Origin: Octopus vulgaris | Taxonomy: Eukaryota | Length of the DNA stretch: 64,000 nt | Direction: 5' to 3' | Assembly (NCBI GenBank): GCA_951406725.2 | Contig: OX597839.1 | Coordinates: forward strand, 36,084,001 to 36,148,000 | Shown: positions 1 to 64,000 of the stretch, piece by piece | Layout: each line of letters begins with the position of its first letter | Numbering within the stretch: the stretch's first letter is position 1 | Made by a program: the position numbers and the translations under genes | The notes under the pieces: model-generated | The model's input: the letters and a program-made list of their open reading frames with translations, nothing else | Databases searched by the model: none | Told to the model about the DNA's origin: nothing

Positions 1-339
1 GTTGGGGGGGATTATCTTGCTAATAAAATACCTATATCTATGTGTGTGTGTGTGTGTGTGTTTGATTTTGCTCTCGTTTCACAAACATTGGTATGCAGAG
101 TGTAGACTTAGTTTTAACACTAACAGCATGTATTTATGTGCGTGTGTGGCGGTGTATATATTCGTATATGTTAGTGTATATTTTTTTTGTATATATATGT
201 ACGAGAGGTATTTGAATATATAATGTGTGTGTGTGTATAAGACTACATATTTGATGTATTTTGTATATGATGAAAATATACGTCGAAACTATATTCCCAC
301 TTTAAAAAAACGTATATTTGGAAGATATTGCATACAGCA

Positions 340-369
340 ATACAGACTATATATATATATACATATATA

Positions 370-424
<55 letters not shown>

Positions 425-780
425 CATATATATATGCTATATATATGTATGTATATACATATATATACATACATATGTGTATAAATATATCATATATATA
501 AATTCATTAATACATATATAATATACAAATTTGTATGTGTATATATATCTATCTATCTATCTATATATATATGATATATGTGTGTGCTTATGTATATATA
601 TATATATATATATATACATATATGTATGTGTATATATCTATATATATATATATATATGAATATAAACATTTACATGTACGTATGTATACGTGTATATTTA
701 TCTGTATGTATATATAACTATTTATATGTATTTCTGTTTATGTGTGTGTGTATACGTATGTATATATATATATGTATATA

Positions 781-874
<94 letters not shown>

Positions 875-890
875 GTATATAAATATACAT
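340..890. repeat. (TA)n-rich compound microsatellite
   Basis: Directly visible. Similar tracts occur throughout, e.g. 37820-37975 and 54160-54350. Confidence 0.97.
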
Positions 891-2221
891 GTCCTTAGAT
901 AGAGACAAATAATACACATATATATAGATATGAATATGTAATATATATATAGGTATATAATATGAATATTATATAGACTACATATATGTGTATATCTATA
1001 TCACATAAATAAATAAATATATTTCTGTGTAATTTCTGTCTATTTTTACGATTCCCATTCTGAATATAATTGGTTCTGCCAAGCAGGAGAAAGTATTTTT
1101 TATTCGTCATCGTTGTTTCAACCCCAAGTCGTCCCTGATCGAAGAGAGAGACATGATCAAAGCCATACCAGCCGTGGCTGTCCCTTCTTTTAAAGGCTAT
1201 ATAACACAACCTAATCTAATTTGGCCTCACCCACCCATACTTTTTTTGGTCTTTCAATTTGTTGTGTATATTTCGAGGAAAATTTTGTTGCTATAGCAAG
1301 AATATCGAATATATATATGCGTACATATGTATTGGTGTATATATATGTCTATAGCTGTGTGGATATATTTGAGTTTCGTGTATATATGTATGTGTGTGTG
1401 TGTGTGTGCGTCATTATGGTTAATGTGTGTGTGTGCTTATTATACAGTCTGAGTGTGTGTGTGTCATTATGGTTAATGTGTGTGTGTGTGTGCTTATTAT
1501 ACAGGTCTGTGTGTGTGTGTGCGTCATTATGGTAATGTGTGTGTGTGTGTGTGTGTGCGTCATTATGGTTAATGTGTGTGTGATTATGTGAAAATAGATG
1601 TGAGTGTTGTGTGTTTGGTGTGTATATATGACTGGTTATTTGTGAATTTAGCATACGTGACTAGGTGTGTTTAGTATTATTCGTGGCTGTAGGTATGTGT
1701 CCTTGTGTGTGGGGGTGGGGTGCGTCTGCGTGTGTCCTTTATGTGTGTGTGTGCATGTGCGTGTGTGTCCTTTGTGTGTGTGTGTGTGTGTGTGGATAAG
1801 TACGAAGACCGACTACAAATAGATGATTGACTGACGAAATATTTTTCTGTAACTAATAAAACCTAGCAATTCATCTTTTCATAACAAATGTCTGACATAA
1901 ATGGGAGAGAAATAAAAGCAAATTATGAGCGTGTGTGTATGTACGCATGCAAGTATTCATATATTTATAATATATATATATGTATGTGTATATATATTAT
2001 ATATTATATATATATATATATGTATGTATGTATGTGTATATATATGTATAGATATATATGTGGTTCAATGTATGTATGAGAAAAGTTTAAATAAGGTTGT
2101 TATTTTCAACCAAATTTAACGAGGGAACATTTACTGATGGTGTGGCTATACTGGGAGTTGATCTTCGTTATATGTGGGGTTGCGTGTGTCTATATATATA
2201 TAAATACATACATACATGAAC

Positions 2222-2286
<65 letters not shown>

Positions 2287-2299
2287 ACATACATACATA

Positions 2300-2340
<41 letters not shown>

Positions 2341-2891
2341 GTGTATATATGATAAGACCGATATTTAAATAACGATCTTATCCTTATATAAATTTATATA
2401 TATATACACACACACACACACGTATGAATAGGTTTAGCGATGCAAAGAGGAAAAATACAACCCATAGCATGTGTAGAGATAGATGCAGGATTACAGAGTG
2501 ACTCAAGGGCCGAGATTTTCGTGCGTTACCACTTTATATAGGGTTACAGTAGATCAATCCTACGCTTAACTCGCATCGCCGACGTGATTAGAAAATCTTT
2601 AGAACTCCCAGATAGGTTATGGTGCCGAGTCTATGCACCGTATATACAAAATGAACTCGGTAGTAAGGTACACGTGTTTCGTGGGATTGGAAGATATCTG
2701 CCACTCACATGAAACACATGTACACTATATAAAACATTAATATAGGCTACATTTTCTGTGTTCCTTATATCCATATGTGCAAGTGTGTGTGCCCATACGT
2801 TTGGTATATTAAACACACACACACACATAAACATACATACTTGTATGTATGTATGTATATATATTGTTTCTCTCCTTGTTTTTTCTGTATA

Positions 2892-2929
2892 TCTTTCTGT
2901 TGAAGAGCGTAGGCTCGAAATGTAAAAGA
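2892..2929 (+). ncRNA. Minimal type-I hammerhead-like motif, variant core (family H1), in a ~165 bp dispersed element (~2860-3025)
   Basis: tcttt-CTGTTGA-A-gagc(gtag)gctc-GAAA-tg-TA-aaaga. Stem I is tcttt/aaaga, stem II is gagc/gctc, and stem III is 1 bp. Confidence 0.65.
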
Positions 2930-3697
2930 CTTTTTCTATTTCTATTCCTTAGCGCTATACTAATACATTTGTTTGTTTGTACTCCACCTGCCTTCGTCTT
3001 CTGTTTATTTTCGTAAACTTTCCTTATATATATGTGTGTGTGTGTGTGTAATCTTTCTTTCTTGACTTGACTACCGACCGCCATCATTTCTTGTATCCAT
3101 CTCTTGTGTTCCTGCCTCAAGGCTTTCACCCTATACACGCCAGCTCAATTTGATTCACACTCACTAGTCGAAAGACACCTGTTGTTATATTCTTGTTGTT
3201 TGTATTCGTAATGGTGTACCATGTTCTCCGTCTTATGTCTTTGTAACCGTACACATTCACTTGCTTTCTTACAAAGAATCTAATGCTCTTAGCTTAGACT
3301 TTTTGGGAGCAACTAGACTTGAACAGTCTCAAGTGTAACTACCCGAAACTGTAAGGACAATTTGGAAACTTGACTGATGACTTGTCCTTCTATTTGTTAT
3401 TTTTCCTGTCCACTTCTGTATCGTTTATTTGTCCGGGTGTTTTATTATTCTCTATTGCATTTTTCTCCCATTATATATTATATGTATTAAAGGTAGAACA
3501 TAAAAACACAACAAATGGAAACCGCCAAAACACAACGTGCAGAAAAAAGGACGACAGCACGACAACGGCAAAGCGGACGAAACAAGATGCACGGATCATT
3601 CACAGCCAATTCCCTCTTCAGTCAAAGTCCAGAATGTCCACATAGTTTCGCCCATCCATATATAGATATGCTTCAAATGACTGAAACAAGTAAAAGA

Positions 3698-3749
<52 letters not shown>

Positions 3750-3750
<1 letters not shown>

Positions 3751-4154
3751 TTACTCTTTTTACTTGTTTCAGTCACATGACTGTGGCCATGCTGGAGTAC
3801 CGCCTTTAGTCGAGCAAATCGACCCCAGGACTTATTCTTTGTAAGCCTAGTACTTATTCGATCGGTCTCTTTCGCCGAACCGCTAAGTTACGGGGACGTA
3901 AACACACCAGCATCGGTTGTCAAGCGATGTTGGGGGGACAAACACAAACATATACACACACAATACATACACACACACACACATATATATACGACGGGCT
4001 TCTTTCAGTTTCCGTCTACCAAATCCACTCACAAGGCTTTGGTCGGCCCGAGGCTATAGTAGAAGACACTTGCCCAAGGTGCCACGCAGTGGGACTGAAC
4101 CCGGAACCATGTGGTTCGTAAGCAAGCTACTTACCACACAGCCACTCCTACGCC
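3750..4154 (-). mobile_element. tRNA-derived SINE family A (octopus OR/OK-type, CORE-like segment), full length
   Basis: Head ggcg(c/t)aggagtggctgtgtggtaag..ccgggttcagtccc carries A/B boxes, followed by caccttgggcaagtgtctt, an internal (TA)n/(TG)n and an (AAAAGAGT)n tail. More than 20 related copies occur in the window. Confidence 0.9.
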
Positions 4155-4569
4155 TAGTATTGACGGTTTATTTGACTAAATCCTTCAAAGCGGTATGCTG
4201 TACTCCAGCATGGGCACAGTCCTATGACTGACTAAAACAAATGGAAGATAAAAATATAACGAGTTTTACGCTGTATTTTTCAGAATTATCTGTCCCTTCT
4301 GCTGAAGACTGAGTCATTGGATTCATTTATGCCACATTCTTTCTTGACAATAAAAGTCTGTGGAATCTATGCAAAAAGCCTATTAGACAACGGTTAGGTT
4401 TCTCTCGAAATTTGAAGCAAAACGTTGCAAAAGTGAGGCGTTTATTGTTTGAACCAACAAACTGTATTCACAAAAAGAAGGAAAAAAATAATAGAAAATT
4501 TATTTGTGTCTGTTTCTAAAATGTCAACATAATCGGTGACATTTGCATTTTTAAAGCATTGGACCTGGC

Positions 4570-4610
<41 letters not shown>

Positions 4611-4922
4611 CACTCTTCAGCACATATTTATCAGTTTCGTCCTGTCTTTAGTGAAGCTACAAAAACAATTTTCAAACATTTCTTCGGGTGTAGCCATGAT
4701 AGCTCTCTCTCTCTCTCTCTTTTTTCTTTTCTTGTTTCAGTCACTAGACAGGGGGCTATGTTGGAGCACAGCCCCTAAGAGGTTTGGTATAACAATTTGG
4801 TCCCCACCGTTCAGTTACATCAACACAAAGAAACCAACACCGGTTGTGAAATGGTTGTGGAGAACAAGCACAACATAAACCCACACACACATACACACAC
4901 ACACACACATATATAGATATAG

Positions 4923-4972
<50 letters not shown>

Positions 4973-5049
4973 GTATCTATATTATTATTTGATTGAACGT
5001 CACACATCCATTTCCTAGTAAATTTATCTGTGTGTGTGTGTGTGTATTT

Positions 5050-6865
5050 CAATAAGGAGCAAATAGTTCAGAAATTATTTGCAAAGATACTATTAACTTT
5101 ATTATCGTCTATAGTAACAATTAAATTATTAATAACACAATCAATAATATAGGCGAATGCAGCCCCACCACCACCACCAAAAGCATTAAATAGCTGAAGG
5201 ATTAAAATTTATATGAATCAAAGGACATACTGAGTGACATAGTCAGTATGTCCTTATATAGATATCATTAGCAAAGATATCAATGACAGGGTAATAACCG
5301 TCCTTAAGTCTAAAATTAGATTAGCTCCCTGGTCTCATACCCAGGAGATGGTTGAATGGTTCTAGATTCTAGAAATTAATAAAACTAGTAAATTCTTGCA
5401 ACTTGATATAGAGAGCTACTATACCACTATCAACCCAAGCATTCTCAAAGCCATGATTTTTAGCATGAAAAATTCCAATTTGTCCCGACACGAAATAGAT
5501 ATTATTCTTGTCATGCGAGCCACTCTAGTATATTTTGATGGTACACTATGGAGTAGATTAGATAGGGAAAATGCATTTGATATAGCAATGGGCTCACACG
5601 ATTCTGCTCAAGCCAGTAACCTAATCAGACAGAATATATATCCTTTCATTAATCCAGTCTTCTTTCCTGAAGTAACAGGGGGTCTATATAAAGATGATGT
5701 CTTATTTTCCTAGACAGAAGTAGTAAAGTACAGTTAGAAAGGCATACGAAAAATTTCTTTCAACTTTTCAAAAATTTAGGACAAAACATTTCTATAGGTA
5801 AGGATTATCGTAGAGTGAATTTTCTTGATGCTACCTTCTATCTTGTTACTGGATTATTTGAACCATTTCATAAACCAAATAATCATATTAAGTACATTAA
5901 TGTAGCATCCAACCATCCACCCTCAATTATACAGGGACTAATTAAGCATATTTCTACTAGAATTTCTACATTATCTGCTACCAGTAAAATTTTCGGATCT
6001 CATGCATCTTATTATAATGATGCTCTATCTAAGGATGGGTACCATCATAGAATTCAATATTTACAAGATGCAGGGCTTAAGCAACACTGATAATTCTTAC
6101 AACTGCGATGCACATCATATATCACCACAACGCTACCATTTTGAGAAATCATTCAGATAAAGAATACAGGCCAGAAAGAATTGGTCATGATCTACCAAAG
6201 AAAACTCATAGACACATGTGACATAGTAATTCATCTGCTTGTTCCAATCCTGTAGAATACACGAGATCAAATAGACCTAACAACAGATATAGGACTCAGG
6301 ATGTCCTCTGGTTCAACCCAATTTTCGGTTTGAATGTTTCAACCAGGATCGCTGGAAAATATTTTGCTGCTTTGGACAAGTGTTTTCCTAAACCCAATCA
6401 GTATCATGCTATTTTTAATTGGCACATCATGAAGGTATCCTATGCTAACTCTGCTAAGTTGGAGCAGCTTATGCATCGCATAAACAACAGCAACATGCGG
6501 CAAAGGTTCAGTAACCCACCTACTGGATCTAGCAAGCATTTACATCTAAATGCCAACCAAGGAGATGTAAACCACATTGATATTCATCAACTTCGACCAA
6601 TTTATAGTAGTAGCAATACTCATGGTACAGCTAGCATGATAACAATGCCGGTAAATGGAATCAGGATTGCCTATATTCAAATAAAAATGATAAATGCTCA
6701 TGCAGAGATAAATCAAAATGTCCTTTGATGAATCTGTGTATGAGTACAAATTTTGTATATAAATGTACTGTGCTCACAAGGGGAGGGTCAACATAAGGCC
6801 CTATGGTGACATTGGGCGGACGGCTGATTCATTTAAGAATTGTTATACAGAATGTTCATTTCCAT
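5050..6865 (+). mobile_element. Decayed Penelope-like retroelement (RT + Zn-linker + GIY-YIG), probably Naiad clade; pseudogenised
   Basis: Collinear PLE motifs across stops and frameshifts: IISKDINDRV..WSHTQEMVEWF (from 5261), FLQLDIESYYTTI, FDIAMGSHDSAQ, GLYKDD (RT core), VNFLD..KPNN..YINVASNHPPSII (5815-6090), WFNPIFGLNVSTRIAGKYF..FPK..IFN..MKVSY (6310-6450), KCSCRDKSKCPLMNLC..FVYKCTV (from 6692), then DIGRTADSFK (degenerate YIG). The 5' boundary is approximate. Confidence 0.9.
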
Positions 6866-7204
6866 CATTTATCTATTTATATAAACTCTACAGATTCTTT
6901 GGAATTCCTAATGTATATCCTGTAGCAAGAGAATTTCCAGTGTATGATGACATCAGGAAGCCAATACCTGTGGATGGGCTTTACCTAGCATGCTACAGGG
7001 TTTTTTCACTCAAATCTCATGTAACTAATACACACACACACACACTCACAGGCAGACACACATACAGAGATACATAAATACATGTATTCTAAAACAGAAA
7101 AGAAATGAATATCAAAAACTTGAATTCAGACTATTTTCAATCAATGGCTGTTGCACCTTACACACCAAATAAAATTACCTATGATCAGCCTCCCTACTTC
7201 ATCA

Positions 7205-7725
7205 TCGCTCACTCATCACACACCCTGCAGTCAACACCTCACTCAAACAGCCCTACACATCACATGCCTTCTTCTGAATACAACCCCCGCACTCAACAAT
7301 CCTACTCATTCACTAAGCCACCACAACTCAATACCTCCACTCAACAGCTCTAACCATCACACACACACACACACACAACCTTCACTCAACAACCCCCACT
7401 CAAGAACTTCTACTCAATAACCAACACTCAACAAGCCACACTCAACAATCCTATTCATTAACAGCCTTCACTTAGCCACCACTACTCAATAGCGTCACTC
7501 AACAGCTCTAACCATCACACACACACACACACCCAGGCAATCCTCACTCACCAACCTCGAATCAACAATCCCCACTCAATAACCAACACTCAACAAGCCA
7601 TGCTCAACAAGCCACACTCAACAAACCTACTCATCATATCCTCCATTCAATATCTCCACTCATCAGACCTACTCATCGCACACACTCAACAGCCCCACTA
7701 AACAACCCCACTCAACAGCCCCCAC
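7205..7725. repeat. Degenerate CACTCAAC(A) minisatellite
   Basis: Frequent cactcaac/tactcaat motifs at 13-16 bp spacing, with ~150-bp higher-order duplication. Confidence 0.85.
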
Positions 7726-8725
7726 CCAACCCCCTCTACGCAACATCCCTCCACCCCACACAAAACAACAACCCAACCCTACCCCCCGGCAGCTCCCCAC
7801 TACAGTGTGATTGAAGAGAAACGCGAACATTTTATTACAGGTATTTTTTGAAATGCTGGCAAGGTAGGGTTTCAGCAAATGCCGATGTGAAGAAGAAGAA
7901 AAAGAAGAAGAGAGAGAGAGAGAGAGAAGAGGGAAGAGAGAAAGAGAATGGTTTACCGTTTCCATCATGTAATCTATAGAATCTAGTAAAAGAGTCCGGA
8001 AATAGAAACTGAGATCGGAATATATTTAGAAAGCTTTTTTACATGTCTGGAATCTATAATGGCAGAAGACATGTTGGAAACTGGTTTACTGCAGAGGTGG
8101 AGGAGGGAGAGGCGAGATGGGGGTGTTTGTACGTGTGGTTGTGTGTGTGTGTGTGCATGAGAAGATGGTGTGTGTGTGCATTGAAAATGGAGACGTGTGT
8201 GTGTGTGTGTGTGTGTGTGTGCATGAGAAGATGGTGTGTGTGTGCATTGAAAATGGAGACGTGTGTGTGTGTGTGTATGTAAGAGAAAGAGAATGGGACA
8301 AAGAAAGTGTGTGTTTGTGTGTGTGTGTGTGTGTATGTGTGTGTGTGTGAAGATGGTGTGTGCTAAAAATGGTGACATGTGCATGTACGTGTGTGAGTGT
8401 GTGTGCGTGAAGGTGATGACGTGTGGGTGTGAGCGCGAAGAGGTGATGTCTTTGTGTATGTGCATGTGTGTGTGTGTGTGTGTGTGATACTAGCTAATGT
8501 TTATGTTAAAGGGAATGTGTGTTAGTGTGTTTATATATCTGAAGATGTATGAAGTGTATGTGTGTGTGTAGATAGTGTTCTGTATGTGTGAAAGATGGTG
8601 ATTTTTGTGTGTGTATGTGTGTATGTGACTCAATGTGTGCGAGTGAAAATAGTGACGTGTGAGAGTGCATGTGTGTAGTTTTATCTAATATTTAAGCTTG
8701 AGAGAATATGGGTTAGAAAGAGAGG

Positions 8726-8758
<33 letters not shown>

Positions 8759-10919
8759 GTATTTTATTAGGATATTAAGATATCCCCAGTATGAGCGACT
8801 GAGTATAGCTGAGTGTTGAATGAAGCAGAGTTTTGAGTGGAGAGGAGTGTTGAGTAGAACTGAGTAGAGTGAAGTGCTGAGTTTGAGGATCAAATGGCTT
8901 ACAAATAACAGAATATCACTGAGACACAGAAGGAGAGGTTTCTGATCAAATATATAATGTGCCTCAATGGTTGAATAACAGTTATATAACGGTTATATAA
9001 TAGATATATGATAAGGTTGATATGTGGGTGGGGAATGCTGGCTGTACAGGGTGGCCATTTTGGGAGATAGTAGTAGTAGTAGAAAATATATTACTTTCAA
9101 GGAAGAGAGCATGTGATGATTATATAATGCATATATAATTAAAACATTGTTGTTATGTAAAGTATATATAATTTATACTTGATCGTTATATAACGTATAT
9201 GAAATGGCCATATAAAACATATATGTGGGCATATAATGTTGCTCTTACAGAATATGTAATGCTTCTAATATCAAGTTAACGAGTAAAAGCGGAATAATAT
9301 CCATAGCAGTTTTCAACACTACACCATGTATGTGTGTGTGTGTGGGCGTTTGAGCCTGAATGATTGCTGCATTTTGCATGGTACACCATACATTCTGCTG
9401 TATGATTACCTTACCAAGCAAACATGAAACTTGAAGTAGCTCCAGAAATTCATGAAACTTGGAAAACTCCTATTATAATTCATTAAATGACATTTATCCC
9501 CCGCTAAATTGGGGTCTTTTCTGATGATCATATCGACATGTGAAAATAAACCATTCAATGAGAGTACAGTATACTGAATTTCAAATAAGTGCTCTTGGTA
9601 AGGAAATGTCTAAAATCTTAAAGGTATTTAGACATTTAATATATATACATGCATACATACCAATATTTTATGGCGGGATAGAATTAATAAGTGTCTCTTG
9701 TGTTTAACTGATGGCACTTAATTTGTGCTAAACCCCAGAAAAATAAAGGGTGATATCTGAACTTTATTGTGATTTGAACTCAAAATAGTTTAGTGATAAG
9801 CTAACTACGATAACATATCCTGTTTCACTTCTTGGACATGTACACTACTCTCTCAAGAAATATTTAATTAGATGATATGTAAAGATGTCTCAATGAAAAT
9901 TGTCCATTGTTTATTGGTCGTCTGTCTTTTCTTCGGCAGACGACCGACACAAATCAATATCATTTGGCTGCCTGTTTTAACTTATAATAAATTATAACCT
10001 TTCAAATATTTGATTTAATATTTTCCCGCTTTTAATAACGACTTCAGCAAACAATTGCTTCACTGTAATAACTACGATATAGTTGCTATTTAATATGTCT
10101 AACCCATTCGCTAGTAGTGTCGCCTACTTTTTACATATTCTTTCAGAAATCGAGGATGACCTTAATCGTCTACATCCTTTCTCTGGGTATATGAGATATT
10201 CGAGACCGTGTCCCTGTGTTAGAAATCAATATATATTCTCTGTGTTATGTGTGCTTTAGTTCCAATCAATATCTCTTCTCTATGTACGCTTTAGAGTCCG
10301 ATCGATATATCTTCTCTGTGTGTGTGCGCTGTAGTTCCAAGTTGCCGAAGTAGAAACGTTCTTCTCTTCGCCATTGACGTTTTTCATCCACATTGCTTAT
10401 GTTGTTATTCATTTATTAATTTATTTTTTCCCCCATTTTATTTCTGTAAAAAAAAAAAAATATATTTACGATATCTCTTAATCGTTGTTATTGAAAAATT
10501 TCTCACGATATTTGAAAAATTGACTACAATTGATTTACCATTTAAAGACAAACACATTTCCATCTTCTTCCTCTCTTTATCTTCGTCTTCATCTTTTGCT
10601 ATCATCTTTCTCTTTCATCTCGCTCAGGTTTAATACGTTTAAAATCCCCAGTTATGGCCAATCCGATTTCTTAAAACCATTTACAGATGTTAGCAATCAA
10701 TATATGTTGTATTATTGAGAGGGAAAAGCAGCTTCAGATTAAATATAAAACTCCATATTTATTAAATTGTCCAGAATGTATTGGAGGCTATCAGCACTTT
10801 TTTTCTTTTTTATCGATACCCACGTAAATATTCCTTAAATCCAGCCAAAGTTTTGTGATTTCCAATATGACAGACAAAGAAATTGAAATAATAAAGAATG
10901 AGAGAACTGTTTTATATTT

Positions 10920-11636
10920 TATCTTTTGCTTGTTCCAGTCATTGGGCTGTGGCCATGCTGCAGCACCACAGAAATTGAAATAATAAAGAATGAGAGAACT
11001 GTTTTATATTTTATCGTTTGCTTGTTCCAGTCATTGGGTTGCGGCCATGCTGCAGCACCACCTTAAGGGGTTTTAGTTGAATAATTTGACCCCAGAATTT
11101 AAAGTTTTTCTTTTAAGTTTGGTACTTATTCTATCAGCTTCTTTTGCCGAATTGCCAAGTTAGTGGGACATAATCAAACTAACAGCGGTTGTCAAGTGGT
11201 GATGGGGAAACAAACACAACACAAACACAAGAATATACACGCATATGTATATATGGCGGGCTTCCACACAATTTCTTATTTCTTTACTGCCCACAAGGGG
11301 CTACAAAGAGGGGACAAACAAGGACAGACAAACGGATTAAGTCGATTATATCGACTCTAGCGCTTAACTGGTATTTATTTAATCAACCTCAAAAGGACGA
11401 AAGGCAAAGTTGACCTCGGCGGAATTTGAACTCAGACAGTCAATATACCGCTAAGCATTTTGCCTGGTGTTCTAACATTTCTGCCAGCTCACCGCTTCCA
11501 CATAATTTCTGCCTATCACAAGGCTTTGGTTGACCTGAAATTATAGTAGAACATATTTAGCCAGCGTGCCGTGCAGTGGGACTGAACCCGAAACTATGTA
11601 ATCACAAAGGGAGTTTCTTAACGGCACAGCCATGCC
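10920..11636 (-). mobile_element. Old SINE A copy interrupted by a SINE B insertion (11277-11495)
   Basis: SINE A 3' and 5' halves flank a SINE B copy with TSD cttccaca(c/t)aatttct (11261-11276 / 11495-11510). Confidence 0.8.
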
Positions 11637-11671
11637 TGACATATTATTTACAAGTTGACATTTATCGAGTT

Positions 11672-12055
11672 GGAGGCGCAATGGCCCAGTGGTTAGGGCA
11701 GCGGACTCGCGGTCATAGGATCGTGGTTTCGATTACCAGACCGGGCGTTGTGAGTGTTTATTGAGCGAAAACACCTAAAAGCGCCACGAGGCTCCTGCAG
11801 GGGATGGTGGTGATCCCTGCTGTACTCTTTCACCACAACTTTCTCTCACTCTTACTTCCTGTTTCTGTTGTACCTGTATTTCAAAGGGCCGGCCTTGTCA
11901 CTCTCTGTGTCACGCTGAATATCCCCGAGAACTACGTTAAGGGTACACGTGTCTGTGGAGTGCTCAGCCACTTACACGTTAATTTCACGAGCAGGCTGTT
12001 CCGTTGATCGGATCAACCGGAACCCTCGTCGTCGTAACCGACGGAATGCTTCCCC
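11672..12055 (+). mobile_element. tRNA-derived SINE family C, full length
   Basis: Head ggaggcgcaatggcccagtggttaggg..ggtttcgattacc. The 13-bp TSD catttatcgagtt lies at 11659-11671 / 12056-12068. A near-identical body is at 43513-43830. Confidence 0.9.
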
Positions 12056-12145
12056 CATTTATCGAGTTTAATGCCTTTTATCGTATGTCCGATGAATCAA
12101 AACTGGCTTGGGGTTTTAATTAACATCTAACCCACACTAATTACA

Positions 12146-12183
12146 GCTTTCTGATGATTGTCAGTTGTCAGAAACGTTTGAGC
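12146..12183 (+). ncRNA. Minimal type-I hammerhead-like motif with canonical CUGAUGA core (solo, slightly decayed)
   Basis: gcttt-CTGATGA-t-tgtc(agtt)gtca-GAAA-cg-TT-tgagc. Stem I pairs 4/5 (one G-U), stem II pairs 3/4, and stem III is the palindromic ACGT. Confidence 0.5.
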
Positions 12184-12486
12184 CCATGGCCTAAAGTTTT
12201 TAACTTTTACTTTTGATGTTTTTCACTTCGTTGTGGTGGTGGTGGTGGTGGTGGTGGGTGTAGGTGTTGGTGTTGGCGGTGAAAGAAATGATAATGATGA
12301 TGATGATGGTAATGGTGGTCCTGGTGATGATGCCTAATTAATTATTAGATTTACGAAAATCATCTAATTAATTTCGCTAGAGAACACAAGAGAGTTGATA
12401 ATGAAAAGATACGAACACACACACACATACATATATTCATATATATTTATACACACACACGCACACATGTATGTATATGTATATAT

Positions 12487-12885
12487 GCAGGTGTGGCAGT
12501 GTTGTAAGAAGCTTGCTTCTCAACCACATGGTTCTGGGTTCAGTTCCACTGCATAGCACCTTAGGCAAGTGTCTTCTACTATAGCCTTGGGCTGACCGAA
12601 GTCTTGTGAGATGATTTTGTAGACGGAATCAGAAAGAAGCTCGTTGTATATGTATGTATGTATGTATGTATGTATATGCTTGTGTGTCTGTGGCCCCCTT
12701 CCAGCGCTTGACAACCGATATTGGTGTGTTTACGTCTCTGTAACTTAGCGGTTCGACAAAAGAAACCGATATAATAAGTACTAGGCTTACAAGGAATAAG
12801 TTCTGGGGTCGATTTGCTCGACTAAAGGCAGTGCTCCAGCATGGTCACAGTCAAATGAACGAAACGAGTAAAAGAATAAAAGAAT
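12487..12885 (+). mobile_element. SINE family A
   Basis: Collinear with the other SINE A copies from head to tail. Confidence 0.88.
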
Positions 12886-13114
12886 ACATACATATATATA
12901 TACACACACACATGTATGTATGTGTGCATGTATAAAGTGTGTCTTTGTGTTTATACCCATCACCACCACCACTATCACCCCTCCACTTCACAACCTGTGT
13001 CGGTATGTTTAGGCCCCCGTGGTTTTTGGGCAATTCAGCAAAAAGTGGGCAATGATTGGTAAGCTTAAGTACCATACTTTAAAAAAATAATGAATAAATA
13101 TATATATATATATA

Positions 13115-13276
13115 GGCGCAGGAGTGGCTGTGTGGTATGTAGCTTGTTTACCAACCACATGGTTCCGGGTTCAGTCCCACTGCGTGGCATCTTGGGCAAG
13201 TGTCTTCTACTATAGCCTCGGGCTGACCAAAGCCTTGTGAGTGGATTTGCAGACAGAAACTGAAAGAAGCCCGTCG

Positions 13277-13318
<42 letters not shown>

Positions 13319-13540
13319 CATGTTTGTGTGTCTGTGTTTGTCCCCCTAGCATCACTTGACAGCCGATGCTGGTGTGTTTATGTCCCCGTCACTTAGCGGT
13401 TCGGCAAAAGAGACCGATAGAATAAGTACTAGGCTTACAAAGAATAAGTCCCGGGGTCGATTTGTTCGACTAAAGGCGGTGCTCTAGCATGGCCACAGTC
13501 AACTGACTGAAACAAGTAAAAGAGAGTAAAGAGTAAGAGT
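13115..13540 (+). mobile_element. SINE family A, nested in an older SINE A 3' half (12935-13640)
   Basis: Full head-to-tail match. Older degenerate family sequence continues on both sides. Confidence 0.88.
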
Positions 13541-13984
13541 AAACAAAGCAAACATTGATGGACTATTTGACTAAAATTCTCCTTGGTGGTGCCCCAGTAT
13601 GGCCATAGTCCAATTACAAAAGCAAATAAAAAAGAAAATAAGGAATGTCGCATTCTAAAGTTCTATTTAAGGTGAAAGATTAGCCGGAAAGCTGTATGGA
13701 CGATGCAGATAAGGAGAGTTGAGTGTATAGGTCTATATTTAGTGTAGATATTTGTACGGCTGTGCCTGGTTGTAACAATCTCAACTGACTTTCACTATAA
13801 AAACTATTGTTGGTTAATTACGGCTAAATTAAGATAAGTGTTACTAACTAAATAAATTTGTAGTACTTGGTTGTTGTTGTTGTTGTTGTTGTTGCTGTTG
13901 TTGTTAGTGGTAGTAGTGGCGGTGGCATGTTGGGAGGGCTTGTAAACGTGCCAGGACGGACTTGCTACCGAAATTTAGGACAAT

Positions 13985-14447
13985 AATAATCCTTTCTACT
14001 GGAGACACAAATGCCTCAAATTTGTGGGGAGGGGGACTAGTTGATTACATCGACCCCAGTGTTTCACTGGTACTTAATTTATTGACCCCGAAAGGATGAA
14101 AGGCAAAGTTGACCTTGGCAGAATTTCAACTTAGAATGTAGCGACGAGTGAAATACCGCTAAGCATTTTGTCCAGCGTGCTAACGATTCTGCTACTTCGC
14201 CGCCCTATTTAGGACAATAACAATAATAATAATAATGGTTTCAGATTTTTGCCACAAGAGCAGCTAGGGGAGGGGATTAAGTCGATTGCATCGACCCCAG
14301 TGTTTCACTGGTACTTAATTTATCAACTCCGAAAGGATGAAAGGCAAAGTTGACCTCGGCAAAATTTGAACTTAGAACGTAGTGACGGGCGAAATACCGC
14401 TAAGCATTCCATCCAGTATGCTCATGATTCTGACAGCTCTGCCGTCT
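13985..14447 (-). mobile_element. Two adjacent SINE family B copies (subfamily with (TTA)n tail)
   Basis: Each contains gaccccgaaaggatgaaaggcaaagttgacc..gaaataccgctaagcat. The first copy is flanked by atttaggacaataa. Confidence 0.85.
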
Positions 14448-14642
14448 TCATCATCATCGTTTAACGTCCGCTTTCCATGCTGGCATGGGTTGGATGATTT
14501 GACTGAGGACTGGCGAAGCAGATGGCTGCACCAGGCTCCAATCTGATCTGGCAGATTTTCTACAGCTGGATGCCCTTCCTAATACCAACCACTCCGAGAG
14601 TGTAGTGGGTGCTTTTATGTGCCACCGGCACAAGGGCCAGCA
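14448..14642 (-). mobile_element. 3' part of a SINE with a Meta-domain-like core and RTE-type (GAT)n tail
   Basis: Minus strand ggttggtattaggaagggcatccagctgtagaaa..gcatggaaagcggacgttaaacgatgatgatg. A second copy is at 38148-38475. Confidence 0.75.
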
Positions 14643-15303
14643 CCGCCTGATTGTTGAAAGAATAAAAGGAATGAATCAGTTGAGAATGTTTTGCATACGT
14701 CATTCCGTACATGACAATCCACCCCAATTCAAAATAACAATAATGTTACTACATCATAACTTTTTTATCTTATCCACTTCCTGTTTCTCTCCTAAATTGC
14801 GTGACCTTTTAAAAAAACAACAATCTTTTTTTCCAAATGGCGCATCCCTTCTATATTCCCTAATTCTCTCGACCCTCTTTAAAATGTTAAGCACTATTCT
14901 GGAACGTCGAGTGGAAAAGAATTAGCAGCAAAAGAGTAGTCTAATAAATGGAGGGTGTATTTCAGAATATGTAAGTCCCCCGCTCCTCACTGCCAGCGAT
15001 TTACAATCAATTTAGTCAGTGAACCCACGTCCTGCTAAAGTTCACCAGACATAAATTGTATAATGACATCAGTTAGTCTTTTAACTCTCGCTAATGGGAC
15101 TGAATATTCCAGAAAATCCTCAAAACTTTCCGTCCTTTCTTTTTACTTGATGCCAGTAATGAAGTGGCAGAGTCGATAGAGTCTCGGACAGAACACTTAT
15201 AAAATTTGTTTCGTTATTCTGCACTTTAAGTTCAAATCTCACCAAAGTTAATTTTGCTGTTCTTTTATTTCCAGGATCAGAAATATTAAATTTCTAAATA
15301 TCT

Positions 15304-15702
15304 CGCAGGAGTGGCTGTGTGGTAAGTAGCTTGCTAACCAACCACATGGTTCCGGTTCAGTCCTACTGCGTGGCACCTTGGGAGAGTGTCTTCTGCTATA
15401 GCCCCGGGCCGACCAATGCCTTGTGAGTGGATTTGGTAGACGGAAACTGAAAGAAGCCTGTCGTATATATGTATATATATATGTGTGTGTGTTTGTGTGT
15501 CTGTGTTTGTCCCCCTAGCATTGCTTGACAACCGATGCTGGTGTGTTGACGTCCCCGTCACTTAGCGGTTCGGCAAAAGAGACCGATAGAATAAGTACTG
15601 GGCTTATAAAGAATAAGTCCTGGGGTCGATTTGCTCGACTAAAGGCGGTGCTCCAGCATGGCCACAGTCACATGACTGAAACAATTAAAAGAGTAAAAGA
15701 GT
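15304..15702 (+). mobile_element. SINE family A
   Basis: Full head-to-tail match to the family. Confidence 0.9.
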
Positions 15703-15723
15703 ATATGTACGGTGGTGGAGCGA

Positions 15724-15874
15724 TAGAGTGGTTGTATACAGTCAACTTAATGTGATAGTCCTGTAAGGGAATTACACCACTGGTGTTTAGCCCTATGCTT
15801 CCTAGGGCTAAACAGCAGTGGTGTAATTCCCTTACAGGACTGTCACGTTAAGTTGACAGTATACAACCACTTTA
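15724..15874. repeat. 151-bp foldback (72-bp arms, 7-nt loop), MITE-like
   Basis: Arms 15724-15795 and 15803-15874 are reverse complements with 5 mismatches. Both ends are TA. Confidence 0.9.
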
Positions 15875-16262
15875 TTTCCAGGGTCGATAAAAAAAAAAAA
15901 CAAGTAACAATTAAGGGTCCGTGATTGGCAGAACAGTAGGAACGTCAGACTGGTTGCCTTGCAACTGACCCTGGCTCTTTGCATTCTGAGTTCAAATCCT
16001 ACTGAGGTTAGCTTATCATTTTGGGGATCGATAATAAGCCAGCATCAATCAAGTTCGGTAGATTGGCAGAACAGGCAAAACGTCGAACTAGGGGCCTTGC
16101 GATATTTCTCCTGTCCTTTTGTATTCTGAGTTCAATTCCTGATACTTGGGAGTAAACTTCATCCGTCCCCTTGTTTAACCCCATCACTTTGAGTACATTT
16201 AGCGGAGTCTACTTTGTTGCTAGCATTCAAATTTTCACATACATTAATCTATTAGGAGAATT

Positions 16263-16679
16263 GGATCTTTTCGGTTTGACCGGCAGTTTTTTAAAATAAT
16301 TTCCACGTAACTAAACACTTTTAAACTTCGTATACTGGTAGAATGTGTTTATAAAACATCTTTTTCTCTTGGCTTTATTGAGAAAATCCTATAGTTTGTA
16401 AGATATTTGTTCCTTTTTTCTTCAATTTCTGCAATTTCAACCAATCAATGACGTCTATTGAGGTAAAAAAACATTCTGTGCCGTATGAATATGTCCCTCG
16501 TTTAAGAAACAGATTGCGTTTATTTACATTTGTGAAGAAAGAAAGATACTCTTCCCCCACCCCTAACCCTAACCCTAAAATAGATTGAAATGCAATAGAT
16601 CGATGCTAGGGTCATAATTATGGGTGACAATTTCATATGATGCCGCTAGAAAAAACTACCGTTCAAATCGAAAAGATCC
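16263..16679. mobile_element. Non-autonomous TIR DNA element with internal (CCCTAA)3
   Basis: ~30-bp TIRs ggatcttttcggtttgaccggcagtttttt / aaaaaactaccgttcaaatcgaaaagatcc match at 27/30. A related 5' fragment is at ~22247-22385. Confidence 0.8.
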
Positions 16680-16964
16680 CGATTCTGCCGGCTCGCCACC
16701 TTAACCAATGGTAAAACGTTGATTTCAAATTTTTGGCACAAGCCCATCAAGTCCGAGGGTTGAAGTAAGTCGATTACACTGATACCAGTGTTCAAGTGGT
16801 ACTTATTTTATCGCCCCACCCCCGAAAGGACGAAAGGCAAAGTCGACAAATGCCGCTAAGCAGATTAACCAGCATGCTAACAATTCTGCCAGCTCACCGC
16901 CTTAATCTACGGTAAAATATTAACTACATGAAGACACCATTATTGTTTGCCTTACTATGTAGTA

Positions 16965-17270
16965 AACGTCGCCCCTTTTCAAGACTAGCAAGGCTCATGG
17001 GCCCGGTTTCCCGGTTTCTGTGGTGTATTTGCTCCCCCCCCCCCCAGCTGGACAGGACGCCAGTCCATCGCAGCGTTACTCAAGAAACGGGAAGAGAGAG
17101 TGAGTGATAGTTGTGGCCGAAAGAGTACAACAGGGGTCGCCACCACCACCTGCCGGACCCTCGTGGAGCTTTTAGGTGTTTTCGCTCAATAAACACACAC
17201 AACACCCAGGCTGGGAATCGAAACCGTGATCCTCCGACTGCTGCCCTAACCACTAGGTCATTGCGCCTCC
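16965..17270 (-). mobile_element. SINE family D (SINE C-type head, different 3' half)
   Basis: The head matches 11672 onward. The 3' half is gtaacgctgcgatggactggcgtcctgtccagc..cagaaaccgggaaacc. The 14-bp TSD cttactatgtagta lies at 16951-16964 / 17272-17285. Confidence 0.85.
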
Positions 17271-17742
17271 ACTTACTATGTAGTAGTGCCATACTAATAG
17301 CAATGTAATATATTGGTGGTTTTTCTGTTGCTCCTGTACATTTTCACATTCTTGTTTCTATATTCCTACATTTTCTAATCAATATTTTAAACTAACTTGA
17401 GATTTTCGACAGATATATGGTCCACAGATCTATAGGGAGGGGGAGTAGTGTGAACACTCGACTGAATCGATTCCAGAATATGCGTGGGCGCTTGTTGATA
17501 TTGGAGTTGGAGTGAAGAGAAGGTAAAATAGGCCAGAGTGGGATTGAACAGAAAAGATGAAGAGATTAAACGAAGTATTATGAAGCTTTTTAACCAAATA
17601 TTCTTCTGCTTCTACCAAAATAACGAACATGGAGTCGTACAGTCATGAAAAAAAACTATGAAGAGACGAAATAATGATTTGTGTTGATGTTGTTTGGAAA
17701 GGCATAAACGTAAGAACTCCTTATCTGCAATTAGTGATTGAA

Positions 17743-18050
<308 letters not shown>

Positions 18051-18181
18051 ATCGAAGAGAAGCTCCTGACGAGTTGAGTCTATAGGCCGGTTTCGATAAG
18101 CATTTGAAAAGAGTTTACTTCCTCTATCACTTTGGCGTCTCTTGGGAAAGATTGAAAGCCTCGACACCATCTTTCCTAGAC

Positions 18182-18421
18182 CAGTGGTTCTTAACCATTT
18201 TTTGCTTACGTACCCCTTTGATTCCTATTTTACTCGGGTGAATCCCCACAGGCATTCGATGCTAAAAAAATTCTATTATATTTTTTATAATTAAATATTA
18301 TGAATTCTATAAAAAAAATTTGTAAAAAACATTCTTTGTATTGTAGAAGTACAACCAATTTTAACAACAAAATCTTATATGGATTCCCGAAGGTCATAAG
18401 GACCCCGATTGAGAACCATTA
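18182..18421. mobile_element. hAT-type MITE (old)
   Basis: Termini cagtggttcttaacc / gattgagaaccatta, with an imperfect 8-bp TSD tcctagac/tccaaaac. Confidence 0.65.
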
Positions 18422-18535
18422 TCCAAAACCTTCAAACGTCTGTTTCCATTCACAGAAGAATAACAATAACGGACCATCTGCTCTCATTTCTGAGCCGTTC
18501 TAGACTCCTATATTGGCCACAGAATCACTAATTAT

Positions 18536-18930
18536 GGAGTGGCTGTGTGGTAAGTAGCTTGCTAACCAACCACATGGTTCCGGGTTCAGTCCCACTGCGT
18601 GGCATCTTGGGCAAGTGTCTTCTGCTATGGCCCCGGGCCGACCAATGCCTTGTGAGTGGATTTGGTAGACGGAAACTGGAAGAAGCCTGTCGTATATATG
18701 TATATGTATGTGTGTGTGTTTGTGTGTCCGTGTTTGTCCCCCTAGCATTGCTTGACAACCGATGCTGGTGTGTTTACGTCCCCGTAACTTAGCGGTTCGG
18801 CAAAAGAGACCGATAGAATAATTACTGGGCTTACAAAGAATAAGTCCCGGGGTCGATTTGCTCAACTAAAGGCGGTGCTCCAGCATGGCCGCAGTCAAAT
18901 GACTGAAACAAGTAAAAGAGTAAAAGAGTA
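18536..18930 (+). mobile_element. SINE family A
   Basis: Full match to the family. Confidence 0.9.
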
Positions 18931-19169
18931 ATTCTCTAGCCAATAACAGTCAGACTTCCACTACATGTACAACATTGATTTCCCGGACACTGATGGCTCA
19001 GAACCCCTTATATTTCACACTAATTTACGAAACAGAACTTTCAAATTCCCGCAACCGCCAAACTAGGCAACCCTGTTTCACAATGCATTGCGTAGTACAG
19101 AATTAATAACCTTGTAATCATTTCCACTTATGTAAAGCTATCTGTATTTCATTTAATTATCTCCAGTCT

Positions 19170-19586
19170 TTTATGGTTTACTTGTTTTAGTCATTAGACA
19201 GCGACCATGCTGGGGCACCGCCTTGAAGAAATTTAGTCGAACGAATCGATTCCAATACTTATTTTTCTTTCAATCCTGGTACTTATTCTATCGATATCTG
19301 TCACCGAACCGCGAGGTTACAGGAGCATAAACACAAAAACACCGGGTCTCAAGCGGTGGTGGGCACAGGCACATACACATACATATTCTTTTACTTGTTT
19401 CAGTCATTTGACTACGGCCATGCTGGAGCACCGACTTTTAGTTGAGCAAATCAACCCCAGGACTTATTCTTTGGAAGCCTAGTCCTTATTCTATCGGTCT
19501 CTTTTTGTCGAACCGCAAAGTTACGGGGACGTAAACACACCAGCATCGGTTGTCGAGCGATGTTAGGGGGACAAACATATACACAC

Positions 19587-19617
<31 letters not shown>

Positions 19618-19750
19618 CACGACGGGCTTCTTTCAGTTTCTGTCTACCTAATCCAGTCATAAGGCTTTGGTTGGCTTGAAGTTATAGTAGAAGACACTTG
19701 CCTAAGGTGCCTCACAGTGGGACTGAACCCGGAACCAAGTGGTTGGAAAA
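19170..19750 (-). mobile_element. SINE family A (19387-19750) plus an older 3' half (19170-19375)
   Basis: Reverse-strand matches to the family tail, body and head. Confidence 0.85.
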
Positions 19751-20189
19751 GAAGGCTTTGGAGCCAAAGGTTCCGGGATACCAATGTCGTACCTGTATTC
19801 ATAATGTGCAAGTATTCCCATCAGACTAGAATAAACTGGAAATTTATGGGTTTCAATGATCCGTCCGTTCACTTCAGCTTCTGTCCATGGATTGGAAATA
19901 ATTTCAATGTGTGTGTGTGTGTGTGATAGTATCGGCAAGGTAAGCTAAAGAAAACATCCACGCTTTGCAATATTGCAAATGCTTTGCAACTTCGAACTAT
20001 TCCGCCCCGCGTTAACCTAATCGCAGCTAAATAAATATAATTAGCGCGAATTAATAACTGCCTTGTCCACGAGAACAGAGCACCGGAAACAGGATACGAA
20101 CCATCGACTCGTGGTAGACCGACCGACTGGTCGACCTCGTCCCGTGGTGAGCTACTCCCGTCAGCAGTACCGAGTGGCTTTTGCATGTA

Positions 20190-20226
20190 ATGAGTGACTC
20201 ATGCCATTGATGAGTGACTCATGCCA
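20190..20226. promoter_or_regulatory. Tandem AP-1-type sites (TGACTCA) in duplicated ATGAGTGACTCATGCCA
   Basis: An exact 17-bp repeat at 20190 and 20210 (20-bp period) in otherwise unique sequence. Confidence 0.35.
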
Positions 20227-20669
20227 AGTTGTAAGTGATTATTGCTTTGTTTATTTGCTGCACCATTGAAAAGGGTTTGTGTTTAGAGGAGAATGGAGGA
20301 GAGAAGGAAGAAGGGGAGAGAGAGAGAGGGAGATATAATAGGAAATGCATGGAGTAAACTGGTGGTGGTGGGCCTAAAAAAGACCGTTACTATATATAAT
20401 TATGATTAACGGGACAAAAATGGAACCCCCCACCACCACCACCACAACCAGGGCCACCTAAAAAACAATAAAGAAAAAAGTAAATATTTTTCTCCCATTC
20501 AAATTAATAATGCCTATTGTAAAACATTTTTATTATTATTTGTGTTTCGTTCATTTTCAATGGAGTACTTTTATCTTCCACCCCGCATAAGAAACAAAAT
20601 ATAACTCTATTTTTCATTTGTAAAGTCAATTATTTTATTTTGAAAAAAACTGCCTTTTTTATGTTTATT

Positions 20670-20722
<53 letters not shown>

Positions 20723-21110
20723 TTGTTTTTATTGTTAGTTTTTTGTTCTTTTTTCTTGATATTATTATTACAAACCAAATGCATCGTCCTTCGTGCGTGT
20801 AAAATTGAAGTACAAATCTGCGCCTCGCAACTTCTCTATTCCGCCGCTCCCTTGTTATTCCAGTTAGCTTGTAGCCTAGTTTTTCGTTTAGCTTCTTCAT
20901 AACAAAATTTACATACCTCATCCAAACAAAACACAGAAATAAATAAAAGCCAAGCACTCCAAGGCTGTTCTATTTGTTAACTCAACTCATCACACACACA
21001 CTACACACAACAATCCTATACAACAATATGGTGGCGGTACAATGACGTCATACATCAAACGCCTGTCATGTTATGTAATCAACGGACCAGAGAATATTCA
21101 CTCTTTCATC

Positions 21111-21149
<39 letters not shown>

Positions 21150-21359
21150 TATCTTCCTGTCTGTCTGTCGTCTGCTTCTTTCTTTCCTGTACTCCTCGCT
21201 TTCATCGTTACACCTTTCATCCTCTCGCCGCTGCTATCCACCGCTCTGCCTTTCTCTTTTTCGTTCGCCTCTTTTTCTTTCTCTAATTTCATTTATAAAT
21301 ACATAACAGACATGCGCACGCACACACACACACACACACGATATATGTACGAGTATATG

Positions 21360-21551
21360 TGTGCGTGTATGTATGTATGTATGTATGTATGTATGTATGT
21401 ATGTATGTATGTATGTATGTATATATGTATGTATGTTTGTGTGTATGTATGTATCTATGTAGGTATGTGTGTATGTATGTATGTATGTATGTATGTATGT
21501 ATGTATGTATGTATGTATGTATGTATGTATGTATGTGTGTGTGTGTGTATG

Positions 21552-21591
<40 letters not shown>

Positions 21592-22035
21592 AAACAGACT
21601 TATGAGCATAAGTGTATTCGTCTACTTGTCTCTCTGTCTGTTTGCTATCTGTCTGTATGTATGTGTGTGTGTATGTATGTATGTGTGTGTATGTATGTAT
21701 GTATGTATGTACGTATGTATGTATGTATGTATGTATGTATGCATGTATGTATGTATGTATGTATGTGTGTATGTATGTATGTATGTATGTATGTATGTAT
21801 GTATGTGTGTATGTATGTATGTATGTATGTATGTATGTGTGTATGTATGTATGTATGTATGTGTATGTATGTGTGTATGTATGTATGTATGTATGTATGC
21901 ATGTATGTGTATGTATGTATGTATGTATGTATGTGTGTATGTATGTATGTATGTATGCATGTATGTATGTATGTATGTATGCATGTATGTATGTATGTAT
22001 GTATGTATGCATGTATGTGTGTGTGTATGTACGTA
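21360..22035. repeat. (TATG)n microsatellite, two blocks
   Basis: Directly visible. Confidence 0.97.
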
Positions 22036-22537
22036 TGTTCTGCATATATTTAACAAATTTCTCACTCATAAAAGACTCAATTTCTAATGCTGTTTATTAC
22101 ATATGAGAATCTGTAGTGTAAAGTTCTGACTTTACACACACACACACACATTTATTATTCTTAAACAAGGATCTGGTTAACAGTGACTTCCAAGTTTCGG
22201 CCAGCTAAACAATCGTCGGACTTCGAAGTCACTGCCAACAACATTCGTGATCTTTACCTTTTGACCGACAGATTTTAAAAAATTATTTTTTGTAACTAAA
22301 CACTTTCAAACTTCGGACACTGGTAGAATGTGTCACATAAAACTGCTTTTTTTCTCTTGGCGTTTTTGAGAAAAGCTCCGATATTTTGTCCAAGAGAAAG
22401 GCAAAGGTCGATACAATCGATACAATCTGGCACCAGTGACATCGCCACTCAGTTTTACATGTGTATATGTACGTGCATATACGTACGTATGTGTAAGCGC
22501 GCGCGTGTGCGTTTTGAACGTGCGCGTGCGTGTATGC

Positions 22538-22575
<38 letters not shown>

Positions 22576-23644
22576 ATCGGACAGTAGATCTGCTTCTTTT
22601 TCTTGACTCAGTACAATTCTTTTCTTCTCTAGGCACAAGGCTCGAAATTTTTGGGGAAGGGGCCTGTCGATTAGATCGCCCCCAGTATGCAACTGGTACT
22701 TAATTTATCGACCCCGAAAGGATGAAAGGCAAAGTCGACCTCGGTGGAATTGACTCTGTACAATTGCCACAGTACAAAAAACATGGCGTCCACTCTTAAA
22801 TTAATATCTAGATCGTTAATCGCCGTGATTTGTGTCACAAAACACCATAGTTTTCATAGAAAGAGTTTTTAAGATAAAGATGGATAGAAATCCTCAAAAT
22901 CTAACTGGGTAAATTTGCAACCTGCTTTACATTCAATGCCGTAGAACCACTTCTATTCATCTAAACCAGTTTTTCACTTGCGGTAACACTTACATGCTTT
23001 TCAAAATTCGGCGGTACACCTGAACTAAAAATATAATTAGAAGTATAGCGAAAAAAATTATATTCAGGTTACATTGCAGGACACGTAGCATCGTCTCGTA
23101 ACACACTCGTGCGCCGCCGCGGCACAACGGTTGCGGTGGCACTCTGATCGAAGCTCGTCCGAGTCGTGTTTATAATTTTGAAATTAATGGCCATAAGAAT
23201 ATACAAACTATACGTACGTACATACATACATACATATATAAATACATACATACATTCATACGTACATACATATATACACACATATATATACATATATTAC
23301 ATACAGACATGGATGCATACATATATACATAATACATACAAGCATGTCATGTTGACAGGAAATGTGGGTTCGTTTTCTACGGACAGCTTTAGATTTTTTT
23401 CTATCCAAAGGTTTTTTTAGCCAAATAGTTACATGCTTTTATTTATAGCTTTATCAGCTTCGAGATCCAACGTTCACAAAAAAGAAATGTGTGTGCGTGC
23501 TCGCGCTATTATATTACACACTATGTTTTCATTATACTGAATTAGCTGATAAAATCAAATATTTGATATAGAACCTTTTTATATTGAGGTACACAAGTAA
23601 ATCCGGGTGACAATGGCCCCACCCTCTCTGACTGTAAGTTTAAT

Positions 23645-23980
23645 GATTCACATCACACAGTCGTAAAAATAAACGCACACACACACACACAGAGCAGTAG
23701 ACCTAATCACACTCACATAAGCATCCACAATCGTAGACATACTCACTCATACATACACACATTCAGTCACAGTGACAGACATACACACACACATCCGCAG
23801 TCATAGACATAATCACTCATACACACATTCAGTCACAGACATAAAACACATTTCCTCAGTCGTAGACATAATCGCTCACAAATACACACACATTCACAGT
23901 CGTAGATATAAATACACCTATTCAGTCATAAACATAAGCAGACGCGGTCACAGTCGTAGACATAAACACACAATCATATT
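23645..23980. repeat. Degenerate ~28-30 bp minisatellite (cagtcgtagacata..cacacatt)
   Basis: The motif cagtc(g/a)(t/c)aga(c/t)ata recurs about ten times. Confidence 0.8.
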
Positions 23981-24319
23981 CATATATATGAACAGATGTG
24001 CACACTCTTCTGCTATAGTTTACATGAAACACGCATACAATTTCGCAATTGAGAGAGCAGACAGGCCAAAACAAAGATGTTTGTCAGAGAGAAAAGATTG
24101 AAAAAGTGTCAGACGAAGAAATAGGGGACAAGGAGAAGGAAGAGAAAGAGAGAGAGAGATGAAAGAGGGGAGAAGAGACAGACGGACAGATAGGGAAACC
24201 AAACCATGGCAAGGAGTGAAAATAAAGAACGAGCGAAGCTATCAAACTCCTGGTCTCGACATTGTTGGAACGAAGTTTGGAGATTTTTTGCCGAGTTTAA
24301 CAATCAATGAAACTATTTT

Positions 24320-25200
<881 letters not shown>

Positions 25201-25444
25201 CACTGGCCCGTCACATCATTCATACACCCACCACCCTGCCACCCGACCAGTAAGTACCTTCGAGAATTCTGTCTCGTCATCTCCTTTCTGACATTATTGC
25301 CTCATCTTTTCATTGCCCCCCTCCCCCCGCCGCCTTCTACTCGTCAAACAACCCTCCCCCTCTCCGCCTCGGACTCAGCCACGACATCACCAATCCTGAT
25401 ACAAACACCCTTCTTTCTTTCTCTCCTTTCTTTCTCTCTCCTTT

Positions 25445-25506
<62 letters not shown>

Positions 25507-25874
25507 AGATACTTTTCAACGTCACAATTGATAGAATCTCGAAACCTTGATACAAGAGAGAAAGACAGAGAGATAGAGAGAGAGAGAGAAAGACTGATGT
25601 AAAGAAGGAAAGAAAACGAGGGAGGAGAAGGGGGAGTTATAGAGGAGAGGCGGAGGATGAGGGTAAAAAAACAGAAAGAAAAAAAGGTGAAGTAGGAGGA
25701 AGAGGGTATGTGTGAGTGAGGGACAGTAAGAGGAGGAAGGGGAGGACAGTTTGTATGACATGGCAAACTTGAAACAGAATAGTGTCGATGTAAATGTCAG
25801 TAAGGTTACAATGATCTCTACTGCACACAAATGCATACACACACACAAACACATATTACAAATACATACACACG

Positions 25875-25919
<45 letters not shown>

Positions 25920-26229
25920 CAACAAATATATACACACGTCTTAATATAGAGAGACAAAACACGCCAAACATACATACATATTTACATACATATACAGCCC
26001 GCATATATATACATGCACCCTAATATATACAAATATACACGCACAGACAGATACGTGCCACTTAATTTAGACAAATACACACACGCGCGCATATGTATCC
26101 CTTAATATAGACATGAACACACGCATACACTTTATGTTAAGCACTTATGTAGGCACACACACACGCATATATTAGAAGTAGTATACACAGAAACTGAAAT
26201 ATACAATCATAAGCGCATATAAACAAGTA

Positions 26230-26264
<35 letters not shown>

Positions 26265-26704
26265 CTACAAATACTGAGACACATGTGCACAGATACAACT
26301 TCACACACAAACACACAACGCGTGCAGATACATTTTCCCAAGCAAACATACAAAGTATAGAGAAAGTGTGTATACGCGCTAAACCTGATGTTAAAAATAT
26401 TAACAGAAACAAGGTTTTAACGTCTACCAAAGGTTGGGTCATAAACTGATCACAAAGCAAGCAAGAGTGGAAAAACTTTCGGAAATATAAAGAAATCTTA
26501 TTAGAGTTTAATAAAGGCTTCACGACTCTTCAGAAAGTGGATTTCGTTGTGAAAAATCGCTATTATTGGTGTCAATAAGGTGTATAAATAGTTGTATGGT
26601 TAAGCGGTTCGCTCTTCTATCACTTGATTGCGTGTTCGTTCAAACTACACACCGTGGGCAAGTGCCTTTTACCTTAGTCTCGGGGTGGAATTTGATAGAC
26701 GGTT

Positions 26705-26960
26705 TTCGTGTCTATCGTCACCTGTGGTCGTGAATGCTGGGCAATTACCGTAAAAGTACGATCGCGAATACAAGTAACCCAAACGGGGTTCTTCCAAAGG
26801 ACCTCAAGAGTAATGTTATTTGACAGGGCGCGAGGCTCGATGCATAGTGGGCACAGAAACACGGATGGGTGGATGAATGGATCGATGGACATCGTGTAGA
26901 CATCCTCGACTGATGATCGCTAAGGCTTGAAACCAGACTTGCTATAAAGGAATTCTGTTT
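26705..26960 (+). pseudogene. RTE-clade LINE ORF C-terminal fragment
   Basis: SIVTCGRECWAITVKVRSRIQVTQTGFFQRTSRVMLFDRARGS resembles the RTE post-RT pattern (LTYG.E.W..T...RSR.QA.EM.FLRR..G..L.DR.RS). Confidence 0.7.
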
Positions 26961-27330
26961 CAATAAACCATACTTTACACTTTGCAGCATTGCATTCAGT
27001 AGCCATTTCCTCATTTATTGACAAACAATGACTCTCGCGCACACACGCGCGCACGCAGTGTTGCGTATTTTCATACATACAAGTGCCTCATAGCAAATGC
27101 TCAATATAATAAACAGATTAAATGTAAAGAATAAACCAATTAAAAAACAGTTATTTAAGTATACTGGGGGAGAACACAAGCTATATCCCTACATATTTAA
27201 CAACAGACACACACATAAATACTTCTATGGGTGGACACACACGTACGTATATGTATATTTATGCACACACATATATATATACGCGCACACAGCTACATAT
27301 ATATGTATTTCTCTCCCTCTCTCTATGTGT

Positions 27331-27364
27331 GTGTTGAAGAGCGTAGGCTCGAAACGTGAAAGAC
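27331..27364 (+). ncRNA. H1 hammerhead-like motif, 5' decayed (element ~27305-27435)
   Basis: gTGTTGA-A-gagc(gtag)gctc-GAAA-cg-TG-aaaga, followed by the family tail ctttc..gagcgtcaaactaataca. Confidence 0.5.
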
Positions 27365-27432
27365 TTTCTTACCTTCCCGAGCGTCAAACTAATACACCTG
27401 CTGTCTTCGTCTTTTGTTTTTCTGTAACTTTC

Positions 27433-27482
<50 letters not shown>

Positions 27483-27809
27483 GCATACATACATACACAC
27501 ATTATATATATATGTGTATGTGTGTGTGTGAGTGTGTATACTTAAATATATAAATAAACATATATATATATATATCCATACATGTACGCACTCACACACA
27601 TGCATACATATACACACATCCATATATATACATAAATATACATTCATGCACCACACATACGCACAGTCATGTCATTGGGTGGAAACAATTAATTCAACGC
27701 GACCCATTTCAGCTAAATGCTATGAATAGGTGACATATCCGCGTGTGTGTGTGTGTGTGTGTAATTGTGTTAGTATGACGTCATATTCAGCAAGAGAGGT
27801 TGATATTAT

Positions 27810-27896
<87 letters not shown>

Positions 27897-28211
27897 CGCT
27901 TAATTCTAATTACTTCGACGTGACTGCTGAAAGCAAAAGAAAAACAGAATAGAAAACCTCCTCTCTCTCACTTTTGAGTTACAATAACTGACATTTTAGA
28001 TGTTCTGAGGCACGTGCATAGCTGTAGGGTGTGTGTGATTAAGGAATTCGCATCGCAAGCACCCAGCTTCAGGTTCAGTCCCACTTCGCAGCATCTCTGC
28101 AAGTGTCTTCTCCAATAACCCCGAGCTGACCATTATCTTGTGATTGGATTTGGTTAGAGTGAAACTGCGAAAAACCCATTAGATATAAATATACACCTAT
28201 ATATTATATAT

Positions 28212-28258
<47 letters not shown>

Positions 28259-28453
28259 CACATACAATATTATATATATATATATCCTATGGGGCCTCCA
28301 CATTTAGGTGGCAAATATATTTCAAGATTCCTACTGTTTAATTCTCGCTCAGAGATTTAATATTGCTTATGTATATATATATACATACATGCAAGCATAC
28401 ATACATACATACACACACACGCACACACACACACACATATACACACACATATA

Positions 28454-28509
<56 letters not shown>

Positions 28510-29619
28510 ATTCCTAGCCTTTCTCCTTCCCCTTCATCCATACCCCCCTTTTTTTTCTCTGTCGCTCTTTCTGTCTGCTCCTGTCATGTGACCAGCGGCC
28601 TTTTCCACTTTTTCTTCCTTTCTTAGACTGGTCCCTTAGCTGACCAATCGCAAATTCTGTCTCCGTCCTCCATCGTTCAAATGACTGAAACAAGTAAAAG
28701 ATAAATATAATTGTGGGGTTTTGTCCCCACCACCGTCACCACGCATGACAATCAGTGTTAGTTTATTAACATCTCCTTTATAAGCGGTTCGGCAAAACAG
28801 TCCGACAGAACAAGTACTGGGTTTCCCTGCAGTTTTTGCCTTACAAATTCACTCACAAGGCATTAGTCTGCCCAGGGTTATTACAGAATAAGACACTTGC
28901 CAAAAGGCGCCGTACAATGGGACTGAACCCGAAACCACTCGATTGCCAAGCGAGCTTCTTATCCACAAAGTCATCATACCCATGACTAAATATAGCTTCA
29001 TGATTATTAATTTATTAATCCAGTGATATTTCTAGTTTATCGACAACCTGGTTGTTTGTTTAATGTGAAGGACGTTTTCGCATTGATTATTTTTCATTTC
29101 TCACCACCACCATCATAGCTTTCAGTCAGAATCATAAATGGTAGGAGGTAAAAATAATAATAGTCTCAACGAGTGAAAAATAGCATCAGCTTTTAGTCGT
29201 ATTCACGGCAAGTCGACACAAAACAAACCAGCGATGACATTATAATAGCGTTGGGGAGCAAGTTAAACTTCGTTATTGATCGAGGCTTATAGAACAGAAA
29301 TTATTGATATTTCGCAGTATTTTTTTTTTTTCTTCGGCATTGAACCTATTTCGTTGAAATAATATTTCTTTCTCGAATTAAATGTCAAATCTAGTGTAGA
29401 GTAGTTCTATCTTGTATTTGGGATATATTTAAACATCAATCGATGCATTTTTTGTCCTTCACCTTAAACACAAACAGCCTCGTTATCAATAAACTAGAAA
29501 GATCACCGGATTAATTCATTAATGATTATAAACGATATATTGTTAAGTTCAAACATGTTTCTCTGGTTTTTAGAAGTTCGCTTCGCAGACGTGCAGTTTC
29601 GAGTTCTGTCTGTGCGGCA

Positions 29620-30031
29620 CTCTCTTTACTCTTTACTCTTTTACTTGTTTCAGTCATTTGACTGCGGCCATGCTGGAGCACCGCCTTTAATCGAGCAACT
29701 CGACCCCGGGACTTATTCTTTTGTAAGCCCAGTACTTATTCTATCGGTCTCTTTTGCCGAACCGCTAAGTAACGGGGACGTAAACACACCAGCATCGGTT
29801 GTCAAGCAATGCTAGGGGGACAAACACAGACACACAAACTCACACACACGCATATATATACATATATACGACGGGCTTCTTTCAGTTTCCGTCAACCAAA
29901 TCCACTCACAAGGCTTTGGTCGGCCCAAGGCTATAGTAGAAGACACTTGCCCAAGGTGCCACGCAGTGGGACTGAACCCTGAACCATGTGGTTGGTAAAC
30001 AAGCTACTTACCACACAGCCACTCCTGCGCC
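29620..30031 (-). mobile_element. SINE family A, young full-length copy
   Basis: Full match, nearly identical to 39143-39549. Confidence 0.92.
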
Positions 30032-30277
30032 TTTACGTTTTTTTTTTGTTGCTATGACCCAAGACCAATCAATGATTTGTGAGTGGATTTGATAGAAGGA
30101 AACTGTGTTGAAGCCCTTCGCCTTGACGGGTTTAGTCGGACTTCAGCATTTATTTTTAAAGCTTAGTACTTATTCTTTCGGTCTCTTTTACTGAACCGCT
30201 AAGTTACGACGACGTGAACAAACCAACACTGGCACAAACACAAATACAAGGACATACACACACACAGTTATATATGA

Positions 30278-30342
<65 letters not shown>

Positions 30343-30706
30343 GTGTGTGTGTGTGTGTAGCTATGTATATACACCTTCTTGACTTACGACCGAGTTCCAT
30401 TCCGACTGACAGGATGTAAGTCGATCTGGTAGTATGTCGGATTTATATTTTTCAGTAGCAGGGTAGTAGAATAAGTGCTACGCTTACACAGAGTAAGTCC
30501 TGGGGTCGATTTGCTCGACTAAAGGCGGTGCTCCAGCATGGCCACAGTCAAGTGACTGAAACAAGTAAAAGAGTAAAATAGTATATATATATATATATAT
30601 ATATATATAACGGGAAGGTTTACGAAAATAAACAAAAGACGAAGGCAGGTGGAGTACAAACAAACAAATGTATTAGTATGGCGCTCAGGAATAGAAATAG
30701 AACAAG

Positions 30707-30744
30707 TCTTTTACATTTCGAGCCTACGCTCTTCGACAGAAAGA
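30707..30744 (-). ncRNA. H1 hammerhead-like motif (element ~30610-30810)
   Basis: Minus strand tcttt-CTGTCGA-A-gagc(gtag)gctc-GAAA-tg-TA-aaaga. The flanking element closely matches 2860-3025. Confidence 0.65.
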
Positions 30745-30940
30745 TACACAGAAAAAAAAGGAGATATAAAAATGCGTGTAGGAGCTTACGATCTATCATG
30801 GCGTTCTATATATATATAAGGGTAGTAACAAAGAACTATAAATACAAGTAAACGAGAGAGGAAGGTGGGTGGCAACGAATTACAAATATGAGAGAAGAGA
30901 GAGAGAACAAGAACGAGAGAAATAAAGTGACACACACACA

Positions 30941-30973
<33 letters not shown>

Positions 30974-31899
30974 TGTATCGGCCAAGGTGCTTTGCTTGCA
31001 AATAACATATTGCGACTTCGTGACACAAACGTAAGCTACTCCATATTGAAGACGTGTAACAAAAGATCTGCTGGATATTATAACTTTATAACTGACCCTC
31101 ACACTCTCAGTGTTTACTGACGATAAACTCATCCAACGACCTTTCTATCCTCTCACTCTTCATTCCACACACACCATGTTTCTGGTTTTTTTTTTTTTTT
31201 TCACTTCTCCTTTACTTCCTTATTAACACAGCTGCAATAATTAGACGGCCAGCTGCCGGCTTTGTAAGCCATCTGTTTACTCAAGCCAACTGTCTCATCT
31301 CTCTGTTTAGAGATGAGACAGTAGGACTTACATCACTACGACTACTACCACCACTTTCAGCCGACGCTGCCGACACCGCCAGGTGCCGCTGTTGTCTTTT
31401 GAAATATATTAAAAGTCACCTCAGATCTGTCGTCCTGAAGCTTGGAGTGTGAGTGTAGATGTATAAGGGTTGGGGGGACAGCTAGACGCATAGAGAAGGC
31501 GGACACAATGACAAGAGACCGAAAAATAAATAAATGCTTAGCTCTCTATTAATTGAAGTTAATTTCCATATTTGGAGCAAACCATCTCACGAGCGACATT
31601 CCTTGTCGGTCTGTCATTGATAAATCAATACAGAGAAACCTGTGAGTGTCTGAGTGTGCATTTATATGTACATATGTGCATGCGTGGGTCTGTAGGAACA
31701 CGAAAATATGTGTGTGCACGTGCACCCGTGTACGGCAAGGAACTGACGATGTTTACAGTATTACAGACGTTATACAATAACATACATTCATGTACATACA
31801 TAAAAGCTTACATCTTGTCCATTATTTATGCATATATATATATTTATATATATAATACACATTTATGCATGTATGTGCCTCTGTGTGTGTGTGTGTATA

Positions 31900-32067
31900 A
31901 AGTAGCTTGCTTACGAACCACATGGTTCCGGGTTCAGTCCCATTGCGTGGCACCTTGGGCAAGTATCTTCTTCTATAGCCTCGGGCCGACCAAAGCCTTG
32001 TGAGTGGATTAGATAGACAGAAACTGAAAGAAGCCCGTCGTATATATATATATATATATATATGTAT

Positions 32068-32117
<50 letters not shown>

Positions 32118-32285
32118 ATACGCCGGCCTCTCGCATAGTGTTTCCGTCTACCAAATTCACTCACAAGACTTTGGTCAGCCCAGGTTCTATTGTAGAAGAA
32201 ACTTGCCCAAGGTGTCAGACGGTGGAATTGAACATGGAACCTTGGAGCTGCCAAGCGAACTGCTTAACCACACAGTCACGTACCT
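31900..32285. mobile_element. Two SINE A 5' halves in inverted orientation around a (TA)n tract
   Basis: 31900-32042 (+) and ~32135-32285 (-) both match the SINE A head and CORE-like segment. Confidence 0.75.
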
Positions 32286-32555
32286 ATGCTACAGAAAACA
32301 GATAAATAAAAATAGTGAAAACAGAGACATTGCGAGAGGTGAGCCACAAACCCGTGTACTAAACCTACAATTGCAAAGAAGGAAACCTATTAACCGTATT
32401 GTGTACCAAGAAGGTTTTGGACAGGAAAAAATAACGCCACAATTCCCTGTCCCAAACCATCGTTCAGGGCACAGTTGATGGAGGCGGAAGACGAGCAAAC
32501 TGAACAAATCCTTGGTTGATAACATCAAGGACTGGACAGGTCGCAACACAGCGAG
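32285..32555 (+). pseudogene. RTE-clade LINE ORF C-terminal fragment
   Basis: Frameshifted RHNSLSQTIVQGTVDGG.R..SLVDNIKDWTG matches the RTE terminal motif (K.ILQG.VEG.RRRGR....W.DNIK.WTG). Confidence 0.75.
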
Positions 32556-32755
32556 GTGCCGGTATAGTATATGATCTCCATACATGTTTCTGGGTATAGC
32601 TTGTGATCTGCATTTGTTCAAATGGTATAGTTTATGATCTACACTGGGTTTTTTTAAAAATTTACGTTTAGAATTCATCGTCATTGTAAACACTATCATC
32701 AGCATCATCATTATCGCCATCATCATTTCTTCTTCTTTGGTTTCTACTCTGTTGT

Positions 32756-32798
<43 letters not shown>

Positions 32799-33037
32799 CT
32801 TCTTCTTCTTCTTCTTCTTCTTCTTCTTCTTCTTCTTCTTCTTCTTTTTCTCCTCCTCCTCCTCCTTCTTCTTCCTCTTCTTCTGCCATGCTCCTTCCTG
32901 GCTCTTTCCCTCCCCTCCACTTCCTTCCAATTCTCTTCTTCGCCAAACTCGACTTCTGGTTGGTTTGGTATATAAACCAAAAAAAACTTTTATGATTTAA
33001 ACACTTTTAGTTCTGAGCCCATTGAAAGAAGTCGTGA

Positions 33038-33110
33038 TGAGAGCAAAAGAATTTTACACACAGGTTATTCAAGATGAAGAAACTGCAATAGAATTTCTCC
33101 GACGCTCTTC
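33038..33110 (+). pseudogene. Possible Merlin/IS1595-family transposase N-terminal relic
   Basis: MRAKEFYTQVIQDEETAIEFLRR resembles the DEE.AI.FL start of Merlin transposases. It is truncated by a SINE fragment, and a TATATAAA lies ~70 bp upstream. Confidence 0.35.
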
Positions 33111-33324
33111 AATTTCTTTCAATTTCGGTCTACCAAACCCACGCACAAGGCTCCCAAGGCTATAGTAGAAGACATTCACCCAAGGTGTCAGACAGTAGGA
33201 TTGAACCAAGTCAGTCAGTCAGTAACATTGAGCCTAGTTAGTACTCGACTGGTATTTCTATTGACCTCCAAAGAATGAATGAAAAGCAAAATTAACCACG
33301 GCAGGATTTGAACTCTGAACATAA

Positions 33325-33414
<90 letters not shown>

Positions 33415-34376
33415 TATAATAATACTAATACTACTGCTGCTGCTACTACTACTACTACTACTATTTGCACAAGTAGCTATAGCTATTGGTGGTGATGGTG
33501 GTGGTGGTAGTAGTAGTTATGATTGAGGTAGTAGACTGTTTTAAGTTCGCTCGTTCTTAGATGGTGAAAAAAGAGGAAATGAAATTTAATAAACTTCAAA
33601 CTGAAAAAAAAAATTTCAAGTAATAAAATGTCAACAAAGACGTAATTTTGCTGGAATTGGATTCATCTTTCGCGAACATTTGAGCAAGATGTCGTGGGGT
33701 GGTTAGTACCGTTGGCCATTGACGATGGCAGCCATCTTTATTTACTGTGTATATGTGTGTGTGTACCTAATTTCCAACACATGATACGCTGTTTTTGAGA
33801 TTAAAAACAAAGCTAGGCTTTAACAGAAGTGAACATGGCGAGGATGAGGATGAGGAGGAGAACGAAGAGGAAGAGGAGGAGGAAGAAGGGGAGGGGAAGA
33901 AAGAAGAAAAGTAGTTGTAGTGGTAGTGGTGGTAGTAGTAGTAGTAAGAAAGAGGAGAAGAAAAAAGGCCAAGATGATGATAGTGAAGAGAAGGAGGAGG
34001 AAAAGGCGAAGAAGAGAATGGGAAGGAAGGGGAGGGGAGGAAAAGAGGAGGGAAAGAGCCAGGAAGGAGCATGGCAGAAGAAGAGGAAGGAGAAGAAGAA
34101 GGAGGAGAAGAAGAAGAAGAAGAAGAAGAAGAAGAAGAAGAAGAAGAAGAAAAAGAAGAAGAAGAAGGAGGAGGAGGAGGAGAAGAAGAAGAAAAAGAAG
34201 AACAAGAACAACAACAACGACAACAGAGTAGAAACCAAAGAAGAAGAAATGACTATGGCGATAATGATGATGATGATGCTGATGATGATGATGATGATGC
34301 TGATGATGATGATGATGATGCTGATGATGGTGTTTACAATGACGATGACGGCAATGATTTAAGATAATGAATAGAA

Positions 34377-34515
34377 AAACTAATGGAAGGATTTATTGAA
34401 TTCCTAAAACTGCAAAATGTGGTCGTCTTTGAGAGAAACTTGCCCAAGGCGAATCAAATTGTAATGGAAGAAAGATGTAGTGAATTGAATAATAATAAGA
34501 AGAATAAGAATAATG

Positions 34516-34580
<65 letters not shown>

Positions 34581-34663
34581 AAGAAGAAGAAGACGAAGAA
34601 GGACAACGACGACGGTGATGATGATGATGATGATAATAATGATGATAATAATAATAATAATAA

Positions 34664-34694
<31 letters not shown>

Positions 34695-34960
34695 AAGACG
34701 ACGAAGGACAACGACGACGGCGATGACGATAATAATGATAATAATAGTAATAATAATAATAATAATAATAATAGTAACAATACTAGTGAAAATAATGGTG
34801 TGAAACAGGAAAAAAAAATACATACAAGCTGTTGCTTTGTGAGGAAACTGAAATGAGATATGAAGACATTTTGTAGCTGTTACCAGCGAACGACAACAAC
34901 ATCGATAATACGAACTGGTTCCATGATAGAGAGAAAAGATTCTACCTGGGACCAGAATTA
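34377..34960 (+). pseudogene. Possible second Merlin-like transposase N-terminal relic split by a trinucleotide expansion
   Basis: EGFIEFLKLQNVVVFER precedes the (AAT/AAG/GAT)n tract and FCSCYQRTTTTSIIRTGSMIE follows it (compare the Merlin SIR.GS.FE motif). Confidence 0.3.
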
Positions 34961-35009
34961 ACTTCATTCATACACTTGAATATTTTTTTATGATTTTGTT
35001 TCAAACAAG

Positions 35010-35330
35010 GCATGAGGCCCAATGTAGTGTAATGGATGACAATGAAAGAAAAGGAGGGGCGCATAAATTCAAAAGATGTTGATTGATAGACGGCTTAAAG
35101 GCTTGAATATCATAGACCAAAAGAAAGCAAAGGATATGAGTGAGTTCCGGACAAGGAGCAGATTGAGGAAAGAAGCTATTAGAATGGAGGGATTTATGTC
35201 TGACTGGTAGATCAACAGAGAAACGGTGTGCCTGGGAAGGGAAGTAGGTGACACGTTTAAAGGTCTTGACAGAAGGAATTAGACCAGAAAGTTAATCAGA
35301 GTAATGACTATTGAAATATTTATAGAAGAG
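35010..35330 (-). pseudogene. CR1/Jockey-group LINE ORF2 extreme C-terminus and 3' UTR
   Basis: Minus-strand frameshifted HTVSL..LHSNSFFPQSA..RNSL..YDIQAFKPSINQHLL matches the SFFPRT..LWNSLP....YDL..FK..IN.HL pattern. Confidence 0.7.
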
Positions 35331-35569
35331 ACACAACAAAGTTACATTTTGATAATGAGCCAAAAACTCTATCTAAGCTAGAAGAAAGGAAAAGGGCCAC
35401 CGTGTTAACAATTCAGTTCTGAATTCGATCAAGCAATTTAAGACGCTCAGAGGATGCACCAATCTAAAGACAATATCTTTTATAGAAAAGTGTTTTGCTA
35501 CACTTTTTAGAGAACACGATTAGAAAAGCATTCAACAAAGAAAGGTTTAACTGTAACCAACTGAATGGT

Positions 35570-36180
35570 ACTATAACAGTACCACAGTATCATGAAACGA
35601 CAATAATATGACACTACTGTGACACCGTGACACTAACATTATGGCACTTGCGGAACAATGGCAGTATGGCACTACAACACTGTTATTATGACACAATGAC
35701 ACTTCAGAACAGCAGCACAACAACACTGTGGTACCGTGAAATGATGCTATGACAGTATGGCATTATAACAACGTGTCACTGCGGCACAATTGCACTGTTG
35801 AAATGAAATTCTGTGACACAATGACACCCTAGAACTATAACATTGACACTGTGATGCTCTGACATTGTGGAACTATGGCACTGTGACAGCATAACACTCA
35901 TTGTGATACTATGGCACCGTAGGACTGACACTGTGACACTTTAACTATATAACACTGACATTATTGCACAATGGCACTATAAAACGGTGGCACTCTGACC
36001 CTGTGATACTGTGCGATGACGCTGTGATATCATGGCATTATAACATGTCACTGCAGCACTATGGCGCTGTGGATATGTGGCTTTGTGACACAACAACACT
36101 GTAAGTATTATAACATTGACACTGTGATGTTATGATACTGTGACACTATGGCACTGTGACTCTGTAATACTATAATACTA
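35570..36180. repeat. Degenerate 8-bp minisatellite (ACTGTGAC/ACTATGGC) with ~275-bp higher-order duplication
   Basis: 8-bp periodicity; 35743-35887 aligns with 36018-36160. Confidence 0.85.
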
Positions 36181-36321
36181 AGCAGGCTCTCCTACACAAT
36201 TACCCAAAAACACTTTCAGACAAGTTGCTGTATACACAGCTTATATATGAGATTCAGGTACACAGTTGGTCCGGAGATTTTCAACAACCATTTCTGTCTG
36301 TTTCTGTCGGTGCTAATAATG

Positions 36322-36384
<63 letters not shown>

Positions 36385-36692
36385 GTAACAAGAATAATAA
36401 TCAGTTGGCTGTGTTTATCATTTGAATGAAAATTTCCTAGTTAAAGACCGTCAATAAGATACTTCCAATAGAAGGTCACAATTTTTGCCGCAGTGTCAAA
36501 CAATCAAATTTCTTCCTGGTACTCTCTCCTTCCTGGAAGTGGTTGGATCATAGTCTCGAATGTCTCACCATCAATGCTGTATGCGCGGTGCGTTGGGCAG
36601 GAGTCATCTACCATAGCACATGTCCAATCAATGCCTTATGAGTGAATTTGGTAGATGGAAACAAGGCAGAATCCTGACGTGTATACGTATAT

Positions 36693-36896
36693 CAGTGCTT
36701 TTCAGCCTTTTTGCTGGAGCGGAACCCCAACAAAAACATTTCACTGGCTCGAGGAACCCCTGTGCAATAATTTAATTGTCTTATATACACACATATCTGC
36801 ACAGGAGAATTAAAAATTACTGTCGATTTTAGCATTTTTGTAACTTCTTGCGGAACCCCTGGACTGTACTGGCGGAACCCTGGTTGAAAACCACTG
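36693..36896. mobile_element. hAT (Charlie-like) MITE, 204 bp, inserted in an old SINE A (~36530-37170)
   Basis: TIR cagtgcttttcagcc / ggttgaaaaccactg with a perfect 8-bp TSD acgtatat. A second copy is at 44539-44739. Confidence 0.92.
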
Positions 36897-37815
36897 ACGT
36901 ATATACATATGTTTATGTTTGTGTGTGTGTGTGTGTTTCTTCACCCGTCATCGCTTGACAACCTGTGTTGGTTTGTTTACGTCTTCGTAATTTAGCGGTT
37001 TGGCAAAGGAGACCAATACAGTAAGTACCAGACCTCAATGAAAAAATAAAAAAATAAATAAAATGAACATAAGTTGAGGGATCGATTTCTGCGACGAAAA
37101 TCCCTTCAAGGTGGTGCCCCAGTATGGTAACAGGCCAATGACTGAAACATTCAAACGGGTAAAAGATAGTTACATCCCTTCCACTTACTGAGTTCCACTT
37201 TCGTTAGGGTCATCTTCCCCGTTTATCAACTCCATGGGTCGATGAAACAAGTAAGAGATAACAGATGAAAGGTACCCTGCTCAAAGCCACCGCGTGTGTG
37301 TGTTAGTTTGATGTGTGTATAGATCAAAGACGAGTACGAATACAGTCTATTAAACACACACACAGAGATAGGCTAGATACGACGACATTGTGGAGAGGAC
37401 AAGATGTAGACAAGATGTAGTTTACACGTCATCAGTAAACAAAAGACGTTTACGGCGATTCAGTTATCAAATTAAAGGAAATATTAATTACTTTGATGTT
37501 TTAATTGATTTTTCGTTCGTCTTCCTCTCTTCTTTCCTTCTTCGTTTACCGTTTCCGTATTCTTCTTCTTCCTCTTTGTCATCATTTTGTACATATGAAT
37601 GTATGTATATGTGTATATATACCTATCTATCCATGTATGTGTACTTTTTAGGTTTTTTTTACTTGTTTCAGTCATGTGACTGTGGCCATGCTGGAGCACC
37701 GCCTTTAAAGTAAAGTCGGAATTTGAACTCAGACGTAACGGCAGACGAAAAATACCGATAATCATTTCGCCCGACGTGCTAACGATTCGGCCAGCTCTCC
37801 GCCTGTGTATATATA

Positions 37816-37977
<162 letters not shown>

Positions 37978-38147
37978 TATGTATGTTTGTATGTATGCAT
38001 GCATACGTATTGTGGTGGTGGGCTCTATATACGAATCTAATCCATTTCGGAACCCTGTTCGTTAACCAAGTTGTTCGTTGCATGACCGACTGAGATACAT
38101 ACAAATATGGGCAATCTATTCCAAGCCACCCAAATCCCACATAAAGA

Positions 38148-38475
38148 TCATCATCATCATCATCATCATCATCGTTTAACGTCCGTTCTCCATGCTAGCA
38201 TGGCTTGGACGGTTCGACCGGGGATCTGGGAAGCCAGAAGGCTGCACCAGGCTCCAATCTGATCTGGCAGTGTTTCTACAACTGGATGCCCTTCCTAACG
38301 CCAACCACTCCGTGAGTGTAGTGGGTGCTTTTTACGTGCCACCGGCACAGGTGCCAGGCGAGGTTGGCAACGGCCACGGTCGGATTGGTGCATTTTACGT
38401 GCCAGTCGAGGCTGCACTGGCATCGGCCACGATTCGGATGGTGCTTTTTACGTGCCACCGGCACGGAAGCCAGTC
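38148..38475 (-). mobile_element. Meta-domain-like SINE 3' part with three internal gtgcttttacgtgcca(ccggcac) repeats
   Basis: Matches 14448-14642 and has a (GAT)n tail. Confidence 0.78.
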
Positions 38476-39142
38476 GAAGATATGAAATTATATTTTATTT
38501 GTCCATTCATCAGTAGCAAATACCTACACGTGTGCATGTGCGTGTGCGTGTGAAAGGATGGTCTGGTTTCGCTCTAATGTCAGCAGACGTACAGCATTTC
38601 TTGTCAATGTTTCTACCCAGCAACCTGAACGTTTCTACCTCCTCGCACAATGTACCGACTAGTTTTATCGTTTCTCTTCTGATCAGGATTTATTTATTTA
38701 TTTTCTTTTATAGCTTTCCTTTTATCAATTACAAATTCACTAAGTTTCACATACTCCGATGATCTCACCCGTGTCGCTTTGTCTTCTTTTACACCTGTTG
38801 CCGACTGCGAAACAACAATACTAACTAGGTTGTCAGCAAAATCCAGGTTACTATGTCTATTTATATGTGTTTATGAGTGTGTTACTAATAAACCTGTACG
38901 TATCTACGTCCATATATGTATATACACAAAGACATCTGTCACATTCACATACATCCTTCGATCTGAATAAACTAGTTGGAATCTACGCATATATTTCACT
39001 AGAATTTTAAGATTATATTTCAATCCTGATATTTTCTTCAGTTAGACTTCACTCATGCCATTCTTACCAGTTCCAGTTATATATTCAAACGATGAATATA
39101 ACAATTAACACCTCAAATACAATGTCTATCTCCCTATTTATA

Positions 39143-39549
39143 TACTCTTTTACTTGTTTCAGTCATTTGACTGCGGCCATGCTGGAGCACCGCCTTTAAT
39201 CGAGCAGCTCGACCCCGGGACTTATTCTTTTGTAAGCCCAGTACTTATTCTATCGGTCTCTTTTGCCGAACCGCTAAGTAACGGGGACATAAACACATCA
39301 GCAGTGGTTGTCAAGCAATGCTAAGGGGACAAACACAGACACACAAACACACACACGCATATATATATATATATATATATACATATATACGACGGGCTTC
39401 TTTCAGTTTCCGTCTACGAAATCCACTCACAAAGCTTTGGTCGGCCCGAGGCTATAGTAGAAGACACTTGCCCGAGATGCCACGCAGTGGGACTGAACCC
39501 GGAACCATGTGGTTGGTAAACAAGCTACTTACCACACAGCCACTCCTGC
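39143..39549 (-). mobile_element. SINE family A
   Basis: Full match to the family. Confidence 0.92.
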
Positions 39550-41605
39550 TGTGTATATATAAACATGAATGTATTTACGTCCATCTATATAAATATTCAA
39601 AAACTTATCTCAATCACGCACATTTTGATAGCTATTTAAACTATAAAACCAGTTAGAATCCACAAATATATTTCACTAGAATTTCAAGATTATATTTTAA
39701 TCCTGATATTTTCTTCGGTTGGACGTATTTCGTGCCAGCTCGTCATATTCAATCAGTGAATAGAACTATCAAACGCCATGCCTCTCTCCCTGTTTATATG
39801 TATGTGTGGTTGGATTCCATCTCTCCATTACTCTTAACATGTTACAGTGGATCCATTTAGTCATATCAACTTTTTTTTATGTATTTTGGAGCAAAAGCAA
39901 TTTGTCTTTGCGAAAATACAAACATTTGAGCCAAAACATCGTTCCAGACTTTTACTTGGCCCTCAAAAGGAACATGCCATAGTAGTAGTGGTGGTGGTGG
40001 TGGTGGTGGTATAGTGGTGTCTATAGTGGTAGTCATTCTTGGTTTTTCTACTTTTCTTTCTGTTGTTGTTACTGTTGCTGTTGATGTTGCTGTCCTTGTC
40101 GCTCCTGGGAGGCACGCACAGAACCTACACCATTGGGGGTCAGCCACATAAACGGGGAACGAACCCGTAATCATTTGATTGCAAAGTGGACGTCTTGATC
40201 ACACACAACCCTTGCCTTCTTTGTGCTTCAGAAAACAATCGCTGCTATTTCTAGCAGCTCAGAACTCGGTGGTTGGTCAGACTCGGGTTAAACCGTCAAT
40301 TTACTCATCAACATTATTCTGTTCTGTCTTTTACCTCCACCACCACCACCACCGCCACCACCTCTCCATCATCTCTCATTATTTCTTATCTCTTATCACT
40401 TCATTTCCTTTATCTCTCGGCCATCTTTCCCCACCAATATTTCTTCTTTCTTCATCTACGAAAATCTTTCATCATCTTCCAATCTTCTCATATTCTCTGT
40501 ACATCTGTTTCTTTATCTCCATGGCCCTCACTCTCATTCTCCTCTCTTTAATTTTGTCCCATTTCTCTTTCACTCACTCCATTCTATCTCTCTTACCCTC
40601 CCATTCCCTCATCTCTCTCTCTCTCACCTCTCTTCCTCTCACTTCCTTCTGTCTTCTGCCTTTCACCCACCCACTACCTTCTTTCACTCTCTCATTCTCT
40701 CTCTCTCTCTCTCACCCTCTTCTCTCCTTTATCACTCTCCCTTCTCCTTCTCCCTATCTCTCACTTCCTCCCCTCTCTTCCTCTCATACTATTCTTCCTC
40801 CTGCCTACCCCCCCTCTCTCTCTCTCCTGCCTTTCTGTCGCTCTGCTGGTTCTTTCTCACACACTTCTATCTCCTCTTCACTCTTTCATCAAATTTCTTT
40901 TCTTCATCCCACCCGCCCGCCCACCCACCCACTCACCTTCATTTTCTCATCATTTCGTCGACAAAGAGCCTCAAAGATTATTTTCAGGTGCGATATCTGA
41001 AAAACCAACAAGAACAACAACAAACAGAAAAATACTGATACTTCGGAGTACGCAGCACACACACACACACGTGCAAACAAGCTATACACATACACATACA
41101 CATCCACAGACATTTTCATACACACACATACACACACACGCGCGCGCTCCAACATGGAATCCTGATATTCAGCAGAACAGAGGGAAGAAGGCTGATCGAT
41201 ATTTTGTGTCAGTCGACCCACGTGACCTACTAAGTTACAAAAGACCTGAATATGCGGATACAGACACATGCATACAATCACACACACACACACACACACT
41301 CGTTCATATTACTGTGTGGCTAACTACTGTTTCGATTCCTAGTATATCTGATCTCAAGATGGTGGAAGCGGCGGCAGCGGTGGTGGTGGTGGTGGTGGTG
41401 GTGGTGGTGGTGGTGGTGGTGGTGGAGTGGTGGGAGGTTGTGATGATGGAGGTTGTAGTGGAAGGTGGTTTGATAGTTTAACCCAGCAGCTACAATCCTT
41501 AAACTGTGCCAAGTGTTTTATAAGTGGTGGAATGCAGCAGACAACGGAATCTCATCTTTGCGAAAGAGCTATATCAAAGACATATATATATATATATACA
41601 TTCAT

Positions 41606-41722
<117 letters not shown>

Positions 41723-41742
41723 TATATATACACATATATTAT

Positions 41743-41773
<31 letters not shown>

Positions 41774-41784
41774 GAGATTCAGAG

Positions 41785-41817
<33 letters not shown>

Positions 41818-41941
41818 TTCAGATGAATATGGTACTTAAGTTGAGGCACTAGAATTTATTTAGTACAGTATTATCCATACAATTTCAAAGTAAGGTGATT
41901 AAAATCAAAATAAGCAACAAACATATCCAGAGGTAATACAG

Positions 41942-42195
41942 GTAAGCCTAGTACTTATTATATCGGTCTCTCTTGCTGAACCGCTAACTTACGGGGACGT
42001 AAACACACCAGCATCGGTTGTCAAGCGATGTTGGGGGAAAACACAAACATATACACACACACACATACATATATAATATATATATATACATACATACATA
42101 TATACAACCGGCTTCTTTCAGTTTCCATCTACCAAATCCACTCAAGGCTTTGGTTAGCCTGAGGCTATAGTAGAAGACACTTGTCCAAGGTACCA
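41942..42195 (-). mobile_element. SINE family A, internal fragment
   Basis: Matches the family body; both ends are missing. Confidence 0.85.
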
Positions 42196-42494
42196 TCTTA
42201 CATGATGTAAGACCTGTCTTTGTCATATAAATTGTATATGGAGATTTTCGCAAAATACATTTCGGTGTTATTGTTTATTCCTAATCCTATCTTCGATATA
42301 TGCTTGATTTCGATAGTTATACTCACCGACTTTTCTGTCTTTGAAGTACTTCACCCCGACGAAAGATTTGGTGTTTAAAACGATCCTATATATATATATA
42401 TATATAAACCAGCTTAGAGAAGAAGAAGAAACCAAACGAATCGAATCGAATCGACGCGAAGGCGTTATATATATATATATATAATAGTGTAATA

Positions 42495-42553
<59 letters not shown>

Positions 42554-42612
42554 TATTTCTTTTTGTTTTCGTTCTTTTTCTTATCTCTTCACTGCCTTTT
42601 CTGATGCTTTTC

Positions 42613-42650
42613 TTTTTCTGAGAGAGGACTAGTGTCCGAAACGTCAAAGA
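42613..42650 (+). ncRNA. Divergent H1-related hammerhead-like motif with covarying stem II and GUC site
   Basis: ttttt-CTGAGAGA-ggac(tagt)gtcc-GAAA-cg-TC-aaaga, followed by cttt..gtgttaaactaatac, similar to the H1 tail. Confidence 0.6.
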
Positions 42651-43022
42651 CTTTTAATCTTTTTAAGTGTTAAACTAATACGACATTTCTTAAAACTTGT
42701 CTCTCCTGCGTTGCCCTCATTTATGCTTATTGTCAAATACACACACACACTCACATACACACTTGCACAGACACTTATATAAATATGTATATGTAAACTC
42801 ATTATTTATATTATAATTCATGATTTATATTATTTTATTTTTTCTCCAGTGCCAGTTCTGCTGCTGAAATAAGAAGTCGGCAAATTGAAGGATTGCAAGT
42901 TCAATACCACTTTAAACCAATCACTGAACTCTATATTGTTTCAGTTAAATTTATCCTGGAAAGAATAGGTGTCAATATTCTTTTAGAGCCCTTCCTCCCA
43001 AAGAACCCATTGTATATGTATA

Positions 43023-43419
43023 TATTTCTTTATTGCCCACAAGGGGCTAAACACAGAGGGGACAAACAAGGACAAAGGGATTAAGTCGATTACATCGACC
43101 CCAGTGTGTAACTGGTACTTAATTTATCGACCCCGAAAGGATGAAAGGCAAAGTCGACCTCGGCGGAATTTGAACTCAGAACGTAGCGGCAGACGAAACA
43201 CCTATTTCTTTACTACCCACAAGGGGCTAAACACAGAAGGGACAAACGGATTAAGTCGATTACATCAACCCCAGTGCGTAACTGGCACTCAATTTATCGA
43301 CCCCGAAAGAATGAAAGGCAAAGTCGACCTCGACGGAATTTGAACTCAGAACGTAACGACAGACGAAATACCGCTAAGCATTTCGCCCGGCGCGCTAACA
43401 TTTCTGCCAGCTCGCCGCC
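43023..43419 (-). mobile_element. SINE family B, head plus two tandem units
   Basis: Head ggcggcgagctggcagaa at the right end. The internal junction on the minus strand is aaagaaata|ggtgtttcgtctgcc. Confidence 0.9.
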
Positions 43420-43512
43420 TTAACCAACTTAGTCTTAAATATCCTGACTGACCTAAGTTACTTTCCCATTGTACCCGATAGTCAACATACCCATCGTACC
43501 TGATAGTAACAT

Positions 43513-43830
43513 ACCGGGCGTTGTGAGTGTTTATTGAGCGAAAACACCTAAAAGCTCCACGAGGTTCCGGCAGGGGATGGTGGTGATCCCTGTTGTACTC
43601 TTTCACCACAACTTTCTCTCACTCTTACTTCCTGTTTCTGTTGTACCTGTATTTCAAAGGGCCGGCCTTGTCACTCTCTGTGTCACGCTGAATATCCCCG
43701 AGAACTACGTTAAGGGTACACGTGTCTGTGGAGTGCTCAGCCACTTAGACGTTAATTTCACGAGCAGGCTGTTCCGTTGATTCGGATCAACCGGAACCCT
43801 CGTCGTCGTAACCGACGGAGTGCTTCCAAG
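43513..43830 (+). mobile_element. SINE family C, 5'-truncated
   Basis: Near-identical to 11740-12055 and flanked by agtaacatacc repeats. Confidence 0.9.
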
Positions 43831-44197
43831 AAAGTAACATACCCATCGTATAGTTTCACCAGACAGCTCCCAGCAGTGAATTTCTCTTGGAGTCCCTTTG
43901 TTATTTAGCTGAAAGCCTTTTAGTCAGAAACCAAAGTAGCTAAAGCTATCAGTTTCGACAAACCATTAGAAGCCTCTGTATTTTCAATCAGTCACTTTTT
44001 TTCACTTGATTGAATAAAACTCTTGAAGATTGGGAGCCAACATGATGACAGTTCAAAGATTGAAAACAGCAAAAAGAAAATTTTTCATGTCTGTGTGTGT
44101 GTAAGTAATTGTGCATGTGAGTGAGTATGTGTGTGTGAGTGAGTGAGAGAGAGAGAGTGTGTGTGTGTGTGCGTGTTTGTGTGGTTGTGTACCAGAC

Positions 44198-44478
44198 AAT
44201 ATCATCATCATCATTGTTCGACCGTGGTCGAGACAATGGAATTTACTATGTTACGCCAGACTTCACGGTCCATCATAGCATTACAGAGGTCCTGTTGCTG
44301 GATGCCTGTATCCCTGGAGATGACATCAGGGTAGGAGAGTGTGCGCCCTCTGGTATTGCGAGTAGATGACTTCCAGAGGAGAAGAGTAGAAATTTCCTAT
44401 TTTTCAGCTCTACAACAATGTCCAGCAAACTGGACTCTCCTACCTTTCACAAGAGATGACACAGGTGGTAGTTTCCCA
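44198..44478 (-). pseudogene. RTE-group LINE 3' end (ORF C-terminus + (TGA)n tail)
   Basis: Minus strand GKLPPVSSLVKGRRVQFAGHCCRAEK*EISTLLLWKSSTRNTRGRTLSYPDVISRDTG...AMMDREVWR, then tgatgatgat. Confidence 0.85.
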
Positions 44479-44494
44479 AGACAATAAGCCTGTC

Positions 44495-44937
44495 TTTAAA
44501 ATATTGTGCATTGAGAATTCGTCCCCCCCCCCTCAGGGCAGTGCTTTTCAAACTTTTTGCTAGAGCGGAACCCCAAGGAAACATTTCACTGGCTCGAGGA
44601 ACCCCTAGGCAATAATTTAATTGTCTTATGCACACATATCTGCACAGGAGAATTAAAAATTACTGCCGATTTTAGCAGTTTTGTAACTTCTTGCGGAACC
44701 CCTGGACTTTACTGGCGGAACCCTGGTTGAAAACCACTGCCCCAGGGTCAGACAGTCAATGGAGAGTTCTGCTGCGACCGTTTGAAGTGTTTGAGGGAGG
44801 ATATTCGGCGAAAGCAACCAGATATGTGGGGTGTAAAGAAATGGATTCTTCACAATGACGATGCATCCTGTGACCGAGATCTCTTCATTCGTGAGTTTCT
44901 CGCCAGAAACAACATGGTATCACTTCCACACCCACTT
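44495..44937 (+). pseudogene. mariner transposase fragment interrupted by a hAT MITE
   Basis: IVH*EFVPP | GQTVNGEFCCDRLKCLREDIRRKQPDMWGVKKWILHNDDA..FIREFLARNNMVSLPHP, the mariner catalytic region around the HDNA motif. Confidence 0.85.
44539..44739. mobile_element. hAT MITE (same family as 36693-36896)
   Basis: Same TIRs and body, with TSD cctcaggg/ccccaggg. Confidence 0.92.
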
Positions 44938-45499
44938 ATAACCAAACCCCAAAATTTCTAAACAGTAATTTAACATACCTAGATTAGAAAAACAAAAACC
45001 AAAACGAACACTCCTTACAATTCCAAGTTCAACTGTAAACTCGAGATCATTTCAAACGTTCTCAAAACGTCACCATGTTTACTTAAGCAACGGTTAAAGC
45101 ATTTCGCCAACCTTTTACTATTCTTTGTTTGTCCATCGGCGCCTTTAACAGATTAATGCTCTCCAAAATCATTCCAACTTTATAATTCTGTCACATCTAC
45201 TGACTTGACTGGAAAACGCGTTAAAACTCACCCAAAGAGGAATTCCACTATCCTCCTAAAGCAACGATGCAATGCGGAAATTAAAGCTATCAGTTTTATT
45301 ATAAATACTCGTCTCGAGCTTACCCTCCTCAGTAACTATTCTCACATCTATTTTACGCAGTCAGCATTTCTATTTGCCTCGAGATTCACTGGATATATTT
45401 TCTCAGCAAATCTTCAAAATACCCATAAGTTAGAAACAGAAATATCGATATATCTGAAGCATCCACTGATTCGTTTGACCAAACCTATCTTTATATATA

Positions 45500-45712
45500 T
45501 ACTCTCTTTTACTTGTTTCAGTCATTTGACTGCGGCCATGCTGGAGCACCGCCTTTAGTCGAGCAAATCGACCCCGGGACTTATTCTTTGTAAGCCCAGT
45601 ACTTATTCTATGGGTCTCTTTTGCCGAACCGCTAAGTGACGGGGGCGTAAACACACCAGCATCGGTTGTCAAGCAATGCTAGGGGGACAAACACAGACAC
45701 ACAAACAGACAC

Positions 45713-45743
<31 letters not shown>

Positions 45744-45914
45744 CATATATACGACAGGCTTCTTTCAGTTTCCGTCTACCAAATCCACTCACAAGGCATT
45801 GGTCGGCCTGGGGCTATAGCAGAAGACACTTGCCCAAGATACCACGTAGTGGGACTGAACCTGGAACCATGTGGTTGGTTAGCAAGCTACTTACCACACA
45901 GCCACTCCTGCGCC
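45500..45914 (-). mobile_element. SINE family A
   Basis: Full match to the family. Confidence 0.92.
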
Positions 45915-45999
45915 TATATATATATATTACGGCATGATGTTCCTTTAAACCATTTCCAATACTTGTGGATTTGTATCTCCATGCCCCACTCTCCCTCAC

Positions 46000-46180
46000 A
46001 TATATATATATATTAAATAAAATCCGTTCTGTCTGTATGTGTGTCTTCTAGGATCTCGGGCATCCTCCATCCGACTGCGCTCAAATTTGATATGTAGATA
46101 CTGACGGTATCAGGGCGGGTATAAGTCTTGAAAAAATTACAAAAAATCGATCCCAGGTGAGAATGCGATCGATAAAGTGA
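46000..46180 (+). mobile_element. Possible non-autonomous Helitron-like 5' end
   Basis: (TA)n-aaataaaat..ctgtctgtatgtgtgtc..atccgactgcgctcaaatttgatatgtagata resembles invertebrate non-autonomous Helitron 5' regions. No 3' hairpin or CTRR end was found. Confidence 0.35.
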
Positions 46181-46375
46181 ATAAAATCGTTTTTCTTTGA
46201 AATAGAAAAAAAGTCTATCTTTATTTCTTCTTCTGCTGGTGTCTCAAATTTAGGTTAAATCAGTGTTTCTCAAAGGGGAGGCCTATGGGACGGTCGGACA
46301 AGTTGTTTTGAGAAAATTTGGTTTAAATGTTTGACAACTCAGCGCCGTCCATCGGACGGGGTGGGGTGTTTTGCT

Positions 46376-46417
<42 letters not shown>

Positions 46418-47650
46418 GTAAGTATACTTATATATAATGTGTGTGTTGTGGGTATGCATTATGGTGTTTAGGAGTAAGATGAAAACAAACCGGAATATTG
46501 CCCACACAGTTATTCTCCAATTTATGAAAGAAATATTTTCAAATAACGAGGAGAGAAAAAAACCCATAAATTAATAACAATAATGACAATATCTGCAGAA
46601 GAAAATACCGTTCTATTCAGGTAATTAGAGATACAATATTTAGAGAATAGAGACCGAATGAATCTCGCCTGAAGAAAACATTGAACGGTGGTATTATGAA
46701 AGGTTCCTTTTGAAGAAATAGTCCGGCGGAACCCGCCTACGATATATGGTCTTAGTTCCCATGAATGACTAATATTTTCAATAAAGGAAGTCAGTAAAGA
46801 TAACGGAAGCTTCTCTCTTTCTCCTTCTTCTTCAATATTTCTCCTTCTCCAGTGAAGATTACTGAAATATTTATGAAAGATTCGGAAAGAAAAAAAAAAG
46901 GAAAAAAAACTTACTGAAGAAAGAAAACGAATAGGACCCCCACCCCGCAAAAAAGGGTGAAAAAAAAAGAAAAAAAGCTCAGGTTTTTTTTTATATTATC
47001 ATTTTCATTTCTTTTCTTTTCTTATTTTTGTTTTGATTTACTGCAGCTTTTTCTTATCAACCAAGTCATGAATATAGATACGACGACACAGCTGAAGACA
47101 CACAGACACACACATGCGCGCGCACGTACACACACACACAACGCGCGCGTGCGCACGTACACACACACACAACGCGCGCGTGCGCAGCGTATTGTATTCC
47201 GTTTCAGGCACAAAGAATGGAATTTGTTCAGCTCAGGATTCCTCATATCGTATCATTTCTTTTGTTTTGCTGTACCACTGAATCCAACAATATTGATTCC
47301 ACCGTTGGATAGTAAGCTACACATCTCTCACAACAACAACAGCAGCAGCAGAGCAGTAGTAGTAGTAGTGGTAGTGTTTCAATGATTTAATGATTTCCAA
47401 CTTAGCCACGGAGGCAGAAATGACGGAAGAGGCTGTGCAGACGATTTAACGATTTAATATCAACCTTTAATATTACACTTCAGAGATACTTCTTTTCATC
47501 GAACCATGGAGTTAATAAACGGGGAAAGTCAGCCCTAACGAAATTGGAACTTTAGAAAGTGAAGTGGGTGTGTGACTAAGAAAGCGTGCTTCTCAAACCA
47601 CTTGGTCTTGTGTTCAATACTGCTGCGCGGCACCCTGAACAAGTGTCTAC

Positions 47651-47965
47651 TATTGGGTTGTCCGGAAAGTTCGTGCCGGATTTTTAAAGGAAAGAAAAAG
47701 GTCAATAAATACTTGCCATTACATTTTTAATCAACCAAATATGAACCATTTTGTTGCACAATGCGTCTCCATCTTTCCTTTAACTTGAAAATACCCTCTT
47801 CCCAGAATTCGAGGTGGTTTCATGGCAAATAATTCATCAAGGTATCTTTTTACGTCATCCAAGGAATCGAAATTTTTACCATTAAGACTATTCTGCAGAG
47901 ACCCGAATACGTGGAAATCCGAAGGAGCAATATCTGGTGAATATGGAGGGTGGGGTAACATCCCC
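47651..47965 (-). pseudogene. mariner element 3' end (YSPD motif + TIR) inserted at TA in a SINE A head
   Basis: LPHPPYSPDIAPSDFHVFGSLQNSLNGKNF, then after a frameshift WEEGIFKLKERWRRIVQQNGSY. The terminus ta|ttgggttgtccggaaagttcgtgccg abuts the SINE A head at 47564-47650. Confidence 0.9.
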
Positions 47966-48589
47966 TATCTCATCTTCTGTTGACTTAATTCCCCACTTTT
48001 TTTTTTCATTTTTCTGTGATTCCTTATAATTAAATTGTGATTCAGTCTTTACTTAAATAAAACTAATGTTGCAACAAAAATGAAAACAATTTTAACATTT
48101 CATAAAATGGTTCGATAGAAGTAAAATTATATGGCTAGATAGAACGTAGTGGTGTTAGGACAGTGGCACAGTAAGAGTACATACCACTCGGATCATACTT
48201 CCCGAATCAACCCTTGAGTTCCCCCCGACCCATCCTGGACCGCCAAGCCTTTACAAACTTATACAGCCGACCCAGAAGCGCTGTCCCAATAAAAGTGTCG
48301 CTTGGGATGGGGCGGCCCCCCTCGCCCTCTTTCATACCTTCTCTACTGTGTTAGAATCCCCGAGCTGGGAATTAAATTTAAGATAAAATACTTCCCAAAG
48401 TCTGCTGCGTTAAGTGGGAGGAGCCAGAATAAGGTAAACGGGTGTGAGGAACCTGGTGTCAGTAAGTGCCAACAGAATTGCTTCCAAATGAACCGGAATT
48501 CGAAATTATTAGGTGTAATTCTCTCATGAAAGAAACAATCTCCGGTATGAGGCACTTAAATTGGGAAAGGGAAACGTGGTTGCTATTGT

Positions 48590-48622
<33 letters not shown>

Positions 48623-48801
48623 TGATGATGATGATGATGAGACTGTGGTGGCGATGACGATGATGGTGAGGATCCTGTGGCTGCTGCTGGTGCTACTACT
48701 GCTGCTGCTGATAATGATGGCGATTGCGACAACAGCAATCGACGATGAAAATGTGCCACATTTAAATAGTTCTATGGAGAATAGTTCTATGGAGAATACA
48801 T

Positions 48802-49143
48802 GAAGGCGTATGGCTCAGTGGTTAGAGCGTCGAGCTTACGATCGTGAGGTTGTGAGGTCGAATCCCGGACCGGGCTGCGTGTTGTGTTCTTGAGCAAGAC
48901 ACTTTATTTCACGTTGCTCCAGTTTCACTCAGCTGTAGAAATGAGTTGCGACGTCACAGGTGCCAAGCTGTATCGGCCCCTTTTGCTTTTCCCTTGGATA
49001 ACATCGGTGGCGTGGAGAGGGAAGGCTGGTATGCATGGGCGACTGCTGGTCTTCCATAAACAACCTTGCCCGAACTTGTGCCTGGGAGGGTAACTTTCTA
49101 GGTGCAATCCCATGGTCAGTGTCGTGACCGAAGGGGGTCCCAG
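48802..49143 (+). mobile_element. tRNA-derived CORE-SINE family E
   Basis: A box tggctcagtgg, B box ggtcgaatccc, CORE-like gtgttcttgagcaagacacttt..cactcagctgtagaaatg, flanked by atggagaata repeats. A related fragment is at ~22380-22460 (-). Confidence 0.85.
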
Positions 49144-49604
49144 ATGGAGAATATTGAAACAATTGCTTTAATTGGTCTCAGTCGTTGAACTGCGGCCATT
49201 GAAAGGTTTTAGTCGAACAAATCTACCCCCCGCCCCACCCCACCGCCAGTACTTACTTTTCACATCTGGCACTGATTCTGTCAGTCTCTTTTGCTGAACC
49301 GCTCCAGCATGGCCACAGTCAAATGACTGAAACAAGTAAAGGAGTGATAATAAATTCGTTATACTTCTACAATACTCAAGATATTTTGATGCAGTTCCTA
49401 ATCGTATTTAATCACAAAAATATGTGCGGGCATTATTGTGTGGTTAGAAGCTTGCTTTTCAAGCATATGGTTCTGGGTTCAGTCCCACTGCATGACACCT
49501 TGGTTGGGCGAGTGTCTTTTACTACAACCTCGGGCCAACCAAAGCCTTGTGAGTGGGTTTGGTAAATGGAAACTGAAATATGCCCGTCGTGTACACACAC
49601 ACAC

Positions 49605-49667
<63 letters not shown>

Positions 49668-49689
49668 ACACAAATATATATATATAAAA

Positions 49690-50286
49690 GGCGGCGAGCT
49701 GGCAGAACCGTTAGCCCGCCGGGCGAAATGCTTATCGGTATTTCGTCTGCCGCTACGTTCTGAGTTCAAATTCCGCCGAGGTCGACTTTGCCTTTCATCC
49801 TTTCGGGGTCGATTAAATAAGTACCAGTTACGTACTGGGGTCGATATAATCGACTTAATCTGTTTGTCTGTCATTGTTTGTCCCCTCTGTGTTTAGCCCC
49901 TTGTGGATAGTAAAGAAATAGGTATTTCGTCTGCCGCTACGTTCTGAGTTCAAATTCCGCCGAGGTCGACTTTGCCTTTCATCCTTTCGGGGTCGATTAA
50001 ATAAGTACCAGTTACGTACTGGGGTCGATATAATCGACTTAATCTGTTTGTCTGTCATTGTTTGTCCCCTCTGTGTTTAGCCCCTTGTGGATAATAAAGA
50101 AATAGGTATTTCGTCTGCCGCTACGTTCTGAGTTCAAATTCCGCCGAGGTCGACTTTGCCTTTCATCCTTTCGGGGTCGATTAAATAAGTACCAGTTACG
50201 TACTGGGGTCGATATAATCGACTTAATCTGTTTGTCTGTCATTGTTTGTCCCCTCTGTGTTTAGCCCCTTGTGGGCAATAAAGAAA
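49690..50286 (+). mobile_element. SINE family B, head plus three near-identical 184-bp tandem units
   Basis: ggtatttcgtctgccgctac recurs at 49737, 49921 and 50105. Confidence 0.93.
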
Positions 50287-50580
50287 GATATATATAAATG
50301 TAAGATCCAGGGATCAAGGTGTAGAAAGAAATTTAGCTTCAAGCAATCCGTGGTAAATATAAAAAAACAACTTTCAGTGACAACAGAAGTTTATTGAGTC
50401 GGAAGGACGTGGATTTTTTTTTCGTATCGAAATACGATAAATTGAAAAAATTTCTTTTTAGATTTCCCGATAGACGACCTGGGTTGCCAGGTGTGCGAAT
50501 AAGAATACAATAGTTACGAAACATATGTAGCCCAGATCTTATCCACTCCATTTAATAACTATTGTGTGTGTGTGTTTGTG

Positions 50581-50833
50581 GGTACTATTTAAGAAGAGTG
50601 GTCCCGGTGCGCGCACTCGCGCTAGCTAGTCGTGAATAGTCGATCCTTACTTTGTGTTTTTGTGTTTTATTTACTTTGTTTAACAAAAATTATCTACTTC
50701 GTGTAAAAAAATTATTTTGTGTTTTATTTACTTTGCTAGGTAGTCGTTGTAGGATCGACTAGTCACGACTAGCTAGTGCGGATGTGCGAGTATGCGAGTG
50801 CGCGCACCGGGACCACTCGTCTTAAGTAGTGCC
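50581..50833. mobile_element. MITE with GG..CC termini and 9-bp TSD (Merlin- or Mutator-type)
   Basis: TIR gg(t/c)acta(t/c)ttaaga(a/c)gagtggtcccggtgcgcgcactcgc, extending imperfectly to ~70 bp. TSD gtgtttgtg at 50572-50580 / 50834-50842. Confidence 0.85.
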
Positions 50834-52122
50834 GTGTTTGTGTCTGTTCTAATTCGCCTCCACCGCTTGACAACCAGTGTTTGTTTACGTCCACGTAACT
50901 TAACAGTTTAGCAAAAGAGATCGATACAAAACGTACCAGGCTTAAAGAAAATAACACTGGGGTCGATTCATTCGACTGAAAATCAAAGGTGATACCCTAA
51001 CTCGGCCGCAGTCCAATGACTGAAACAGGTAAAAGAAAAAAAATGGATATTTTAAAAATCAGAATGGCTAAGAGGATCCATCCGAGTAAAACAGGAATCA
51101 AGGGGAGATGGGGGGTCCACAGGCAAAAAAAAAATGGCTGAGAATCACTGCTGTATACAATGAATAGCAGCCAAAATACTAATGGTAACCATCCTCAGAG
51201 TAAGAACCATAAACTCCAAATGACTGATGCAAAATAAGTCTGAAATGAAATAATGTTTCCGTTTTCGTTTTCTAGCTGTGTTATTTATCCTCAGTAAAAA
51301 AAAAACAACAGAAAACTTAGGACAATGGAAAATAATGTGTATGTTATTCCAAAAGAAACTATAATAATCATCGTCGATAACGACGAAGGATCTATTTGAC
51401 TTTTTGTGTGAGAGGAATGCTTGTGTTTGAGTGAGAGAAATAGTGTGTATGTGTAAGTATGAGAGAGACAGGTGTGTATGTGTGTGTGAGTATTTGCGGT
51501 GTCGTTTGTACATGTAAAATATGTGGCGTGTATATGTCCTTGTGGTAGGAATATATACGCATCACATAGGTGTGTATATATATACGAGTGTGTGTATGTC
51601 GTTTGTCTGTGCATGTAAAATATGTGGCGTGTATATTTCTTTGTGGTAGGAATATATACGCATCACATAGGTGTGTATATATATATGAGTGTGTGTATGT
51701 GATATGTCGTCTCTGTTTGTGTGTATTATTGATACCATAACCTTCAGTTAACCGACCATTCTAGAATGTTGTGGATGTGTTCAAGGCAGAGAGAGAAAAA
51801 CAGAGAGAGAAAGAGGAGGAGAATACTAACGGCTTCCAAACGAAACCGAGGAGGAAGGAGAGAAAACCAGAATAATTAATGGAAGAGAAGATAAGGAGAG
51901 AGAGAGAGGAAAGTTGTAAAAATAGCCTGCAGTAACTTCACCAGTCTGTGTTGTGTGCGTAAGGGAGGGAGGGGGAGTAAAAGAGAGAAGTGTGTGAGAG
52001 AGAGAGAGAGAGAGAGAGACTGAAGGAATCAGAGCGAGAGAGGTGAATAGTAATGGTTTCCAATAAAGAGAGACAGAATGAAGAAGAGACAGGGAGAATA
52101 ATTAAAGGATCACAACAACTGA

Positions 52123-52154
<32 letters not shown>

Positions 52155-52963
52155 TGAGAGAGAGAGAAAGAGGGAGAAAAAGAGATAGAGACGGGGTAAA
52201 TAGAGAGGAAGTGAAATGCTATATAACCTTCAATAGAGAGAGACAGACGGACGATATAAGGGAGAGAGAGAGAGAGAGAGAGACAGACATATAGAAAAGC
52301 CGAAAGAGAGTCAGACGGGAGAGAGAGAGAGACAAGTAGAAGACAGATAGAGACGAGTAGAAGAGAGAGGCAGATATATAAGAGAAAAACAAAAGAGGGA
52401 TGGACGGAGACGAGAGAGATAAAAGAAAGAGAGGGAAAAGAGTAAGAAAGAAGATGGGGAGGAGGGGAAGACGAGAGAAAATATTAATAGCTTGGAGTAA
52501 AGTAAAAAAATGTTTCTGCCATCACGTCCATTTGTGTCTTTTGTATGAGTTCACATCAGATTAAAAAGTCACGTTTAGAAAACATGCTTGCATTTCGAAA
52601 TGGAAAACGGAACATATAAGATTAAATGAAATAAAAGTAAAAATAAAGATAAAAATTGGATGGAGTGGAGGGGGGGGAGAATGGCGGATGATGGGATAAG
52701 GGACAGGGGTGTTTGGGGATTAGGAAGAAAGCAACAAGAAAACGAAGGAAATAAATGTAACTAATAATAATAATAATAATAATAATAATGCTAAAAAAAT
52801 AGAACTCAATCATTCTCATTCAGGTAATTATATCCAAAGTAAGAGGAAAACAAATTAAAAACTAAAGAAGAATAGAGAGAGAAACGTTAAAAAGAAGGAA
52901 GAAAATGGCGACGGTAGAGATGGATGGATGGAACAACGAGGGAGACAGAGAGAGAGAGAGGGT

Positions 52964-52997
<34 letters not shown>

Positions 52998-53239
52998 GAA
53001 AGAGAGAAGGAGTACGAGAGAGAAGGACGTTGTATCAGCCAGCCCACATATGTACATAAATGCTAACTGGCAGCAAAATAGCTATCTAAATGGTTCTCAA
53101 CAATTAATGGTAGACCGAGCTAACAGCTAAGAAGTATTAAGAGCCAGCTGCTACAACCTAGCACAGTTCTCACACATGGATGGCGGCATATAAACACACA
53201 CACACACAAGCACATACATGTATATGTATGCAAACACAC

Positions 53240-53294
<55 letters not shown>

Positions 53295-53442
53295 ATCACT
53301 ATTGTGTGGATCAGTGTGTACATGTGTGTATGTATAGGTTTATTTGAGCATACGTATACATACATCTCTCACTCTCTCTCCTCTCTCCATCTCTCTCCAT
53401 GTATATAAACACACTGAAAGCAAATACACCTGGAACACATAC

Positions 53443-53492
<50 letters not shown>

Positions 53493-53529
53493 GTATATAT
53501 GTATATATATATATATATATGTATGTATG

Positions 53530-53576
<47 letters not shown>

Positions 53577-54154
53577 GTATATATATATATATACACACAC
53601 ATAGATACATACATACATATATACATATATATTATACGTGTGCGTGTATAGATTTATAGATAGGTATTATTTTGAATCCAGTGTAACTAAACCACTTCGA
53701 GAGTAATTTTAAACAATTTATCAACTGCAAATTTCTTGCATAAATGAAAGAATTACATACAGTCATCTTCCTCTCTCTTTCTCTCTCTCTCGTTTCCTCT
53801 TTATCTACACACACAAGCACAAATACAAACACATACACACACATCCATCTATGTGCACAGACGAAATGAGATCGACAGAGGTACACACACATTCGTTGAT
53901 ATTGTTTAGCCCCAGGAAAGGCTTGACTGAGCAGACGTTATAGCCTTTTATTCAGATAGGGTTTATTGAAGACAACGTTGTTGCCCAATGTGTTCTGTCC
54001 TTTGTAAGACGATGTGTTGTGGATTGAAGGAAACTTGGTTGCTATTTCTTCCGAATCGACTGACCTCGAAGAGGTTCCGTAGTTACATTTATCAATTTAA
54101 TTCTGGTATCAACCGGGTAGTTTGGTTTATAAGCTTTATATTGGCTACTAACTG

Positions 54155-54363
<209 letters not shown>

Positions 54364-54756
54364 ATACATATGTAAGTGTGTTTGTATAAACATACTAAAC
54401 ATACACACATATATATATAACGCTAAGAATAATATAAAGGAAATTATCTAGTGCACCAAGAACCCTAGTTGCTGCTACCACCACCACTACCATCACCGCC
54501 GCCGCCACCACGTTACAGATTCGTAACCAACAATGCTTAAAACAGCCGAAAATCACTTTTTTAAAAATATTATGGCTCACTAGATCGCTTTCTTCTGTAA
54601 GAACGCATACACACACGCACACACACATGTATACACCTATATGTTATTATTTAAGAGTTTGGTTCGGTTCCGTGCTACTTCAAGTTTCGCAGGCCCCTAA
54701 CGGGAGCCGCATCTATATGTATATATAAATATCTACTTTATCTAACAATATATATG

Positions 54757-54792
<36 letters not shown>

Positions 54793-54898
54793 CATATATA
54801 TATTTGTATATATATACATAAATATATATGTATATATATACATAAATATATATGTATATATATACATAAATATATATGTATATATATACATAAATATA

Positions 54899-54970
<72 letters not shown>

Positions 54971-57643
54971 CACTTATGCATATATTTTCTACATTCTCTT
55001 CTTGTGTGTGTGTTTGTGGTAGTAAAACAATAAAATAATCCATTCTTGTGTGTGTGTGCTATGTTCAAAGATATTTTAAAGCAGTATTTAGTCTCGAGAT
55101 AAAAAAAAACAACAGCTTGTTGTTTGACTTGCTTCCCAGGTCAATCTCCAGATGCGTTCAAAACCCACCAACGCTGGTCATAGATTTACTATTTTCCTTT
55201 CTGTATACCATACGGTCGGTTACATACCAGTCACACACTATTGTACTTCAGTCAGCTCTAGGTTATTCCTACAAATATATAAAACATTTTTACCAGTCAG
55301 TATTAAAGAAAAAAAAATCAATATTCGACGCCATTGTTTCTCTGTTAAATGTACACCCGAGCCACGCCATGTAAACGTGTTATCTTGAAAAACCTATTTC
55401 TGCCGCTCGCCCACACATCAGCATCATCTTATATTAGTTTTCGTCTTCGTTTCACCTCCACTTCAATTTATACTGTCAATGTAGTTGGAATATTAGCTTC
55501 CGACTTAATATTGTTGTTGTCTCTTCTTCACAAATCACCATCATTGACAGAGTTCACAAAAGCACACCAACTTGCAACGTGCAAACACACACACACACAC
55601 ACACATTCATAGACACATATATGCATTTTTGTGTATATATGTGTTTTTGTATGCATTTGTATATGTATTGATAGTGTTCATAAAAGCACACCACTAGCAA
55701 CATGCTATACATAAAGTATGCACATAAACACACACATATTTGTGTGTACGTAAGAGTGTTTATGAATACGTATGTATATCTAAATGCCTGTGAGGGCATG
55801 TTTACATACGCACAGATATATAGATAAACACATACACACATATAGATAGCTAGGTAGATATTAGATAAAGATAGGAACGTATATGTGCATATATTGATAG
55901 AAGTACACCAGTTGCAACGTGCCATAATACAGACACATGAGGCCACGAACACACTCTCAAACACATGTATGCATTTGTGCGCGTGTGTGTGTGTTTATAC
56001 GTGTCTATATAACTCAATGTACACGTCAACTATGCAGCCATGATTGAAAGGCAATTCTGATTTAAGCTGGCTGTAAAAACAACAACAGCAGCAATAAAAA
56101 GCCAGAATAAAAACAACAGGGACAGGCAACAACAACAACAACAACAACAGCTGCAGCAACAACAAATGCGAGAGTAACAACTGCAACAACGATAGCAGCA
56201 GCAGCAGCAGCCGAAGCAGCAGCACTATAAACCTAGTTATAACAACAACCGAAGCAACAATAACAAAAGCGGGAATAAGAACAACAACAGCAGCAACAAC
56301 AACAACAGTAGCAGCAACAACATGGTCAAAGAAAACGACTTGTCTCGAGATTATGACATGTCACTTCCTGTTGTAAATCGCTGGGTAATATAAGCAGCGG
56401 GGGGGGGGGAGTAAATGGCTGGGTAATGTAAGGCAGAGTCGGAGAGGAATGTAAAGTGATTGAATTGGAAGGGCAGCAGGTGGAAAAGGGGTTTTTGATG
56501 TTGCTAAGTGATCGCATAATGTATTGTGAGTGTATGTGCGGGTGAAGTCGATAAATTACGCACGCACAAAAACACACACACACACGAATGCAATTGAAAA
56601 TATTTTGTGATTGTAAGTTCCCTCCACTACACACACACATACATATATATAGCTAGAGATAGAGAGAGAGATTTGAAGCGTTCATTGTTATCTAAAAGGC
56701 TTCGGTCAAAAGTAATTTCAATAAGCAACTTCTACCCCAGTCACGTGTGTATACATGCATGTATGGGATCAAGTAATCTATACATACATACATACACACG
56801 CACGCACTTATTTTTATGTATATGTACATACACACATTTAGTTTCACTGTGAAATTAGGGCCCATGATAGCCCTTTTCAGCACTAGGATTGCTGTTAGAA
56901 CCTTATCAACTCTTATTACTTAAAGCGACCCTTTTACGCCGCTCTACCACCACCACTACCACTATTTCCAGGCCCTTTGCGTTCTGAATTTAAATGTTGC
57001 TGAGGTCGACTTTGTATTCACCATAGCGGGTTCAATAAAACAAGTACCAGTTGAGAACTGGAATCGATGTACTTTCACTTCGCCTTCCCTCAACATTACT
57101 GGTCTTGTGCCAAATTTAGAAAGAATTACAAACATACATGCCAGATTCACTCACAAAGCAGTAATCGACTCTGGGCAACAGGAAAAGACGCGCGCGCCTT
57201 AGCTGCTGCGCAGTAGAGCAGGACCAGGCATCACGTGGTTGTGAGGCGAACTTTTAATCATACAGCCATACTTGCGCCTACTTTTAAAGAGGGTTTATTT
57301 TAAAATTACAGTCCATAGTCGTAATCTACTTAAGACCCAGCGATGTGTCCACTGCTGGCACGCATCACAAGATGCATGGACAAGACACAAACACTTATTT
57401 ACATTCTAATAACCTGCAGCTCCTATAGTCGGCGGTTTGAAAATGGTGGTAGTGGTGGTGGTAGAGCAAGTTCCTGGCTGTGATCAAAAACCTTCGATAA
57501 GAAATTTGCACGCTTGATATGATCAAAAGCTTTGCTGATGGCAAGGGTAATAACATCGCTTTCACTCAATATCTCCGAGATAAAAGCCCAATGGTGATGA
57601 CAGAGGAGAGTGGGTCTCCAATGGAATCTGGCTTTACGAAACC

Positions 57644-57874
57644 TATTTCTTTATTGCCCACAAGGGGCTAAACACAGAGGGGGCAAACAAGGACAGACAA
57701 CGGGATTAAATCGACTACATCGACCCCAGTGCGTAACTGGTACTTATTTAATCGACCCCGAAAGGATGAAAGGCAAAGTCGACCTCGGCGGAATTTGAAC
57801 TCAGAACGTAGCAGCAGGCGAAATACCGCCAAGCATTTCGCCCGCCGCGCTAACGTTTCTGCCAGCTCGCCGCC
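57644..57874 (-). mobile_element. SINE family B monomer
   Basis: Full head to tail, with TSD tttacgaaacc (57633-57643 / 57875-57885). Confidence 0.92.
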
Positions 57875-58634
57875 TTTACGAAACCGTACTGGTGGTCGTT
57901 AAGGAAAGAGCATGTGGAGTAGGAGCGTAGCAAGGTGGGGGTGGAATTTTGGGTCTTCTGTAAAAGCTTGTACAGGTGGCGGCGCACAGTTTACATCACT
58001 ATCACTGAAGTAGAACCTTCTTGGTAGGTTCCAGTGATATTCAGTGAATGTTGTTGTTATTGATGTTGTTGCTGTGGTGGTGGTGGTGGTAGCAGCGGTG
58101 GCGGTAGTGGTGGCAGCAGCGGTGGCGGCGGCGGTGACGGTGATTCCATAACCTCGGGCAAATTTTCATTGAGCAAGCATATGATGAAAGGCATTCCAGA
58201 ATTTCTCTTTCCGGGATAGTGTATCAAGGATCACACGATCTAATAATGTCGTTCCTTTTACTTTTTTTTATGTTGGTATTGTGCTTCTCTCAAGGAGATT
58301 TGGCTGCTATTTCTAACAGATCGAACGACCACCAAGAGAGGACTCCCGTATCGGCTCTGGAAACAGCCACAGTCTACTGGCTTGGAATCAGTTACTCAAG
58401 CTTCTATTTTTCCTTTTATTTTCACAGCGTTCATACGACACACACACACTCGTACCTTCACGAACACACAAACACCTTGAGTGGAAAACCTTGAACTCTC
58501 TCTGACACATATAGATTTAGACGCACAGTTACATATAGGACACAAACACACAAACACGCACACACTGCTAACACAAACACATACGTGCACACACACCATT
58601 ATCACCACAACCATCACCACCACATCCATTGCCT

Positions 58635-58695
<61 letters not shown>

Positions 58696-59035
58696 CGCTA
58701 CTGCTACTACAGCCACCAAAAGAAAAAGACAACAGCACAGACACCCACCCAACTACACAACCACATCGCCGCCACACATTACATTAAACAACGTTCATTT
58801 TCCACAGAGGTTTTATGAAAGACCATTGAGTTGCTGCCATGAATATTTATTAGTAACAGTATTCAATAAATATTTTATACAATCATGGTCATCCATATTT
58901 ATGAACTGGTACAAAAATAGGTTTCTCCCTCTCTCTCTCTCTTTCTCACTCTTTCTCTCCCCTCTGTAATAATGACGAGTAGCGTGGTATGTAACTCTAT
59001 CGATTGATGTGTGCCAATAAATCGTGTGTTTATGT

Positions 59036-59076
<41 letters not shown>

Positions 59077-59477
59077 CACATGCGCGCTCATGAGGGTGTG
59101 TGTTCATGCGTTTGTTTATGTTACGTGAATTGATGTGCAGTAACTTAGCCATTCGGCAAATAGTCCTTTACGAAGTAAGTTCTAACCTCTGGTGCTCCAG
59201 CATGGCCGCAATCTAACTGCTGAGTTCAATAGAAGTCTAAGAGAAAAGAATACAGCAAATATTGTATACGTGCATACCTACACACACCCCCACACATGCA
59301 AGCACCCCCACACACAAAAACACACATACACACACTCACACACACATGGAAAGACCCCCCCACCCACAAACACACACACACACACACACGTATATGGTTC
59401 AAAGTTATACAAAAAGATAAGACAGGTGAAAGACCAGTAAAGATGTATTAGTTTGACGCTTCGGGAAAATGGATGAA

Positions 59478-59516
59478 GATTTTGACGTTTCCAGTCTACG
59501 CTCTTTTAGAAAACGG
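59478..59516 (-). ncRNA. Decayed H1 hammerhead-like motif (element ~59395-59575)
   Basis: Minus strand gtttt-ctaaaa-gagc(gtag)actg-GAAA-cg-TC-aaaat, with H1 tail cccgaagcgtcaaactaataca. Confidence 0.4.
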
Positions 59517-59623
59517 AATGGGGAGAGAAAACAGAAAAACAAAGAGACGTGCCTGGATTAACGATTGCACGTGTTGAATGTGTGTGTATGTGTGTATTCA
59601 AGCATATACATACACACACACAC

Positions 59624-59672
<49 letters not shown>

Positions 59673-59754
59673 CATATATAGAAAGAGAGAGAGAGAGTGG
59701 TACCGGATCAATTGAAACTGATTATTAAAAATGAGTTAAATACTTACTTTGTCT

Positions 59755-59789
<35 letters not shown>

Positions 59790-59829
59790 GTACACTCACA
59801 TTAATAAAGAAACATGCACACATGTTCGT

Positions 59830-60048
59830 TTAACAAACCAGCATCGGTTGTCATGCGATGTTGGGGGGGGGGACAAACACAGACACATAGACACACACAC
59901 ATACGACGGGCTTCTTTCAGTTTCCGTCTACCAAATCCACTCACAAGACTTTGGTCGGTCCGAGGCTATAGTAGAAGACACTTATCCAAGGTGCCACGCA
60001 GTGGGAATGAATCCACAACCATGTGGCTGGTAAGCAAGCTACTTACCA
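59830..60048 (-). mobile_element. SINE family A, 5' portion
   Basis: Matches the family head and body. Confidence 0.85.
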
Positions 60049-60090
60049 CGAGGACAGGTTATTAGTTTGACGCTTCGGAAAATGAAAAAG

Positions 60091-60128
60091 TATTTTACGT
60101 TTCGAGCCTACGCTCTTCCACGGAAAGG
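60091..60128 (-). ncRNA. H1 hammerhead-like motif (element ~60055-60180)
   Basis: Minus strand ccttt-CCGTGGA-A-gagc(gtag)gctc-GAAA-cg-TA-aaata. Confidence 0.55.
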
Positions 60129-60345
60129 AATAAGAGAAAATAAACAGAGAAAACGAAAAAAACTTGTAGATTTCGCGAAGTATATATATGTATATATATA
60201 TATCTCATTTTTGTATCTGGTTTGCAAGATTTTTTATGTGAATTCGCGTGTTGAAGCATATTTTATTGTGCCTGGGTAGAGTCATTCTGTTTTAATGCCT
60301 TATTAATTAACACACACACCAGTTCGATTTCCACTTATTTTTTTT

Positions 60346-60458
60346 CCTAAAATTTTCGTTCTTTCTTGCAATCTCTCCAATAGTCGTTGACCCGGTTCGA
60401 TTTCCACTTATTTATTTTTTCTAGAATTTTCGTTGCTTCTTGCAACCTCTTCAATAGA
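60346..60458 (-). ncRNA. Tandem pair of minimal hammerhead-like motifs (family H2), 74-bp period
   Basis: 60420-60458 minus strand reads tcta-TTGAAGA-g-gttgc(aagaa)gcaac-GAAA-at-TC-taga. 60346-60384 is a decayed sister copy. Confidence 0.6.
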
Positions 60459-60553
60459 CGTTGACACTGTGGCAATCGAACCGCCGAGTGTGTTAATTAA
60501 TAAGGCATTAAAACAGAATGCCTCTCGCTAGACACAATAAAATTATATATATA

Positions 60554-60709
<156 letters not shown>

Positions 60710-60800
60710 TATACGGAGAATTAACACACAGAAAAAGACGAAGACGAGTGGTGTAGACAACAAATAGATGTATTAGTATAACGCCCGGGAAGTGAAAAAG

Positions 60801-60838
60801 TCTTCAACGTTTCGAGCCTACGCTCTTCCACAGAGAGG
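60801..60838 (-). ncRNA. H1 hammerhead-like motif (element ~60715-60880)
   Basis: Minus strand cctct-CTGTGGA-A-gagc(gtag)gctc-GAAA-cg-TT-gaaga. Confidence 0.55.
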
Positions 60839-60885
60839 AACACAGAAAGAAACAAGGAGAGAAAATGGAGAATGTGTAGTGTGTG

Positions 60886-60924
<39 letters not shown>

Positions 60925-61871
60925 CTATATATACTAACAATATAGGATGAAGTCCCTTTCTCTACAGAAAAGGATTCCATCAGAAAGCGTGGCAGTATAT
61001 TAAAAAAAAACCTTTACGGTCGAAGTATAAATGTTTATATATATATATACATGGCGGGCTTGTGTATAGGTGTGGGACTGAACCCGAAACTACTAAACGG
61101 GAACAGTTGCAAAGCGAACCGCAGTCGTGAGTGTGTGTGTGCGTGCGTAAAACATTTCGCCTGTGTTTCATTTCATGCGAATGTTTACGAACAATATGTT
61201 TTGATTCAGCTTTATGTTTATAGCTAACATTCATTCACTTTTTCTCTCTTTCGTCTTCTGAGCCACTTTAAGACTTGTACACATCCATATGCATTATTGT
61301 ATACGGTTACAGTATGGCATTACACGTCACCATACACGCATACCTACTTAAGTGTATTTCTGTGTTAGAATCGAGGCATTATCGTTGATAGTATAGAAAT
61401 AGTATGGTTTAGTATTGTATGAATAGAAATAATAAAAGCAGCAATAGAAGCTAGTAAATAGAAATAAGGTGGGGAGGGCGTTAAGTTCAATTTCTAACAG
61501 CCGTCGTTTCTTCCACCTCCGCCATTGCATTTCTAGTAATAACGACCCATACCTCACTCATCGTCTCCTGCCTTGGAGAGAAGCTCAAGGGAGAGAGAAG
61601 GTACAGAGACGGCGGTTAAACTATAATATAATCAGGGAGCTGAAAGTAGAGGAATGCGGAGGAGAAGGAGAAAGAGGAGGAGGAGCATAGAGAGTCAGAA
61701 AGTAGGACATTCTGTCAGTTCCCGCTTTCTTTTTCATCTTTCAATCTGTTGGTAATTTTGATGTTGCGAGCTTTTTCTTCTTTCAATCTGCACATTTTTA
61801 TTAAAACCACAGGTTGATGTGACGAGAATATTAATATACATTATTATATTATTATAATACGCTGTATTTTA

Positions 61872-61904
61872 ATCTATCTGTCTATCTATTTATCTATCTA
61901 TCTG

Positions 61905-62000
<96 letters not shown>
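61872..62000. repeat. (TATC)n microsatellite
   Basis: Directly visible. Confidence 0.97.
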
Positions 62001-62039
62001 GTCACACTATAAACTCACGCACAAATACACATAGATGAA

Positions 62040-62076
<37 letters not shown>

Positions 62077-62097
62077 TGTGTTTACGTATATATTATA

Positions 62098-62457
62098 TAC
62101 TTGTTTCAGTCATTTGACCGCGGCCATGCTGGAGCACCGCCTTTAGTCGAGCAAATCGACCCCAGGACTTATTCTTTGTAAGCCTAGCATTTATTTTATC
62201 GGTTTCTTTTGCCGAACCGCTAAGTTACGGGAACGTAAACACACCAGTATCGATTGTCAAGCTATGTTGGGGGTGGGACACAAACATACACACACACATA
62301 CACATATACGACGGGCTTCTTTCAGTTTCCGTCTACCAAATCTACTCACAAGGCTTTCTTTGGTCGGCACGAGGCTATTTTAGAAGACACTTGCCTTAGT
62401 TTCCACGCTGTGGGACTGGACCCGAAACCATGTGGTTGGTAAGCAAGCTACTTACCA
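62098..62457 (-). mobile_element. SINE family A
   Basis: Matches the family from the tail to near the head. Confidence 0.88.
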
Positions 62458-62948
62458 AGTATGTATACATACACACACACATATATATATATGCGCAGAC
62501 AAAAGCATGTGCATATATGTATAAAATACATACATATACACACATGTATGTATTCTTCGTTCGTATGATGCTTAGCACCCAAGGTACCGTTCAAAACATT
62601 ACGATCTCCAATTCTTCCCAGAAAATTGGTCCTATGTAGTCCCTCTTCCACACATCCTTTTTTTTTAAAGAGGAGCGTTAAGGGGCCAGACGGCATCAAG
62701 TCTACCCAAAGCCATCCATATGTAGCCTTCCTGCAGATGGTAGCTAATACATAAACATACATACACCCAACTTTCTCTCAATATATGTGTGCGTATGAAT
62801 GTATATATATATATCTACATATACATATATATACACACCCATTTTATTAAGCCGAAAATTCAAATGTTACAGTTACATGTGACCGTTCGTCAGACAGTTG
62901 TGATAATAGAGAATAATGAAATTTATAAATTGCACAATTGCACGTGCG

Positions 62949-62988
<40 letters not shown>

Positions 62989-63263
62989 CTTGTGTAGGAT
63001 CTTTTCCTAGAAATTGTGTTGAAAACTGCCGTTCAAAAGGAAAGGATCCCGTGTGTATATATATATAATATACATACATATTATTTGAATATATTATATT
63101 TATATCATATATACGCGCTCACAATATATACATTTATTTTTTAATCTATGGAAACTTATACAAGGTCGAGTCTTGGGCATGGTATTTCTGTATGTAACTC
63201 GGCTTTTAAATCATTATGTAGTCGTGGTTTGTAAATATTCCATCGTTAGACTTTTCTCATATA

Positions 63264-63328
<65 letters not shown>

Positions 63329-63536
63329 GATACTAAATAACGAAGGAGTATAGATTGCTTCCGTTTGAATGTACAAGCGTACGCGTATATACATATAGAT
63401 TTAAAAAAAAACAAGTACTAAGGTCCGATTGTTGTAGTTGAAACCCTTCAGGGCAGTGCCCCAGCATGGCCACAGTCCAATAATGGCTGGAAAAAGTAAA
63501 AGTTAAAGCAGAGACATGGAATGAGTCAAGTATGTG

Positions 63537-63574
<38 letters not shown>

Positions 63575-64000
63575 CACATGTATATGTGTATGTGTATATA
63601 TTTAAATATATACAGAGAGTAATATGTGTATATATACATGTGTGTGTGTGTGTGTGTGGCTGTTTGTCTCTGGGAGCGAGTAGGGGGTGTCTTCTACATG
63701 CGTTTATATTTAATCTTTATACGGCAATAAACACACACATATACATCCAGAGCAATGTGTATGTGTGTATGCATACATATGTATATATACATACTGTAGA
63801 AGGATATGATAAACAACTGCCGTAGAAGTGTGTGTGTGTGTGTATAATATATGTATATATATATATGTATGTGTTCCTATGTGTGTGTGTGTGTGTGTGT
63901 CTATATATGCGCGTGCTTGTGTGAAGACAGCAGATGGCGAAGTCAATAGGAATGTGTAGTAGTAGTAGCAGCAGTAGTAGTAGTAGTGGTGATAATGGTG

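Follow-up and report, generated by a model that had tools for sequence, protein, structure and literature searches.

A small repeat dispersed through a 64,000-nucleotide stretch of Octopus vulgaris DNA (the window) is the 5'-truncated 3' end (pLTR) of an ORF-bearing Penelope-like retrotransposon (PLE) of about 4.4 kb, and it carries a minimal type I hammerhead motif in which core position 6 is U in place of the conserved A across an entire clade of copies. The rest of the motif remained unchanged as the family evolved, which suggests that it is likely a slowed-down, still working self-cutting RNA.

Copies in the window were located by nhmmer using the copy at about 2860 (copy 1) as the query. 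All seven places named in the preliminary description were recovered, six at E <= 1.3e-7 and the copy at 42.6 kb at E 0.027, confirming that the repeat is real. Six of the seven can be treated as one element, as had been proposed, whereas the 42.6 kb copy belongs to a separate rare family with A6. The features are as follows.

2864..3026, + strand: 5'-truncated pLTR fragment (3' end) of a putatively Neptune-type PLE, young subfamily, with 90-92% identity to both pLTRs of the full-length copy L061.
2892..2929, + strand: minimal type I hammerhead motif of copy 1, read from the sequence.
27311..27435, + strand: older-subfamily copy, cut at about C3, with U6 at 27334 and G17, followed by (TA)n.
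30610..30807, - strand: young-subfamily copy with C3 at 30739 and U6 at 30736, ending at (TA)14.
42555..42740 (ends approximate), + strand: copy of a related rare, non-U6 family, with stem II GGAC/GUCC, A6 at 42621 and a garbled box.
59390..59543, - strand: old decayed copy of the GUAG-loop clade with a damaged core box.
60057..60161, - strand: old-subfamily copy with box CCGUGGAA and U6 at 60120, its 3' part interrupted by another repeat.
60714..60871, - strand: intermediate-subfamily copy with C3 at 60833, U6 at 60830, G7 and U17, lying between (TA)n tracts.

Copy 1 is flanked on both sides by microsatellite tracts, and its motif reads UCUUU-CUGUUGA-A-GAGC GUAG GCUC-GAAA UG UA-AAAGA, with C3 at 2897, U6 at 2900, N7 at 2901, an extra A at 2904, stem II with its GUAG loop at 2905-2916, GAAA at 2917-2920 and H17 at 2924, the predicted cut lying 3' of H17. 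This reading agrees with the hammerhead layout given previously, as does the presence of U at position 6 in five of the seven copies (2900, 27334, 30736, 60120 and 60830). Position 15.2 of copy 1 is U, which is ascribed to CpG decay of the ACGU palindrome. Stem I reaches 5 bp only in the subfamily of copy 1 and has 3-4 bp across the clade. The family of the 42.6 kb copy has three exact matches in the genome, and the other two carry the canonical CUGAUGA. Matches to the Rfam hammerhead model were absent from those listed at E <= 10 on 2870-2960, and an Rfam scan of the window returned microsatellite-driven miRNA matches and no hammerhead among the best 150 of 347. Spurious miRNA models are also drawn by a long imperfect hairpin at 31975-32189, where two related repeats face each other across (TA)n. 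Elsewhere in the window, a 184-bp SINE-like repeat is present in three tandem copies, 99% matched, at 49737-50286. A hammerhead-like text at 12143-12190 (CUGAUGA, U, imperfect stem, GAAACGUU) was set aside, as it is single-copy in the genome search and so either an old relic or a chance occurrence.

Uridine at position 6 is a trait of the family and not the result of copy decay, as had been argued from the window alone. In the genome searched (2.8 Gb, 227 contigs), the exact 27-mer occurred 15,730 times with U6 versus 602 times with another base, mostly C among the matches listed, so that the CUGANGA with A6 of PLE minimal hammerheads is replaced in the great majority of copies; the reversed 27-mer, used as a control, gave 0 matches. 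When both core boxes were left free, U6 was found in 94 of the 100 matches listed from a total of 19,333, and H17 in the same 100 was A in 78, U in 20, C in 1 and G in 1, a composition that agrees with the NUH rule. A relaxed pattern gave 23,216 U6 versus 13,302 A6 matches; the U6 matches listed all had the GAGC/GCUC-type stem, and the A6 ones mostly belonged to other families. The U6 clade is the largest minimal-hammerhead family counted in the genome, and with the motif in more than 20,000 copies the element is as abundant as had been supposed. About half of the 100 A6 matches listed belong to an unrelated canonical family (L075-L103) with a GGCUG/CAGCC stem II and a 10-nt loop. Among copies selected by their flank, position 6 was T in 28 of 28, one of these being a damaged copy in which the alignment at that position is doubtful, and contigs of four runs from four coded organisms contained no position-6 variant above 5%. 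N7 varied both in these contigs and along the subfamily ladder, which supports the earlier view that this position is free. The other hallmarks of PLE minimal hammerheads are present, namely stems I and II, the extra base after A9, the G10.1-C11.1 pair, the palindromic 15.2-16.2 and the NUH site.

U6 is derived from A6, since related families outside the clade keep A6. In a midpoint-rooted tree of 91 rows built without the 3-9 box and H17, GUAG-loop copies formed one clade (99/94) with the A6 families outside; the rows were partly chosen by core pattern and the bootstrap was not fully settled. The U6 clade has flank sequence in common with three A6 families. At the clade's base the GUAG loop arises jointly with U6, and both remain fixed thereafter. 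N7 passes through U, C, G, A, C and U along the subfamily ladder and H17 through A, U, A and U. A large ancestral subfamily combining A6 with the GUAG loop was considered and rejected, with only 2 such copies among the 100 old-subfamily matches listed; two A6 copies with this loop group weakly near the clade base (84/78).

Constraint on the motif following the A6U change was assessed on copies collected by a profile search with the downstream flank only across 664 kb of contiguous DNA. This gave 31 copies, from which 3 of 4 neighbouring near-duplicates were dropped, and a flank-only tree was built from the short alignment of the remaining 28, the flank rate serving as the null. Shared non-CpG variants were absent from all 14 core columns and all 4 loop columns, and were present in 2 of the 16 stem columns and at both N7 and H17. 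In the flanks they affected 23 of the 69 columns downstream and 27 of the 31 upstream, where the alignment is poor. On internal branches, the downstream flank accumulated 0.51 changes per column, with 0 changes in the 14 core columns against 7.1 expected (P 8e-4), 1 change in the 34 motif columns against 17.2 expected (P 6e-7), and 8 changes at N7 and H17, the two sites that the hammerhead consensus leaves free. This pattern indicates that the motif stayed constrained after the A6U change. Per column, N7 and H17 underwent 4 changes on internal branches, compared with 0.5 in the downstream flank, an excess that may reflect tuning or local hypermutability. There was no stem covariation among the 28 copies of the U6 clade, and compensatory pairs were seen only against related families (stem I C-G versus G-C; stem II GAGC/GCUC versus GGAC/GUCC). 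Coding constraint was rejected as a cause of the conservation: in L061 the ORF starts about 600 nt beyond the hammerhead, and N7 and H17 are 23 nt apart and so cannot both be third codon positions.

The explanation we favour, and consider on balance probable from the pattern of conservation, is that the A6U minimal hammerhead is an attenuated but still catalytic ribozyme. By analogy with an Anolis element, the element's protein would nick (TA)n DNA and reverse transcription would start at a point about 100 nt 3' of the hammerhead, in most cases breaking off early and leaving short copies. Cutting 3' of H17 would require either a dimer, formed through the ACGU palindrome, or assistance from the element's protein. 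The A6U change would weaken the CUGA turn and is predicted to create a 3-bp pairing that masks the palindrome; the RNA would then be cleaved slowly and would mostly remain intact as a template for copying. A natural A6C hammerhead is described as slow but active, with a preference for Mn2+ (PMC3088659, PMC7151607), and the PLE hammerhead studied in PMC11167929 is reported to be protein-assisted, with uncut RNA as the main template. Against a need for cutting, hammerhead-dead mutants are reported there to insert normally in vitro, and Naiad PLEs are described as being without canonical hammerheads (PMC8557442).

Folding predictions bear on the proposed masking. The 38-mer alone does not have an exceptional folding energy (z -0.2 to -1.3, four of four copies folded), and in longer context the predicted minimum is a structure other than the hammerhead. 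A predicted helix pairing U4-G5-U6 with A15.1-C-G would hide the dimer palindrome in U6 sequences, the G5-C15.2 pair having P 0.75 in 17 U6 sequences versus 0.10 in 2 A6 sequences. However, ACGU is also masked in the A6 sister families, in another register, which makes the masking argument for U6 a weak one. The idea that U4C strengthens the same helix as A6U failed (P 0.01).

A second explanation, to which we give a distinctly lower though still appreciable probability, is that the motif no longer cleaves and has been kept as a hammerhead-shaped fold or sequence that is bound by the element's protein for positioning of reverse transcription or packaging of RNA. The predicted cut site lies inside each of the 31 flank-selected copies and is the starting point of none; a looser search added no copy that starts there, and copies of the A6 families seen likewise span the site. 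The RNA used as template is accordingly either uncut or religated. Conservation of loop II equals that of the core, which a protein-binding site would produce as well. The same direction is indicated by the dispensability of cleavage in vitro for another PLE (PMC11167929) and by a mutational scan of another hammerhead in which every single mutation in the CUGA turn is reported to give low activity (PMC9901934). Further support comes from a sister PLE-type family with a UCC loop II, tied to the element by flank homology only and not via the ORF, which has 11,607 matches in the genome (e.g. L077, L127, L146 and L147). Among the 100 of these listed, position 4 was C in 68, U in 30 and A in 2, and G17 was present in a small subgroup of 4; in the unbiased 664-kb stretch, C4 was found in about half of the family's 12 matches. 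The amplification of U4C supports a tolerance, perhaps a preference, for weakened cores, and as this family was amplified with both U4C and G17, good cleavage does not seem to be required. The binding explanation is opposed by the fact that only N7 and H17 change along the lineage and that H17 avoids G in the U6 clade, which is the pattern of a catalytic constraint, and the joint retention of G5, G8, G12, A13 and A14 is not what protein binding would be expected to demand.

It is improbable, in our estimation, that the U6 core is instead fully competent, with the conserved GUAG loop or the element's protein compensating for the lost A6 contacts. The joint appearance and fixation of the loop and U6 at the clade base would fit such compensation, as would the size of the clade relative to all A6 matches (23,216 versus 13,302). 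However, a full pairwise scan of another hammerhead is reported to have given no compensating pair (PMC9901934), and the candidate upstream partner of the loop, a CUAC that might form a pseudoknot with GUAG, was rejected because this tetramer varies among subfamilies. Neutral hitch-hiking of a dead motif in a successful family is very improbable and already largely refuted by the internal-branch test: any mutation of a master element would be copied to thousands of places, but successive subfamilies changed their flanks, N7 and H17 and not the core, and ORF fragments of old versus young subfamilies are only 55-90% identical.

The parent element was reached by walking upstream from genomic copies of the repeat, leading to L061, in which a frameshifted ORF is flanked by two copies of the terminal sequence spaced 4.4 kb apart (pLTR - RT/GIY-YIG ORF - pLTR). 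This ORF has RT motifs and a GIY-YIG domain, with CSRPRCRTC as the linker. The same tandem pLTR junction is present in L218. As in endonuclease-positive (EN+) PLEs, there is a single ORF carrying RT plus a GIY-YIG domain at its C terminus, direct terminal repeats arise from a partial tandem arrangement (L061 and L218), and 5'-truncated copies have a 3' end in common; a T-rich region 5' of the ORF was seen in L061 only. When 10 of the 20 ORF loci were extended, the hammerhead-bearing pLTR was found in 9, with U6 readable in 8; one locus had a rearranged box and one was without the hammerhead-bearing end. There was no fully intact ORF among the 20 loci. A 583-aa open stretch in a copy other than L061 matched RVT_1 (E 6.5e-7) and, below the Pfam cut-off (17 versus 22.6 bits), GIY-YIG (E 0.007), and the GIY-YIG region of the ORF contains YIGQT, R..EH and CCHH motifs. 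Among 8000 scored candidates, 782 protein relatives were found at E <= 1e-20, the named ones being from animals; a PDB sequence search with the ORF gave 0 matches. A CX2-5CxxC linker lies upstream of GIY-YIG, as CSRPRCRTC in L061 and at residue 437 of the L197 frame, and this linker is described for Neptune and also Nematis elements (PMC8557442). The element is accordingly best assigned as a putative Neptune-type EN+ PLE by a linker motif that Nematis shares. Forty long genomic matches have 93-96% identity to L061 (L061 itself aside), and a C-rich 3' region of about 0.9 kb separates the ORF end from the hammerhead. Together with the motif layout, this parentage bears out the earlier assignment to the PLE-type minimal type I hammerheads. 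The tandem junction, at 2450-2470 on the minus strand of L061 and also in L218, contains a short TATATAT exactly where genomic copies end, suggesting that the element carries a copy of its own preferred target. Fragments of an unrelated non-LTR reverse-transcriptase ORF directly follow the element at 7000-9500 on the minus strand of L061.

The 30 best genomic matches retrieved all stop at the same 3' point, about 100 nt beyond the hammerhead (H17), and have ragged 5' ends extending 27-243 nt upstream of C3; these loci were selected with a 159-nt query, so that shorter copies could not appear among them. Young copies with a recognised 3' end ran into (TA)n about 100 nt after H17 in 42 of 50 cases. 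At L120/L121 and at about 168,232,459-168,232,656 of contig C2, two copies lie on opposite strands within 145-200 bp of each other, as is seen in inverted PLE insertions. At about 36,341,500-36,342,300 of contig C26 (L173), three near-identical units of about 270 bp lie in tandem, each with a U6 hammerhead end and a shared non-element flank; this looks like a local duplication, and dimer formation would be possible if it were transcribed. The earlier reading of the repeat as a separate non-autonomous SINE- or retrozyme-like element, to which the shortness of most copies and the L173 array might seem to point, is almost certainly wrong and is already refuted for the young subfamily: there is no fixed 5' end, the sequence runs on into the ORF-bearing element, the array units include unrelated flanking DNA as in local duplication, and the copies are dispersed and single and joined to an ORF, unlike the non-coding tandem hammerhead units without an ORF-bearing parent of non-LTR retrozymes. 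Because the sequence continues upstream into an L061-type unit, the window copies are truncated ends of the ORF-bearing element.

Returning to the slow-cutting ribozyme, the role of the hammerhead for PLEs is itself at issue, since it cleaves weakly, some clades do without it and it is dispensable in one in vitro system; here, a lineage altered a core base held to be invariant, after which the remainder of the motif was retained across many subfamilies. We tentatively raise the possibility that PLE lineages in this genome twice independently fixed changes in the uridine turn, A6U in the present clade and U4C in the sister family, with the catalytic guanosines kept. These might then be natural, selected slow-cutting or protein-switched hammerheads, and U6, the commonest minimal hammerhead counted here, might be a working variant missed by every CUGANGA search. 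The natural A6, U6 and C4 forms, present in related elements within a single genome, provide a comparison set for whether cutting, slow cutting or the fold is selected. In this genome, most such motifs escape a search that requires CUGANGA.

Minimal hammerheads of metazoan PLEs were described by Cervera and de la Pena (2014) as having a short stem I and lying in pLTRs, in thousands of single copies, with a consensus that includes an extra base between A9 and G10.1 and a palindrome at 15.2-16.2 (PMC4209133). The octopus motif resembles these in its type I layout with no real stem III, its palindromic A-C-G-U, the extra base between A9 and G10.1, the G10.1-C11.1 pair, the U-rich 5' flank, the pLTR location and the dispersal of truncated elements as thousands of single copies. 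An additional base following A9 had been noted before and is present, but as a consensus feature of PLE hammerheads it does not need the viroid (CChMVd) precedent then invoked. The difference is at position 6, which is U here and A in all 56 representatives in Fig. S3 of that study, whose search required A6; a core variant described there is U3-A8. Everything but position 6 was therefore already published in 2014. A full-text search, which did not include Lünse 2017, the largest variant catalogue and one that could list U6, found no published A6U hammerhead in PLEs, the one listed match for A6U being a paper on twister, and within that literature the clade-wide A6U is new, the minimal PLE hammerhead itself being of a known kind. 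Compared with the EN+ Neptune and Nematis PLEs described in PMC8557442, the element shares the linker and the (TA)n bias, and it differs from the Neptune elements described there in its long C-rich 3' region between the ORF end and the hammerhead. The A6C hammerhead of phage Bcep176 (PMC3088659, PMC7151607) likewise combines a pyrimidine at position 6 with an otherwise intact core; however, it is a single phage example with C that has been assayed (slow in Mg2+, preferring Mn2+), whereas the octopus variant has U throughout a clade of more than 20,000 copies and is known from sequence. The closest parallel in insertion behaviour is Poseidon PAc of Anolis (Frangieh et al. 2024, PMC11167929), in which insertions also end at a fixed point downstream of the hammerhead, span the cut site and occur at AT-rich targets, but the PAc ORF is reported to start inside the hammerhead, whereas here the hammerhead lies in a non-coding pLTR and carries U6.

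What the first reader, a model, noticed from the sequence alone, without database searches (positions are those of the whole stretch)
42613..42650. Divergent copy gives in-window covariation support for the hammerhead fold
SEEN: here stem II is ggac-tagt-gtcc rather than gagc-gtag-gctc. The two inner base pairs are swapped with pairing fully preserved. GAAA-CG-UC-aaaga and the downstream aaactaatac tail are retained, and the cleavage triplet is the canonical GUC. The core reads CUGAGAGA, which has A6 but is still 8 nt long. INFERENCE: selection acted on RNA structure in the source elements, and sister subfamilies solve the 8-nt core in different ways.
Basis: partly seen in the sequence, partly recalled or inferred. 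Interest (0 to 1): 0.7.

Follow-up and report, generated by a model that had tools for sequence, protein, structure and literature searches.

The report
Fossil hammerhead from extinct Penelope lineage
This is a decayed copy from an older sister lineage of a jumping-gene family whose tail carries a known kind of small, probably self-cutting RNA (a minimal hammerhead); its swapped stem is shared by that whole lineage, its odd core letters are found in this copy alone and are likely damage, and the real surprise is a young, abundant sister family that has changed a normally conserved core letter.

Summary
The sequence is as described. The GGAC/GTCC stem II is a real subfamily trait: 156 genome matches against 10 for the reversed control, with flanks homologous to the window's GAGC/GCTC copies. 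The CUGAGAGA core is not a subfamily trait. It occurs in 1 of 82 matches (this copy), while 56 of 82 read CUGANGAA, the published consensus of Penelope-like-element (PLE) minimal hammerheads, whose eighth nucleotide is the known extra base after A9. Copies of this subfamily average 21% from consensus and lose core bases as fast as flank bases, so they are neutral fossils. The stem swap is one event between two lineages, and in-window covariation alone is not significant (40 of 500 shuffles). Sister lineages sit in sense behind RT/GIY-YIG PLE ORFs; no ORF was found attached to GGAC copies (0 of 20). What is unusual lies next door: the GAGC-GTAG family has 20,091 exact matches, 94 of the first 100 with U at position 6, and 29 of 29 young endonuclease-linked copies carry it. 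The GGAC lineage helps show A6 is ancestral. Cleavage is untested. The scan has already noted PLE hammerheads, some with altered cores, elsewhere in this genome.

The parts
42556..42740 (+). 5'-truncated 3' end of an old PLE-related subfamily (about 185 nt; ends approximate), between a (TA)n run and a (CA)n run
   Evidence: 39 other BLAST matches at 71-89% identity covering query positions 12-216; 80% identical to the subfamily consensus
42613..42617 (+). stem I, 5' strand (T-run)
   Evidence: sequence; pairs with 42646-42650, 4 Watson-Crick pairs and 1 U-G
42618..42625 (+). damaged core CUGAGAGA; subfamily consensus CUGAUGAA
   Evidence: 1 of 82 matches; 0 of 28 aligned relatives share it
42626..42637 (+). 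stem II GGAC / loop UAGU / GUCC, the subfamily's diagnostic stem
42638..42645 (+). GAAA, palindromic helix III remnant (ACGU) and GUC triplet; predicted cut after 42645
   Evidence: sequence; layout of PMC4209133 supplement consensus
42646..42650 (+). stem I, 3' strand AAAGA (consensus AAGA; one extra A in this copy)
42672..42681 (+). conserved 3' tail motif shared with the GAGC-GTAG family
2897..2930 (+). sister-family copy, core CUGUUGAA (U at position 6)
27331..27364 (+). sister-family copy, core GUGUUGAA (decayed), G at the cut position
30706..30739 (-). sister-family copy, core CUGUCGAA
59478..59511 (-). sister-family copy, core and stem II decayed
60090..60123 (-). sister-family copy, core CCGUGGAA
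60800..60833 (-). sister-family copy, core CUGUGGAA

Best explanation
The stretch is a 5'-truncated, decayed copy from an old dispersed subfamily, likely the 3' end of an extinct Neptune-type Penelope-like retroelement, whose source carried a minimal type I hammerhead motif (core CUGAUGAA, stem II GGAC/GUCC, palindromic ACGU) that would cut its RNA after GUC as a dimer. Shown: the subfamily, its consensus, its homology to sister lineages, the sense position of the motif behind RT/GIY-YIG ORFs in those sisters, and core decay at the flank rate in inserted copies. Inferred: that the GGAC lineage had its own ORF; that the two stem II pairs were exchanged once, by four transitions through G-U intermediates, under selection in replicating source elements; that CUGAGAGA arose after insertion (loss of one T and gain of one G makes a short GA run, which suggests slippage) and impairs cutting. 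Dimer cleavage is taken from PMC4209133 and was not tested here.
For: Subfamily: 156 matches vs 10 control; 82 vs 0 with CTGA required, of which 56 NGAA, 6 other NGAN, 20 broken, 1 GAGA (hand count). Consensus from 28 BLAST relatives, self and L050 left out. Neutral decay: non-CpG core mismatches 30 of 279 vs flank 140 of 1165 (p 0.61; six polymorphic or CpG flank columns left out), CpG sites in the motif 30 of 111, whole core intact in 8 of 28, stem II fully paired in 14 of 28. Flank-only tree of 124 copies: 31 of 32 GGAC rows, this copy among them, on one side of a 0.58 branch, support 92/97. Between lineage sequences gathered without the motif as query, core 14-16 of 16 identical against flanks 42-47 of 62-67; p 0.012-0.029 in 4 of 6 pairs, 0.10 and 0.26 in the other two. 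ORF link in sisters: intact 1008-aa RT + CxxxxCxxC + GIY-YIG-like ORF in 5.9-6.2-kb units with the motif in each flanking repeat (4 of 4 regions), and 10 of 16 older endonuclease hits with a sense motif 0.97-2.0 kb downstream; 29 of 30 for the U6 family. One GGAC locus is an outward-facing inverted pair (L095), the PLE arrangement described in PMC8557442. Perreault 2011 reports low activity for an insertion after A6; Frangieh 2024 reports loss of activity when C3-G8 is broken: either reading of CUGAGAGA falls near one of these.
Against: No endonuclease or RT remnant was clearly attached to GGAC copies: 0 of 20 with about 5.8 kb upstream (one weak hit belonged to another PLE family 3.4 kb away) and only one weak hit (independent E 0.12) among 44 short and 4 longer upstream regions. 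The 3' flank of this copy is not significantly similar to the intact 1008-aa element's flank (811 of 1000 shuffles); the link runs through the GAGC-GTAG family. The tree branch is not starred, 0% of bootstrap trees needed a single label change, and three long-branch rows fall on the wrong side. Pfam support for the long ORF is weak (RVT_1 E 0.002, under the cut-off); Neptune assignment rests on the linker motif, not on a tree. No cleavage or RNA-end data.
Confidence: 0.88

Rival explanations
1. CUGAGAGA is a heritable, working alternative 8-nt core (CUGA, two bases at position 7, GA) used by a small sub-lineage.
For: C3, U4, G5, A6 and a G-A before G10.1 can all still be drawn; stem II, GAAA and GUC are intact in this copy, whereas only 8 of 28 relatives keep a whole core.
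Against: 1 of 82 matches; 0 of 28 relatives; the copy is 20% from consensus, like its siblings; a natural insertion after A6 had low activity (PMC3088659 passage). The pattern needs an intact stem, so decayed sisters with this core could be missed.
Confidence: 0.04
2. The stem II swap arose by one template-switch event in which one arm was copied from the other, so perfect pairing needed no selection on the swap.
For: Only one lineage-level event is seen; such events restore pairing by mechanism (own knowledge, recalled).
Against: All four changes are transitions that can pass through G-U pairs; copying one arm still needs two prior changes; stem I also changes with pairing kept across lineages (C-G, U-A, G-U or G-C at the outer pairs); among 29 loci not chosen for pairing, 59 of 87 inner cells pair vs 48.9 shuffled (7 of 5000).
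Confidence: 0.12
3. What source elements conserve is a fold used with the element's own protein (binding or assisted folding), and fast cutting is dispensable; the motif works like a hammerhead in shape more than in rate. This can hold together with the best explanation.
For: A young, intact family spread with U6 and tandem arrays carry C4 (6 of 8 motifs in L214-L217). In an Anolis PLE, cleavage needed the protein and catalytic mutants did not affect insertion in vitro (PMC11167929 passages). An earlier unchecked note reached a similar view (e1-8672774).
Against: The U6 family keeps C3, U4, G5, G8, A9, G12, A13, A14, A15.1, U16.1 and two CpGs while position 7 takes all four bases and the cut position is A or U in the group consensuses: this is the pattern that catalysis predicts. 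The groups were picked by patterns containing the core, which biases that view.
Confidence: 0.3
4. A chance hairpin in low-complexity DNA, unrelated to the H1 family.
For: Folding z-score -0.21; no Rfam hammerhead match shown.
Against: Dispersed family with E-values to 2e-21; flank homology to H1 consensuses; 7,617 genome matches to the generic motif vs 8 control.
Confidence: 0.01

Closest known systems
Minimal type I hammerheads in the pseudo-LTRs of metazoan Penelope-like elements (Cervera and de la Pena 2014, PMC4209133; read: main text parts 1-2 of 4, supplement file 2 part 2 of 3 plus a term search; supplement file 1 not searchable)
   Same: U-rich 5' flank, short stem I, CUGANGAH core with an extra base after A9, G10.1-C11.1 pair, GAAAN-palindrome-NUH, thousands of dispersed truncated copies, several families per genome with compensatory changes. 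The supplement lists GGAC/GUCC-type stems for oyster and coelacanth and the same C G U C ending for many species.
   Different: No octopus entry (0 hits in the searchable supplement). Stem II is 4 bp, shorter than the 7-8 bp noted for Schistosoma. This copy breaks the consensus core. None of the 44 rows seen in that alignment has U at position 6.
Neptune/Nematis-type EN+ PLEs (Craig et al. 2021, PMC8557442; read: 12 passages)
   Same: RT, CX2-5CxxC linker, C-terminal GIY-YIG endonuclease, partial tandems, inverted 5' copies, insertion at microsatellites, hammerhead near the 3' end.
   Different: Shown here for sister lineages only; clade not placed by a tree; 3' UTRs of 0.8-2.9 kb rich in CA or CT repeats.
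Anolis Poseidon PLE hammerhead (Frangieh et al. 2024, PMC11167929; read: 7 passages)
   Same: Minimal hammerhead in the pseudo-LTR, C3-G8 dependent.
   Different: There the ORF starts in stem II; in the intact element here the open frame begins about 270 nt after the upstream motif.
Natural hammerhead core variants (Perreault et al. 2011, PMC3088659; read: 11 passages)
   Same: Natural A6C, insertion after A6, U4C and U3-A8 variants, with reduced or retained activity.
   Different: A6U was not in the passages seen; those variants were single phage or metagenome examples, not a lineage of some 20,000 copies.
Animal non-LTR retrozymes (Li, Clavereau, Pollet 2026, bioRxiv 10.64898/2026.07.22.740005; read: abstract and outline only)
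   Same: Non-coding hammerhead-bearing sequences related to PLE pseudo-LTRs.
   Different: Retrozymes are tandem arrays; this copy is single and its subfamily mostly dispersed.

Membership tests
PLE minimal type I hammerhead | Strand order stem I - core - stem II - GAAA - helix III - NUH - stem I | tested here: met
PLE minimal type I hammerhead | Core CUGANGAH (this copy) | tested here: not met
   CUGAGAGA at 42618-42625; the copy is therefore filed as a relic, not as a member
PLE minimal type I hammerhead | Core CUGANGAH (subfamily consensus) | tested here: met
   CUGAUGAA from 28 relatives; 62 of 82 matches fit CUGANGAN
PLE minimal type I hammerhead | G10.1-C11.1 closing pair and paired stem II | tested here: met
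PLE minimal type I hammerhead | Palindromic minimal helix III and NUH triplet | tested here: met
   ACGU then C
PLE minimal type I hammerhead | Self-cleavage as a dimer | not testable with these tools
   no bench data; only assembled contigs were available
Neptune-type PLE 3' end | RT plus GIY-YIG ORF upstream in sense, GGAC subfamily | tested here: inconclusive
   0 of 20 long and no clear hit in 48 other upstream regions; old truncated copies are expected to lack it
Neptune-type PLE 3' end | RT plus GIY-YIG ORF upstream in sense, homologous sister lineages | tested here: met
Neptune-type PLE 3' end | 5' truncation, inverted pairs, microsatellite neighbours | tested here: met
   variable 5' ends, inverted pair L095, (TA)n and (CA)n beside this copy
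Neptune-type PLE 3' end | Placement in the Neptune clade by RT phylogeny | not tested
   linker motif only
Non-LTR retrozyme | Head-to-tail array of hammerhead-bearing monomers | tested here: not met
   single copy in the window; only a few close pairs in the subfamily (L038, L061)

The most novel reading that the evidence does not exclude
This fossil lineage anchors a natural allelic series of PLE hammerhead cores in one genome: ancestral A6 (extinct GGAC lineage and living sisters), U4C in young tandem arrays, and a derived A6U core that has been carried through several amplifying sub-lineages to about 20,000 exact copies and is fixed in a currently young, intact element. A6U is a functional natural variant, tolerated in the dimeric or protein-assisted form with the extra A after A9, that CUGANGA-based searches cannot see; if instead it does not cut, PLE mobility is shown not to need cleavage.
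Probability: 0.45. Interest if true: 0.6.

Novelty: new member of a known kind. Interest (0 to 1): 0.33.

Why it matters
The flagged copy is ordinary: families of PLE minimal hammerheads with compensatory stem changes were described in 2014, and its odd core is private. Its use is as an outgroup. It shows that the motif's core and two CpGs were held constant across lineages whose flanks differ by a quarter to a third, while inserted copies decay freely, and that A6 is the ancestral state. That makes the U6 family a derived change in a successful element. What PLE hammerheads do for transposition is still open (PMC8557442, PMC11167929), and these matched natural cores allow a direct test.

Tried and rejected
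Rfam scan: only microsatellite-driven miRNA matches among the 150 shown. The repeat finder was swamped by microsatellites. First ORF lead rejected: the RT/endonuclease in L093 lies between two antisense motifs, but only 4 of 30 copies of that family had a motif within 1.5 kb, at varied distances and strands, so these are chance neighbours. Second lead rejected: the endonuclease in L094 belongs to another old family with its own long-stem motif. Search for an ORF attached to GGAC copies failed (one search timed out). Sequencing runs: no RNA holder listed. Laying contigs of 4 of the 21 runs: one contig of organism A covers 42601-42990 with 3 other letters, of which only 42881 is listed, and no contig from the other organisms spans the core at this locus, so the age of the lesion stays open. 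Lunse et al. 2017, on small PLE hammerhead variants, is not held; I saw only its citation in a review, and it may already list A6U or position-7 insertions. Literature searches for A6U: 'hammerhead + A6U + core' gave one twister paper; motif strings gave nothing relevant in the 15 of 56 listed; 'hammerhead ribozyme + octopus' and 'Penelope + Neptune + octopus' gave only Craig 2021 as relevant. Look-ups in earlier scan findings by words and by sequence returned nothing.

Full report
Observation. The window holds six other copies with a GAGC-GTAG-type stem. In their alignment the two inner stem II pairs change on both sides in this copy only; that alone is reached by 40 of 500 shuffles, and the isolated 38-mer folds no better than shuffles. 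So the in-window evidence is real but thin. The window lies in a 2.8-Gb, microsatellite-rich genome; earlier scan notes call it octopus-like, which I did not test.

Is it a subfamily? The exact 20-mer has 2 matches, but the stem with a free loop has 156 against 10 control, and the 216-base region finds 39 other places at 71-89% identity among 40 scored of 133 candidates. Twenty-eight aligned relatives (self excluded, L050 dropped because it does not cover the motif) give a consensus with core CUGAUGAA, stem II GGAC/GUCC, GAAA-CG-UC and a 3' stem I strand AAGA. With the last four core positions left free, 82 matches appear: by hand count 56 NGAA, 6 other NGAN, 20 broken, and GAGA once, at this locus. 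The CUGAGAGA core is private.

Are the copies under selection? No. Non-CpG core positions mismatch in 30 of 279 cells and flank positions in 140 of 1165 (p 0.61); CpG sites, including G12, mismatch in 30 of 111; 8 of 28 copies keep the whole core and 14 of 28 a paired stem II. Mean distance from consensus is 0.21, against 0.04-0.14 for the GAGC groups. Core A positions were somewhat better kept than flank A positions (6 of 140 vs 41 of 385), which may reflect recovery bias, since the motif was part of the query.

Was there selection in the sources? A tree built from flanks only (124 copies, 146 columns) puts 31 of 32 GGAC rows on one side of a long branch, support 92/97, with three long-branch strays; the label needs 4-5 changes against 29 for shuffles, and one origin is not ruled out. 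The swap is thus best read as one event. Across four lineage sequences gathered by flank, upstream or endonuclease queries (the GGAC one by BLAST with the whole region), 14-16 of 16 core positions are identical while flanks share 63-76% (significant in 4 of 6 pairs, which are not independent). Stem I changes with pairing largely kept. Among 29 loci chosen only for an intact core and a non-A second stem base, inner stem cells pair in 59 of 87 against 48.9 shuffled (from 225 matches); some of these belong to unrelated hammerhead families.

What carries the motif? The generic pattern has 7,617 matches against 8. Most copies are about 200 bases, end at (TA)n and have variable 5' ends. Walking upstream from a longer copy led through 1.5 kb of CA-rich sequence to a GIY-YIG-like ORF in sense. 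That endonuclease found intact 1008-aa ORFs with RT motifs and a CxxxxCxxC linker, in tandem units flanked by the motif, and 10 of 16 older hits with a sense motif downstream. The GAGC-GTAG family links to a related endonuclease (57-64% identical) 750-900 bases upstream. For the GGAC subfamily itself no ORF was found; its link is the shared 3' flank and an inverted pair at L095. Two earlier ORF leads were rejected.

Mechanism. From Cervera and de la Pena 2014: such motifs lack a stable helix III, pair through the palindrome with a second copy, and cut slowly as dimers; the base between positions 9 and 10.1 is a listed conserved trait, and families with compensatory changes inside one genome are described. 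The source of this copy would have worked that way (inferred). This copy probably does not: read with G8 kept it has an insertion in the A6-N7 stretch, a kind of change that had low activity in Perreault 2011, and read without an insertion it loses the C3-G8 pair, whose disruption abolished activity in Frangieh 2024; a lone copy also has no partner in cis.

The more interesting neighbour. All six GAGC-type copies in the window have U at core position 6. Genome-wide the pattern with positions 6 and 7 free has 20,091 matches; in the first 100 listed, all from one chromosome end, position 6 is T in 94, A in 3 and C in 3, and position 7 takes all four bases. The position-7 classes have partly distinct flanks. 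An endonuclease query from this family returned 150 scored hits at 99-100% identity, some in frames over 1,000 codons; of 30 fetched, 29 kept the 3' end and all 29 read CUGUUGAA. A6 is found in the GGAC lineage, in the other GAGC lineages and in basal members of this family, so U6 is derived (the base of that family is unresolved). I found no report of natural A6U in the searches or in the rows seen, but the most relevant paper (Lunse 2017) could not be read, nor supplement file 1 of the 2014 paper.

Verdict. Observation confirmed; interpretation partly supported. The flagged copy is a relic of a new member of a known kind. Its stem is lineage-level evidence for the fold, its core is damage, and its value is as the outgroup for the A6U question.

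Noticed in passing
window 2897, 27331, 30739, 59511, 60123, 60833; L301-L330: A6U core fixed in a young, intact PLE family with 20,091 exact motif matches; position 7 varies over all four bases.
   Followed up: partly
L214-L216 (G000:C8:23385000-23394900; C10:97805500-97825300): Young 6.2-kb tandem PLE units whose six motifs read CCGACGAA (U4C), while L217 reads CUGACGAA; stem I is weak in this family; 3' UTR of about 2.9 kb, mostly CA-rich.
   Followed up: no
L093 about 6120-6165 (+), and L099-L127: Another very young PLE family (150 scored hits at 95-100% identity) has in its 3' UTR a hammerhead-like motif with a U3/A8 core, a 2-bp stem II and a CCGG palindrome; untested.
   Followed up: no
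L094 4850-4915 (-), L128-L157: Old PLE family in which a hammerhead-like motif with a long, irregular stem II overlaps the end of the endonuclease frame; mostly decayed.
   Followed up: partly
L085, L220, L224, L226, L229, L235, L241: A further hammerhead family with unrelated flanks and a GGCUG/CAGCC-type stem II; three loci have PLE protein remnants nearby.
   Followed up: no
L095 4373-4536; L259/L260; L208: Inverted pairs of motif-bearing ends, typical of PLE insertions.
   Followed up: partly
window 3758-4137, 13246-13528, 45500-45908, 43062-43420, 49687-50286: Two other dispersed repeat families of 170-280 bases in many copies, SINE-like by size; not examined.
   Followed up: no
L189 (antisense frame of 355 codons); L050: A frame with tandem C2H2 zinc-finger repeats in L189 and a frame resembling a C2 domain in L050 (both by eye); host genes beside the insertions.
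   Followed up: no

Follow-up and report, generated by a model that had tools for sequence, protein, structure and literature searches.

In this study, we analysed a 64,000-nt stretch of Octopus vulgaris DNA (hereafter the window) and identified at 60260-60543 what is most likely a decayed pseudo-LTR (pLTR) insertion of the Penelope-like element (PLE) type, an ordinary kind of relic in animal genomes. One of its two tandem units carries a near-intact minimal type I hammerhead motif (60458-60420, minus strand) that is well beyond chance, whereas the hammerhead of the other unit is decayed; together they have probably lost ribozyme activity. We think it quite probable that the whole structure was laid down by PLE-type reverse transcription and represents an old, dead insertion of pLTR sequence only.

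The window is AT-rich, contains many microsatellites and short dispersed repeats and has the look of non-coding DNA from an animal. The short repeat found most often in it resembles an octopus SINE. A Pfam scan of 16 of the 161 listed long frames as possible host genes gave no match, and scans for bacterial promoters and terminators, which are irrelevant to this sequence type, gave nothing above shuffled sequences. Inverted pairs lying within 2 kb of each other are not rare, with 18 in the window. One of them, at 50581-50647 and 50751-50833 (75% identity over 83 columns, about 100 nt apart), encloses a short AT-rich partial tandem, has no hammerhead match inside and may be a small DNA element. 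At 32638-33000 and 33767-34392, about 1 kb apart, two long blocks rich in trinucleotides resemble each other and are also inverted. Three head-to-tail copies of a 184-nt repeat at 49737-50286 share 99% identity (TRF); they either were amplified in tandem very recently or are an artefact of the assembly.

The element is framed by two inverted arms, 60260-60334 and 60469-60543, identical at 65 of 75 positions (E 5e-21; blastn and local alignment). The inverted copies described in the original prediction (60258-60333 and 60469-60545) are thus real, with their ends corrected by 1-2 nt. Two tandem units, a downstream one at 60319-60391 (73 nt) and an upstream one at 60392-60465 (74 nt), both read on the minus strand, are identical in 65 of 74 columns (E 2e-20, blastn) and differ by 8 substitutions and 1 gap; TRF reports a period of 74 and 2.0 copies. 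The prediction of two 74-bp units between the arms was right as to the units but not as to their placing, as the first of them overlaps the left arm by 16 nt. This 16-mer, the inner end of the left arm and at the same time part of the downstream unit, is present three times, twice directly and once inverted. Read on the minus strand, the parts follow one another as the final 75 nt in inverted copy, a junction of 3 nt (60466-60468), the two units and a 59-nt end. The left arm is the 3' end of the element, with AATAAA at 60267-60262, and the right arm is a 5'-truncated copy of that end on the plus strand, with AATAAA at 60536-60541, so that the two signals face outwards and the inverted arrangement is head-to-head. 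The arms form a long and very stable hairpin (-111 kcal/mol, z -13). Their central 33 nt are identical and 9 of the 10 differences lie in two clusters, a clustering that could be due to chance, gene conversion or different templates.

The insertion has (TA)n to its left and right. Its right end adjoins a (TA)n run at 60544-60713 in which TRF and blastn reveal, near 60613-60628, a short slipped copy of the element's end. On the left, a (TA)n run at 60181-60203, by flank comparison a probable part of the insertion target, lies beyond a 56-nt stretch (60204-60259, minus strand). This stretch, a single copy unique in the window and found at one end only, is either a candidate PLE "tail" or old flank. 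If it is counted in, both ends of the element fall in (TA)n, and the 75-nt inverted repeats are not terminal. No target duplication longer than an ATAT 4-mer was found within 6 nt of either arm end, and even that one needs uneven ends in an AT-rich flank; a TA duplication placed at the arm ends does not fit on the right side. The absence of a target duplication could reflect decay. Just beyond the right (TA)n, 60719-60730, in the 3' end of a copy of a second hammerhead-like family, matches 60305-60316 at the start of the 59-nt end exactly over 12 nt (blastn); the match is probably due to chance and is absent from the remaining copies of that family.

Minimal hammerheads occur by the thousands in animal genomes (PMC4209133). 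The motif at 60458-60420 consists, on the minus strand, of a 4-bp stem I, the box UUGAAGA, an extra G, a 5-bp stem II with a 5-nt loop, GAAA-AU-UC and the closing strand of stem I. U3 is at 60454, G8 at 60449, the extra G at 60447 and C17 at 60424; stem II begins with G10.1-C11.1, and stem III is the palindrome AAUU. This is the reading given in the original prediction for the intact unit, including AAUU and U3, and both the sequence and the descriptor scan agree with it as written. When the published RNAmotif descriptor for PLE minimal hammerheads (PMC4209133) was re-implemented with at most one mismatch allowed in the first box, it matched three sites in the window: this motif, which departs from it only in the U at position 3, and two copies of the second hammerhead-like family, which served as a rough positive control. 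With no mismatch allowed, no site in the window was matched. Our own descriptor, allowing at most one core mismatch, matched the motif at 60458-60420 as its one site on both strands of the 64 kb. Under strict scoring the motif fits neither the C3-G8 nor the U3-A8 descriptor: where CUGANGA or its U3-A8 variant would be expected, the better unit has UUGAAGA and the other unit UUGGAGA as first box. The second box, GAAANNUH with a palindromic NN, is present in both units (GAAA-AU-UC and GAAA-AU-UU). The stems and loop of the better unit lie within the published ranges (3-7 bp for stems I and II, 3-10 nt for the loop), and this unit alone combines an extra nucleotide between 9 and 10.1 with G10.1-C11.1. 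A register in which the box starts three bases sooner, like that of the second family, was rejected, since by eye stems I and II fail to pair in it.

The statistical case for the motif comes from 3464 simulated windows generated by Markov models of orders 1 and 4, trained without the finding. These gave 0.064 and 0.076 descriptor matches (at most one mismatch) per window, or 239 matches altogether, and 69 of them had the palindrome. Requiring both the palindrome and G10.1-C11.1 left 3 matches, and adding the observed stem lengths left none; as the stem-length filter was set post hoc from the observed motif, 3 in 3464 windows is the fairer figure. A smaller earlier simulation run was in agreement. 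The extra nucleotide between 9 and 10.1, G10.1-C11.1 and the palindrome at 15.2-16.2 mark genuine motifs and are not required by the descriptor (PMC4209133); they are fair filters because the authors of that paper saw them emerge unasked. Rfam gave no match at gathering score anywhere in the window, and the 32 weak matches that it gave for 59300-61000 (E up to 10) include no hammerhead family. Folding of a 113-nt fragment gave a pairing probability of 0.99 for stem II and 0.43-0.51 for the monomer stem I, and a single unit folds no better than shuffled sequences (z -0.8).

The layout and the motif together make a PLE origin likely. PLE insertions contain partial tandems, an adjacent inverted 5'-truncated copy and a 30-40 bp tail at one end, and their bias towards microsatellite targets hides target duplications (Craig et al. 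2021, PMC8557442); the usual inverted arrangement is head-to-head (Arkhipova et al. 2013, PMC3846280). The element described here has both a partial tandem of pLTR-like units and an adjoining head-to-head inverted truncated copy, and it follows the published pattern part for part, except that it has no reading frame and that its candidate tail is 56 nt long. The predicted PLE pLTR-like layout with a minimal type I hammerhead is therefore supported both by the published layout and by the motif statistics. Jukes-Cantor distances are similar for the arms (0.147) and the units (0.118), which fits one event followed by neutral decay; two of the arm differences are of the CpG-to-TpG type. In addition, the second hammerhead-like repeat, present in several copies and lying in (TA)n, suggests that such elements are at home in this genome.

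The mechanism can be proposed from published PLE work. A PLE protein supplied in trans would nick AT-rich DNA and reverse-transcribe an RNA carrying the pLTR. The partial tandem would result from a template jump and the head-to-head inverted copy from priming on the opposite strand. Frangieh et al. (2024, PMC11167929) link the tail to reverse transcription that starts internally once AT-rich DNA has been cleaved. In the source element, minimal hammerheads may have cut the transcript, either paired via the AAUU palindrome or with the help of protein. After insertion, the copies would have drifted apart neutrally, by 12-15%. At about 0.06-0.07 per copy, the insertion would be roughly 18-20 million years old if the calibration of PMC13282606 applies.

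Several observations do not fit this interpretation well. The candidate tail is longer than the 30-40 bp described, and the 5' flank of the motif is not U-rich, unlike the published consensus (PMC4209133). Other points against it are the deviating first box, the combination of rare features in both units, the concentration of unit differences within the motif, the lack of an Rfam hammerhead match and the failure of the searches to find a second or reverse-transcriptase-linked copy. Moreover, both units start at the same base. Independent 5' truncations are therefore not a ready explanation, and the common start points either to a local duplication or to the fixed RNA 5' end of a very small element. 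As to the latter, there is some chance, though a minor one, that a very small non-autonomous element, moved by a PLE enzyme, is transcribed as the 74-nt unit and nothing more, with the common start as its RNA 5' end and with a consensus of U3-G8 and an all-AU stem III.

It is rather unlikely, in our estimate, that the PLE end and its inverted copy are real while the tandem is a later local duplication of 74 nt, which would make it uninformative on dimers and template jumps. Both units have the same start base and the same three rare features (U3-G8, the extra G and AAUU), other places in the window also show short local tandem duplications, and the divergence of the units is slightly below that of the arms. 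However, these divergences rest on 8 and 10 differences and are indistinguishable, no microhomology was seen by eye at the unit borders, and partial tandems are the normal PLE product (PMC8557442).

An improbable alternative is a MITE or foldback DNA element that has terminal repeats of 75 bp and encloses a tandem, its hammerhead being captured or coincidental. The long near-terminal inverted repeats with their stable hairpin and the absence of coding capacity in protein searches are in keeping with such an element. Its target duplication, on the other hand, would be at most the ATAT 4-mer; TA at the arm ends fails on the right. The recurrence of the arm's inner 16 nt in direct orientation inside the element shows that the arm is a piece of the internal sequence, and the motif is very unlikely to have arisen by chance in the simulations.

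The hammerhead of the downstream unit, at 60346-60384 on the minus strand, has U3, G8, the extra G and AAUU in common with the better unit, and its U17 is at 60350. The unit alignment shows that it has undergone the changes A6G and G10.1A and that its stem II is broken; both descriptors miss it. The original prediction had called this unit decayed, and these losses bear it out. Seven of the eight substitutions between the units fall inside the 39-nt motif, which makes up 53% of the unit (binomial P about 0.05, hand count), and none of these seven differences is compensatory, in a comparison of two copies only. There is thus no sign of constraint or selection on the pair.

We consider it very improbable that the two units, in their present state, work as a dimeric ribozyme. 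Such a dimer would make one cut only, after U 60350: the decayed unit would supply the 3' strand, and the better unit the box and stem II that act on it. It can be drawn without a pseudoknot, with a 4-bp outer stem I that includes one G-U pair and a 4-bp AAUU stem III. In a nearest-neighbour model of the 113-nt fragment, however, the dimer fold was predicted at +4.2 kcal/mol against a minimum of -13.1 kcal/mol, with stem III pair probabilities of at most 0.001, and the whole-element fold gave 0.001 for the outer stem I and about 0.45 for stem II; these models leave the catalytic core unscored and are uncalibrated on an active minimal dimer, so the values make activity less likely rather than exclude it. 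The models also ignore the protein help that a PLE hammerhead needs (PMC11167929). On the other hand, cleavage is weak even for canonical minimal dimers (PMC4209133), and 8 of the 9 Xenopus dimers tested gave no cleavage (bioRxiv 10.64898/2026.07.22.740005). The suggestion that the pair is preserved in a dimer-competent arrangement thus runs against the changes A6G and G10.1A, the broken stem II, the lack of compensatory change and the strongly disfavoured dimer fold. Least credible of all is a relic of coding DNA rearranged by replication errors with a chance hammerhead: two open frames (46 and 49 codons) run across the feature, but no protein relative was found (weak evidence, given the short queries) and the motif statistics oppose chance.

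The core of the motif is unusual. By our own count of the 56 single examples published in PMC4209133, U3 occurs in three, two of them with A8 and one, from Saccoglossus, with G8. The A-U palindrome at 15.2-16.2 occurs once, in Crassostrea, and G as the extra base, for which the published consensus has H, once, in Nasonia. The published U3-G8 row may itself represent one mutated copy. In the octopus element the three rare features co-occur in both units. The original argument that the 3-8 pair tolerates covariation does not hold as written, as both units have U3 opposite G8, a wobble, whereas the published swap is U3-A8 (PMC4209133). No usable data on the activity of U3-G8 were found in the accessible text of the hammerhead literature, including PMC7151607, PMC3088659, PMC2837043 and PMC8967140. 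A genome-wide consensus that keeps U3-G8 would bear on the open question of the role of PLE hammerheads, because the hammerhead, which is protein-assisted, is dispensable for insertion in vitro (PMC11167929). If the 74-nt unit were indeed a very small element with this consensus, it would be a natural wobble-core minimal hammerhead kept family-wide, either protein-dependent or serving as a protein-binding signal and not as a cutter. Together with the neighbouring U6 family, it would mean that the common PLE-type repeats of this genome carry altered hammerhead cores, and whether cleavage by PLE hammerheads is needed at all could then be tested directly.

The neighbouring U6 family is a second hammerhead-like repeat of about 185 nt, with six clear copies in the window, most of them bordered by TA-rich runs. 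By profile and alignment, its stem II motif lies at 2905 and 27339 on the plus strand and at 30731, 59503, 60115 and 60825 on the minus strand; a weaker copy is at 42529-42684 on the plus strand. In the better copies the first box reads CUGUnGA (U6), stem II has kept well, and GAAA-CG-U and a stem I of 5 bp are present. In the diverged copy, at 42618, position 6 is A and one base of the box seems to be missing. With its many copies and its U6 core, this family may be of greater interest than the element at 60260-60543. The idea that the element belongs to a second, unrelated family is supported at sequence level as far as relatedness goes, since the profile of the U6 family does not match it at E up to 10; the existence of a family goes beyond the one insertion found.

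Neither blastn nor profiles of the units and arms revealed a further copy of the element in the window, the best outside match having an E of 0.48. Two patterns searched in GTDB genomes gave 0 matches each, which carries little weight for an animal non-coding repeat in a bacterial collection. Word-indexed and HMMER searches with short queries, covering two of the six frames that cross the feature, gave no protein relatives, and no reverse transcriptase or GIY-YIG reading frame lies in or beside the element. At 5366-7074 on the plus strand, 53 kb from the element, four broken frames resemble a decayed PLE reverse transcriptase and endonuclease region, a label that we assume from the motifs. For these frames, Pfam gave no relevant match, the homologue search gave none at E of 0.001 or below among 69 candidates and PDB gave nothing; NCBIfam gave a weak retron reverse transcriptase match (E 0.026). 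This remnant shares no sequence with the element, and the descriptor scans found no hammerhead beside it. In the listed titles and abstract openings of the octopus hammerhead ribozyme literature, no description of this repeat family was found. The supplement of the O. vulgaris repeat annotation (PMC13282606), in its accessible part, has no mention of hammerheads and no matching string; its repeat library could include the family.

A single decayed copy matters little, and the layout has already been described for PLEs. The value of the element is as a seed for a repeat family for which no description was found. The known systems differ in how closely they resemble it. Non-LTR retrozymes (Cervera and de la Pena 2020, PMC7229834) likewise consist of short, non-coding tandem units, each bearing a type I hammerhead, and retrozyme units of 51-972 bp derived from PLE pLTRs are described in a preprint (Li et al., bioRxiv 10.64898/2026.07.22.740005). 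However, the retrozymes of PMC7229834 are 170-400 nt with canonical hammerheads, unlike the element here, which in addition has an inverted arm. By the usage of the preprint, the element would not be an "active" retrozyme, as only one of its two units is near-complete and the other fails both descriptors. Poseidon of Anolis (Frangieh et al. 2024, PMC11167929) provides a mechanism for a one-sided tail, through two internal reverse-transcription start sites, and for AT-rich targets. Its reading frame starts in hammerhead stem II, whereas here neither unit has a start codon at that place and no long frame comes after it.

The hammerhead itself is closest to the minimal type I hammerheads in the pLTRs of metazoan PLEs (Cervera and de la Pena 2014, PMC4209133). 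These also have a 4-bp stem I, an extra nucleotide before stem II, G10.1-C11.1, a stem III without a loop, a palindromic 15.2-16.2 and an AU-rich 3' side; the octopus motif differs from their consensus in U3-G8, the extra G and AAUU (each 1 in 56) and on its 5' side. The insertion as a whole is closest to those of endonuclease-bearing PLEs (PMC8557442, PMC3846280). Unlike them, it has no reading frame between its repeats and a longer candidate tail, and its units are only 74 nt long, against 181-218 bp for the pLTRs of A. vaga. Like them, it shows a partial tandem, a head-to-head inverted truncated copy, a one-sided extension and a (TA)n context with no clear target duplication.
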